The notes under the pieces were generated by a model. It did no database searches. It was not told where the DNA came from and saw only the letters and a list, made by a program, of their open reading frames with translations. 39,612 bases of DNA, taken from IMG/VR virus record IMGVR_UViG_3300022897_000007, positions 1 to 39,612 of that record; one strand, 5' to 3'. Below, piece by piece: positions 1 through 39,612 of this stretch; the stretch's first letter is position 1, and every line of letters begins with the position of its first letter. A program made the position numbers and the translations under genes. The stretch is from a virus. Lineage: Duplodnaviria > Caudoviricetes.

Positions 1-5
1 CGCAT

Positions 6-131
6 GAGGCGGGGGTCTCGCGTCAAGAACCCTTGTCGTTCTACCCAGGTCAGGCAGGAACACAGCCGAGACTACCGCAGCCGCTCCACCGACTCCACCG
101 ACACCGGCTTGTTCTCCACCGCCCACACCGA
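6..131. repeat. Terminal direct repeat (copy 1) = 39487-39612; circular-assembly overlap
   Basis: 126 nt identical at both ends (GAGGCGGGGGTCTC...CCCACACCGA), offset 39481. Confidence 0.95.
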
Positions 132-299
132 CCTCACCGTCGCGAGCAACGTAGCCAGCGCCGTCACGGCCAGCCCGACCTCGCCGACATCCAGGCCGTT
201 GTCCTCGAACGCCACACCCATCGTCGCCGCGAACGTAGCCACCGCCGTTGCCGTACCGCCAACCAGCGCGGCCCACATCTTCGCCTTACCCAGCCTCAT
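72..299 (-). CDS. Holin-like two-TM membrane protein
   Basis: 75 aa, two hydrophobic segments, ATGA overlap with endolysin stop. Confidence 0.7.
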   Translation of the reverse strand: MRLGKAKMWAALVGGTATAVATFAATMGVAFEDNGLDVGEVGLAVTALATLLATVRSVWAVENKPVSVESVERLR

Positions 300-1045
300 C
301 CTTGCCCTCCCGTCGGGTTGTCGAGCGAACCGAGCAGCTCACGCATGCCCTGCTTGGACGCTGACGTCATACCCGCCAACAGCTGCTGCATCTGCTCGGT
401 GGTCAGGTCCACCTCGACACCGTTGTCCGCGATCGCGGCCATCACGGCAGCCTGGTTGTTGCTGACCGTGCCGGCCAGTGCGTCGGTCTTGGCTTCGGCG
501 CGCAACGCCGCGCCCTTGGTCTGCCACAGCGTCTCGGCGAGCGGCTCACTGTGGGTCGAGGGGCCGCCCTTGTACAGGCCCTCATAGATTGCCACCAGCA
601 TGTTGCGTTCGTCGGCTTGCATGTCCACCTCCGGTTGTCTCTGGGCAGTGATACCCGCCCATGGTGTCGCGGTGTCGTTGGCCGGGCTGGCCACCACCGA
701 CAGGTGCAGGTGGTGAGTGTGCGCGTTGCTGCCGGTGTAGGCGCGCCAGCCCACGCCCGGTGTCCAGATCCGCCGGTTCCAGATGATGTACTTGATCCGC
801 GGATCCCGGTTGGTGACCAGCGTGTCCGCTAACCACTGGCAGTCCAGGCCACCGCCCGGGTCGTGAGTGAAGTCCCTCGCGGTGACCACGCCACCGCCGG
901 GTGGCGGGTACCACGGGTTGTGGTCGCTGTTGCGGTTCTGGTGATCAGCGTCGCCGATCCACCCATCCGATGCCTTGTTCCGGCCCGGCGCCCGGTTGTT
1001 GAGCTGGTTGAGCAGGACGTTCAGTGCGTTCGCCGCACGAGCCAC
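296..1045 (-). CDS. Endolysin, Zn-peptidase (LAS/M15-like) domain plus helical C-terminus
   Basis: SDGWIGDADH..SDHNP..ARDFT..KYIIWNRRIW..HTHHLHLSV motifs; GTG start at 1045 after GAAAGAAGG RBS. Confidence 0.8.
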   Translation of the reverse strand: MARAANALNVLLNQLNNRAPGRNKASDGWIGDADHQNRNSDHNPWYPPPGGGVVTARDFTHDPGGGLDCQWLADTLVTNRDPRIKYIIWNRRIWTPGVGWRAYTGSNAHTHHLHLSVVASPANDTATPWAGITAQRQPEVDMQADERNMLVAIYEGLYKGGPSTHSEPLAETLWQTKGAALRAEAKTDALAGTVSNNQAAVMAAIADNGVEVDLTTEQMQQLLAGMTSASKQGMRELLGSLDNPTGGQG

Positions 1046-1061
1046 CGCGCACCTTCTTTCG

Positions 1062-1403
1062 CTATGCCGCTGTGTCGTCCTCGTCATCCCATAACGGCGG
1101 CGGGTCAGGTAGTTCGATCCCGTGCTGTTGGATCACGTGCACAGCGGTCTGGTCCCAGCGGGAATGCCGCCGCATCCGCTTCTCCGCACCCTCGATCCAC
1201 GTCTCGAGCGCGTCCACCCGGTCCAGCAGCTTGTTGTAGCTGGTCGAGTTCGCCGTGACGATCCCGGCGCCGGCCGTGAGCGCGGCGGCCGCGCCGTCCC
1301 GGTCCATCTTCCGCGCCTCGGGTTTGGCTTTGAGCGCGAGAACGAGCGAACCGGCCGCGCTCGCGAAGACGCCGCCGATGACCACCCAGTCAGGGAGTGC
1401 CAC
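1062..1403 (-). CDS. Lysis-cassette membrane protein (N-terminal TM, coiled coil)
   Basis: VALPDWVVIGGVFASAAGSLVLAL TM, LLDRVDALETWIE coil; just upstream of endolysin. Confidence 0.65.
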   Translation of the reverse strand: MALPDWVVIGGVFASAAGSLVLALKAKPEARKMDRDGAAAALTAGAGIVTANSTSYNKLLDRVDALETWIEGAEKRMRRHSRWDQTAVHVIQQHGIELPDPPPLWDDEDDTAA

Positions 1404-1788
1404 TTTTCGCCCCCCGTCTGCGTACCCATTCAATCTGTGCTGCTCGCAGAATAGACCCGGCGCCTAGGAATGTGAGCAATCCTCCGAACGCTGTGGCGCG
1501 TTCACCGAATAGGGACCAGGCCCAGACGGCGTAGGTAACGAAGAGGGTGCCGACGCCGAATTGGCCGGCCTGTTCGAGCAGGACACCGTACCAACTGTCA
1601 TGTCGGACTATTCCGGCCAGTGACAGTACTGAGGTGACAAGCAACATCCATAGGAATAGGTGACCGAACGGCGCCGGGTAGCCACGGATGGTTTGTCCTG
1701 CTGCCTTGTCGAACGCGAACAGGGCACGGACAGACCACACCACGCAATAGGCCAGAAACAACACCGCAAGCGGATGCGTTCGCGACAT
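1390..1788 (-). CDS. Four-TM membrane protein (holin-like/accessory lysis)
   Basis: Four hydrophobic segments; ATG at 1788 with purine-rich RBS; visibly lower GC than flanks. Confidence 0.65.
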   Translation of the reverse strand: MSRTHPLAVLFLAYCVVWSVRALFAFDKAAGQTIRGYPAPFGHLFLWMLLVTSVLSLAGIVRHDSWYGVLLEQAGQFGVGTLFVTYAVWAWSLFGERATAFGGLLTFLGAGSILRAAQIEWVRRRGAKSGTP

Positions 1789-1810
1789 TCCCCGCCACCC
1801 TTCTTTCACG

Positions 1811-2140
1811 TTAACGGGTCGCCACAATGGTGATGATCACCCCGGCCACCGTCGCCAACGCCAGGATGACCGTGATCGTCCTCGACACCGGCGACCACTT
1901 CTGCTCACCCTGAGCACGACGTGCCTCCTCAGCGTCCTTCAACGCCGCCGCCGTGGTCAACACGGTCGCGTCCCGGCTCACCGCCTGATCGGCCAGCCGC
2001 TGCACCTGCAACGCCACCTCGGCCAGCCGGTCCGCGAGACGATCGATCGACCCGTTGATCGTCTTGAAATGCCGGTCATGGTGATCCAGCCGTTCCAAGA
2101 TTTTCCCGGCCGCCACACCCTCGTCGTAGTCGCTGGCCAT
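1811..2140 (-). CDS. Coiled-coil protein with C-terminal TM anchor (lysis-associated)
   Basis: INGSIDRLADRLAEVALQVQRL coil; TITVILALATVAGVIITIV C-terminal TM. Confidence 0.65.
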   Translation of the reverse strand: MASDYDEGVAAGKILERLDHHDRHFKTINGSIDRLADRLAEVALQVQRLADQAVSRDATVLTTAAALKDAEEARRAQGEQKWSPVSRTITVILALATVAGVIITIVATR

Positions 2141-2155
2141 AACCGACCCCCCGAA

Positions 2156-2629
2156 TCAGGCAACACGCTTCACCGTAATCCGGTTAATCGAATACGACGC
2201 GTCACCATCCAGATTGTGCGTACCCGCACCCAACGCGATCCACCCCACCGCCGCGACCCCGTACGTCCCCGCCACCGACGCCGTGAACGTCCCCACACAG
2301 TTCAGCTGATACACGCCCGCCGCCTCACCGCCACGCGTGAACGACCCCTCGATCTGCGTGTCCGTCGCGACCGCCGCACCGCCCTGCTTGTACACCAGCC
2401 CCAACACCGCATACCCCGCAGCAGACACCGCCACCGACGCCTTCGCCCGCACCTCGTACTTCGCCGCCGCCCGCGCCGTGAACGTCCCCGCCAAGTTCGT
2501 CAACACCTTCGTCGCGCTGTTCCACGTCGACGAATCCGTCGTCGCCGTGAAGTCCAGCAGCATCTTCCCGATCTCCGCCGCGCTCTCCATATCGCTCGCG
2601 GTCACGATCTGCCCCGCCAGAAAAGCCAC
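2156..2629 (-). CDS. Minor tail / receptor-binding-type protein
   Basis: MAFLAGQIVTASDM N-terminus typical of actinophage minor tail proteins; beta-rich body; follows large tail gene. Confidence 0.65.
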   Translation of the reverse strand: MAFLAGQIVTASDMESAAEIGKMLLDFTATTDSSTWNSATKVLTNLAGTFTARAAAKYEVRAKASVAVSAAGYAVLGLVYKQGGAAVATDTQIEGSFTRGGEAAGVYQLNCVGTFTASVAGTYGVAAVGWIALGAGTHNLDGDASYSINRITVKRVA

Positions 2630-2648
2630 AACTCACCAACTCCTCTCG

Positions 2649-5600
2649 CTACAGGGCCCACCGGCTCGGCCGGTCAAGACGAACCGAACTACCAGCCGCG
2701 TGCGACTTCACCACACCATTCACCGAACGCGTCACCGTGAACTTCTGCCAGTTCCCCAGCAGCACCGACATACCCCGTGAGAACGCCGCCGCGCCACCCG
2801 TCACCACGAACGACCCGAACGCGTTCGCCACCTCACCCGTCACCGCCTTGTAATCCCACACCAGACCCTGATCATTGCCCAGCGTGGACGACGGCTCACC
2901 GATCTCGGTGTACCCCGACAAGGCAGCGACGCTGGTCCAGTCGTCCTGCTTCCACCCCGCCGTGATCAGCATCCCGCTCGAGATCAGCCCATACAGCGAC
3001 GGGTAGTACACGTTCTGGGCCGAGGCGTTGAACTCCTGCGTTGAGGTGCGCAGCAGCTGAGGGCAGTTCCGCAGCGCGATCATCTGCGCCTGCACCGTGT
3101 CCCCGGCCGCGTGCGTCCCGCCGATCACGATCGTCGGCCCGGCCGGTTCCGTCACCCCGTGCACTTTCCAGAACCAGGTGATGTTCGCCAGCGTCAGCAT
3201 CGGCGTCCAGCCCGATGACGCGGTCGACAGGCTGTTGTTGCTCAGGTCCCGGCCCGCCGCCAACACGATCAGCAGATCGCCCTGCGCCGCGCCCGCCGGC
3301 AGGCCGGGGGTGACGTTCGCGTTGTCGGCCGCGACCGCTGTCCCGGCGGCCACGAACGACGGTGTCACCGTCGTGATCCCGGTGACGGTCATGACCTCGC
3401 CGCCGACCCGGATGTCGAACGGGAAGTGCGTGGCGTGCGTCGCGGTGTCGATCCACAACGTCTGGTCGCTGCCCTTGACCGTGAACGTCGTCTGGGTCGC
3501 GTCGACCGCCAGCTCCAAAGTGGACGTCGACGAATCCACCCGCGCCCGGGTCGCCGAGGACAGGTCATCCGCCGCCGGGACGAACGCGTCGAACGGCGCG
3601 GCCGGTTCGCCGATCAGCTCGAACGTGTGCATGAACTGGTTGAGCCGTTCCCGGTAGCCCACGATCCGTTGCCGCACGGTCCCGAACTGGTACACCGCCT
3701 CAGCGCCGGTCACTGCGTACACGTCACCCGGGCGCATGTCCAGCAGCGCCAGCCCGATCGTCGGATCCGCCAGCACCGGGGGCGCGGCGAGGTTGACCAC
3801 CGCGGCGGGGAACCGTGGGTCTTCGACTGTGCCTAGCGCTACCCGGAACGCCGCCATCTGCAACAGGCCGGTGTCGTTGCGGGCGTTCACCGTGACACTG
3901 CCGCCGGGGTACACCCCGACTCCGCCCTTCCCGGGCGGCAGGGTGCTTTTCCGGCCGGTGGTGAGCTCGTAGGTCGCTTCGCTGCCGCCGTCGCGTTTCA
4001 CCGTGACCTTGTTGCGGATGTCCCGGTCGTTGATGATTGGTTTCCATGGGCGAGTCAACTGATGCCCTGAATAGGACAGCGTCAGGATCGCGTCCTGCAC
4101 GTACATCGCGTTCCTGCTCCGGTACATCACCCCCTGGTGGGTGCGGCCGTCATACCAGGCACCGGCCACATCCAGGTCCACCGGTTCCCGGACCAGGTCG
4201 AGCAGGTTCCCGGTGCGTTGCGGACCCATCGTGTAGTTGTCCATATCCGCGTCGATGGTGGACAGCGATATTCCGTTCTCCTCCAACAACCGGTCGAGGC
4301 GGCCGATGATGGTGTCACCGTCATAGGCCAGCAACGGGTCCAGCAGCTCGAAAATGCTGGTGACCCGGTCCTGGACGTAGGCGTGCCCGAACACCGGCGT
4401 GTCCATCAGGTTCAGGTTGAACCACACCCGCTTGACCGTCGTGACCTGCACACTGGGCGCGGTGCCGGACAGGAATGTGCCGCCGTTGAAGTCGGTGATG
4501 TTGACCTGCGAGATGTTCCAGTCGACGTTCGCGCCGTTGTTCGTGAGGTCCACCGAGATCCGGTGCGCGGAGTCGTCATCCAGGTTGCAGTTGAACACCA
4601 GCGACTGATAGACGAACGCCGTCTCGCTGTTCCAGGCCTGCAGCATCAGGTCCCCGCCCGTGCGGTACACCAGCTGCCACAGCTTCGCCGACGGATGATC
4701 GGTGTACCAGCGCGCGATGATCGAAAAGTCCACCTGGCCAGCGGTCGGCAGCCGCATCACAAACCGGAACTGCACCACCCCGGTGTCGGTGTAGGCCGGC
4801 ACCAGCCCGGACCAGTCCGACAGGTTCGCGGTCGGCAACGCGGCCGATCCGTCGATGTCGTCATACTCCGCATACCCCGGTGTCCCCGACAGCGGCACCA
4901 TCGGCGGATGCTCCGGCAGGCCAGCCGCGAACTGGGTGGACCCTGCGGCGTCTTCCATCGGGCAGTACCACACCAGGCCTTCAGCGGCGGGGATCGAACG
5001 CCGCAGCGCGGACTGGACCGGCAGCTCGCCCTGCATCATGCGCCGGGAACTGCCCGCCGCGGTGACCGGCAGCAAGATGATGTTCGCGGTCTCGTCGACG
5101 ACGTCCATGTCGAGCTCGGCGACCTCACCGAAGAACCGGATCGACCGCACCATGTAGTTGTCGTAACTGACGACCACCGGTTTGGTGTTCGAGTTCCCGC
5201 TCGCCACACCGGTGCGCCACCCGATGGCGCCCTTCGGCTGGTTCTCGATGAACCCCATGCCGTCGGGCGCGTCATTGACGTTCCAGTCCAACGGTTCGGG
5301 GTCGTCACGGTTCCACACTTTGGCTTGCAGTCGGTCGGCTTCCACGTTGCCTTTGACCCGCAGCCATTGCCCGGTGTTGGTGACCGTAGCGGTGGCGATG
5401 TCGGTGACCTGGAATTCGCTGCCGCTGGCGAGGATCCGCCGGTAGTGCAGCGTGATGGTGTCGTTGGTTTCGACCGTGACCCGCAACAGCAGATGCTCGG
5501 TCGCGGTCCACCGGAAGATCAGGTTCGCGGGCTCTATCGCGCCACCGGCGACGTCCGAGGTGGGCAGCTGAAAGTCGAGGGACTGCTCGACATCACGCAG

Positions 5601-6059
5601 CGACACCCCCGCCAGGATCGAGGTGCGATACGAGGACGCGACCGGCACCGAATGTGTGGCCACCCCGCTGGCCTGTTGGAAGTTCGCGGCTGCGACGGTG
5701 CCGCCGCTGCCGCTGTTGGTGGCGGTGAGGCTGCCCATGGTGCCGGTGATCGGGCCGATCCCGTTGACGACCGTGTCAGCGAAGTCGTAGTCGAGCAGCC
5801 GCACCGCTACCCGGATCGGCACGTTCTGATCCAGTGACCCGTAGTAGGCCGAGGTCGGGTTGTCCGGCCACAGCAGACCGTCGGTGCAGTCCCACACCAT
5901 CTGGCACTCGGACGGCTCGGGGATGCCGCCGGAGATACCGCGGTTGCCGTGCTGGAGCTCGATGGTGTGGGTGCCGTCGGGGTTCTGGACTTTGTCGGTG
6001 ATGTCGCGCCACCCGGCAGCGGCGTAGATCTCGACATCCGGCACGATGTTGAGGCTCAT
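2649..6059 (-). CDS. Large minor tail protein (tail tip/hub with lectin-like domains)
   Basis: 1136 aa directly after tape measure; WRDIT N-terminus, ConA/LamG-like segments (AKVWNRDDPEPLDW, WYCPMED), RNKVTVKR hub motif, VTRSVNGVVKSH C-terminus. Confidence 0.8.
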   Translation of the reverse strand: MSLNIVPDVEIYAAAGWRDITDKVQNPDGTHTIELQHGNRGISGGIPEPSECQMVWDCTDGLLWPDNPTSAYYGSLDQNVPIRVAVRLLDYDFADTVVNGIGPITGTMGSLTATNSGSGGTVAAANFQQASGVATHSVPVASSYRTSILAGVSLRDVEQSLDFQLPTSDVAGGAIEPANLIFRWTATEHLLLRVTVETNDTITLHYRRILASGSEFQVTDIATATVTNTGQWLRVKGNVEADRLQAKVWNRDDPEPLDWNVNDAPDGMGFIENQPKGAIGWRTGVASGNSNTKPVVVSYDNYMVRSIRFFGEVAELDMDVVDETANIILLPVTAAGSSRRMMQGELPVQSALRRSIPAAEGLVWYCPMEDAAGSTQFAAGLPEHPPMVPLSGTPGYAEYDDIDGSAALPTANLSDWSGLVPAYTDTGVVQFRFVMRLPTAGQVDFSIIARWYTDHPSAKLWQLVYRTGGDLMLQAWNSETAFVYQSLVFNCNLDDDSAHRISVDLTNNGANVDWNISQVNITDFNGGTFLSGTAPSVQVTTVKRVWFNLNLMDTPVFGHAYVQDRVTSIFELLDPLLAYDGDTIIGRLDRLLEENGISLSTIDADMDNYTMGPQRTGNLLDLVREPVDLDVAGAWYDGRTHQGVMYRSRNAMYVQDAILTLSYSGHQLTRPWKPIINDRDIRNKVTVKRDGGSEATYELTTGRKSTLPPGKGGVGVYPGGSVTVNARNDTGLLQMAAFRVALGTVEDPRFPAAVVNLAAPPVLADPTIGLALLDMRPGDVYAVTGAEAVYQFGTVRQRIVGYRERLNQFMHTFELIGEPAAPFDAFVPAADDLSSATRARVDSSTSTLELAVDATQTTFTVKGSDQTLWIDTATHATHFPFDIRVGGEVMTVTGITTVTPSFVAAGTAVAADNANVTPGLPAGAAQGDLLIVLAAGRDLSNNSLSTASSGWTPMLTLANITWFWKVHGVTEPAGPTIVIGGTHAAGDTVQAQMIALRNCPQLLRTSTQEFNASAQNVYYPSLYGLISSGMLITAGWKQDDWTSVAALSGYTEIGEPSSTLGNDQGLVWDYKAVTGEVANAFGSFVVTGGAAAFSRGMSVLLGNWQKFTVTRSVNGVVKSHAAGSSVRLDRPSRWAL

Positions 6060-8170
6060 GCCGTGCCCCGCAGTAGGCGGGTGATGTCGCCGCCGGCTTT
6101 GCTGCGTGCTTGCTCGCGTAGGACGTCGACGGTGGCGGTGCCGAGGGTGCGGCGGTCGAGCACGAGGTTGATGACGATCGGCCCGCCACCGACACCGCCG
6201 CCACCGCCTGCGGCGGCGGCCGCGATCATCGCGGACTGCCCGGCCGGGACCACGGTCTGCCCGCCCACAGCGTCGATCAGCGCTCCGCGCTGGGTGCGCA
6301 TCAGCTCGGGGCCTTGTTCGTTGACGCGGGTCAGGCCGCCGCGCGGGCCGCCTTCTGCGGCGTGCCCGACCACCGCGCCACCCGCCGCGTTCGCGCCACG
6401 CAACGCGCCAGTCAACGAGTTCAACGACCCGGTGCCCGGGCCACGCACCACGGTATCCATGTAATAGGTGAAGAACTTCTGTGTCGGCAGGCTGTTCACC
6501 GAGTTCCGCACACCTGTCAGGTCCGAGATGACCCGACCGGAGTTGGTGTCGATCACGATCTGCTTACCGCCCGGCAACGTCAGCACGGTGCGGCCGAGGT
6601 TGTCCATCGTGCGGGTCACGCCCAGCGCGGCCAGTTGCGAATCGGACATTTTTTTGACCAGGTCCACGAACGCGGGGCTGGCGTAACCGCCGACCGAATC
6701 GGCCAGCTCCTGGAACTTGCGGCTGGTGCCGTCCAGGCTGACGCCGTAGTAGAAGACGGAGTCGGTGGCGAGCGCGACCTGGTCACTGAACCCGAGGGTG
6801 GACATCAGCGCGTCGTTCTCAGCCTCAGCGAACTGGTCACGATGGTTGATCTGGGTCGCCATGGCTTCACCGAAATCGGTGGTGAACTGGTCCCATGCCC
6901 GAGACATCTTCTCGGTCTCGGTGATCGTGCCGGTCGAGAGACCCTCGGTCGCGCCCTTGAAGTCCTCGACCTTGCCCTTCGCGATGTCCGTCTTATCGAT
7001 CACCCGACCGAACGTGTCCTCCCACTGGGTGCCGAACAACGCCACACCGATCTCATTCTTTTTGATCGGGTCCTTAATGCCCTGCAATTTGTCGATGATT
7101 TTCCCGATGGCCTCTTGCGCTTGCGGCCCGCCCTGTGCGATCTGCTCGGGGATTTTCTTGGCGTTCAACCCGAGATCCTTCAAAGCGGTCTTCGTCAATT
7201 CCGAACCGTCAATGATCCGGATACCGAATTCTTTCCACGCGTCCGCGATGTAGTCCGTGTCCCTCGCCCCGGCCTGCAACCCATCCTGGATCATCTTCAA
7301 CGCCTGCGGGCCAGTGAAACCCAGCTGCTCGAAATACCCGGCGTACTCAGTGAGCGTGTCCAGCGCGTCATCAGCACGCGACCCCAGCGTCTGGTACCCG
7401 CCGGTGATCAGATCGAACGCGGCCTCGAACGACGGTGACAGGCCGTTGGACACCATGCTGGACGCCGCCCGGATCGGCTCCTGCACGTCGGTCTTGAACG
7501 CGCTCGAGATCTTCACCGCGCCCCGCACAATCCGGTCCTGCTGCTCGACCGTCAGGTTCCCCCAGCCCTTTACGTCGGACGAGAGGCTGCCGAACGCGCC
7601 GGTGATCTGCTCTTTGCTGTCACCGATCCCGGACCAGAACATGTGCCCGATGCGGTCGCCGTACGCTTTGGCGGCCTCGGGTGACACGCCCATCATGTTC
7701 TGGATGTCGGCGGCCACGTGCTGCTTCTCGCCCGCGCGGGCGAACACGTCACTGATCAGGGTGGTGGCCGCGTCCATCAGGCCGCCGCCCATCAGGCCAC
7801 CGGTGAACCCGCCGGCGAACGCGCCGGCACCGGTCTTGCCCGCGTCTTTGAATTTCCCCCACCCGCCGCTGTCCTCGAACTCGGCCTTGACCGAGACCTT
7901 GACGTCTTTCGGTTTCGTATTCGAGACCTTGTCGATAACGGCGGACGCGTCATCTTTAGCCGTGACCTTGGCTTCTTTGTCGTCGACCTTTTTCTTGTCG
8001 ACCTTATCCACCACCGCAGTCGCGTCATCCTTGACGGTGACCTTGACTGTTTTCGTGTCGGGGATTTTCTCGACAGCGACCCTGAGTTTCTGGACATCAC
8101 TCAGCGCGGACTTGAGCGGCGCCGAGGCCTTGTTCTGTCCAGTGACGACGATCTTTACTTCGTTGGCCAC
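6056..8170 (-). CDS. Tape measure protein
   Basis: 704 aa helical; DALDTLTEY, DAWKEFGIR, GVALFGTQWED and AEGG..VNEQGPEL motifs typical of TMPs; short KV-rich tandem repeat at N-terminus. Confidence 0.9.
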   Translation of the reverse strand: MANEVKIVVTGQNKASAPLKSALSDVQKLRVAVEKIPDTKTVKVTVKDDATAVVDKVDKKKVDDKEAKVTAKDDASAVIDKVSNTKPKDVKVSVKAEFEDSGGWGKFKDAGKTGAGAFAGGFTGGLMGGGLMDAATTLISDVFARAGEKQHVAADIQNMMGVSPEAAKAYGDRIGHMFWSGIGDSKEQITGAFGSLSSDVKGWGNLTVEQQDRIVRGAVKISSAFKTDVQEPIRAASSMVSNGLSPSFEAAFDLITGGYQTLGSRADDALDTLTEYAGYFEQLGFTGPQALKMIQDGLQAGARDTDYIADAWKEFGIRIIDGSELTKTALKDLGLNAKKIPEQIAQGGPQAQEAIGKIIDKLQGIKDPIKKNEIGVALFGTQWEDTFGRVIDKTDIAKGKVEDFKGATEGLSTGTITETEKMSRAWDQFTTDFGEAMATQINHRDQFAEAENDALMSTLGFSDQVALATDSVFYYGVSLDGTSRKFQELADSVGGYASPAFVDLVKKMSDSQLAALGVTRTMDNLGRTVLTLPGGKQIVIDTNSGRVISDLTGVRNSVNSLPTQKFFTYYMDTVVRGPGTGSLNSLTGALRGANAAGGAVVGHAAEGGPRGGLTRVNEQGPELMRTQRGALIDAVGGQTVVPAGQSAMIAAAAAGGGGGVGGGPIVINLVLDRRTLGTATVDVLREQARSKAGGDITRLLRGTA

Positions 8171-8189
8171 CGTCTCACCCCCTTCATAC

Positions 8190-8681
8190 CTAGACCGGCT
8201 CCAGCACCTGAGCCGGCTCGGCGGCCGGTTCGGTCACCAGCTGCTCGCCCTCGCCCGGCTTGGTCAACGTCCGGGCCTCCAACGCCGCCATGAACGCCTC
8301 ATCCGGGTCCGGCAGCGCAACGTCCTCGACCACCGGCTCAGGCGCCTCAACAGCAGCGGTAGGCGGCTGGGACACGACCGTCATCCACTGCCGCAACATC
8401 GGCAACAGTGTGTCGTCCCGGTCCAGCGACAACACACCCTCAGCCGTCAACGGCACCACCGCCCCGGACTGGCGGCGGATGTTCCACCACGCCACGTGCT
8501 GGACGAACACCACCGCCAGGCGCCCGACGTCTTTGGCGCGGATCGGCCGGCCGGACTGGACGCGCTGCTCGAACCGCTCGACCGCGATCTTCGCGGCCAG
8601 TGTGCTGGTCGAGCACCTCACCACCAGCCCGGTGCTCTCCCATTCCAGGATCGCGCGGGCCGGCTCATCGGTGAACGCCAT
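8190..8681 (-). CDS. Probable tail assembly chaperone
   Basis: Between tail tube and TMP; VAWWNI..VPLTAEGV motif; acidic C-terminus. Confidence 0.6.
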   Translation of the reverse strand: MAFTDEPARAILEWESTGLVVRCSTSTLAAKIAVERFEQRVQSGRPIRAKDVGRLAVVFVQHVAWWNIRRQSGAVVPLTAEGVLSLDRDDTLLPMLRQWMTVVSQPPTAAVEAPEPVVEDVALPDPDEAFMAALEARTLTKPGEGEQLVTEPAAEPAQVLEPV

Positions 8682-8684
8682 GGC

Positions 8685-9092
8685 TCAGGTCCAGGTCGGT
8701 ACTGTGCCGTCGGCCAGCACCATGGGCGCGGTCCACGTGAACTCACCCGACTGCGGACGCTGCAGCTGGAAGTCCGTCACCAGAACCTCGTTGGTGAGGG
8801 TCTGCCCGGACACCACCAGCGTGCAGGTGCGGTGCGTGTTCGAGGTCGACACCGACGACAGCACCGCGAACGCGTGGTCGGCGGCGTCGTTGAACCCGCC
8901 GGACGGCTCACAGGTGAAGTCGGCGAGCAGGTACTCACGCGCGTAGGCGGACATGCCCAGCGTGGTGATGTCCCAGACTCCGCGCGGGGTGGCGAAGTTC
9001 AACGCGAACGTGTCGTCTCGCAGCGCTTTCAGCGAACCCGCCGCGTTGTCGACGCTGAACGTTGTCCATCCGAGACCAGACTCAATGGCCAT
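8685..9092 (-). CDS. Tail tube-like protein (paralogue B)
   Basis: 135 aa; TPRGVWDITTLG..REYLLADF..GGFN..GEFTW pattern of siphovirus tube proteins. Confidence 0.7.
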   Translation of the reverse strand: MAIESGLGWTTFSVDNAAGSLKALRDDTFALNFATPRGVWDITTLGMSAYAREYLLADFTCEPSGGFNDAADHAFAVLSSVSTSNTHRTCTLVVSGQTLTNEVLVTDFQLQRPQSGEFTWTAPMVLADGTVPTWT

Positions 9093-9095
9093 GGC

Positions 9096-9566
9096 TCATC
9101 CGCCCTTTCGTGCCTTGTCGGTAGCGACCTTGTCTTGGTTGGTCGCGAAGTCGTCGACCCAATCCCGCGCGCCGTTCCCGGCGCCGGTGTGCTGCTGCAA
9201 CTGGAACCCAGTCGAGACATCCCGGACCGCGAAGATGTCCGGCCGGTCCGTCTTGATCACGTGCTGCCGGTGCTCCGGCCCGAATGGCCGAGGCTGGAAC
9301 GGCGGGAACCGGAACACCGTGATCGACTCTTCCGTCCGCCACTCGCTGTACTGGTTGCCGTGCGAACGACCCCGGATCCACGCGGCCAGCTCAGCACCGT
9401 TCGACGTGGACTCATCCAGGTGCGTCTCCCACCCGGACGCGAACGCCCGGCACTGCACCTCGGCGCAGGTCGCCGGCCGGAAATGCGTCGCCCGCGGCGA
9501 GAGAATCACGTAGTTCTTGAACGCCGGCGGCAGAGCACGCTGATGCATCGGAGGTACGTAGGTCAC
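9096..9566 (-). CDS. Hypothetical tail-region protein
   Basis: In operon; overlaps the upstream gene stop; RPATCAEVQC motif. Confidence 0.6.
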   Translation of the reverse strand: MTYVPPMHQRALPPAFKNYVILSPRATHFRPATCAEVQCRAFASGWETHLDESTSNGAELAAWIRGRSHGNQYSEWRTEESITVFRFPPFQPRPFGPEHRQHVIKTDRPDIFAVRDVSTGFQLQQHTGAGNGARDWVDDFATNQDKVATDKARKGG

Positions 9567-10330
9567 TTGAACGCCGCCTCATTCCGGTGAGCCATCACCG
9601 CGAACGTGATGGACGTGAACGTCCCGCTCGTGACTACCCGCAAGTAACGTTCGACCGTCTGCGTCAAACCCGTCTGGATCCGCTGCGTGTTCGGTGCCGC
9701 CGTCACCGCGGTGAACGCCCCACCGACCACATCCGTCCACGCGTCACCCGCGCCGTTGTCAGACGACTCTTGCAGCTTGATCGTGCAGGTGGTTCCCGTG
9801 AACGCGGTCACCTGCAGGAACGCCTGCAACCCGAACGCATACGACCCGGTTGCGGCGGTGTCCACCAGCTGGTCCACGCCAGTGCCGTTCGTCGCCGCCA
9901 CATCAGTCCGCTTCCCGGCGGTCAGCAGCTTCCCGTGATCGATACCGATCCCGTTGCCCTGCGCCTGGAACTTGAACACCAGGTCACCGTCCGCGCCACG
10001 CGCACCGTCATACCCGATCTGCTTATAGCGCAGACACGACACCGCCGCGCCGAGCTCCGGCGCCACCCCCAGCATGACCTCGCGGTCCGCCAGAGGAAGA
10101 GTGGACAGCTTGCTGTGCGCGGCACCAGCAGCCGGGTTGAAGAACACCGACGCCTCGGCCATCCCGTCCTTCATGCCGTAGATCCGGCGCATGGCCCGAT
10201 GCCTCAGGCCGTTCTTGTCGAACGTCCCCCGCGGTGAGGAGATCGAGTCGATCGCGGCGTGGTCGTCGGACAGGTCGATGCCGTCGATCAGCAGGAAGCA
10301 GTCGAGGCCAGTACGAACACCAAGAGCCAT
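9563..10330 (-). CDS. Tail tube-like protein (paralogue A) with C-terminal beta-sandwich domain
   Basis: SPRGTFDKNGL..RRIYGMKDG..FFNP..RGADGDL tube pattern, then TIKLQESSDNG..W.DV..RYLRV domain; ATG at 10330. Confidence 0.65.
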   Translation of the reverse strand: MALGVRTGLDCFLLIDGIDLSDDHAAIDSISSPRGTFDKNGLRHRAMRRIYGMKDGMAEASVFFNPAAGAAHSKLSTLPLADREVMLGVAPELGAAVSCLRYKQIGYDGARGADGDLVFKFQAQGNGIGIDHGKLLTAGKRTDVAATNGTGVDQLVDTAATGSYAFGLQAFLQVTAFTGTTCTIKLQESSDNGAGDAWTDVVGGAFTAVTAAPNTQRIQTGLTQTVERYLRVVTSGTFTSITFAVMAHRNEAAFK

Positions 10331-10338
10331 GCGTTGAC

Positions 10339-11580
10339 CTACCGTTCCTGGTTGAAGGCGTTGACGATGATGCACGGGACGTACACCGAGATCGCGCGCA
10401 TGAGCTTCCCGGACTGGTTGATGTACCCGGCCTGGCTGCGCAGCCCCGGCCCGTAGGTGCCGAGCACGTCGACCTGAGTGATCAGGCCACCGAGGGTGAA
10501 CCCAGCGTGGAACGCGTTGAACAGCAGGTTCACCACCCGGGTCATTTCCGGGTCGATAGCGTCGGCCGGTTCGCGCAGCATGTTGTCGTACAGCCGGAAC
10601 ACGAACTCGATCCGCAACGACGTCTTGGCTAGCGTCGACAGTTCCTTGATCGGGTCGATCGACTGGAACCAGACTGCCGCCGACAGTCCGGCCGTCACGT
10701 CCGTCTTCGGCTCGTGCAGCTTGATCCGCTCGAACGCGCCGAGCCGGCCAGCGTAGGACGAGAGAGCGTTCATGATTTGGCCGACGTCGAACCCGTCGGA
10801 CTGGTCGGCGGGCAGCGTGACCTTGATAGCCCCGGCGCGGTAGCCGGTCGCGCCCTCCGAATCCGTCACCGACACCAGCACCGGGTAAATCCCGGACGCC
10901 GTGTACGTGTGCGACTCCGTCACATCCGGGTACGTCGACACCGAGTCGGCGGTGAAGTCACCCCAGTCGAACCGCACCGTCGCGCCGACCAGAGACTCAG
11001 CATCCGTCACCGACGCGACCGCGGTCACCGTGCCATCCAGATCCACCAGCGCCAGATCAGTGATCTCCGGCGGGGTGTTCCCGCCGATCCCCAGCGAGTA
11101 GACGACATCGACGCCGTAGAACCCTCGGCCCGCCGTGCCGGTCGCGGGGAAGTCGCCCGGCGTGCCGTTGAACCGGCCATTCTGGCCACCGGGTGCGTTG
11201 GCGAATCCGAGGCTGGTCACCGCCCCATCGGCGGACACCACGTCCGCGTCCAGCGCATGATTCGCGAATCCGTAATTACCGCCTGACCCGAAGCTGACTA
11301 CCCACTGTTGGTTCAGGGTCCGCTCGACCGGCGTGTCCAGCGGGAACTCGACCCACCCCGCCGACAGGTTCGTCGGGAGATTAATCCGGGACAACTGCGC
11401 GCCGCCGGTGGACCAGATCGTGGCCGTCCGCCCCACCAACGCCACCGGCCCGGCACCCGACCACACCCGGATACCGGTGATCGTGATGTCCTCGTTCGCC
11501 TTCTGCGCGGTCCCCATCTCGTAGGTGTCCGCGTCGATGATCTGTGTCGGGTCCGGCCCGGACCAGCCGACAGCCATCAC
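10339..11580 (-). CDS. Tail terminator-like protein fused to DUF4082-like and PKD domains
   Basis: YEMGT..ITITGIRVW..YGVDVVY (DUF4082-like); FDWGD..SHTYTASGIYPVLVSVTD (PKD); C-terminal HEPK..FTLGG domain in tail-terminator position. Confidence 0.7.
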   Translation of the reverse strand: MMAVGWSGPDPTQIIDADTYEMGTAQKANEDITITGIRVWSGAGPVALVGRTATIWSTGGAQLSRINLPTNLSAGWVEFPLDTPVERTLNQQWVVSFGSGGNYGFANHALDADVVSADGAVTSLGFANAPGGQNGRFNGTPGDFPATGTAGRGFYGVDVVYSLGIGGNTPPEITDLALVDLDGTVTAVASVTDAESLVGATVRFDWGDFTADSVSTYPDVTESHTYTASGIYPVLVSVTDSEGATGYRAGAIKVTLPADQSDGFDVGQIMNALSSYAGRLGAFERIKLHEPKTDVTAGLSAAVWFQSIDPIKELSTLAKTSLRIEFVFRLYDNMLREPADAIDPEMTRVVNLLFNAFHAGFTLGGLITQVDVLGTYGPGLRSQAGYINQSGKLMRAISVYVPCIIVNAFNQER

Positions 11581-11966
11581 GCACCGCCCAGACGGCGAAT
11601 CAGCTGCTCAACGTACGGCTGCACCACAGTGGGGACCTTGCGCTGCAACTCCTGCGTGGTCTCCCGCACCGACTTGTACCCCTTGAACTGGGTCGTCCGG
11701 TTCCGGCTGCCGGTGCCCTCCAGCCACGGCCCGTAGACGATGCCCTGATCGTGAGCCCACACGATCTCCGGTGTCTGCCGCTCCAGCATCAGCTGGGTCT
11801 CGTAGTACGGGGTCGGGTCTTTCAGCCGCTGGTCCAGCTTGTGGTGCCAGTCCGCGAGGCCTTGCGCGCCGACGACCCAGGTGGCCTCGGTGACGAAGTC
11901 GTCGACCATGGGCAGTGGGTTGCCGGTCAGGAACGTCCCGTGGATCTCGACCGAGGTGCCGATCAC
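11577..11966 (-). CDS. HK97 gp10-like tail completion/neck protein
   Basis: YGPWLEGTGSRN motif; position after head-tail adaptor. Confidence 0.65.
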   Translation of the reverse strand: MIGTSVEIHGTFLTGNPLPMVDDFVTEATWVVGAQGLADWHHKLDQRLKDPTPYYETQLMLERQTPEIVWAHDQGIVYGPWLEGTGSRNRTTQFKGYKSVRETTQELQRKVPTVVQPYVEQLIRRLGGA

Positions 11967-13000
11967 GACACACGCACCCGGTAGAACCCGGTCTGAACCC
12001 GCTTCTCCAGCTCGACGAACCGGCGCCCGGCCGCCTCACGCTCGTTGTCACCGGACCCGACCGTGCGCGCGAACCCGCTGCTCTCATCCAGCAGGTTCAC
12101 GATGGTCTTGGCAATGGCCAGTTGGTTGATCAGCGGCGGCGGCCGGAACACCGACACCGTGTCGCCGAGCAGGTGACTGGCCGGGGTGGTGCCACACACC
12201 CCACGCTCGACAGTGAGCTGACGTTGCGCGTAGACCGTGACGCCACCAGTGTGCGCGGCCAACGGCGTACCGTCCCACTTCCTGGTGACCCGCAACGTGT
12301 TGCCGGTGATCTCATCCACCCGCATCTTCTCGCCGTCCAGCATGATCACCTCATCCTCGGTGAACGCGCTTCCGGTGGTCACCGCGACCGCCGTGCTGGA
12401 CTGATCAGCCGACATCAGCACCTGCAGCGTCTGGCCAGTGGTGGACATCGACCGGTTCGTGACCTGCATCCGCTCGCTACCGACCAGTAGCAGCGACCCC
12501 ACGCCGATCTCCCAGCTGGCACCGATCGTCACCGTCGACGTGCTGCTATTGATCCCCGCCGCCAGACTCGACGCCGCCACGTCGTCGACCTGGTAGCCGA
12601 ACGTGCCGGTGATGCTGATCGCGCGCTGGCTGCTGGCCGCCGAGGACCACGCCGCGCTGCCACCCCGGTTGATCTCCAGATGGTCATAGGGCGGACCCGT
12701 GTCCGGCCGCGCATACACATTGCCCAGCACCACGCTCGCGCCACCCGAGGTGACCGCGGTCGGCTGACCGGCCAGCTCGTTCTCACCCAGCCACAACCGC
12801 CACGACTCAGGGGAGTCGAGCTCGGGAATCCAGTCCAGGGTCCGCGTTCCTACCTGCGGGTAGAACTTACGGAGCGTGAGCCGCTCAACGTAGTCCGCAG
12901 ACGACGCGTTCAACCGGTCGATCCGCCGGTTGTTCCGGGCGGTCTCGACCGAATCGAGAGCCGTCTTGACCTGCTCTCTCGTGCAGTAAACAGGCCGCAA
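11963..13000 (-). CDS. Head-to-tail adaptor with inserted beta domains
   Basis: YCTREQVK..VERLTLRKFYP and ITGTFGY..PPLINQLAI adaptor motifs; TTG start at 13000 after AGAAAGG RBS. Confidence 0.75.
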   Translation of the reverse strand: MRPVYCTREQVKTALDSVETARNNRRIDRLNASSADYVERLTLRKFYPQVGTRTLDWIPELDSPESWRLWLGENELAGQPTAVTSGGASVVLGNVYARPDTGPPYDHLEINRGGSAAWSSAASSQRAISITGTFGYQVDDVAASSLAAGINSSTSTVTIGASWEIGVGSLLLVGSERMQVTNRSMSTTGQTLQVLMSADQSSTAVAVTTGSAFTEDEVIMLDGEKMRVDEITGNTLRVTRKWDGTPLAAHTGGVTVYAQRQLTVERGVCGTTPASHLLGDTVSVFRPPPLINQLAIAKTIVNLLDESSGFARTVGSGDNEREAAGRRFVELEKRVQTGFYRVRVS

Positions 13001-13069
13001 CGTCCTCGCCTTTCTTTCTGGCCTAGGGCGCGTACACCCGGACCGTGTGGCCAATATGGAGTTGTGGGT

Positions 13070-13104
13070 GGTGGCTGGTCGTCCCCTTGAACAGGCCAGC
13101 CACC
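13070..13104 (-). terminator. Stem-loop, probable terminator/attenuator between head and neck genes
   Basis: GGTGGCTGG...CCAGCCACC 9-bp inverted repeat just after the 13118 stop. Confidence 0.5.
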
Positions 13105-13117
13105 CTTGCGTACCCGA

Positions 13118-13591
13118 TCAACCGCTGTCGGCGGCCTGATCGGAGGGTACGTCCTTGGTCTTGGTTTTCCTGGCAGACGCGCTACCAGCAGATTCGCCGA
13201 TCTCCTCGAGCACTTCGGTTCCGCCGCTGGTCACCGGCTCAGGATCGGTACCCGAGTCCCGGGCGCCCGGGTCGTCGGGCACCAGACCCTGCCGCTCCGC
13301 CACCTCAGCCCCGCCCGTGCTCGACAGCAACGCCGCCACCCCATCGGTCTGCGACAACGTCTCACTGCCCTCACGACGCAGCTCATGACGCGCCGTCGCA
13401 GCCACCGAGTTCACCGCATCCCACGCCGACCCCGGATCCTTGATCCCCGTCACGTCGACCGCGTCATACACGTTGATCGACTCGTCGCCGCCCTGCTCGA
13501 ACGCATCCCGCGCCTGACACGACGGCTCCGGACAGCGCTGCGAACCGACCGCGAACACCACCCCGTCCCGCCGACACACCCAGTTCGTCAT
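13118..13591 (-). CDS. Hypothetical protein, N-terminal Zn-ribbon-like motif and acidic tail
   Basis: WVCRRDG..FAVG..RCPEPSC; ATGA overlap with upstream gene. Confidence 0.65.
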   Translation of the reverse strand: MTNWVCRRDGVVFAVGSQRCPEPSCQARDAFEQGGDESINVYDAVDVTGIKDPGSAWDAVNSVAATARHELRREGSETLSQTDGVAALLSSTGGAEVAERQGLVPDDPGARDSGTDPEPVTSGGTEVLEEIGESAGSASARKTKTKDVPSDQAADSG

Positions 13592-13770
13592 TCGCTACTC
13601 CCGTCCCGTACAGCCTCAGCGACCGCGGCGGCCGCCGCGATCCAGCCCGACTGCACCAGGTCACCCGTGTCCGCAAAGTCCGGCAGCCGATCGCCGGTGA
13701 CCGCCGACACGCCACCCACCTCGGTCGAGTACGCGTCGTAGGCCACCTTGCCCAGCTCGAACGCCGTCAC
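13588..13770 (-). CDS. Small hypothetical protein
   Basis: GTG at 13770 after GAAGGGG RBS; LGKVAYDAY..W.AAA. Confidence 0.65.
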   Translation of the reverse strand: MTAFELGKVAYDAYSTEVGGVSAVTGDRLPDFADTGDLVQSGWIAAAAAVAEAVRDGSSE

Positions 13771-13781
13771 GCTTGACCCCT

Positions 13782-13961
13782 TCACCACGTCACCGGGCCA
13801 CCGTCCCACACCCAGCCATCGAACCCGCACCGATACTTGCCCTCCGGGTCGGTCTGCAACGGCTCACCATCGTTCGGACACGCCACCGGCGGACCGACCC
13901 GGCTGGCAGCTTGCTCAGCCCGGTCGGTCCGCACGATCTCCAACAACTCATCCCACGACAC
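13782..13961 (-). CDS. 59-aa Zn-ribbon-like protein (absent from ORF track)
   Basis: MSWDELLEIVRTDRAEQAASRVGPPVACPNDGEPLQTDPEGKYRCGFDGWVWDGGPVTW; fills the gap between neighbours. Confidence 0.7.
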   Translation of the reverse strand: MSWDELLEIVRTDRAEQAASRVGPPVACPNDGEPLQTDPEGKYRCGFDGWVWDGGPVTW

Positions 13962-13963
13962 GA

Positions 13964-14473
13964 TCAGCTCTGTCGCTGCTGGTCCTGATCGTGGTCCCGC
14001 AGCCGCGCCGCCAGCTCAGCCTTCGTGCCGGTGGTCGACAGGCCACGCTTGGACGCCTCGCCCCGCAACGTCTCGCCGGTCCAGCTGGGACCGTCGTACG
14101 TCTCCGGGTCGTCGTCGCTGCCCTCGGGTTGGGGAGCGTCTGCGACGGCACGCTCCCCAACCCGGGCCTCGTCGGCCAACACCGGCCGGTTGCCGGTGCC
14201 TCGCCCAGCCGACTCGTCCTCATCGCCGGCCTCGTCGTCGGGTCGGCGGATCACATCCTGCGATGGGTTGTCCAGGCTCCGGAACCGCTCACCCTCCTCA
14301 CCCGGCCGCGCATGCGGCAACCCCGCCGTGTCATCGTCGGGCAGCATGCCGTCCTCACGCGCTTGCTGCACCCGCGCCGAACGGTCACCACCATCACCCG
14401 ACTGCAGCTTCGGCGTACCGGGCGGGTCCTCGGGGAACGACGCCCCCTGCTTCGTGATCTTCGGACTTGCCAT
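13964..14473 (-). CDS. Acidic disordered protein with C-terminal SAP/HeH motif
   Basis: WTGETLRGEASKRGLSTTGTKAELAARL = SAP-like; GAGGAG RBS. Confidence 0.7.
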   Translation of the reverse strand: MASPKITKQGASFPEDPPGTPKLQSGDGGDRSARVQQAREDGMLPDDDTAGLPHARPGEEGERFRSLDNPSQDVIRRPDDEAGDEDESAGRGTGNRPVLADEARVGERAVADAPQPEGSDDDPETYDGPSWTGETLRGEASKRGLSTTGTKAELAARLRDHDQDQQRQS

Positions 14474-14489
14474 GCTCTGTCTCCTCAGG

Positions 14490-14960
14490 TCAGGCAGCCG
14501 CGACGGCTGCGCCGGTGTCCAGTGGGACGTACCACAGATCCCACTTCACCGAACCTGTGTTGGTGGCGGCACAGTCGAGCAGGATGCTGCCCGGCTTGAG
14601 GATCAGCGGCTTGGCCAGCACCTTGTCCGGCGACAGGAAGTTCAGTGCGTCCTGCATCCCGGTCGCCGGTGTGCCCGTGATCGAGTACATCGTGCCGACC
14701 GCGTCCGCCGTGATGTCCAACGTCGCGCACAGGTTCTGTGTCGCGCCAGCGTCCGTCGGGTCGAAAGTCAACTTCGTTGCGTCGGCCTGCGTCTGGATCA
14801 CCGTGGTGACCTCGCCGTAGATCGCGGTGATCGCGACCTTGCCGCCCGTGATCGTGAAAATCGCGGACGCCGTCGTCGCCGGCAACGCCGCTGTCGCGCG
14901 AGACACCTTGATTCCGTACTGGTCTTTCGCCAGTGCGGTGCCTGGAATACCTGCAGCCAT
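14490..14960 (-). CDS. Probable capsid decoration/virion structural protein
   Basis: Ala/Thr-rich beta protein downstream of capsid; GAGGAGG RBS. Confidence 0.55.
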   Translation of the reverse strand: MAAGIPGTALAKDQYGIKVSRATAALPATTASAIFTITGGKVAITAIYGEVTTVIQTQADATKLTFDPTDAGATQNLCATLDITADAVGTMYSITGTPATGMQDALNFLSPDKVLAKPLILKPGSILLDCAATNTGSVKWDLWYVPLDTGAAVAAA

Positions 14961-14972
14961 GTCAGCCTCCTC

Positions 14973-15185
14973 TCAGATAACCCGTGTGGGCGCATACAGC
15001 TCGACGACATCCCAGGACGAAGCCGCCAGGGAGTTGGTACTGGTGATCTCGCCGTTGTCGTCGACTGTCACCGCGCCTACGTCCAGTCCGGTCAGCCCCA
15101 CGAATCCCAGAACCGGGTATTCCTGGTTGTTGGTGAACTGCCCATTCGTCGACCCGGTGTAACGGACCTTCCCTGCAGCGCTCAT
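14973..15185 (-). CDS. Small hypothetical (head region)
   Basis: 70 aa; TGATG coupling to upstream gene. Confidence 0.6.
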   Translation of the reverse strand: MSAAGKVRYTGSTNGQFTNNQEYPVLGFVGLTGLDVGAVTVDDNGEITSTNSLAASSWDVVELYAPTRVI

Positions 15186-15595
15186 CAGACCAGCGCCGGC
15201 AGGTTCGCTGGGTCGCGCATGACATGCAGGTCCCGCAGGATCGCGGTCACCGTGCCCGCGCCAGTCGACGTCAGCTTCACCCGCGAATACCCCGCGGACA
15301 ACTCCGGCGCATCGACCTCAATGCACACCACGTCCTGGCTACCAGTGGTCGTGACAACCGCTCCGGCGGCCTGGGTCACCTTCACCCACGCCGCGCCCGG
15401 CGTGGCCTGGACGTAGTAGCGGGTGATCGTGGCCAGCACCTGGTCACCGCTGCCGTCCGCTTTTTCCTCGGTCAACGTCCAGATATCGCCGGCCGCGTTG
15501 AACCCGATGAACGTGACACCGCCTGCGTTGTGCAGCGGAACGTACACGTCGTCCGCGTTGGCGAGCACGTTGATCGATCGGCCTAGTGCTTCCAT
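15185..15595 (-). CDS. Probable capsid decoration protein
   Basis: First full-length gene after capsid; beta-rich; GAGAGG RBS. Confidence 0.55.
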   Translation of the reverse strand: MEALGRSINVLANADDVYVPLHNAGGVTFIGFNAAGDIWTLTEEKADGSGDQVLATITRYYVQATPGAAWVKVTQAAGAVVTTTGSQDVVCIEVDAPELSAGYSRVKLTSTGAGTVTAILRDLHVMRDPANLPALV

Positions 15596-15611
15596 GTCGT
15601 ACCTCTCACTG

Positions 15612-15667
15612 TCGGGGTGTTAATGCCGAACCGGACCTACCCGGGCCGGGGGCGTTACTGCCCGGCC
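15612..15667 (-). promoter_or_regulatory. Two tandem RNA hairpins with near-identical 10-nt loops
   Basis: mRNA sense GGCCGGG-CAGUAACGCC-CCCGGCC and UCGG-CAUUAACACC-CCGA, just upstream of the RBS of 15185-15595. Confidence 0.5.
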
Positions 15668-15681
15668 ACGGGGCGGTACGT

Positions 15682-15753
15682 CTAACGCTGACGCAGCTGG
15701 GTGCACAGACAGTTAGCCCAGTCGCATTTCACTGTGCAGTGATCCGGCTTCAT
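15682..15753 (-). CDS. Cys4 micropeptide B, 23 aa (MKPDHCTVKCDWANCLCTQLRQR)
   Basis: ATG overlaps capsid TGA (ATGA); paralogous to 22711-22779. Confidence 0.7.
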   Translation of the reverse strand: MKPDHCTVKCDWANCLCTQLRQR

Positions 15754-17099
15754 GCGCGGGTCGCCAACTGCACGAACGGCGAGAGGTTCGCCGAGCCGTT
15801 GTGCGGCGTGATCGCCGACTCCAACCACGGACGCCCGTCGTTCCGCGCGATCAACCGGTACGTGGTCTTGTCGCTGGTGAACTTCACGTGCTCCGAGCTC
15901 GCGGCCGTCATCATCTGCCGGTCACCGATCAGGTACATGGAGAAGTCCACGAACGACAGGTCACCCTGCGTACCCAACGCGGCCGGTGCCCGCTCCGTCA
16001 TGATCACCGGGCGGCCCAGCAGCGTCAGCACCGGCGCGCCGTGCGCGTCGACCAACCACACCGCAGACCCGCCGGTACCGACCTCCAGCGCCATCGTCGC
16101 CAGCTCCACGAACACATCCGGCGACGCCAGCCACACGGCGGTGGCCAGCGAGGACGGCAGCATCCGCGCGTACATCCGGATGACGTTCTGCCACAGCACC
16201 GTGCTGGCGATCTGACCGGTTTCCTTCGCGACCGTGATGATCGCCGTGTTCGTCGACGCCAACGCACCCAGCGGCTCACCCACACCCGTGCCGAGCAGGA
16301 AGTCCAGATCCTCGTAGTAGGCCATGGCCTCGGGGAAGGTCTGCTCGATGAACCCGCCGAACGCCGGAGCGTCCTTCACCAGCTCGTTGGGGACGTGCGC
16401 CAGCGCGGTCTGCTTGGTCGCCTCCAGCTTCAGCGACCCGAACGCGGCCTGGGACTCGACCAGCTCTTCGCCCTCTTCGGTGCGGTAGACCACGATGCCG
16501 CCGTACACCGAGGACACCCGGCTGGTCTCGTCGATCTTCGGGAACCGCAACGTCGCGCTGGACATCGGGATCACCCGCGCCCTCGGCCGGACGATCGCCG
16601 CACCCAGCGACGCGATCAGCAGCTCGGCCCGGAACTCCTCCGGCACCAAGAACCCGCCTTCCGACGGGATCTTCTCCGAGTAGTCCTTGACCCGCTGCAG
16701 CTTCTCCGCGGCGTCGCCCTTGAGGTTCGCCTTGTTCCAGATGGTCTGCAGGTACGCGGCGATGTTCGGGAACTCGCCGTTGAGCACTGCGCCCGGCGCG
16801 TCGGGGTTGGGCTGGTGGCGGCGGGCGGCCCGGTTCTGCTGGACGGGCTCGGTGTAGTTCAGGTTGACCTTGGACTTTTTCGAGTCCATCCCGTTGGCTT
16901 CCATCATCTCGTGGAAGATCAACTGGGTCTGCTCGCGGATCTGCGCCGCGATCCCCGGGTCCTTCTCGTGCATCGTCTTGGCGTACGCCTTGATCAGCCG
17001 CGCCAACCCGCCCTCTTCGGCATACGCCGCCTTGACCTTGGTGTCATCGGCGAGGAAGTCCTCGAGGTCCGCCGGGCTTTCCGGGATTGTGACAGTCAT
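15750..17099 (-). CDS. Major capsid protein, HK97 fold
   Basis: SEGGFLVPEE, GTGVGEPLG, TLLGRPV, FVDFSMY, RNDGRPW motifs; N-terminal delta-like extension. Confidence 0.95.
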   Translation of the reverse strand: MTVTIPESPADLEDFLADDTKVKAAYAEEGGLARLIKAYAKTMHEKDPGIAAQIREQTQLIFHEMMEANGMDSKKSKVNLNYTEPVQQNRAARRHQPNPDAPGAVLNGEFPNIAAYLQTIWNKANLKGDAAEKLQRVKDYSEKIPSEGGFLVPEEFRAELLIASLGAAIVRPRARVIPMSSATLRFPKIDETSRVSSVYGGIVVYRTEEGEELVESQAAFGSLKLEATKQTALAHVPNELVKDAPAFGGFIEQTFPEAMAYYEDLDFLLGTGVGEPLGALASTNTAIITVAKETGQIASTVLWQNVIRMYARMLPSSLATAVWLASPDVFVELATMALEVGTGGSAVWLVDAHGAPVLTLLGRPVIMTERAPAALGTQGDLSFVDFSMYLIGDRQMMTAASSEHVKFTSDKTTYRLIARNDGRPWLESAITPHNGSANLSPFVQLATRA

Positions 17100-17911
17100 C
17101 AGGTCCGTGCCTCCTTCAGTGCCCTACGGAATACGTCAGGGTCAAACGCCGCCTCTACTGGCGGGGGCTTGTCTGCCATGGCGTCGGTGATCGAACCGGC
17201 GAACGGCTCCCCGACGGGAATAATCTTGGCTGCTGGCTTGGGGGCGTTGGCGTAGACCGACAGGTCCCACGCCGCGAACGCCATCTGCTCCTCAGCCGGA
17301 GCAGGCGTCGGCGCGGCATCGGTCACCGCGTCCGCCAAACCAGCAGCCACGACCTCAGCGCCACCGACGTACCAGGTCTCCGCCCGCATCAACGCGCGCC
17401 ACTCGTCCGGCTCACCACCAGCCTTGACCGCGTACATCCCGGCCATGTTCTGCGACGTGCGGTCGAGCAGGTCCGCGTACTTGTGCAGCACCTCAGCGTT
17501 GCCCTGCTCGAAACCCCACCCATCGTGGATCATGACCTGGGCGTTCGGCGCGACCTCGACCCGGTTGCCCGCAGCCATGATCACACTGGCGGCGGACGCG
17601 GCCACGCCCTCGACCACCATCGTCACCAGCCCAGCGTGCGCCCGGAAGTTGTTGTAGATCGCGATCGCCTCGAACACATCCCCCCCAGGCGAGTTGACGT
17701 GCACCGTGACCGGGCCGTCCCCGATGGCCTGCAGGGCTTGCACGATCTCCGCCGCGGAGATCCCCCAGAACCCGCCGTAGGGGTCGATCACGTCGTACAG
17801 CCAGATCTCGCCGCCGCCCGCTGTGGACACGTCCGCGCGCAGCCGGGACGCACGCGGCGCCACCCCAGCCGCGAGAGCCTGCATCCGTAGTTGCCGCCAG
17901 TGGTGCGTCAC
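17099..17911 (-). CDS. ClpP-like (S14) prohead protease
   Basis: VNSPGGDVFEA, AASAASVI (Ser), MIHDG (His), AETWY motifs. Confidence 0.92.
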   Translation of the reverse strand: MTHHWRQLRMQALAAGVAPRASRLRADVSTAGGGEIWLYDVIDPYGGFWGISAAEIVQALQAIGDGPVTVHVNSPGGDVFEAIAIYNNFRAHAGLVTMVVEGVAASAASVIMAAGNRVEVAPNAQVMIHDGWGFEQGNAEVLHKYADLLDRTSQNMAGMYAVKAGGEPDEWRALMRAETWYVGGAEVVAAGLADAVTDAAPTPAPAEEQMAFAAWDLSVYANAPKPAAKIIPVGEPFAGSITDAMADKPPPVEAAFDPDVFRRALKEART

Positions 17912-18168
17912 TGCCCACCACCAGCCGAGCTACGGGGGATCTGGGTGTGGTTCTCCCGCTGCCACTCGATCACCTGCCGGCAGGTCAGTTCCAGACCCTG
18001 AATGTGTTCGGGCGGGCTGCCGTGCGCGTCACACATCTGCGCATACACACCCAACACTTCGGGCAGCAGCTGGTCCTGAGCACGGAAGACCACGACCGGC
18101 TCATCCTCGCCGATCGTGCCGTGCTCAACGGTCACCCGGCCGTACTTGCGATCAAGCCCCATCGCCAT
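17908..18168 (-). CDS. Hypothetical phage protein
   Basis: DEPVVVFRAQD motif; overlaps both neighbours. Confidence 0.7.
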   Translation of the reverse strand: MAMGLDRKYGRVTVEHGTIGEDEPVVVFRAQDQLLPEVLGVYAQMCDAHGSPPEHIQGLELTCRQVIEWQRENHTQIPRSSAGGGQ

Positions 18169-20566
18169 CCCCTTCCGTATCCCAGATAGCTACGACCGTG
18201 CCCCGGCACCGCTCCCCGCCGAGGCAGTCCTTGAACCCGCCACGCGGATAGTCCTCTTTGGACGCCTCAAGCGTGGCGTACATCTTGCCCTCGACCTTGC
18301 GGCACTTCGTACAAGTGTTGCTGTCCAACACTTCCGACGCGAAATATGTTGCTGTCGGTGCCGCGTCCAAAGTGGCCAGACGGCCAGCGTTCTGCGCCGC
18401 CGTCACCGCACCACCCAACGCCTGCGCAGGCTGCGCATCAGTCAAGCTGTCCAGGTGCTCACGCACACCCGCCGCGACCGCCGCCGCGTCCGTGTTGCTA
18501 CCGGCCAGCCGCAACGCCGCCGCCCCCGCCGACACCGCCAACGCCGCACGCATCAACCCGGTGGTGACCTGCGCCTGCGTCTCCAGATCGGCCTTGTCCG
18601 GCACGACCTTGTCGACCTTCACGCCCTGCTCTTTGGCCTCACGCACCACCGCGGCCGCGCCCGTCGCAGCGACCGCGACCAGACCAGCCGTGAGTGCCGC
18701 CGCCGCCCCACCATCCGGCGTGATCAACTCCAGCAGCGCGTCCAGATCCCCCGCCGCGATCGCGTCCTGCACCTGCTTCGCAAGACCCGCGTACTGCTTG
18801 TCCAGGATGCCCGGCCACTTCGCCAACAGCTTGTCCAGCGCGGCCTGCCAGTCCTCACCCAGCTGGGTCAGATCCACATCATCCGCCGGGGACGCGGCCC
18901 GCACCGTCGGGGTGGCCCGGCCGGCCGGCTGTGGATCCGTGCTGGCCGGGCCGTCGTTCCCCGCCCCCGGGGAAGTGGGTGGGGGTGGCGGCACCGGATC
19001 CACCTTTGTTCCCGGTGCCGCCTCGGGGGCTTCCGGATCATCACCGTCGGGGGGTACGGGTGACGCCGGCCGCGGTTCCGCATCCTGCCACGCGTTCACG
19101 TCGATGTCCGCTCCAGCGTCGACCAGGATCTGCCGGCCCTCGATCGGGGTAAGCAGGCTGTTGCCCTTGACCGAGAGGTACAGCTTCTGTGCCGTGGCCG
19201 CGACCGCGGCCGGGTCGCCTTTCTTCGTTTCGTCCAGCTCACCGGTCGCAGGCTTGGCCGGCTCGGCAGCCTTGTCATCCTGCTGCTCGTCGTCGTCATC
19301 GGGCTCAGCGGGCTCGGCCGGCTGCTCGACGACCACGATCCGGGTCAGCTTCGGCAAGCCGACGAACGCGCACGCCTCGTCCCAATCCACCCCGGACGCC
19401 GCCAACGCGTTCGCGTCCTCGATCTTCGCCTTACGCTCCGCCCGATCATCCGCCTTATCCGACGGCACCGGGTTCTCATAACACAGTTTCACCGTCTTAC
19501 CCGGCGGCCCGAACAACTCCCGATACGGCCCGTTCGCCAGCTCCGCCCACTCCTCCAGATTCGGAACCAATTCATCCTTCGCGAACGTAGAATCCGCCGC
19601 ATACGCATTCGCCAAATTCACGTTATCGCTAATACCCATTTTATGCTTGTGAATACGGAACCCTTCCAGCACCGCATCACGCGTCAAACCACGGATCTCA
19701 GCGAACTGCATATCCTTCATGTTGAACTGGCGCTGAACGAACTTCCCGTACTCCAGGATCGCGATCCTGTGCGCCTTGTTCACACCCCGGTGCTGCTCGT
19801 TCCACCGCTTCCGCAACCGGTTGTATTCCATGTCCGGCAAGCCAGTAGGGATTTCCAGGATCCCTCCCGGGGAGGCGTCGTTGTCGAAGAACCGCGCGAT
19901 CCACTGCTCACTGGTGAGCGACACACCCAGCGTCGTCCCCAGCGTCTGCACCACACCCAGGCCACGATGCGGGTCCATCGGATGCGGGAACGTCATCCGC
20001 ATCACCTCGGCCAGCTCCAGCGGGATCTTCGTCCCGTCCGGCGCCACATAGATGTAGCCGACCAGGAAGTCATCCGGATCCGGCACCGGCCACATCCGGT
20101 CCGGACGCACCGGCCACCACGCCCGCGGCGTACCCACCCCCGGCTTGCCGAGGAAGTCCATCACCGCCCACGCCTCACCCACCGCGCGGTAGTGCCACGT
20201 CATCATGGTCCGGGCGAACTTGCCCGTCATGAACTTGTTCGGCTTCTGCCACAGCTTCACCGCCAGCGACTGCTCACCGGTCACCCGGGGTGCGTCGCTG
20301 TCCGGAGTGGGGTTGATCTGCTCCCGCTCGCCGTACCACTTCACCGCGGCGGTGCTGCCCGCGATCAGCTGCAGCACGGAGAACAGGGTGGATTCGCCGG
20401 TGGTGAGCTTGAGCTGTGACTCTTTCCCCGACGCGCCGAACAGGCGGTTACCGACCGAGTGCCGTTCGGCTTCGTAGGTGTAGGGGACCGGGGGTCCAGA
20501 GTCACCGCCACCGGCGGGGGAGGTGGCGGCGTAGCAGTCGACCAGGTCACCCAGCAGCGTCATCAA
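18152..20566 (-). CDS. Portal protein fused to MuF-like head morphogenesis domain
   Basis: KPNKFM, PVRPDRM, FFDNDASPGG, KDMQF HK97-type portal motifs; C-terminal SEVLDSNTCTKC..CLGGERCRG MuF-like motif. Confidence 0.88.
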   Translation of the reverse strand: MMTLLGDLVDCYAATSPAGGGDSGPPVPYTYEAERHSVGNRLFGASGKESQLKLTTGESTLFSVLQLIAGSTAAVKWYGEREQINPTPDSDAPRVTGEQSLAVKLWQKPNKFMTGKFARTMMTWHYRAVGEAWAVMDFLGKPGVGTPRAWWPVRPDRMWPVPDPDDFLVGYIYVAPDGTKIPLELAEVMRMTFPHPMDPHRGLGVVQTLGTTLGVSLTSEQWIARFFDNDASPGGILEIPTGLPDMEYNRLRKRWNEQHRGVNKAHRIAILEYGKFVQRQFNMKDMQFAEIRGLTRDAVLEGFRIHKHKMGISDNVNLANAYAADSTFAKDELVPNLEEWAELANGPYRELFGPPGKTVKLCYENPVPSDKADDRAERKAKIEDANALAASGVDWDEACAFVGLPKLTRIVVVEQPAEPAEPDDDDEQQDDKAAEPAKPATGELDETKKGDPAAVAATAQKLYLSVKGNSLLTPIEGRQILVDAGADIDVNAWQDAEPRPASPVPPDGDDPEAPEAAPGTKVDPVPPPPPTSPGAGNDGPASTDPQPAGRATPTVRAASPADDVDLTQLGEDWQAALDKLLAKWPGILDKQYAGLAKQVQDAIAAGDLDALLELITPDGGAAAALTAGLVAVAATGAAAVVREAKEQGVKVDKVVPDKADLETQAQVTTGLMRAALAVSAGAAALRLAGSNTDAAAVAAGVREHLDSLTDAQPAQALGGAVTAAQNAGRLATLDAAPTATYFASEVLDSNTCTKCRKVEGKMYATLEASKEDYPRGGFKDCLGGERCRGTVVAIWDTEGDGDGA

Positions 20567-20820
20567 CCACCGGCCTGCGGGCGCATGGTGCCCTGACCGA
20601 AGGTCGGAAACGAGGGACGGACGGAGACGATCACAGGGTCAGGATCCGGCACGCCGGTCGTGACCCGGTTCAAGACACGCGCAGCAGTTTCGTCACTGAC
20701 GCCTTCCGCGCGCATCGCGGTCACGAACTCGTGGGTCGCGGACTGCAGGGTGTCGAGCATCTGCTTGCGGATCCACGCGACAGTGTCGGCTGGTGCGGCG
20801 GCCGGGTCCGGGCCGGTCAT
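20563..20820 (-). CDS. Hypothetical protein
   Basis: ATG at 20820 overlaps upstream stop; stop overlaps portal start. Confidence 0.6.
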   Translation of the reverse strand: MTGPDPAAAPADTVAWIRKQMLDTLQSATHEFVTAMRAEGVSDETAARVLNRVTTGVPDPDPVIVSVRPSFPTFGQGTMRPQAGG

Positions 20821-21137
20821 CGCTCGGCCGCGCGTTCCGCCGCCCGGCGCTTCGCCGTCCACAACACCTTGAACTCCACCACCGGCACCGACAGACCGGC
20901 CGCGATCCACCCCGCCCACACCTCGACCTGGAACACGCCGTAGGTGATCAGGCCACACATGACCAGCGTGCCGAACACCTCGGCAAGCACCAGGCTTGCC
21001 CGTGCCAGCACGCCCGGCCCTCGGGGGACCGGGCGGCCGGCGGCACGGGCGCGCGCCTCACGGGCCTCACGACGCTCGGCACGCGACCCAAAGACAGATT
21101 CCACCAAAGACTCCGGTTGTCGGGGAATTGCCACCAC
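20817..21137 (-). CDS. Small membrane protein between terminase and portal
   Basis: Two hydrophobic segments; GTG after GAGGGG RBS. Confidence 0.6.
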   Translation of the reverse strand: MVAIPRQPESLVESVFGSRAERREAREARARAAGRPVPRGPGVLARASLVLAEVFGTLVMCGLITYGVFQVEVWAGWIAAGLSVPVVEFKVLWTAKRRAAERAAER

Positions 21138-21139
21138 GA

Positions 21140-22714
21140 TTACCCCTCCAACCACAAGTCACGATCACGGAACCGGACACCCAGGTCCCTATCAGCCACA
21201 AGATACCTCACGCAATCGGCCCCGTGATCATCCACTTTCAACGGCGATTCCTTCTCAGCCTTACCATCGGCCGCCGGCTCCCACACGTAACCACCGAATT
21301 CCTCAGCCGTGCACTGCGGCTTACCCGCCGCCTTCAACGACTCATCCCGCTCCACCAACGAATCCGGCAAAAGCACCAGACCCGGCCGGCCGTTCCCGGC
21401 CACCTCCAACCGCGCCTCGACCGCCTGAATCCCCTCGGTCACCGTCTTCCTAGCGGCAGTCGTGCCCATGCCGAGATGCGCCGTCAGGGTCGCGCGGCCT
21501 TCTGCATCGTGGTCGCAGATGATCGCCTGCGGCTGCGGCTCCGTCCACACCAACAGACCCTGCTCCAGCGCGTCGGCTGGCTTCTCCCGCGTGAACGCCA
21601 CCTGCTCCCGGGTCAGCTTCAACCCCGGCCCGATCCGCGTCACCAGCTTCAAGATCTGCCGAGCGTGATCCTCGACCAGCCGCTTGGTGTGGTAGATCTC
21701 CCGGTACAGGACCAGCTGCCCGTCCGGGTCCTGCGCCCACCACTGGCACACGAACGGATTCTTGTACCCGAAGTCGACCACCCAGAACCGCGGCCACTCA
21801 GCCGGGATCTTCTTCGGCCGCTTGTCCGGGATGTGCACCGCCGGATCCCAGTTGTCATAGACCAGCCCATCCGCCGCGGTCCACAGCCCATGCCTGAGGC
21901 GCTGCTTGCGGACACCGGTCAGGTTGTCCAGGCGGCCGAGGTACGACACCCCAGCTTCGGTGATCCGATACAGGCGGCCTTCGTGCTCCTCGACCACACC
22001 CGGCTGCAGGTCGGTCGAGCCGGTGGCCGGGCCGAGGTCTTCGAAGTAGCGGGGGTTCTCCCAATGCTGTGCATACAGAATGCTGGTCAAGCCCTCATCG
22101 CAGCGCTGCTTCAACCAATGCGTCGGCCGATCCGGGTTGCAATCCGCGATGATCTGCTGAAACGACACCGCCCCGTTACGCAGACGGCTGGTGAGGAACT
22201 CCCAGTCCTTCGGGACCAGCTCCGTCGCCTCACCCACATACACCAGGTCGACCTCGGCACCCATGACCTTGGTGACGTTGTCCAGCCCGGTCAGGAAGAT
22301 CTTGGAGCCGTTCGCGAACCGGTACTGCTCCGGCTCGCTACCGGACCCGCCGTAGTAGACGCACAGGCCGCCCGCGATGGCCTCGACTGCGACGTGCTCA
22401 CGCCACGTCTGCAACGTCGTCGACGTCAACGACTTGTGGGTCTTGCGCGCGATCAGGCCCACGAACGGCCGGTGCTCGACCACCTTCCCCGCGCTGTCGC
22501 GCACTGGCCCGCCGTCGGCCGCGGTGCGGACCTTCCCGTTCAGCAGCGCCATCAGCAGCAGCTTCTCGAGACAGGCCCGGGTCTTGCCGGGGCCGGCCGG
22601 GCCGGACACGAGGACTTCGTTGTCGCGGCAGTTGAACAGGCGCAGGGCGCTGCCGCGGGGTGTGTATTCGTGCCGGAGTTCGTCCTGCTCGGCTGGCGCG
22701 ACGGTGACGGTCAT
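21140..22714 (-). CDS. terL: Terminase large subunit (PBSX-like)
   Basis: Walker A GPAGPGKT, Walker B-like VYVGEATE, DCNP, VDFGYKNP nuclease motif, DDHGADCVRY. Confidence 0.93.
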   Translation of the reverse strand: MTVTVAPAEQDELRHEYTPRGSALRLFNCRDNEVLVSGPAGPGKTRACLEKLLLMALLNGKVRTAADGGPVRDSAGKVVEHRPFVGLIARKTHKSLTSTTLQTWREHVAVEAIAGGLCVYYGGSGSEPEQYRFANGSKIFLTGLDNVTKVMGAEVDLVYVGEATELVPKDWEFLTSRLRNGAVSFQQIIADCNPDRPTHWLKQRCDEGLTSILYAQHWENPRYFEDLGPATGSTDLQPGVVEEHEGRLYRITEAGVSYLGRLDNLTGVRKQRLRHGLWTAADGLVYDNWDPAVHIPDKRPKKIPAEWPRFWVVDFGYKNPFVCQWWAQDPDGQLVLYREIYHTKRLVEDHARQILKLVTRIGPGLKLTREQVAFTREKPADALEQGLLVWTEPQPQAIICDHDAEGRATLTAHLGMGTTAARKTVTEGIQAVEARLEVAGNGRPGLVLLPDSLVERDESLKAAGKPQCTAEEFGGYVWEPAADGKAEKESPLKVDDHGADCVRYLVADRDLGVRFRDRDLWLEG

Positions 22715-22779
22715 CGCAGCTGTTTGCAGAGGCAGTTGGTCCAGTCACAGTCCACTGTGCACTCTTTGTCGCTCATCAT
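22711..22779 (-). CDS. Cys4 micropeptide A, 22 aa (MMSDKECTVDCDWTNCLCKQLR)
   Basis: ATGA overlaps at both ends (upstream gene stop; TerL start); AAGGA RBS; paralogous to 15682-15753. Confidence 0.75.
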   Translation of the reverse strand: MMSDKECTVDCDWTNCLCKQLR

Positions 22780-23147
22780 TGATCCTTGTCGTCGTGCTCG
22801 GCCGGGTCCGGTCGGGCGATGCTGATCTCCGCGCCGTTGTCCACGATGATCGCCTTGTGCTCGGGGAACACCCGCTCGAGCCGGGCGAGGAACCTGTCTT
22901 GGTCTCTCTCGTTGCCGGCGTCTCTGACCTGGACGACGATGACGTCGCCGGGTTGGAGGCGCATGATCCGCACCGACTCGAACCCCGGCTCATCCGGTTC
23001 GCACATGTGCGCAGTCCCCACCAGAACGCCCGTGCCGCACTTGCACCGCTCGTACAACGGCCCATCCACGTCGCGCGGGTCGGTGCCGCTGCCGCGTTGC
23101 AGCCGGATCGGTGGCTGCTGACGTGGGCTGATCATTCCGTCAGGCAT
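22776..23147 (-). CDS. Hypothetical protein
   Basis: CKCG..HMC plus LQPGDVIVV domain; coupled at both ends. Confidence 0.6.
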   Translation of the reverse strand: MPDGMISPRQQPPIRLQRGSGTDPRDVDGPLYERCKCGTGVLVGTAHMCEPDEPGFESVRIMRLQPGDVIVVQVRDAGNERDQDRFLARLERVFPEHKAIIVDNGAEISIARPDPAEHDDKDQ

Positions 23148-23440
23148 CAGATGAACTCCGTTCCAGTCGCCTCAACCCACGCAATCGAGTCCTGCCCATA
23201 CCCATCCCGCAGCAGAGCCAACGCAGCCTTGAGCGTGTGCGGTGTCTCGGTCGCGATGGCGATGCACGCGTTCTGGTATGAGGAGCTGGGCTCGGACACC
23301 CAGTCGCCGTACACCTCGCTGGCCGCTTTCGCCATGCACTCGCGGAAGCTGTGCAGGTAGTTCGACCATGCGGCTTGGGTGAGCTTGTCGTCGCTGTTGC
23401 CGATCGACGCATAGACCACGGTCAGCTGTTTGTCAGGCAT
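23147..23440 (-). CDS. Hypothetical phage protein
   Basis: VYASIGNSDDKLTQ..QNAC..QDSIAW; GGGAG RBS. Confidence 0.7.
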   Translation of the reverse strand: MPDKQLTVVYASIGNSDDKLTQAAWSNYLHSFRECMAKAASEVYGDWVSEPSSSYQNACIAIATETPHTLKAALALLRDGYGQDSIAWVEATGTEFI

Positions 23441-23774
23441 TCGTCATCTCCCTGATCATCACTCTGGCTGGCGCCATCCCGCAGTCGTCCAGCACGCACC
23501 GGTTCTCCGGCAGGCCCAGCCACACCGACCCCGGCCAGCCACACACCGCCTCATGCTCGTGCTCACGCAGCACGGTGCCTGACGCGCGCGCGATCGGCTC
23601 GTGCTCGGCACAGGTCGCCACACTGACCGTGCCGTAGTGGCCGGGGTCCTGGATCATCAGGTGCCGGACAGCTGGCTTGGTGCAGCGCGGGTCGGCGGGT
23701 GACCGGCCGTGGAACAGGCAGCCGCCGTCTGAGGCGTGCATCGGGTCGGCCTCGGCACCGATGTGCGGCCTCAC
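23433..23774 (-). CDS. Cys/His-rich hypothetical protein
   Basis: GTGA overlap at 23771-23774; several C/H ligands. Confidence 0.6.
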   Translation of the reverse strand: MRPHIGAEADPMHASDGGCLFHGRSPADPRCTKPAVRHLMIQDPGHYGTVSVATCAEHEPIARASGTVLREHEHEAVCGWPGSVWLGLPENRCVLDDCGMAPARVMIREMTNA

Positions 23775-24061
23775 GACAGGTTCCCGAGGTCGTGGCACAG
23801 CGTGTCCGGGATCCGGTACTGCCAGATGACCTCGGCACTCGCGCTGCTCCCCACACGGCCCACCCTGGTCACCTCAGGGCCACGCTCCAGCACGTTCAGG
23901 CTGTGGATGGGTTCCTGAGGTCCCAGCGGGTCGCCGATCATCCTGAGTCGAGCGTCGACCTCTGTGGTGGTCATCGGGCGGCAAGCAGCCTTGAGCACGG
24001 CGAGGATGGCTTGTCTGGCGAGCTGGGCGCGTTTCTCCGGTGGTCGTCCGTAGGTGGTCAT
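23771..24061 (-). CDS. Putative winged-HTH protein ending in DLGNLS
   Basis: AILAVLKAACRPMTTTEV..SLNVLER..VTRVG..IWQY wHTH-like pattern; ATGA start. Confidence 0.55.
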   Translation of the reverse strand: MTTYGRPPEKRAQLARQAILAVLKAACRPMTTTEVDARLRMIGDPLGPQEPIHSLNVLERGPEVTRVGRVGSSASAEVIWQYRIPDTLCHDLGNLS

Positions 24062-24333
24062 GAGAGGTTCCCGAGGTCGACGCCGCCCACCATCGCTCGC
24101 AACCGCGTGAGCGTGGCCGAGTCCAGCCGCTCCACTTGCCGGCCGTACTTCCGCGGCGCAGGATGCGGCAGCGTGCCCCGGTTCCTGGCCAGGCCGCAAC
24201 AACCAGCGCACATGCCATATGACGCGCGCCGGACATACCTCTGCTCGCGCAGGGTGGCGAACCGCTTGTACGCCTCGTACTGCACGGTGAGACGGCCGCA
24301 GTCGATACACGGAATGATCACCACCCTCATCAC
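24058..24333 (-). CDS. Zn-finger protein ending in GVDLGNLS
   Basis: CIDC and CAGC pairs; basic composition. Confidence 0.6.
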   Translation of the reverse strand: MMRVVIIPCIDCGRLTVQYEAYKRFATLREQRYVRRASYGMCAGCCGLARNRGTLPHPAPRKYGRQVERLDSATLTRLRAMVGGVDLGNLS

Positions 24334-24554
24334 GCACCGCCCTTAGCCAGTTCGTGCGCGGCCCAAGACAGCGCATCAGCCACCAGCGCCACCTGCCGGA
24401 GCTTCTCCGCAGGCATCCAGTCGATCGCGGCCACGGCCTGGTCCAGATCGGCCTGAAGCAGGTAACCGATGGCGCCTTGTGCGTGCCGGATGATCCCGGC
24501 CTGTTCACCACCGCCGCGCAGTCGGCGAATGGCATCCGCGTGTGGGTTCGTCAT
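24330..24554 (-). CDS. Hypothetical protein
   Basis: ATGA overlap with TerS stop; GTGA overlap downstream. Confidence 0.6.
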   Translation of the reverse strand: MTNPHADAIRRLRGGGEQAGIIRHAQGAIGYLLQADLDQAVAAIDWMPAEKLRQVALVADALSWAAHELAKGGA

Positions 24555-25027
24555 GACAGGTTCCCCAAGTCCACGCCGTTCACCTGGTAGGTGATCTGGC
24601 CGTTCACCGTCACCTGAGCTGGCGCGTTCGTCCCGTTCAGCTTGGCCTGCGCCTCGATCGTCGCCCGCAGATCCCGCAACGCCTGCATCTCAGGGCCGGA
24701 GTCCCGCAACGGCTGGCCTTCTGTGTCGCGCACGATCTCGCCGCCGGAGATCGTGACGTGATCCCGGTCCGCGATCTCCTCCAGCCGCGCGAGGACCATC
24801 TCCAGCCGCGCGTTCTGCTGGGCACGCATCTCGGATACGGCCAGCTGAGGAGCCGCGGCGACCGTCTTCCAGTACATGGTGTGCGCGTTCTGTTTGGTGA
24901 TACCGAAATGCTCGCCTATCTCGGCGTAGGTTTTCCCGGATTCTTTGAGGCGAACGATCTCGGCGTTGCGTTCAGCGAGTTGTGATGGCGTCAAGCGGTC
25001 TTGGGTCAACGCGTCGTCGGTGGTCAT
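24551..25027 (-). CDS. terS: Terminase small subunit (HTH type)
   Basis: N-terminal HTH (GKTYAEIGEHFGIT), helical middle, AKLNGTNAP, C-terminal ITYQVNGVD strand; first large gene upstream of TerL. Confidence 0.75.
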   Translation of the reverse strand: MTTDDALTQDRLTPSQLAERNAEIVRLKESGKTYAEIGEHFGITKQNAHTMYWKTVAAAPQLAVSEMRAQQNARLEMVLARLEEIADRDHVTISGGEIVRDTEGQPLRDSGPEMQALRDLRATIEAQAKLNGTNAPAQVTVNGQITYQVNGVDLGNLS

Positions 25028-25139
25028 GGCCCCTCGCTGGTGTGTCTACGGGTGGTGTGACTTTGCAGTTTCGCCAGTCGCCGTATCCGGCTTGGCGCCA
25101 GATTTCGGCTGCGCTGGTGAGTTTCAGTGTGTGGGTCAT
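24972..25139 (-). CDS. Possible 55-aa ORF upstream of TerS
   Basis: Strong GAGGGGAG RBS before ATG 25139 (MTHTLKLTSAAEIWRQ...), but overlaps TerS start by 56 nt. Confidence 0.35.
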   Translation of the reverse strand: MTHTLKLTSAAEIWRQAGYGDWRNCKVTPPVDTPARGHDHRRRVDPRPLDAITTR

Positions 25140-25189
25140 GGGCTCCCCTCGTGTGTGACTGTGTGTAGTGGTTGTGGGTGGTGGTGGTG

Positions 25190-25356
25190 GGTTTGTGACA
25201 GGGGATAGTTACAGGTGACGCCGTGTCTGTAACTGGGTAACTACTGTCACTTCTGTCACTAAGGGTCACTGTCTGTTATACCCTGTCACCGTACGTTAGA
25301 GTTAGTTACATAATTACAGTTGTTACATATAAAATGTCTCCAGAGAGCTGTAACTA
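25190..25356. other. Putative replication origin (iterons plus AT-rich segment)
   Basis: Dense GTGACA/TGTCAC/GTTACA/TGTAAC hexamers in both orientations; very AT-rich tract ~25295-25340; directly after helicase. Confidence 0.65.
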
Positions 25357-26853
25357 AGGGGCGTCACTTTCATCCGGTGGCAGTGTGTAGTTGCCGCGCA
25401 GGGGTGAGGTCAGCTGACCACGGTCTGTCATGCGGCGCAGGAACTGCCGCACCGTGCCCGGCTTCACGTCGTCCAGTTCATCGGTGATGGCCTTCACCGG
25501 CACCAGGCCGTTCTGCTGTGTCACAAACTCGAGGATCCGCTCGACCACCTCGCTGTTGGCCTTGGCCGGCCGCTTGGGTTCCATCACCGACGCGATCGAG
25601 CGGGTGTCTTCTCCGTCCCACACCACCCGGCTGGTGGTGATCGAGTCCAGGACGCCGGGCTGGTCGGACTCGACCTCGATCGTGACCTGGATGATCCGGT
25701 AGGCCATCGAGGGCTGTTTGGGGCCGAGGTTGGACTTGACGTGCCCGAACAGGTACCGGTCTTCGTGTTCGTCCTCGGGGTCGACGATGCAGTACAGGAC
25801 GCTGCGCGCGACGGCGGTGAACGCGCGGGAGGCCATGATGGAGTTGAGCGGGTCGTGGCCGCCGGACTTGTTCACGTGGATCAGGCCGAGCACGGACACG
25901 CCGGTGGTGGAGCAGAACTGGGCCAGCGGGTCCAGGACGGTCCGAACCTCTTTGTCCTTGTGGGTGTCCACCCCGCCCGGGATCACCGACATGAGCGGGT
26001 CGAGCACGATCAGCGCGATGTCGTGGGTCACGCACAGGGTCGTGAGCCGGTCGAGGTCGCCGGGCACGCTCATGGTGGTCGAGTAGCCCTCGACCGTCCG
26101 CGCGTCGATCTGGAACACCCGCGACCGATCCGCTCCGGCCGCGTGCAGGCGGGGAAGGATGACCTCTTCCCAGGCGTCCTCGGTGGCCACGATCCCGACC
26201 CCGCGCGGACTGCCGTAATACTCTCCCGCCAGCCGCCCGGTGGTGAGCTCACCGATGATGTCGTAGCTGGTGGTGGACTTCCCGATGCCCTCCCGGCCGG
26301 TCAGGAGAGTAATAGCGCCCAGCGGGATCCGCAGGTGCATCAGCCACCGCGCGGCGCGCATGGGGCGGCCGGCGGCGGTGATGGCGTGCAGGGCACGGCC
26401 GTTGGTGGGGCGTTCGCCCTGCATCGCGGCGGCGAACACGGCCAGCTCGTTCTGCAGCGCGAGCAGCCGCGAGTCGCTGGGCTCGGCACCGGCGAGCTGG
26501 GTGAGGCGTTGCCCGGCCTGCATCATCCGACGCCCGTTCGCCGCCTGCAGCACCCGATCGGCCGAGGCTTCGGCCATGGCGCCGGTGATGCCGTAGGAGA
26601 ACAGCTTCAGCAGGTACGGCCCGGCGTCGGGGTAGCCGAGGCGTTCCAGCTCGTCGCGGACGGTGTCGGGGTTGATCTGCTGGCCACGTGAGTGCAGGGT
26701 CAGGATCGCGGCGTGCACGCGCTGTTTCGGGCCGGGCTGGAAGTCGTCGGTGGCCAGCCTGCGGGCGGCGGTGACACCGTCGGGTCCGTTGAGCGCGGCC
26801 GAGAGTACGAACTCTTCGGCGTTGACGTCCTCGGGGGGCAGGGTCGTGGTCAT
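25354..26853 (-). CDS. Replicative helicase/RepA-like ATPase (DnaB-N-like, AAA_25, C-terminal wHTH)
   Basis: PPEDVNAEEFVLSA DnaB-N-like start; GREGIGKST Walker A; LIVLDPL Walker B; HVNKS, KSNLGP; ATGA start. Confidence 0.85.
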   Translation of the reverse strand: MTTTLPPEDVNAEEFVLSAALNGPDGVTAARRLATDDFQPGPKQRVHAAILTLHSRGQQINPDTVRDELERLGYPDAGPYLLKLFSYGITGAMAEASADRVLQAANGRRMMQAGQRLTQLAGAEPSDSRLLALQNELAVFAAAMQGERPTNGRALHAITAAGRPMRAARWLMHLRIPLGAITLLTGREGIGKSTTSYDIIGELTTGRLAGEYYGSPRGVGIVATEDAWEEVILPRLHAAGADRSRVFQIDARTVEGYSTTMSVPGDLDRLTTLCVTHDIALIVLDPLMSVIPGGVDTHKDKEVRTVLDPLAQFCSTTGVSVLGLIHVNKSGGHDPLNSIMASRAFTAVARSVLYCIVDPEDEHEDRYLFGHVKSNLGPKQPSMAYRIIQVTIEVESDQPGVLDSITTSRVVWDGEDTRSIASVMEPKRPAKANSEVVERILEFVTQQNGLVPVKAITDELDDVKPGTVRQFLRRMTDRGQLTSPLRGNYTLPPDESDAP

Positions 26854-27071
26854 GCGCGCGCACCGACGGCCGGGGTGAACAGGTCGTCGATACGGCAGCC
26901 GAGGGCTATGGCCAGTCGGGGGAGCAGGTCGATGGACGGGACGGTCTCGCCTCGTTCCCATGCGGACACGGCCTGATGTGTGACGCCCAGCTGTCGGCCG
27001 AGTGTGACCAGTGACAGGCGTCGGGCTTTTCGTTTACACCGCAAGCCTTGTGCGTCGAATACGGCCGTCAT
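26850..27071 (-). CDS. XRE/Cro-family HTH regulator
   Basis: LGRQLGVTHQAVSAWERGETVPS..LAIALGC HTH_3 signature. Confidence 0.85.
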   Translation of the reverse strand: MTAVFDAQGLRCKRKARRLSLVTLGRQLGVTHQAVSAWERGETVPSIDLLPRLAIALGCRIDDLFTPAVGARA

Positions 27072-27149
27072 GGTGATCAATCTACGGCCGTGACCACTCT
27101 GTTGCAAGCCACGCTTGCATCACGGTGTGGCACCCCTTAGGGTGTGTCT
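27072..27149. promoter_or_regulatory. Back-to-back leaderless promoters with central palindrome
   Basis: Left TTGCAA-17-TAGATT-7-ATG; right TTGCAT-17-TAGGGT-6-ATG; TGCAAGC-CAC-GCTTGCA at 27103-27119. Confidence 0.7.
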
Positions 27150-27557
27150 ATGACCACCACGGAGAACCCCGCCACCCAGCTCCCCTTCCTGATCCCCGCC
27201 GCGAACCTCGCCGTCGGCGACACCGTCCGCGACACCGACGTACCCGACTGGACCATCGCCGGCATCACCACCACCCGCGAGGGCGACGTCGCGGTCCGCT
27301 GGGCCGACGGCGGTCGTGGCTGGTTCGCGGCGGGCCATCTGGTGCAGGTGGTCAGGCGGCAGCCGGTGGCGGTGTTGAACGACCTCGTCACCGCGCTGAC
27401 CGGCCTGACCGACCAGTGGACCGGCGTGGCCGCCGCGGATGTGCGCGACGCGAACCCTGACGAGAGCCCTCTGCTGGCGGCTGATCTGCTGGCTGAGGCT
27501 CGGGTGCTCAGGCAGTGCTCGGTCGAGGTGCGCGCGATCCTCGACCGGCTCCAGTAG
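27150..27557 (+). CDS. Hypothetical protein (first rightward gene)
   Basis: ATG 6 nt after -10 box; SH3-like AANLAVGDTV start. Confidence 0.65.
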   Translation: MTTTENPATQLPFLIPAANLAVGDTVRDTDVPDWTIAGITTTREGDVAVRWADGGRGWFAAGHLVQVVRRQPVAVLNDLVTALTGLTDQWTGVAAADVRDANPDESPLLAADLLAEARVLRQCSVEVRAILDRLQ

Positions 27558-27559
27558 CC

Positions 27560-27910
27560 ATGGGCGACCGGACACGGACAGCGGTCCACTGGTTCTCAGA
27601 AGGCGGATTTCTCGTACGCGGAACCCTGGACCCGCACACCGCACTCCAGTTCGCCGTCAACGAAGGCGAACCCTGGCATCTCGGCAACGCCTTCGAGATG
27701 GGCAGTCGGCCGGATGAAGAGAACGGCGACCAGCCAACCAGCGAGGAAATAGGCGAACTTCGCGACCGTCTTCACGGCTACCTGTCCACGGCGAAGCCGG
27801 GTCTCTACCGGATCGTTCCTGCCCACCCGGACAACGACGAATACGGCTGGTTCATACATCCTGCGCGGACGCGAGGTCGTGGCGTGTTCGAGGGGGTGGC
27901 GTTCTGGTGA
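27560..27910 (+). CDS. Hypothetical protein
   Basis: ATG just after upstream stop; GTGA overlap downstream. Confidence 0.6.
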   Translation: MGDRTRTAVHWFSEGGFLVRGTLDPHTALQFAVNEGEPWHLGNAFEMGSRPDEENGDQPTSEEIGELRDRLHGYLSTAKPGLYRIVPAHPDNDEYGWFIHPARTRGRGVFEGVAFW

Positions 27911-28041
27911 CCGGCCACCATCGCCGTATCCGCACCATCACCCGCACCACCCAACTCCTCTGCCTCGCCGCCGCCGGGCTGTTGCTGGCGCTGGTGGTGC
28001 TGCCCACGCTGTTCGAGCTCCTCAACGTAGGGACACCCTGA
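27907..28041 (+). CDS. 44-aa single-TM protein (absent from ORF track)
   Basis: LLCLAAAGLLLALVVLPTLF; coupled at both ends. Confidence 0.55.
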   Translation: MTGHHRRIRTITRTTQLLCLAAAGLLLALVVLPTLFELLNVGTP

Positions 28042-28418
28042 TGACCCAGCCACCCAGCCCCGGCGACATGGCGATCGTGGACCAGGCGCACGCGGACGCG
28101 TCGCGGTTCATTGACCAGATGCTCACCACCGGTGTGACCGAGCTGCAGTCCGGCAGGCCAGTGCACGAGTTGTTCGTGTCGCTGGGTGGCGGCTTGTGCC
28201 TCACCGAGAACGTGAATGGCCCGATGGGGCCAGCGCAGTATCGGGTGTTGGTGGCGGCTGCTGTGTCACGGCTGGCTCAGATGCATCACGCGGTCGAGCA
28301 GCTCGCCGACACCCTCGCTGATGACCAGCCCACTGCGGTGCCAACCGATGAGGGCTACTGCGAGGCCATGGCGTATGCGTCGTCGCAGGTGCGGAGGCTG
28401 GTCGACGACCATGGCTAA
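28041..28418 (+). CDS. Hypothetical protein
   Basis: TGATG coupling; MTQPPSPG start. Confidence 0.55.
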   Translation: MTQPPSPGDMAIVDQAHADASRFIDQMLTTGVTELQSGRPVHELFVSLGGGLCLTENVNGPMGPAQYRVLVAAAVSRLAQMHHAVEQLADTLADDQPTAVPTDEGYCEAMAYASSQVRRLVDDHG

Positions 28419-28695
28419 CCACACACCCGGCCCCACCACAGGCCTCACCCGGTGGCTGCTCGAACGCGCTCGCGACCTCATCGCATGGCTCCTGCCCCGT
28501 CTCCCCCGGATCCTGCAGGAAGCCGCGATCCTCGCCGGCTGGATCGCGCTCGGACAGATCATGTTCGAGTACCAGCAGTGGACAGCGGGCTTGTGGGCGA
28601 CGCTGGCGGGGCCGTTTGTTGAGGTGCTGGTGTTGTGCTGGCGGTCGATGTGCGCCGCGTGGCCGCACCTGAACGAGAAAGAGCCGGTCGCGTGA
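28411..28695 (+). CDS. Membrane protein
   Basis: Hydrophobic segments; overlaps both neighbours. Confidence 0.55.
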   Translation: MANHTPGPTTGLTRWLLERARDLIAWLLPRLPRILQEAAILAGWIALGQIMFEYQQWTAGLWATLAGPFVEVLVLCWRSMCAAWPHLNEKEPVA

Positions 28696-29036
28696 CCCTC
28701 GACTTCCAAGACGCGTACGACCGCTCCCGGGATCAGGCACCGTTTTCCAACGGCACCGAGGGCTACGGCTGGATGGCCAGCTGGTGCGATGTCTGCCTGA
28801 GGGACGCGCCATTCCGCAACATGGGTAAGGGGTCCGGGTGTCCGCTGCTGCAGGTCGCGTTGATGGGGCGTACGCCTGCTGAGTGGATCGACGGGCCGAG
28901 GGACGAACATGGCGCGTATTCCATCGAGGGCCAGTACACCTGTGTCCAGTTCAAGGGTCCGGGTAGCGGTGGCTGTGGTGAGCCACGTCCCAAGCCGGAG
29001 CCGCCGGGCATGGACGGGGCTGTTCGACCGGCCTGA
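28692..29036 (+). CDS. Cys-containing hypothetical protein, possibly frameshifted near 3' end
   Basis: FSNGTEG..WCDVC..GCPLL..YTC; shifted frame continues to 29094. Confidence 0.6.
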   Translation: MTLDFQDAYDRSRDQAPFSNGTEGYGWMASWCDVCLRDAPFRNMGKGSGCPLLQVALMGRTPAEWIDGPRDEHGAYSIEGQYTCVQFKGPGSGGCGEPRPKPEPPGMDGAVRPA

Positions 29037-29077
29037 GCGCCGGACCCGGATGTATGTCCAGTCGGAACTGGTGCGTA

Positions 29078-29410
29078 GTGAGACGCGCGGATAAGCGCAC
29101 GCCGGAGCAGGTCGTCATCCAGCAGCTGACCAACCAGCTGGGCCTGCCCGACCGGGACCTGTGCCAGATGCACCGCAAGTGCGGTGCACTCCTGCCGGCG
29201 CCGGAGGGGAGGTGGTGGCGGTGCGCGTGGACCTACCTCGCTGAGGACGGCACGGGCCGGGTGGTCGAGTGCCCGGCGCATGCCGAGTGGCGGCTGATGG
29301 TCCCTGGGCTGGGGGTGCGCAACGGCTGCACCGGCTGTGTGGCTGGTGCGATCCGGGCGCACTTGTTTTTGAACCGTGAGCGCTATCGGAGAGGAGGTGA
29401 CAGGCCCTGA
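29078..29410 (+). CDS. Cys/His-rich hypothetical protein
   Basis: CQMH, CPAH, CTGC motifs; start uncertain. Confidence 0.55.
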   Translation: MRRADKRTPEQVVIQQLTNQLGLPDRDLCQMHRKCGALLPAPEGRWWRCAWTYLAEDGTGRVVECPAHAEWRLMVPGLGVRNGCTGCVAGAIRAHLFLNRERYRRGGDRP

Positions 29411-29523
29411 TGGGCAGGGACAGGAAGGACGACGATCCGCCGACCAGTCCTTTCGAGGATGTCCAGGAGGACATCGACGACCTGACCGAGCGGATCAATC
29501 GGCTTGACGACGACGAGAAGTAG
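29410..29523 (+). CDS. 37-aa highly acidic peptide (absent from ORF track)
   Basis: GGAGG RBS, TGATG coupling; MGRDRKDDDPPTSPFEDVQEDIDDLTERINRLDDDEK. Confidence 0.55.
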   Translation: MGRDRKDDDPPTSPFEDVQEDIDDLTERINRLDDDEK

Positions 29524-29527
29524 TACG

Positions 29528-29559
29528 GGTGGTGCCGGTCAGGGGTGCCCGGCACCACC
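29528..29559 (+). terminator. Intergenic stem-loop
   Basis: GGTGGTGCCGG...CCGGCACCACC perfect 11-bp stem. Confidence 0.55.
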
Positions 29560-29589
29560 ACCTGGAACTCAGTGAAAGGCAGGAAAACG

Positions 29590-30099
29590 ATGACACACCA
29601 GAACGGGCCGCATCGGGCCTATCAGGCGCCACCGGCGGGGAAGAAGCCGCGGCGTGGGTTGCGGGTGGCGGTGGTCGGTGTCGGTGCTGCTGGGTTGGTG
29701 GTGGCCGCTGCGGTCGTGTTCGCGCCGGGCCGGCCGGTGGACACGGCGGCGGTGGTGGATCAGGCGCCGGTGGCGAAGACGGTGACGGTGACGGTGACTC
29801 CGCCGGCGGTGACGACGGTGACCGCGCCGCCGTTGCCGGCGGTGACGGTGACGTACACGCCGCCCAAGCCGGCGGGGATCGGTGACGGGATTTACAAGGT
29901 GGGTCCGGGTGGTATCGACGCGGGCCGGTATGTGACCGAGGGCGGCGGCGGGTCGTGTTACTACGCGCGGCTGAAGAACGACAGCGGTGATTTCGGCGCG
30001 ATTATCACGAACAACAACCTGGATGGGCCGGGGTCGGTGACGGTGAAGGCGGGCGAGTTTTTCCAGGTCCGTGGTGGCTGCGAATTCCGGAAGGCGTGA
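29590..30099 (+). CDS. Membrane-anchored exported protein
   Basis: Basic N-terminus, TM, Thr/Val/Pro stalk, GDGIYKVG..CYYARL..GGC domain. Confidence 0.7.
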   Translation: MTHQNGPHRAYQAPPAGKKPRRGLRVAVVGVGAAGLVVAAAVVFAPGRPVDTAAVVDQAPVAKTVTVTVTPPAVTTVTAPPLPAVTVTYTPPKPAGIGDGIYKVGPGGIDAGRYVTEGGGGSCYYARLKNDSGDFGAIITNNNLDGPGSVTVKAGEFFQVRGGCEFRKA

Positions 30100-30332
30100 A
30101 CGGCATGCCCGGCAGTGATGAGCCGATGCCGTGCAGGAGAGAGCACGTGAGTTACAGGTACGACATCAGGATCGAACTCACCGAGCCACTGACCGATGCG
30201 CAGTTGATCGCTCTGGAGGAGACGGTCGACGAGGTTGTGATGGGCAACCTGGGCAACCATCTCGGCCCGTTGGGTTACGAGGGCTACCAGGATGGCCCGA
30301 GCACGGTTAGGTCGGTGCGTGATGGGGACTGA
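30096..30332 (+). CDS. Hypothetical protein
   Basis: GTGA overlap; start could instead be the GTG near 30147. Confidence 0.5.
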   Translation: MNGMPGSDEPMPCRREHVSYRYDIRIELTEPLTDAQLIALEETVDEVVMGNLGNHLGPLGYEGYQDGPSTVRSVRDGD

Positions 30333-30468
30333 GGATGAGTTCGCGGCCGAGGAGTACCGGCAGCAGCGCGCCAAGGGCTGGTGCCCGGTGATCGTGCTGG
30401 GCCTGGTCACGCTGACGGTCGGGTGTTTCCGGCTGGCCGCCGCGGCAACCGATCGGATCTTCCGGTGA
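30322..30468 (+). CDS. 48-aa single-TM protein (absent from ORF track)
   Basis: MGTEDEFAAEEYRQQRAKGWCPVIVLGLVTLTVGCF...; TGATG coupling. Confidence 0.5.
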   Translation: MGTEDEFAAEEYRQQRAKGWCPVIVLGLVTLTVGCFRLAAAATDRIFR

Positions 30469-30635
30469 TGCGGGATCTGTTGTTCGGTACGCCGGCTGGC
30501 TGGCAGTTGGACGTGTGGCTGGCGGTGTCTTCCGTCGATAGCCGCGTGTGGTGGGTGCCTGCGTCGGTTGTGTTGGTGGTGCGTTTGGTGGCCGACTTCC
30601 GGGCAGTGAAGAGGTGGCCCGATGGCAAGCCCTGA
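30468..30635 (+). CDS. Small hydrophobic protein
   Basis: TGATG start; Trp-rich hydrophobic. Confidence 0.5.
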   Translation: MRDLLFGTPAGWQLDVWLAVSSVDSRVWWVPASVVLVVRLVADFRAVKRWPDGKP

Positions 30636-31521
30636 GGCAGACGAATGGGCCAGCAAAATCAGCTACGGCATGCCCCACGACGTCTACCTCAAAGACCCCG
30701 TACCCGGCGGCAGCCTCTCCAGCTCCGGCGCCCGCATGCTGCTGGAACCCAACTGCCCCGCCAAATTCCACTACTGGCGCACCCGCCGCCGCCCACCATC
30801 CACCGAGTTCGACCTCGGCACAGCAGCCCACAAAGTCCTCCTCGGCGCCGGCCCGGAACTGGTGGTGATCGACGCAGACAACTACCGCAAGGGCGCGCCG
30901 AGGGTCGAGCGCGATCAGGCGTACCTCGCCGACAAGACCCCCGTCCTGCAACACCAGATGGACCAGGTCGAGGAGATGGCCGCCGCCGCTCGCCGTGACC
31001 CGGTGGCCGGGCCGTTGCTGGCCGAGGGGACCGGTGAGCCTGAGGTGTCGTTCTTCTGGATCGACGGCCCGACCGGGGTCCACTGCCGGGCGCGCCTGGA
31101 CTACCTGTCCTCGCTGTACACCAAGGATGGCCGGCTGATCATCCTGGATTACAAGTCGTGTCGGTCGGCCGCTCCGGCGAAGATCGAGCGGGCGATCCTG
31201 GATCACGGCTATCACATGCAGGCGCCGCATCTGATCGACGCGGTGGTGAACACGGGGCACGCCGAGGACGCGGTGGTCTTGTTCATTTTCCAGGAGAAAG
31301 AGCCGCCGTATTTGGTGACGGTGGTCGAGCCTCATCCGATATCGGCTGTGTGGGTGGGTCGGGAATTGAATGATAAGGCGCGTAGGGTGTTCGCTAAATG
31401 CAGTGCGGCGAATGTGTGGCCGGGTTATGCGTCGGATATTGTGGAGATTGATCTGCCTATTTGGGAACAGCAGCGCATGCAGCGCGTCGTGAATGCACAT
31501 CCGATTAGGGGAATAGCATGA
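30622..31521 (+). CDS. RecE/exonuclease VIII-like PD-(D/E)XK nuclease
   Basis: LSSSG, GTAAH, EVSFFW, RARLD, DYKS, YHMQA, EKEPPY motifs. Confidence 0.88.
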   Translation: MASPEADEWASKISYGMPHDVYLKDPVPGGSLSSSGARMLLEPNCPAKFHYWRTRRRPPSTEFDLGTAAHKVLLGAGPELVVIDADNYRKGAPRVERDQAYLADKTPVLQHQMDQVEEMAAAARRDPVAGPLLAEGTGEPEVSFFWIDGPTGVHCRARLDYLSSLYTKDGRLIILDYKSCRSAAPAKIERAILDHGYHMQAPHLIDAVVNTGHAEDAVVLFIFQEKEPPYLVTVVEPHPISAVWVGRELNDKARRVFAKCSAANVWPGYASDIVEIDLPIWEQQRMQRVVNAHPIRGIA

Positions 31522-32492
31522 GTGACCTGGACATCAGCACACCGTCATCGGACCGGACCAGCCAATCGACCCGGGTCGAGCAGGCGCGCGCCATGGCCGA
31601 GGTCCGCGCGGCCATGGCGATCGCGATGGAAAACCCGCGATCGACCAACCTGGCTCGCTCTCGTATGCATGACTCGTGCGCACAGATGTCGTTGGCAGAG
31701 CGCGCTTTCTTCCGGTTCCCCCGCTCCGGCGGGATGGTCACCGGCCCGACCGTGCACCTGGCGCGGGACCTCGCGCGGTGCTGGGGCAACATCGTGCACA
31801 GCGTGAAAGAGCTGTACCGCAACGATCTCCGGCTGGAGTCGGAGATGCTGGCCGCCGCGTGGGACATCGAGACGAACACGCGGGTGGAGCTGGGGTTCAT
31901 CGTGCCGCACAAGCGGGACGTGAAGACCGACGTGGTGGCGATCACGAGCATGCGGGACATCTACGAGAACAACGCCAACGCCGGTGCTCGCCGACTGCGT
32001 GAGGCTATCTTCGGTGTGCTTCCGTTGTGGTTCAAGGAAGAGGCACAGGAGCTGTGCCGTGCGACGTTGGAACGTGGGTCGTCTGGCGGTAAACCTGCTG
32101 TGCCGCTTCAGGTCCGGAAGGACCGGGCGATCGAGTGGTTCGCTGCCAAGGGGATCACGCGTGAGCACCTTGAGGACAAGCTGGGTGAGCGGGAGGGGCG
32201 GTGGCGTCCGATCGACGTTGCTCAGCTGGTGATCATCACGCAGTCGTTGAACGCTGGTGAGTCGACGCTGGAGATGGAGTTCCCGCACAGGTTCACGCGT
32301 TCGGCGGACATCGAGCCGGCTGCGGCGACAGCGCGGCCGGCTTCGGTGAACACGAAGGTTGAGCAGTGGCAGCCGCCGGTTGAGGAGCCTCAGGTGCCAG
32401 CGGATTACGTGTGTGATGTGTGCACGGCGAAAGGTCAGCATTTCCAGGACGTGTGCCCTGATTTGGAAATCGACACCAGCAAGCTTGACTGA
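31518..32492 (+). CDS. Putative ssDNA-annealing (RecT-position) protein
   Basis: Coupled to RecE-like gene; FPR.G..VTGPTVHLA..ARCWGN, AWDIETN motifs; C-terminal CxxC..H..C knuckle. Confidence 0.6.
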   Translation: MSDLDISTPSSDRTSQSTRVEQARAMAEVRAAMAIAMENPRSTNLARSRMHDSCAQMSLAERAFFRFPRSGGMVTGPTVHLARDLARCWGNIVHSVKELYRNDLRLESEMLAAAWDIETNTRVELGFIVPHKRDVKTDVVAITSMRDIYENNANAGARRLREAIFGVLPLWFKEEAQELCRATLERGSSGGKPAVPLQVRKDRAIEWFAAKGITREHLEDKLGEREGRWRPIDVAQLVIITQSLNAGESTLEMEFPHRFTRSADIEPAAATARPASVNTKVEQWQPPVEEPQVPADYVCDVCTAKGQHFQDVCPDLEIDTSKLD

Positions 32493-32515
32493 GAACGAGA
32501 GAACGGTTGAGGGGT

Positions 32516-33238
32516 ATGACAGACGACTACACAATCCGCGTACTAGCGGACGTTCTCGCGGACCGGACCGCGCAGCTGGACGCGTGTATTCAGAGCGCGA
32601 CTGAGTCCCGTGATCAGTTTCAGGAGCAGCTCGATACTGCGCACCGGCTTTATCGGGATTTCCGGCGTGCTGTGCAGGAGGCGTTGGGTATTGATCGGGC
32701 TGAGTTGCTGCCTGAGGATGAGGTGGTCCGGCAGGTCCGGGCGGCGGCTGGTGGTGAGCAGGAGCCGGGTCCGTTGACGAGGGCGTACATCGCGTCTGGT
32801 TATAGCGTGCCGGCCGAGCAGCCGGTTGAGGCGCGTGCCCGCGTGATCCCGATGGGTGATCCGTGGATTGCGCCGGAGCAGCCTGTTGTGACGGATGATG
32901 GTGCGCCGACGGAGAGCCTGCCCGCGGTCGAGGACCCACCCACCGTGCCTGACGGGTGCACGGTCGGGCGCGTGCTCACCCGCGACTTCGACTGGGACCT
33001 CAGCGACCTCATGCCGCTCGCGATGGTCAACCGGGCGGGGGACTGGTTTGAGTTCTCCCACATCCCGGATGGTGCGCCGTCTGGTGATCACGCGGTCTAC
33101 AACTGTGCGGGGTTGGAATCCACGAACTCGTTCGCGGAGTTGCTGCACATGCACGGCATGTTGTGGGAAGTCCTCGACGCCAGCGAGCAGCAGTCCGGTG
33201 TGGCCGGGCAGGAGACGGCGGTGGACCATGGCTGCTGA
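32516..33238 (+). CDS. Hypothetical protein
   Basis: GAGGGG RBS, ATG 32516; N-terminal coiled coil. Confidence 0.6.
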   Translation: MTDDYTIRVLADVLADRTAQLDACIQSATESRDQFQEQLDTAHRLYRDFRRAVQEALGIDRAELLPEDEVVRQVRAAAGGEQEPGPLTRAYIASGYSVPAEQPVEARARVIPMGDPWIAPEQPVVTDDGAPTESLPAVEDPPTVPDGCTVGRVLTRDFDWDLSDLMPLAMVNRAGDWFEFSHIPDGAPSGDHAVYNCAGLESTNSFAELLHMHGMLWEVLDASEQQSGVAGQETAVDHGC

Positions 33239-34475
33239 TGAGACACCTGTGACCCTGGACGACCTGCCGCCCATCGACTGGGCCGGGCCGCCGATCAACG
33301 ATCAGATCACTTTCTGTCCACGGTGTGGATCGGCGGTGCCGATTCTGGCGACGATGATGCAGGCGCATGAGCGTTGGCATGCCGCGATCGAAAACCTCAC
33401 CGTCACCGGCACGTTCACCGTGATCGATCCGATCACCAAGGTGCCGTCGTTCGACGCCTGGACACCACGACCGATCCCGGTCGAGCCGGTAGCGACCGAG
33501 GACTGGCGGTACCACCACAGCCCGACAGAGTTCAAGACCGACGAGGACTCCTGCGCGAAACACCGCGAGTTCATCAACCGTGTCTGGCAGATCGCGACCG
33601 AGGCGGGCCATGAGTCCGGGACCAGCGTGACTGACTTCCTGCGTGAGCAGCTGGTCGAGCGGCGTAGTGCGGCTGCATCCGCCCAAACAGACCAGCCCAC
33701 CGAGCGGCAGCGTGCCGAACTGATCGAGGCGTTGGGGCTGGACCAGAACACCGGGTTCCACGCCGCGCTGGACGTGGCGCGTGAATGGCGCCGTCGCGCA
33801 ACCTCAGAGAACTGGACCGACACCCCGCCGGTCGGCCCGCATTCGTGTGAGGCGCACTGCTCCCTCGACCACTACGAGGAAGGTGTGGAAGGACCGTGGC
33901 GGCAGGCCCAGATGGACAAGGCAGCGGCCGAGGCGGGGCCGGTGACTGACCAGCTTTTGACTGACCTGCTGCTGCGGGTCTGTGAGCCGGTACCGGTCGA
34001 GCGCATGCGCAAGTGGTCACAGAAGGACCGGGAGGAAGTCGCCCGGTGGGCTGGGCTGGTGCATCTGCAGGCGTCGGACAACGATGTGGATGTTCCCGAA
34101 CGTCCAGCGTTCCTGGACGGACCGGCCGAGGCTGAGGTGTGCCCGTCGCTGTACCTCACGGCCACCGGCCATCTGGTGGCATGCGAACAGCCCAAAGTGG
34201 ATGAGCCAGACCTGCACACAGCGATGCTGGACGGTCACCGAATCGCGTGGCGTGAGCCCGACGCGGTGCCGTCGCCGTGGCCGGTGGACCAAGAACCACC
34301 AGCCGGCATCAACCTGCTCCGCGACACCGACTGCGAACTGGTGCCCTACCTGGCACGCGTACAAAACGGGTGGGGATGGCTCGGAGACCCAAACGGGTCT
34401 CGGACACACGGGGCCATCCAGTGGGCAGAAGCCGTGCTGGACGTTGATGGTGACCTGGTCGTGGTGCGGCCATGA
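33228..34475 (+). CDS. Multi-segment hypothetical protein
   Basis: ATG 33228; CPRC..HERWH Zn-finger-like start; ATGA overlap at end. Confidence 0.6.
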   Translation: MAADETPVTLDDLPPIDWAGPPINDQITFCPRCGSAVPILATMMQAHERWHAAIENLTVTGTFTVIDPITKVPSFDAWTPRPIPVEPVATEDWRYHHSPTEFKTDEDSCAKHREFINRVWQIATEAGHESGTSVTDFLREQLVERRSAAASAQTDQPTERQRAELIEALGLDQNTGFHAALDVAREWRRRATSENWTDTPPVGPHSCEAHCSLDHYEEGVEGPWRQAQMDKAAAEAGPVTDQLLTDLLLRVCEPVPVERMRKWSQKDREEVARWAGLVHLQASDNDVDVPERPAFLDGPAEAEVCPSLYLTATGHLVACEQPKVDEPDLHTAMLDGHRIAWREPDAVPSPWPVDQEPPAGINLLRDTDCELVPYLARVQNGWGWLGDPNGSRTHGAIQWAEAVLDVDGDLVVVRP

Positions 34476-34795
34476 TCCAACTCACCTGGCGCGAATACAT
34501 CACCCTCCGATCCATCAGCCACGGACACGACCGCCCCGCCATCATGGCCATCACCGGCTTCACCGAAGAGATGGCCAAACGCACCGCCCGGGAACTGCTC
34601 GACAAATTCCAGGTCCCCCGCGCCATCCGGAAGTCACAAGCCGCGTACGCGCTGGCCGTGCGCCTCGGATTCGAGTACGGCTACCTCGAACGCGGCCAGC
34701 CGGACAAGTACGTGGCGTGGCCGGGGATGAAGGAGACTGCGCACGGCCCGGACTGTTACCGGTCGCGTGCGTGCCGGTGCGGCGGCACACCATGA
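34472..34795 (+). CDS. Possible LuxR-like HTH protein
   Basis: LTWREYITL..GHD..I...G..EE..K..LLDKF..A.A.A.RLG resembles GerE/LuxR HTH; C-terminal H..C..CRC. Confidence 0.5.
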   Translation: MIQLTWREYITLRSISHGHDRPAIMAITGFTEEMAKRTARELLDKFQVPRAIRKSQAAYALAVRLGFEYGYLERGQPDKYVAWPGMKETAHGPDCYRSRACRCGGTP

Positions 34796-35313
34796 TCCCG
34801 AACATCCTCGGCCTGGACCTGTCCATCGCAGCCACCGGTGTCTGCTGGCCAGACGGCGACACGGACGCCATTCTCGGCAAGAGCACGGACGGCGATGCAC
34901 GGCTGGTCACCATCGTGGACCGAATCTACCGAGCACACCTCGGTTTCCAGTTCGACCTCGCCGTGCTCGAAGACCTGCCCGTGCACGGCAAAGCGGCCGG
35001 GATCACCGGCATGGTCCACGGCGCGGTCCGGCTGGCACTGCAGCGCATGAAGGTGCCATACGCGCTGCTCGCCCCGGCCACGCTCAAGGCGTACGCCACC
35101 GGCACAGGCACGGCCGACAAACACGCCATGCGCATGGCCGCGTTCAAACGCGCCAACCTCGAATTCAAAGACGACAACCAGTGCGACGCGTGGTGGCTGC
35201 GTCAAGCCGGCCTGGACTGGACGGGCCACCCCGAGATCCAACTCCCGCAGGCGCAGCGCGCCCGGCTGGAGAAAGCGAAGTGGCCAGCCATGGCCCGGAA
35301 GGACGCGTCGTGA
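34792..35313 (+). CDS. RuvC-like Holliday junction resolvase
   Basis: ILGLDLSIAATG, AVLED, PATLKAYATG.G.ADK, DDNQCDA. Confidence 0.85.
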   Translation: MIPNILGLDLSIAATGVCWPDGDTDAILGKSTDGDARLVTIVDRIYRAHLGFQFDLAVLEDLPVHGKAAGITGMVHGAVRLALQRMKVPYALLAPATLKAYATGTGTADKHAMRMAAFKRANLEFKDDNQCDAWWLRQAGLDWTGHPEIQLPQAQRARLEKAKWPAMARKDAS

Positions 35314-36194
35314 TCCGTATCGCTACGGGTGCGTTGTGCACCCTGCTCGCCGACCTCGCCCTCACCACCGCACCCGAAGACGGCGCCGACCCACAACTGG
35401 CCAGCGTGCTGCTCTACACCGACCGCGGCTACCCCGACCCCGGCGAACCCGGCGTGAGCGACATCCTGGTCGGGGTCAGCACCAACCGGCGCGTGGCTGG
35501 CCACGTGTTCGCCGGCAGCGACGGGCAGATGACCCCGATGCTGTGGCCTGTGGCGAAGGTGGCTCAGGTGATCGCGGTGTTCAAGCCCAAGCTGAAGGGC
35601 AACAAGGAACACGGCGTGATCATCACGAGGGACACAGAGCATGTCACGGTGCAGGAGGACCCGAACCTGTTCGATGATGGTGACTCGATCACGTTCAAGC
35701 TCGGGGATATCGAGACGTACCCGCACAAGCTGACCGAGCTGATCGCGGACATGCCGACGTCGCGCAAAAGCCGGGACCTGTCCAGCCTGCTCGATCAGCC
35801 GAAACCGCGGACCGACTTCTACGCCGTCGACCTCGCCCTGCTGGTGAAGATCGCGACCGGCCGCAAGAGCGTGATCGAGACGTTCCGTCTGGATCAGGAC
35901 TCCCGGATCCTGGTGCGGATCGGTGACTACTGGCGTGGCTGGATCCGGCCGGTGCCGTACGAGCAGGGCAGCACGAAGGTGGGCAGGCACGCCTATGAGC
36001 CTGAGGGCGACGTGTACCACCCGGATCTGCCGGGCACGGGTGTCGATGTGCCGGATCCGTACGCGCCGACGGAGAAAGAGCCAGTGGCTGCGACGGGCGC
36101 GGCCGTCGATCCGGTGCTGCCGCTGGGTGCCGACGACGGTGGTGAGTTCTTCGTCGACCCGGCCGAGGTCGAACAGGCCGAGGCCACCTCATGA
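35310..36194 (+). CDS. DNA polymerase III beta-clamp-like protein
   Basis: LASVLL..LVGVSTNRRVAG..YP..F...L..G.I.PV pattern of clamp domains; GTGA start. Confidence 0.5.
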   Translation: MIRIATGALCTLLADLALTTAPEDGADPQLASVLLYTDRGYPDPGEPGVSDILVGVSTNRRVAGHVFAGSDGQMTPMLWPVAKVAQVIAVFKPKLKGNKEHGVIITRDTEHVTVQEDPNLFDDGDSITFKLGDIETYPHKLTELIADMPTSRKSRDLSSLLDQPKPRTDFYAVDLALLVKIATGRKSVIETFRLDQDSRILVRIGDYWRGWIRPVPYEQGSTKVGRHAYEPEGDVYHPDLPGTGVDVPDPYAPTEKEPVAATGAAVDPVLPLGADDGGEFFVDPAEVEQAEATS

Positions 36195-36346
36195 TGGATG
36201 TGTGGATCGTGCTCTCACTCACCGCCCTCATCACCCTGCTCGCTGGCGCATGGATCCGCGAACGCATCCTCATCCGCCGCGCCCGCCGGCAGCTGGCCGC
36301 GACGGACCACAGCCCGATCCCCGAGAAGAAACGGTCAAGACGATGA
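36191..36346 (+). CDS. 51-aa single-TM protein
   Basis: MMDVWIVLSLTALITLLAGAW plus basic tail; ATGA at both ends. Confidence 0.6.
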   Translation: MMDVWIVLSLTALITLLAGAWIRERILIRRARRQLAATDHSPIPEKKRSRR

Positions 36347-36528
36347 TCGATCCCATGGTGTTGTTCGTGTTCGCTGTCCTGTTGATCCTGGTCGGCGCGG
36401 TCGGGATGTCGCTCTACGCTGAACGGGTGGACCACCGTCGGCGCACCCGGATCCGTCGGCTGGAGACTGAGTTGAAGCTGGCGAACGCGATCGTGGACAC
36501 GGCGGCACCCGGCCGGGAACCCGCATGA
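36343..36528 (+). CDS. 61-aa single-TM protein
   Basis: MVLFVFAVLLILVGAVGMSL plus basic coil; ATGA at both ends. Confidence 0.6.
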   Translation: MIDPMVLFVFAVLLILVGAVGMSLYAERVDHRRRTRIRRLETELKLANAIVDTAAPGREPA

Positions 36529-36836
36529 GCTATTGGTGCGGGTTCGAGGACACCACTGACCCGGCTCTGGACTCCATCAACATGACCAGCAACGTCGCTC
36601 CGATGTGGCGGCTGGCGGGTGCTGATCTCGCTGCGATGAAAGGGAAAGCAGCGAAGGAAGTGCGCGTCATCCTGGCGACGGCAGTAAGGAACATGCTTGC
36701 CGAGCCGGAAAAGTACAAGGCACTCAACCCTGGTAACGGTTGGGGTGACTACGAATCCTGCGTTATGTACCTAGCCAAGCTGGCCATCATGGCGGGCGAG
36801 GTTGATCCTTGTGACACGTTCCGGGCGAGTCATTAG
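36525..36836 (+). CDS. Hypothetical phage protein
   Basis: NMTSNVAPMW..NPGNGWGDY motif. Confidence 0.7.
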   Translation: MSYWCGFEDTTDPALDSINMTSNVAPMWRLAGADLAAMKGKAAKEVRVILATAVRNMLAEPEKYKALNPGNGWGDYESCVMYLAKLAIMAGEVDPCDTFRASH

Positions 36837-36899
36837 GTACCGGTAGGATGACGCTCGGGGGCGGCGGGGGCACAGCCCGTGGTGGTCCCTCGTGTGGTG

Positions 36900-36986
36900 T
36901 TCCCGCTGGTTTAGTATCGGCGTGCAATCGGTGATGCGCTGACGCGCTGTTAGTCGCTTCCAGGTTCCGACCCCTCGGCCGGGAAA
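36900..36986 (+). ncRNA. Degenerate tRNA-like element
   Basis: TTCCCG/CGGGAA-A acceptor-like ends, TGGTTTAGT..GG D-like arm, AGG-TTCCGACC-CCT T-like arm; anticodon arm non-canonical. Confidence 0.3.
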
Positions 36987-36989
36987 CGA

Positions 36990-37030
36990 ACAGAGGACCC
37001 TGCACACCAGTCACGTGCAGGGTCCTCTGT
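36990..37030. terminator. Bidirectional terminator between convergent units
   Basis: Perfect 16-bp stem ACAGAGGACCCTGCAC/GTGCAGGGTCCTCTGT. Confidence 0.75.
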
Positions 37031-37040
37031 CTGTCCGGGG

Positions 37041-37217
37041 TCAGGCTGGCTCACACAGCTTGTCGTAGGTCTCTTTGATCGGCCGCGCCTTGTCGTGCGC
37101 CGCGCGCATGGTGTCTTGGGCGCAGTCGAGGTAGCCCTGCCGGTAGGCCATGAGCACGACACGGACCACGAACGTCGCGTTCCGGACGTACTCGGGATCC
37201 GGGTTCGGCGCGGTCAT
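37041..37217 (-). CDS. Hypothetical protein
   Basis: ATG 37217 overlaps stop of 37214-37363; AYRQGY motif. Confidence 0.55.
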   Translation of the reverse strand: MTAPNPDPEYVRNATFVVRVVLMAYRQGYLDCAQDTMRAAHDKARPIKETYDKLCEPA

Positions 37218-37363
37218 CGGATCCGCCAACGCCACAGCACGTACCGCAGACGCCACCACGCAGGCCACCGCCGCCACCACGGGATCAGGTACCGGCGGCA
37301 GCGGGCACACCGCACAGGCCGGGCGGCCTGCGACCATATGTGCTGCTTACACGACTTCCTCAT
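37214..37363 (-). CDS. 49-aa Zn-knuckle plus Trp/Arg-rich peptide (absent from ORF track)
   Basis: GGGAGGAGG RBS; ATGA overlap; MRKSCKQHIWSQAARPVRCARCRRYLIPWWRRWPAWWRLRYVLWRWRIR. Confidence 0.6.
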   Translation of the reverse strand: MRKSCKQHIWSQAARPVRCARCRRYLIPWWRRWPAWWRLRYVLWRWRIR

Positions 37364-37535
37364 CCGGCCCGACCTCCTCCCTGCTGGGCAGCAGCTCGAT
37401 CACGATCTCGTCCAGCTCCCGCGCGCACGTGAGCAGAACACCCGCGCCGGGACTGTAGGTTGCACCGCGTAGCCGCCACGACGACGCCAGGTCGATTAGC
37501 CGCGCCCGCGCAACATCCACCTGCGACGCGCTCAT
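37347..37535 (-). CDS. Hypothetical protein
   Basis: ATGA overlap; 62 aa. Confidence 0.55.
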   Translation of the reverse strand: MSASQVDVARARLIDLASSWRLRGATYSPGAGVLLTCARELDEIVIELLPSREEVGPDEEVV

Positions 37536-37798
37536 TTGCGGCCGCGTTTCCGGCGGTTCACCCGAGCCACCTGTTCATCGGTGACCTCGGTCCAGTCCTC
37601 GACCACGATCACCTGACGCCGATATACCTTCCCGCCGTCGCGTTTGCTGTTAACGATCCACTCGGCCAGCGGGTAGACCTTCTCGATCTCGGGGTGTCCG
37701 TTGCGGACCAACATCGCGCCGGACGAATACAGCTGCCCGTGCTCGACGACAACATCGTCTGTCTCCGGCATGGCTATCTCCTGCCCTGGTTCTGTCAT
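37532..37798 (-). CDS. Hypothetical protein
   Basis: ATGA overlaps; VYRRQVIVVEDWTEV. Confidence 0.6.
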   Translation of the reverse strand: MTEPGQEIAMPETDDVVVEHGQLYSSGAMLVRNGHPEIEKVYPLAEWIVNSKRDGGKVYRRQVIVVEDWTEVTDEQVARVNRRKRGRK

Positions 37799-37998
37799 GC
37801 CCAGTCACGCTCGGCGTACTCCATGAAAATCTCGCGCCAGCTTGTGCCCGGCATGCGACTGTTCCTGTCCTGGATCTGCCTAGCCTCTGACTCCAAACTG
37901 ACCACCGTGCCAGGAGGTAGGCGCCGGATGACCTCGACCACCGGCGACGGCCTAGCCACTGGCCACCGGTGACTAGGAGGTGGCATCAACGGTGACAC
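37795..37998 (-). CDS. Hypothetical protein
   Basis: Fills operon; start uncertain. Confidence 0.5.
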   Translation of the reverse strand: MSPLMPPPSHRWPVARPSPVVEVIRRLPPGTVVSLESEARQIQDRNSRMPGTSWREIFMEYAERDWA

Positions 37999-38260
37999 CC
38001 GCTGTGCTGTCCGCTGCCTGGTCGGTAGGCACCTGCTTGGTGTCGTCGCCTACCGAGTAGGCAGCGATGCCTTGGATCTGGGCACGAGACCACTTGGTGA
38101 TGGCCATGATCTCGGCGTTGGGGATTTTGATGGCCTTGGCGTCGGCGACGGCGGAGATCAGTCCCTGGCGGGCTGTGTCCAGCGCGGCGCTGGCCTGGTG
38201 ATAGTCGGTGGCCATCTCGGTGAGGATTTCGATGTGGCCGGCTTTGTCGAGTGGTTCCAT
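37973..38260 (-). CDS. Small HTH-type repressor candidate
   Basis: ARQGLISAVADAK..IPNAEIMAITKWSRAQIQGI helix plus HTH pattern; leaderless promoter and operators directly upstream. Confidence 0.6.
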   Translation of the reverse strand: MEPLDKAGHIEILTEMATDYHQASAALDTARQGLISAVADAKAIKIPNAEIMAITKWSRAQIQGIAAYSVGDDTKQVPTDQAADSTAGVTVDATS

Positions 38261-38345
38261 GGTGGTGAGTCTAGTGTCTAGACACCCTCAAATCAATACT
38301 GTCTAGACGCTAGACACGGCAGTGTCTAGACAGTAGACTGGTGTT
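38261..38345. promoter_or_regulatory. Divergent promoters with three GTCTAGAC palindromic operators
   Basis: GTGTCTAGACAC 38274-38285, GTCTAGAC 38301-38308, TGTCTAGACA 38323-38332; left TTGATT-17-TAGACT-7-ATG; right TAGACA-17-TAGACT. Confidence 0.8.
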
Positions 38346-38368
38346 ACACCGAGCGAGGGAGACACCAA

Positions 38369-38566
38369 ATGCTCACCACCAGCCACCTCACCAAAACTCC
38401 CACCAACCGCGCCAGCGTCCGCGGCGGAGACATCATCGACGGCGCGCGGGTCGAGGCCATCCGGTACGGACAGCTCAAGGGTGTCGAGCAGGTGGCCCTC
38501 AAGTTCGAGGGCGAGGAGTACGGCCCGTACCTGCCCGCCGACTGGCACATCAGCGTCTACCGCTAG
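38369..38566 (+). CDS. Small hypothetical protein
   Basis: GAGGGAG RBS; ASVRGGDII SH3-like start. Confidence 0.65.
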   Translation: MLTTSHLTKTPTNRASVRGGDIIDGARVEAIRYGQLKGVEQVALKFEGEEYGPYLPADWHISVYR

Positions 38567-38573
38567 ACGGCAG

Positions 38574-38627
38574 GCCCCCGGGAAATCGGGGGCACCTTGG
38601 GGGCGCGGCCCGAACCCCGCGCCCCCA
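38574..38627 (+). terminator. Tandem GC-rich stem-loops
   Basis: GCCCCCG/CGGGGGC and TGGGGGCGCGG/CCGCGCCCCCA. Confidence 0.5.
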
Positions 38628-38678
38628 GCATCTGACACCAACCAGCCCAGCCAGACTAGCCCCGAAGGTGAGACCCCG

Positions 38679-39086
38679 GTGACCGCCATCGCCCGCCCCA
38701 ACCGCCCCGCCCGCGTCGTCCTCACCCCCGCTGCCAAACACGCACTCTCCGGCAGCATGTGGCTCATGGGCACCCAAGCCGCCACCGAACTGGCCAGCCT
38801 GAACCTGATCGACGCCACCGGCCGGATCACCGAGAACGGCGAGCGGATGCGCTCCTACCTCACCCACCAGACCCACCTCGGCCACCTCGCCAAGCAGGTC
38901 CGCGCCGAGGGCATCGACGGCGAAGACCTCGCCGACCTCGCCGCTGGCATCGACGCCGGTGAGGAAACCGGCAGCATCACCGGCACGTCGGTGGATTTCC
39001 AGTTGGCGTTCGCGTTGGCCGCGTCACTGTCGGAGCAGTCGGCTGAGGACCTGCGGCAGGACCTGGAGACCTACCTCGGCTGGTGA
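38679..39086 (+). CDS. Hypothetical protein
   Basis: GAAGG RBS, GTG 38679; LASLNLI..ITENG wHTH-like segment, acidic C-terminus. Confidence 0.6.
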   Translation: MTAIARPNRPARVVLTPAAKHALSGSMWLMGTQAATELASLNLIDATGRITENGERMRSYLTHQTHLGHLAKQVRAEGIDGEDLADLAAGIDAGEETGSITGTSVDFQLAFALAASLSEQSAEDLRQDLETYLGW

Positions 39087-39159
39087 CTGACCGGTCACAG
39101 TGGGACCCAGCAGGCTGGGTCCACGCTGTGTCCGACCAGCCCACCTAGGAAGAGGAACC

Positions 39160-39363
39160 ATGACCACAGCAACGGTCCAGTGTGACGAGGTCACCGAGCA
39201 CGAACCGCACTCGGGATTCCGGGTGTCGGCGAACGGCCAGCCAGGCGGACTGACCCTGACGCCCGTCACCTGCTCGGGTCGGCTGACGGCGGGTGCCTGC
39301 ACCCCGACGAGCTGCGTCAACCTGAACGACCCCGTCGCGCAGGCCAACTGCTCGCTCTGCTGA
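39160..39363 (+). CDS. Small Cys/His-rich protein
   Basis: AGAGGA RBS; C..HEPH..C..C..C..CSLC-stop. Confidence 0.6.
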   Translation: MTTATVQCDEVTEHEPHSGFRVSANGQPGGLTLTPVTCSGRLTAGACTPTSCVNLNDPVAQANCSLC

Positions 39364-39373
39364 TGACAGCGAA

Positions 39374-39406
39374 AGGCCCGGCCCTCTTCTACAACGGGCC
39401 GGGCCT
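39374..39406 (+). terminator. Stem-loop after last rightward gene
   Basis: AGGCCCGGCCC/GGGCCGGGCCT 11-bp stem. Confidence 0.6.
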
Positions 39407-39465
39407 CTCGGTGACTGTTGAACACGAGCGGTCACACGGCGCCGACCCTACACCCCCAGACAGAC

Positions 39466-39496
39466 AAAACCCCCGCCTCATGCGCCGAGGCGGGGG
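39466..39496 (-). terminator. Intrinsic terminator of the leftward late/lysis transcript
   Basis: CCCCCGCCTC/GAGGCGGGGG stem followed by TTTT on minus strand, downstream of holin across the circular junction. Confidence 0.7.
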
Positions 39497-39612
39497 TCTC
39501 GCGTCAAGAACCCTTGTCGTTCTACCCAGGTCAGGCAGGAACACAGCCGAGACTACCGCAGCCGCTCCACCGACTCCACCGACACCGGCTTGTTCTCCAC
39601 CGCCCACACCGA
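39487..39612. repeat. Terminal direct repeat (copy 2) = 6-131
   Basis: Identical to window start. Confidence 0.95.

Follow-up and report, generated by a model that had tools for sequence, protein, structure and literature searches.

The head operon of an uncultured, actinophage-like virus contains two very short paralogous genes, pepA and pepB, whose sequences support them as real, selected coding regions for a previously unrecognised family of four-cysteine (Cys4) peptides. On balance, we lean towards the view that these are optional genes whose products are likely hairpins of 21–23 residues, predicted to bind metal, that would target, in trans, a protein of the host or of a competitor. The window analysed here, the whole 39,612 nt stretch, is a near-complete phage genome, and all features described below are on its minus strand. 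The gene for the terminase large subunit (TerL; 21140..22714) was identified by matches to PHROG 2 (E 1e-31) and Pfam Terminase_3, and that for the major capsid protein (15750..17099) by matches to PHROG 10 (E 6e-37) and PF05065. The closest cultured relatives of this TerL are those of Thermobifida phage P1312 (KT021004.1; 49.5%) and Streptomyces phage Dagobah (MT711977.1; 43%).

Copy A (pepA, 22 aa; 22711..22779) is located between a 123-aa accessory ORF directly 5' of it (22776..23147), which had no family match in searches of PHROGs, Pfam and NCBIfam, and TerL: its start overlaps the stop of the former and its stop overlaps the start of the latter, both as ATGA. Copy B (pepB, 23 aa; 15682..15753) begins within the capsid stop codon, again as ATGA, and has no coupled gene downstream, the next start being 87 nt from its stop. 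These overlaps, and a TerL start lacking an evident Shine-Dalgarno (SD) motif, had been described in an initial annotation made from the sequence, and all of them were confirmed; a possible SD motif (AAGGA) is present 6 nt 5' of the second ATG of pepA. Such overlaps are the rule in this operon. From the likely terminase small subunit (TerS; 24551..25027), an HTH protein labelled by its position, to copy B, 12 of the 15 gene junctions are overlaps of 1 or 4 nt, and no promoter-like site was found on the same strand between 15400 and 25600 when the sigma-70 consensus was scored. In several relatives, the TerS homolog ends just ahead of TerL; in the window, TerS is followed by six inserted ORFs and then pepA, and self-comparison revealed three repeats of the TerS 3' end inside this chain of inserts.

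The two translations, MMSDKECTVDCDWTNCLCKQLR for pepA and MKPDHCTVKCDWANCLCTQLRQR for pepB, agree exactly with those of the initial annotation, and the pattern C-x3-C-x4-C-x-C occurs in the six frames of the window only in these two ORFs. At the nucleotide level, self-blastn aligned 38 of 47 positions (E 6e-5), whereas the 30-nt flanks of the core are identical at just 8 and 13 of 30 positions. As had been proposed, the peptide is conserved better than the DNA. The 48-nt cores differ at 10 positions, of which seven are third, two first and one second codon positions; 13 of the 16 residues are identical, and four codon changes are purely synonymous (TGT/TGC, TGC/TGT, CTC/CTG and CGA/CGT). Although based on a single pair of 16 codons, the NG86 estimates are dN 0.13 and dS 0.99 (dN/dS about 0.13), and only 0.2–0.5% of 200,000 draws of 10 random substitutions left at least 13 identities. 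The other five frames gave only 6–9 identities in 15. A gene caller based on codon usage, for which the large genes of the phage served as the training set, recovered both ORFs, and their codon scores are highest in the ORF frame. No RNA fold was detected in either copy (z +0.8 and +0.7), which speaks against the conservation of an RNA structure instead of codons. These results leave little room for the explanation that the pair is either a duplicated DNA or RNA element without coding function or an extension of the capsid or upstream protein made by frameshifting. Both ORFs are indeed in the −1 frame of their upstream gene, with open stretches of 79 and 92 codons, but the last 280 nt of the capsid gene and of the 123-aa ORF contain no slippery heptamer of the form X XXY YYZ, and together with the third-position bias, the in-frame conservation and the missing fold this makes the explanation the least probable of those considered here, and highly improbable.

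Comparison with contigs from other sequencing runs, labelled X2 to X6, showed that both sites vary between close strains. No RNA data set was among the listed matches, which carries no information on expression. Cassette A (22714..22805), comprising the last ~10 codons of the 123-aa ORF and pepA, is replaced by 541 other bases in an X2 contig and skipped in an X5 contig; cassette B (15668..15749), from the capsid stop to the first of the RNA hairpins described below, is replaced by 87 other bases in an X5 contig. The replacements in the X2 and X5 contigs occur at the exact junctions. The X2 contig differs from the window at 186 of 3,624 letters and spans copy B with no listed difference, and strains about 95% identical to the window phage lack copy A. 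A neighbouring 86-aa ORF is likewise deleted in X2, X3 and X4. Read by hand, the X5 insert at site B encodes a different Cys-containing mini-ORF, its ATG being assigned on the assumption that the capsid stop junction is unchanged; a search for its motif elsewhere found a single locus, attributable to chance. A third member of the family is present on an 85-nt contig of depth 4 from run X6 of a third study (P6), where 34 of 37 nt match the core of copy B. Its ends, also read by hand, are in frame: M-S-N-N-E precedes the first Cys, K-Q-L-K-stop follows the last, and an ATGA overlap is present at both ends; the downstream start, M-T-I-T-E, resembles the M-T-V-T-V of TerL. Thus pepA and pepB behave as phage accessory genes at variable sites do: close relatives differ in whether they carry them between conserved genes, and their product appears to be selected, as indicated by the dN and dS values and by the preservation of frame, start and stop in the third member. 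Because close strains exchange both sites, a mobile mini-cassette fits best among the roles that had been suggested at the outset.

With three sequences in total, the family is rare. Pattern scans of IMG/VR yielded 16, 24, 6, 11 and 19 loci, all of which were translated, and none is a short ORF with the start and stop layout of the peptide; most of the 17 loci in the sets of 6 and 11, which were examined in other frames, sit in a longer frame. A scan of 57 of the 64 JGI parts gave 118 loci. Two belong to the record of the window itself; translations were made of the remaining 116, and 17 were examined in six frames. Two of the loci (L131/L197) match 10 of 12 residues of the copy B core and are judged to be chance matches because they have no start codon and lie in DNA of 40% GC, and in two others (L146 and L168) a short frame begins with Met, but the T-V, L and Q-L residues are missing and membership was not confirmed. 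The strict pattern was not found in GTDB, and a peptide profile found no member in 401 genomes of one phylum or 401 genomes of one family; the one weak match from a search of five genomes (E 0.023) is preceded by a stop and attributable to chance, and in the window's own genome, used as a control, the profile gave two matches at E ≤1e-16. Neither 5.8 billion proteins, searched at near or longer lengths, nor 1.84 billion representative proteins, at E 0.001, contained a match; these blanks carry little weight, since such sets consist of called genes, which rarely include ORFs so short. Likewise, the peptides had no match in Pfam, NCBIfam (both up to E 10) or, among defence systems, PADLOC, no usable match in the ESM Atlas, no true match in INPHARED (tblastn and blastn) or PLSDB, one chance match in the PDB (E 9.3) and none with Foldseek. 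The sole PHROGs match, phrog_30786 (E 0.22), is a family with no match of its own in 201 genomes and 14 controls. Apparently, the family had rightly been called unrecognised: it matches nothing among database families, structures and called proteins, and no paper on it was found in a literature search that included few subscription journals.

The relatives of the two neighbouring genes show what else fills these sites. The Cys4 peptide was found in none of the 46 TerL and none of the 44 capsid relatives assessed, including one (L274) whose TerL is 79% identical. Among the 46 TerL relatives, 32 have a TerL that overlaps the stop of another upstream frame of at least 50 codons, so that coupling to TerL is the default geometry of the operon and not a sensor. 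Dagobah shares the TerL-portal-Clp-capsid order of the window and, like one further relative (L037), couples the capsid stop to an unrelated ORF, which in Dagobah, unlike pepB, is 82 aa long. In two relatives (L032 and L042), other Cys-rich mini-ORFs flank TerL. The stop/start overlaps beside TerL and capsid in actinophage-like viruses are thus swappable slots for tiny Cys-rich genes that annotation has overlooked.

Ribosomes that finish the upstream gene would reinitiate at the ATGA overlap, and copy B would consequently be produced at near the capsid level and copy A at the terminase level, late in infection. In a previous study, ATGA/TGATG overlaps conferred strict termination-reinitiation coupling in 13 of 14 tested pairs (PMC6728339); pepA and pepB have the same overlaps, which accounts for their translation and not for the role of the peptide. 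At site A, pepA would keep the reinitiation chain to TerL intact, as any inserted ORF must. An AlphaFold2 model of low confidence (mean pLDDT 68, pTM 0.23), whose input included 9 upstream residues, is a two-strand hairpin in which alternating positions would place all four Cys on one face. The peptide is predicted to fold as a beta-hairpin in which the four cysteines would hold a single metal ion, probably zinc; its target, reached in trans, would be a protein of the host or of a competitor. According to PMC11241148, AlphaFold2 cannot predict metal geometry, and zinc binding was absent for 5 of the 14 Cys4 microproteins predicted there. By analogy, a host interaction such as counter-defence is a plausible and the likeliest class of target. 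According to Silas et al. (10.1101/2023.04.06.535777), the majority of phage accessory genes in variable regions probably act against host defences or against other viruses, and, like those genes, pepA and pepB are small, uncharacterised, fast-evolving and strain-variable; unlike the Enterobacteriophage genes described there, they have only 21–23 codons, are duplicated and lie in the head operon beside TerL and capsid. A more specific version, in which a metal-stapled hairpin placed twice shields TerL and the major capsid protein from host sensors that recognise them, is unlikely, although Avs2 is reported to sense the terminase and Avs7 the capsid (PMC13601566). If correct, it would represent a new, minimal design of counter-defence by a very small protein, with the head-operon overlaps serving as slots that dose inhibitors to match the immune triggers.

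That the cassette does little beyond preserving translational coupling, being a near-neutral hitch-hiker that spreads by recombination at the overlaps, we regard as unlikely too. Its patchy presence among strains, the acceptance of unrelated inserts at both sites and the triplicated TerS 3' end, a sign of repeat-aided gene accretion, agree with this explanation. A spacer, however, needs only an open frame, yet the Cys, Trp, Asp, Asn and Gln-Leu residues were kept with synonymous changes, and flanking residues were kept in the third member. Still less likely is a role as a minor component of the virion or a cofactor of packaging, in which a hairpin stapled by metal or disulfides would bind capsid, portal or terminase. 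Both copies belong to the head operon and are coupled to TerL and capsid, and the cross-strand Cys of the modelled hairpin could be disulfide-stabilised after lysis; but the relatives assessed lack the peptide, ~95% identical strains lack copy A, and two different genes adjoin the same peptide. The small virion or terminase cofactor suggested initially is not supported as a needed factor.

The bacterial metallothioneins SmtA and MymT have about 50 aa, many Cys and His residues that hold multi-metal clusters, and a local spacing resembling C-x4-C-x-C. A mini-metallothionein-like buffer of metal or thiols, chelating Zn or Cu late in infection and protecting assembly or starving host metalloenzymes with no protein partner, would suit the high Cys fraction (4/22), the output of copy B, which would reach the capsid level, and the other Cys-rich inserts at the same sites. 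We nonetheless consider it improbable: the peptides have 22–23 aa with four Cys, enough for no more than about one ion, they match no metallothionein profile in Pfam or NCBIfam, and conservation extends to residues that are not ligands (T, V, D, W, N, L, Q, L and R), pointing to a binding surface. The initial annotation had also offered a metal- or redox-responsive leader dedicated to TerL, and this could not be upheld, given that most relatives couple TerL to other upstream frames. More broadly, a cis-acting leader that responds to cysteine, metal or redox state and tunes TerL translation draws on the pepA stop overlapping a TerL start without evident SD and on the mycobacterial polycysteine attenuators, which are likewise unannotated Cys-rich short ORFs, located immediately 5' of a gene in an actinobacterial operon (10.1101/834739). 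Unlike these attenuators, which are leaderless first ORFs with at least two consecutive Cys codons, both ORFs start in an upstream stop codon in mid-operon and their Cys are spaced by 3, 4 and 1 residues; the peptide is conserved, the downstream genes are not of cysteine metabolism, a competing fold is absent, and copy B has no gene to regulate by coupling. A leader is thus very improbable. The one-domain C(P)XCG zinc-finger microproteins of Haloferax are similar in being very small with four Cys as likely metal ligands (PMC11241148), but pepA and pepB are much shorter, phage-encoded and of the C-x3-C-x4-C-x-C type, with none of the C(P)XCG motifs, of which that class needs two. For a RiPP precursor, a Pfam scan of 50 + 30 ORFs detected no modifying enzyme nearby, whether radical SAM, lanthionine or of another family, although a host enzyme could act in trans.

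The preferred reading, optional genes acting in trans, concerns a family that escapes standard gene callers by its short length and is absent from every library searched. Its members can be made by peptide synthesis, which opens metal binding, structure and effects on the host to direct tests. A separate observation concerns the leader of the gene that follows copy B. This leader contains RNA hairpins in tandem, with a conserved loop of 10 nt (15612..15667); the hairpin just after copy B covaries strongly and is not in Rfam. The hairpins lie outside the peptide cassette and mark the 3' border of cassette B.

The two minus-strand Cys4 ORFs, copy A (22 aa, 22711–22779) and copy B (23 aa, 15682–15753), were recovered as described in the initial annotation, with 13/16 identity in the core, four synonymous codon changes and ATGA overlaps with the TerL start and the capsid stop, respectively. 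They are the sole matches to C-x3-C-x4-C-x-C in a six-frame search of the window. The DNA match between them is significant (38/47 nt, E 6e-5), third positions hold seven of the ten differences, and the NG86 estimates are dN 0.13 and dS 0.99; with ten random changes, at least 13 identities were reached in 0.2–0.5% of draws. Conservation is much lower in the other frames, codon scores are highest in the ORF frame for both copies, as in the adjoining small genes, GC3 is 0.77 and 0.70, and an unbiased gene caller tiled both copies into the operon. Conservation of an RNA fold had been raised as an alternative, but neither copy folds better than its shuffles. Copies A and B are coding sequences under selection, as judged from statistics on one short pair.

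A third member was found in X6, a public run from a different study, as a short contig (85 nt, depth 4) with a 34/37 nt match to the copy B core, and thus three core differences. Hand translation of the loose ends gave M-S-N-N-E ahead of the first Cys and K-Q-L-K-stop past the last, exactly the register of copy A, with ATGA at both ends and then a start, M-T-I-T-E, resembling that of TerL; the flank codons differ from those of copy A by synonymous changes. This member independently supports both a translated family and the occupancy of site A in more than one lineage. In another run, X8, the ORF lacks contig cover and is uninformative either way. Further members were found neither in IMG/VR (five patterns), JGI metagenomes, INPHARED and PLSDB, nor in GTDB by the strict pattern or in two 401-genome samples; as Cys spacing is fixed in the patterns, distant kin could escape. 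Two very large protein collections, ESM Atlas, Pfam, PHROGs, NCBIfam, PADLOC and PDB also yielded none, protein collections being nearly blind to such short ORFs. The Cys4 feature is real, is undescribed as a family in all libraries and searches used here, and probably represents a phage accessory microprotein.

The window genome (39.6 kb, 66% GC) has a 126 nt end repeat in self-comparison and a CheckV completeness of 88%, and a head and tail operon on the minus strand encodes TerL, portal, Clp protease, HK97-type capsid and tape measure. The closest cultured TerL relatives are those of Thermobifida phage P1312 (49.5%) and Streptomyces phage Dagobah (43%), the closest record overall is a Propionibacteriaceae-labelled MAG contig (TerL 79% identical), and we infer an actinobacterial host. 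The head-tail region also encodes a 169 aa acidic ORF with a C-terminal SAP domain (PF02037; 13964–14473, minus strand), and one tail-region gene contains a 53 nt direct repeat, 81% identical (2251–2303 and 2447–2498).

Part of the region is present in eleven public runs, and contigs from X2, X3, X4 and X5 were compared against 15000–24000; X1 was left out because it may be the source. One X2 contig, about 95% identical, covers TerL and, beyond it, carries 541 other bases in place of the copy A cassette (22714–22805), which is also skipped by an X5 joint. At the other site, the copy B cassette (15668–15749) is replaced by 87 other bases in an X5 contig. The 30 of these 87 bases that were seen, beside the capsid stop, give by hand translation a new ORF start, M-T-A-S-E-C-G-K-E-S-C, assuming an unchanged capsid-stop junction; this slot appears to hold a different Cys-containing mini-ORF, the motif of which had no true match in an IMG/VR scan. 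Copy B is covered by a second X2 contig: of the listed differences, none is inside the ORF and seven are in the capsid tail, and three further, unlisted ones have no assignable position. Since both A and B are replaced in close strains, the peptides are optional passengers at insertion slots, which supports the mobile mini-cassette proposed initially. An 86 aa ORF between portal and protease (17908–18168, minus strand), absent by deletion from the X2, X3 and X4 contigs, is a further optional insert.

Neither the regulatory nor the cofactor option proposed initially is supported. A needed virion or terminase cofactor is at odds with the lack of the peptide in near-identical strains, and a neutral spacer with the residue-level conservation. 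A Cys-responsive leader for TerL fails the known criteria: such attenuators, as outlined in 10.1101/834739, are leaderless and have consecutive Cys codons, whereas copies A and B have neither, and copy B, with no coupled gene downstream, would be left unexplained. For a frameshift extension of the capsid, a slippery site was not found, and for a RiPP, a modifying enzyme is absent among the ORFs scanned.

Between the likely TerS and copy B, 12 of the 15 junctions are stop/start overlaps of 1 or 4 nt, the others being an 8 nt overlap, a 17 nt overlap and one near-abutting pair. The TerL start was assessable in 46 of 52 distinct head-module relatives; by a lenient test, in which chance overlaps are possible, a candidate start overlaps a stop in 40 of them (upstream frame of at least 50 codons in 32) and not in six. 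Some relatives have TerS upstream and others an unrelated insert, and none of those assessed carries the Cys4 peptide. Such overlaps are the default geometry of the operon. An unrelated ORF is coupled to the capsid stop in one of 44 distinct relatives (L037) and in Dagobah. Overlaps of this type usually indicate tight coupling, according to PMC6728339; copies A and B would thus be made by translational reinitiation, with copy A, like any insert at site A, bridging translation to TerL. At its 3' end (24551–24584, minus strand), the likely TerS gene encodes D-L-G-N-L-S-stop and has an SD-like GGGAA and an overlapping start; this segment is found again at the ends of two inserted ORFs (24058–24091 and 23771–23792, same strand), suggesting gene accretion via a duplicated coupling junction.

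AlphaFold2 predicted, for a 31-residue version, two strands (C-T-V-D-C and C-L-C-K-Q) and a D-W-T-N turn (mean pLDDT 68, pTM 0.23), and strand alternation would put the four Cys on the same face. Disulfides are less likely in a reducing cytoplasm than a single metal site, in which the four Cys may hold one metal ion. PMC11241148 cautions that zinc is not bound by several microproteins predicted to be of the Cys4 type. Residues other than the putative ligands are conserved as well, suggesting a binding surface. Head building does not depend on the peptide, which lies next to two different genes, so that a role in trans would be the simplest reading. Accessory genes are thought to be mostly antagonists of host defences or other viruses (as put in 10.1101/2023.04.06.535777), and the immune triggers named in PMC13601566 include terminase and capsid, which motivates the bold idea that the peptides could be a shield co-produced with both.

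Related Cys/His-rich ORFs of 31–43 aa adjoin TerL in two relatives (L032:8889–9020 and L042:3020–3115), with a spacing unlike that of copies A and B (C-x2-C-x3-H-x2-C...W-C-D-C-x-H) and no match in Pfam, PHROG or NCBIfam. They are a second, unnamed family of putative mini metal fingers, and the slots thus seem to attract small metal-finger-like genes. Inserts with C-x3-C-x-C-x2-H repeats, possibly homing-endonuclease-like, lie past the capsid stop in L026 and before TerL in L028.

A conserved RNA hairpin, often in tandem, lies in the leader of the gene that follows the capsid (15612–15667, minus strand); it is likely a protein-binding or processing element, has no match in Rfam and is worth a separate study. 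Its 10 nt loop, CA(U/A/G)U(A/C/G)A(A/C)(A/C)CC, is closed by G-C, and the stems of 4–13 bp are free in sequence. Within 250 nt of the capsid stop, it occurs in 17 of 44 distinct relatives and in the window (for example, L032:14308–14371, L041:4767–4842, L053:5980–6044 and L112:6341–6404), against a background of 0.005 per 250 nt. Among 28 copies hand-picked by loop motif and position, 93% of cells pair, with covariation in five of six pairs. Where large inserts intervene (L103, L106 and L107), the hairpin remains with the downstream gene.

What the first reader, a model, noticed from the sequence alone, without database searches (positions are those of the whole stretch)
23771..24577. TerS C-terminal tail (GV)DLGNLS-stop is reused by two neighbouring DNA-binding-type proteins
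Seen: three of four consecutive genes end in the same peptide. TerS ends NGVDLGNLS* (24551-24577), the Zn-finger ORF GGVDLGNLS* (24058-24084) and the wHTH-like ORF CHDLGNLS* (23771-23791). The DNA is GGC GTG GAC TTG GGG AAC CTG TCA TGA / GGC GTC GAC CTC GGG AAC CTC TCA TGA / GAC CTC GGG AAC CTG TCG TGA; all differences within the shared residues are synonymous. Each copy also supplies the A/GTGA start of the next gene. Established: in phage lambda and P22 the TerS C-terminal region contacts TerL. Inference A: the two proteins carry a TerL-docking tag and act as alternative DNA-recognition adaptors, decoys or inhibitors of packaging, perhaps against satellites or competitors. Inference B: the terS 3' end is a recombination hotspot where gene cassettes accumulate between terS and terL while preserving translational coupling.
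Basis: partly seen in the sequence, partly recalled or inferred. Interest (0 to 1): 0.85.

Follow-up and report, generated by a model that had tools for sequence, protein, structure and literature searches.

The report
Terminase gene tail marks cassette insertions
Two small phage genes end in a real copy of the last 21-27 bases of the small DNA-packaging (terminase) gene, most likely scars left when genes were recombined in behind it and the next gene had to keep its overlapping start, a known kind of phage gene shuffling that also turns up at the same spot in two other phage lineages.

Summary
In detail: three in-frame DLGNLS-stop copies, not chance, not misassembly. The 158-aa gene behaves as TerS. 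None of 24 zinc-finger homologues has the tail; it is grafted where their natural C-terminus ends. The zinc-finger copy is 27/27 identical to another phage's terS end and 23/27 to this phage's own, so the synonymous-only differences reflect TerS alleles, not selection on the tag. Only the DLGNLS frame stops inside the repeat, so the shared peptide follows from the DNA copy plus stop/start overlap. The same duplication occurs in 3 other of 68 terS loci (14-27 nt, unrelated recipient genes), never including the conserved Y-x-V strand. A published precedent exists (mycobacteriophage Island3 genes 67/68). Against: the wHTH tail persists in both known homologues, and TerL binding could not be modelled, so a docking role is not excluded (about 10%).

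The parts
24551..25027 (-). terS, small terminase subunit (158 aa; N-terminal HTH, conserved C-terminal tail)
   Evidence: HTH hits; top Foldseek rows are G20c TerS in PDB (E about 0.05, weak) and a Streptomyces phage TerS in BFVD (E 4.8e-5); homologues abut terL in many loci and in phage P1312
24551..24577 (-). Repeat copy R1: native terS 3' end, holds the ATG of gene A
24330..24554 (-). Gene A, 74 aa, no family; first gene of the 780-nt block between R1 and R3; does not carry the tail
   Evidence: one 208-nt contig of run X8 matches it without difference
24058..24330 (-). Cys-motif (zinc-finger-like) gene, 90 aa, with grafted tail
   Evidence: 24 distant homologues, none with the tail; metal or DNA binding not tested
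24058..24084 (-). Repeat copy R2; similarity to terS extends to about 24091 through a GGTGnnCGG microhomology
   Evidence: 27/27 identical to the terS end of L006, 23/27 to own terS
23771..24061 (-). Winged-helix-like gene, 96 aa; domain ends near residue 85, tail follows
   Evidence: Atlas structure rows PadR/FUR-like, TM about 0.7 over residues 1-85; two 86%-type homologues keep the tail
23771..23791 (-). Repeat copy R3, holds the GTG start of gene D
   Evidence: 780 nt from R1, the length skipped by a contig of run X5
23433..23774 (-). Gene D, 113 aa; directly follows terS in relatives; its last about 35 nt (23433-23468) travel with gene E
   Evidence: L004 and X5; joints at 23468 and 23465 in X2 and X6
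23147..23440 (-). Gene E, 97 aa, no family
22776..23147 (-). Gene F, 123 aa; present in variant or N-terminally shortened form in L003, L005, L006
22711..22779 (-). 22-codon Cys-rich mini-ORF that bridges gene F and terL by two ATGA overlaps (inferred coupling link)
21140..22714 (-). terL, large terminase (524 aa); no Shine-Dalgarno-like pairing found before its start
   Evidence: Pfam Terminase_3, PHROG 2

Best explanation
The three DLGNLS-stop endings are DNA copies of the terS 3' end that were most likely left by recombination events that placed accessory genes between terS and terL, and the shared peptide is likely a by-product rather than a selected tag. Shown: all eight junctions from terS to terL are stop/start overlaps; the last bases of terS hold the next gene's start codon; the gene behind terS differs between relatives with the break at the terS stop; the copies match terS alleles of other phages; only one of three frames stops inside the repeat. 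Inferred: a crossover at a microhomology joined the end of an accessory gene in one phage to the terS tail of a co-infecting relative, so the gene that used to follow terS kept its overlapping start and weak ribosome-binding context; products were kept only when the upstream gene stayed whole and read into the stop frame. Inferred: once present, the 21-27-nt copies give short homology for further gain or loss of the block, and longer copies would be removed faster. The enzyme is not identified.
For: Empty-site relatives: terS directly before a gene D homologue in L004 and a contig of run X5 that skips exactly 780 nt, the R1-R3 distance. 5 of 7 non-source runs laid gave joints ending at 24550/24551 (6 joints); with L003-L006 this is at least 8 arrangements behind terS. 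0 of 24 zinc-finger homologues have the tail; 5 of 24 end 2-4 residues after the LRxxVG motif that precedes the graft. R2 equals the L006 terS end 27/27 against 23/27 for own terS. Two TerS tail haplotypes need 8 changes each on a tree of 30 TerS bodies (7-8 forced by well-supported branches; shuffled means 10.2 and 9.3), and P0021/P0031 have identical bodies with different tails. Recurrence: 4 of 68 distinct terS loci, 4 of 28 with more than 150 nt before terL, have a terS-end copy at a downstream stop (this phage; L017 27/27; L020 14/14; L201 26/26); all others score 7 or less. L018 is the empty-site form of L017 and L020. In L017, L020 and L201 the copy holds GGAGG just before the next start. 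Frame test. Precedent PMC3029335 section 13.
Against: Both known wHTH homologues keep CHDLGNL although 13-14% of the other residues differ; the overlap with the next gene can explain this but so can peptide selection. The Shine-Dalgarno-like pairing in this phage's copies is weak (-4.3 to -5.5 kcal/mol; background quartile -4.5, 10th percentile -6.0), so here the constraint rests on the overlap. A break at the terS stop is partly expected at any edge of a conserved gene. The exact-skip joint rests on one contig of depth 2.5 with 45 letters on the short side. No locus was obtained in which the wHTH gene directly follows terS. 24 of 28 loci with inserted DNA show no copy, so duplication is not required. 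No RecT, integrase or resolvase family match was found in the genome. Direction (insertion here or deletion in relatives) is not settled for this block.
Confidence: 0.8

Rival explanations
1. Docking tag: whatever its origin, the tail is now kept because it lets the zinc-finger and winged-helix proteins bind TerL as adaptors, decoys or inhibitors of packaging.
For: TerS C-termini bind TerL in lambda and P22 (PMC9611059 passages); the tail is strongly conserved in this TerS family (21 of 25 end D[LM]GNLS); both wHTH homologues keep it; the wHTH fold is DNA-binding-like; all five grafts seen are in the TerS frame.
Against: 0 of 24 zinc-finger homologues have it. Grafts are 3-8 residues (only EDL in L020) and none holds the Tyr of the family motif G-x-V-x-Y-x-V-x-G-V-D-x-x-x-L (Tyr in 70% of 66 sequences), whereas P22 uses residues 140-162. 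Recipients in L017, L020 and L201 are unrelated proteins of no family. P0028 has Ser>Pro in the tail. The frame and the synonymous pattern are explained without it.
Confidence: 0.1
2. Site-specific cassette system: the repeat is an attachment-like site and the genes are mobile cassettes inserted by a dedicated recombinase, as in integrons.
For: Array-like layout with direct repeats at cassette edges and a precise empty site; perfect 26-27-nt repeats in L017 and L201.
Against: No tyrosine integrase or resolvase match in the genome (record estimated 88% complete); copy lengths vary from 14 to 27 nt and each follows its own lineage's terS sequence; gene A, E and F carry no repeat; a comparable tail-carrying junction exists at the unrelated D/E boundary.
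Confidence: 0.05
3. Convergence: separate genes arrived at the same ending because a start-associated DNA motif is favoured before many genes.
For: The Gly codon is GGG in 7 of 7 copies though GGG is 29% of Gly codons here, which fits a DNA-level constraint.
Against: The motif occurs nowhere else in the 39.6 kb and matches terS coding sequence of relatives base for base.
Confidence: 0.03

Closest known systems
Mycobacteriophage Island3 genes 67/68 versus Brujita (PMC3029335, section 13 read whole)
   Same: An extra small orphan gene ends in a copy of the upstream gene's 3' end (18 residues, about 50-60 bp); a relative has one copy and lacks the gene; explained by recombination between short repeats.
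   Different: Here the donor is terS, the copies are shorter (14-27 nt), two copies are stacked in one genome, they carry the next gene's overlapping start, and the event recurs in three phage lineages.
Boundary (linker) sequence model of phage mosaicism (Clark et al. 2001; Susskind and Botstein 1978; seen only as cited in PMC3029335)
   Same: Short conserved sequence at a gene edge serves as the exchange point between modules.
   Different: The boundary is coding sequence held constant by TerS function, not an intergenic linker; the first graft probably needed a microhomology event.
Exchange of TerS gene segments in P22-like phages (Leavitt et al. 2013, seen only as summarised in PMC4669245 passages)
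   Same: Crossovers inside terS reassort its parts between diverged phages, as the scattered tail haplotypes do here.
   Different: That work, as summarised, concerns TerS segments, not tails copied onto other genes.
TerS C-terminal TerL-binding region of lambda and P22 (PMC9611059, 10.1101/851345 passages)
   Same: Source of the copied sequence is the TerS C-terminus.
   Different: Binding is not shown for this TerS family or for 6-8-residue remnants.

Membership tests
[quoted passage not shown]
   Pfam HTH hits below cut-off, residues 16-50; helices in the model
Small terminase subunit (TerS) | Fold like solved TerS | tested here: inconclusive
   Top 10 PDB rows are G20c TerS but E 0.05-0.17, TM about 0.3; BFVD top row annotated TerS, E 4.8e-5; model pLDDT 67
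Small terminase subunit (TerS) | Gene upstream of, usually abutting, terL | tested here: met
   40 of 68 distinct loci have 150 nt or less between the homologue and terL; P1312 gp2 overlaps terL
Small terminase subunit (TerS) | Ring oligomer, DNA site recognition, TerL stimulation | not testable with these tools
   needs experiment
Boundary-repeat gene insertion (Island3 67/68 type) | Inserted gene shares its 3' end with the upstream gene at DNA level | tested here: met
Boundary-repeat gene insertion (Island3 67/68 type) | Relative with a single copy and without the inserted genes | tested here: met
   L004, X5 joint 23792-24573; L018 for L017/L020
Boundary-repeat gene insertion (Island3 67/68 type) | Exchange carried out by general recombination enzymes | tested here: inconclusive
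   RecE-like exonuclease and RuvC-like hits; no RecT match; the gene after the exonuclease stayed unassigned
TerL-docking tag on non-TerS proteins | Tail conserved across homologues of the tagged protein | tested here: inconclusive
   not met for the zinc finger (0 of 24); met for wHTH (2 of 2, one with Ser>Pro)
TerL-docking tag on non-TerS proteins | Tail binds TerL | not tested
   Complex prediction queue was full; no model obtained
Integron-type cassette array | Dedicated site-specific recombinase next to the array | tested here: not met
   PF00589 and PF00239: 0 matches in the genome

The most novel reading that the evidence does not exclude
Insertion behind terS repeatedly hands newly gained proteins the extreme C-terminus of TerS, and in this phage the winged-helix protein (tail kept in three phages whose TerS bodies are only about 45% alike) now uses it to tether or block TerL, so that a recombination scar has become a packaging adaptor or decoy.
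Probability: 0.1. Interest if true: 0.75.

Novelty: new member of a known kind. Interest (0 to 1): 0.3.

Why it matters
It is a clean, repeated example of how phages add genes inside a tightly overlapped operon: the tail of the upstream gene travels with the downstream gene, so unrelated proteins end in the same peptide. It warns that a shared C-terminal peptide with synonymous-only differences is not by itself evidence of a selected tag. It also shows that the terS-terL interval of these actinophage-like viruses is a variable accessory-gene site. It would matter much more if the remnant tails were shown to bind TerL.

Tried and rejected
Complex prediction of TerL with the TerS tail: the queue was full, no job ran, no verdict. 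TerS protein and TerS alignment scans of viral contigs found no relative; the genome-collection scan gave one spurious Acinetobacter hit, L007, dropped from counts. Zinc-finger and wHTH scans of viral contigs gave only spurious loci (L001, L156, L157). A DNA pattern scan for the repeat gave 5 near-identical unrelated stretches where it follows a stop codon, taken as chance. The interval and the wHTH protein have no match among annotated phages. The single-sequence model of the gene at 31518-32492 was too poor to search (pLDDT 41). Tandem repeats in L014 are a repeat-protein gene on the other strand, not terS copies. Literature searches for this arrangement at terS: 0 papers; 2; 1; 7 listed; 6 listed, none relevant by listing; only PMC3029335 described a like case. 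The library lacks most subscription papers and no supplements were read, so a terS-specific report may exist. Earlier scan notes held nothing on this DNA; two notes on shared tails in archaea did not change my reading.

Full report
Setting. The window is a whole 39,612-nt virus record, 66% G+C, with a 126-nt overlap of its ends. Its large terminase is closest to those of Thermobifida and Streptomyces phages among annotated records, so an actinobacterial host is likely but not shown. On the minus strand the order is terS (25027-24551), A, zinc-finger-like gene, winged-helix-like gene, D, E, F, a 22-codon mini-ORF and terL (22714-21140). All eight junctions are stop/start overlaps of 1, 4 or 8 nt, and terL has no Shine-Dalgarno-like pairing before its start, which suggests, without proving, that terL translation depends on coupling along this chain.

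Observation. Confirmed as written. Three copies, 0.07 expected by chance, the top-ranking 3'-end matches of the genome though chance pairs come close pairwise (16, 16 and 12 against 14), and covered without difference by a separately assembled contig from what may be the same sample.

Is the gene TerS? [quoted passage not shown] I accept TerS. Its tail is conserved: 21 of 25 homologues end D[LM]GNLS, and the wider family motif is G-x-V-x-Y-x-V-x-G-V-D-x-x-x-L (66 sequences).

Relatives show cassette edges at the repeat. Four related loci each have a different gene behind terS: a shortened F in L003, a D homologue in L004, other genes in L005 and L006. Of 8 runs laid (of 9 listed), 5 of the 7 non-source runs gave contigs that leave the window's sequence at 24550/24551 and rejoin it at D, E or F; X3 looks like the L003 arrangement and is counted once. 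One X5 contig skips exactly 780 nt, the R1-R3 distance, reading terS-repeat-gene D; it is one low-depth contig with 45 letters on the short side. So gene D followed terS in other phages, and R3 is the terS end that belongs in front of D. The last 35 nt of D behave the same way: X2 and X6 keep them in front of gene E behind other upstream sequence, and they hold E's ribosome-binding site (-8.0 kcal/mol), while the D homologue of L004 ends differently.

The tails are grafts from terS alleles. None of 24 distant zinc-finger homologues has the tail; five end 2-4 residues after an LRxxVG motif, which in this protein is followed at once by GVDLGNLS. At that point the gene reads GGTGGGCGG against GGTGAACGG in terS, a plausible microhomology. 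R2 is 27/27 identical to the terS end of L006 and 26/27 to L003, but 23/27 to this phage's terS. The synonymous-only differences therefore record selection on TerS in the donors. Of the three frames through a copy, one stops in it, one fuses with the next gene and one runs 60-75 codons into it (R2, R3), so coupling alone picks the DLGNLS frame.

The terS end is exchanged often. On a tree of 30 TerS bodies cut before the conserved AKLNG, the two tail haplotypes (ITYQVNGVDLGNLS and ISFVINNVDMGNLS; my simple classing, three intermediate tails forced into one or other) each need 8 changes, near shuffled values (58 and 125 of 500 shuffles as low), and P0021 and P0031 have identical bodies with different tails. 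Segment exchange in terS is known from P22-like phages (passage in PMC4669245).

Recurrence. Of 217 loci held, 107 had a TerS match and 68 were distinct after removing duplicates and the spurious L007; 28 have more than 150 nt before terL; 4 have a terS-end copy at a downstream stop: this phage, L017 (27/27, ENVSSEDL), L020 (14/14, EDL) and L201 (26/26, INPEDLR); the rest score 7 or less. TerL of L017 and L201 is 48% and 47% identical to this one; L017 and L020 are relatives but carry different inserted genes, and L018 has the shared downstream gene directly behind terS. In these three the copy contains GGAGG before the next start. Recipients have no family match. No graft reaches the conserved tyrosine. 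All are 27 nt or shorter, close to the 23-27 bp minimal pairing length quoted for lambda Red-beta (PMC3945230 passages); that longer copies are purged by recombination is my inference.

Mechanism and rivals. Best reading (0.8): recombination scars kept by the need to preserve the downstream start. Docking tag (0.1): premise known for lambda and P22, where residues 140-162 of P22 TerS bind TerL (PMC9611059 passages; 10.1101/851345 passages), but untested here because the complex prediction could not be run. Site-specific cassette system (0.05): no integrase or resolvase match. Weak points of the best reading: feeble Shine-Dalgarno pairing in this phage's copies, no locus with wHTH directly behind terS, no identified annealing recombinase, and 24 of 28 intervals without a copy.

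Known or new. PMC3029335 (section 13 read whole; passages) describes the same kind of structure for Island3 genes 67/68 and ties it to the boundary-sequence model. I found no paper on it at terS in searches (listings only); supplements were not read, and PMC7947584 (passages) added nothing. Verdict: real, explained, a new member of a known kind; interest 0.3, with a 10% chance of a much more interesting docking role.

Noticed in passing
window 22711-22779 (-): A 22-codon ORF with four cysteines bridges gene F and terL by two ATGA overlaps; terL has no Shine-Dalgarno-like site of its own.
   Followed up: partly
window 23433-23468 (-): The last about 35 nt of gene D, with the ribosome-binding site of gene E, are kept before E behind different upstream sequence in runs X2 and X6: a second tail-carrying junction.
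   Followed up: partly
window 25141-25370: A 47% G+C stretch between the helicase-like gene and terS holds 6 of the genome's 22 GTAAC/GTTAC words and 8 GTCAC/GTGAC words; could be a replication origin or packaging site.
   Followed up: no
P0001-P0035 (TerS family): Two multi-residue TerS tail haplotypes are swapped between near-identical TerS bodies; whether each goes with a TerL type was not tested.
   Followed up: partly
window 30622-32492 (+): RecE-like exonuclease followed by a 324-aa protein of PHROG 3657, widespread in phages and unassigned; position suggests a possible annealing recombinase of an unnamed family.
   Followed up: partly
window 24330-24342 and 11577-11589 (-): Gene A and an ORF in the structural region share a 13-nt 3' end, GGGCGGTGCGTGA; within the chance range.
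   Followed up: no
L014:3400-4700: Genes on the opposite strand, one with 15-nt tandem repeats that look like a pentapeptide-repeat gene, sit between terS and terL.
   Followed up: no
L017:1076-1379, L020:4630-4822, L201:3355-3829: Independent terS-tail duplications in other phage lineages, each with GGAGG before the next start.
   Followed up: yes
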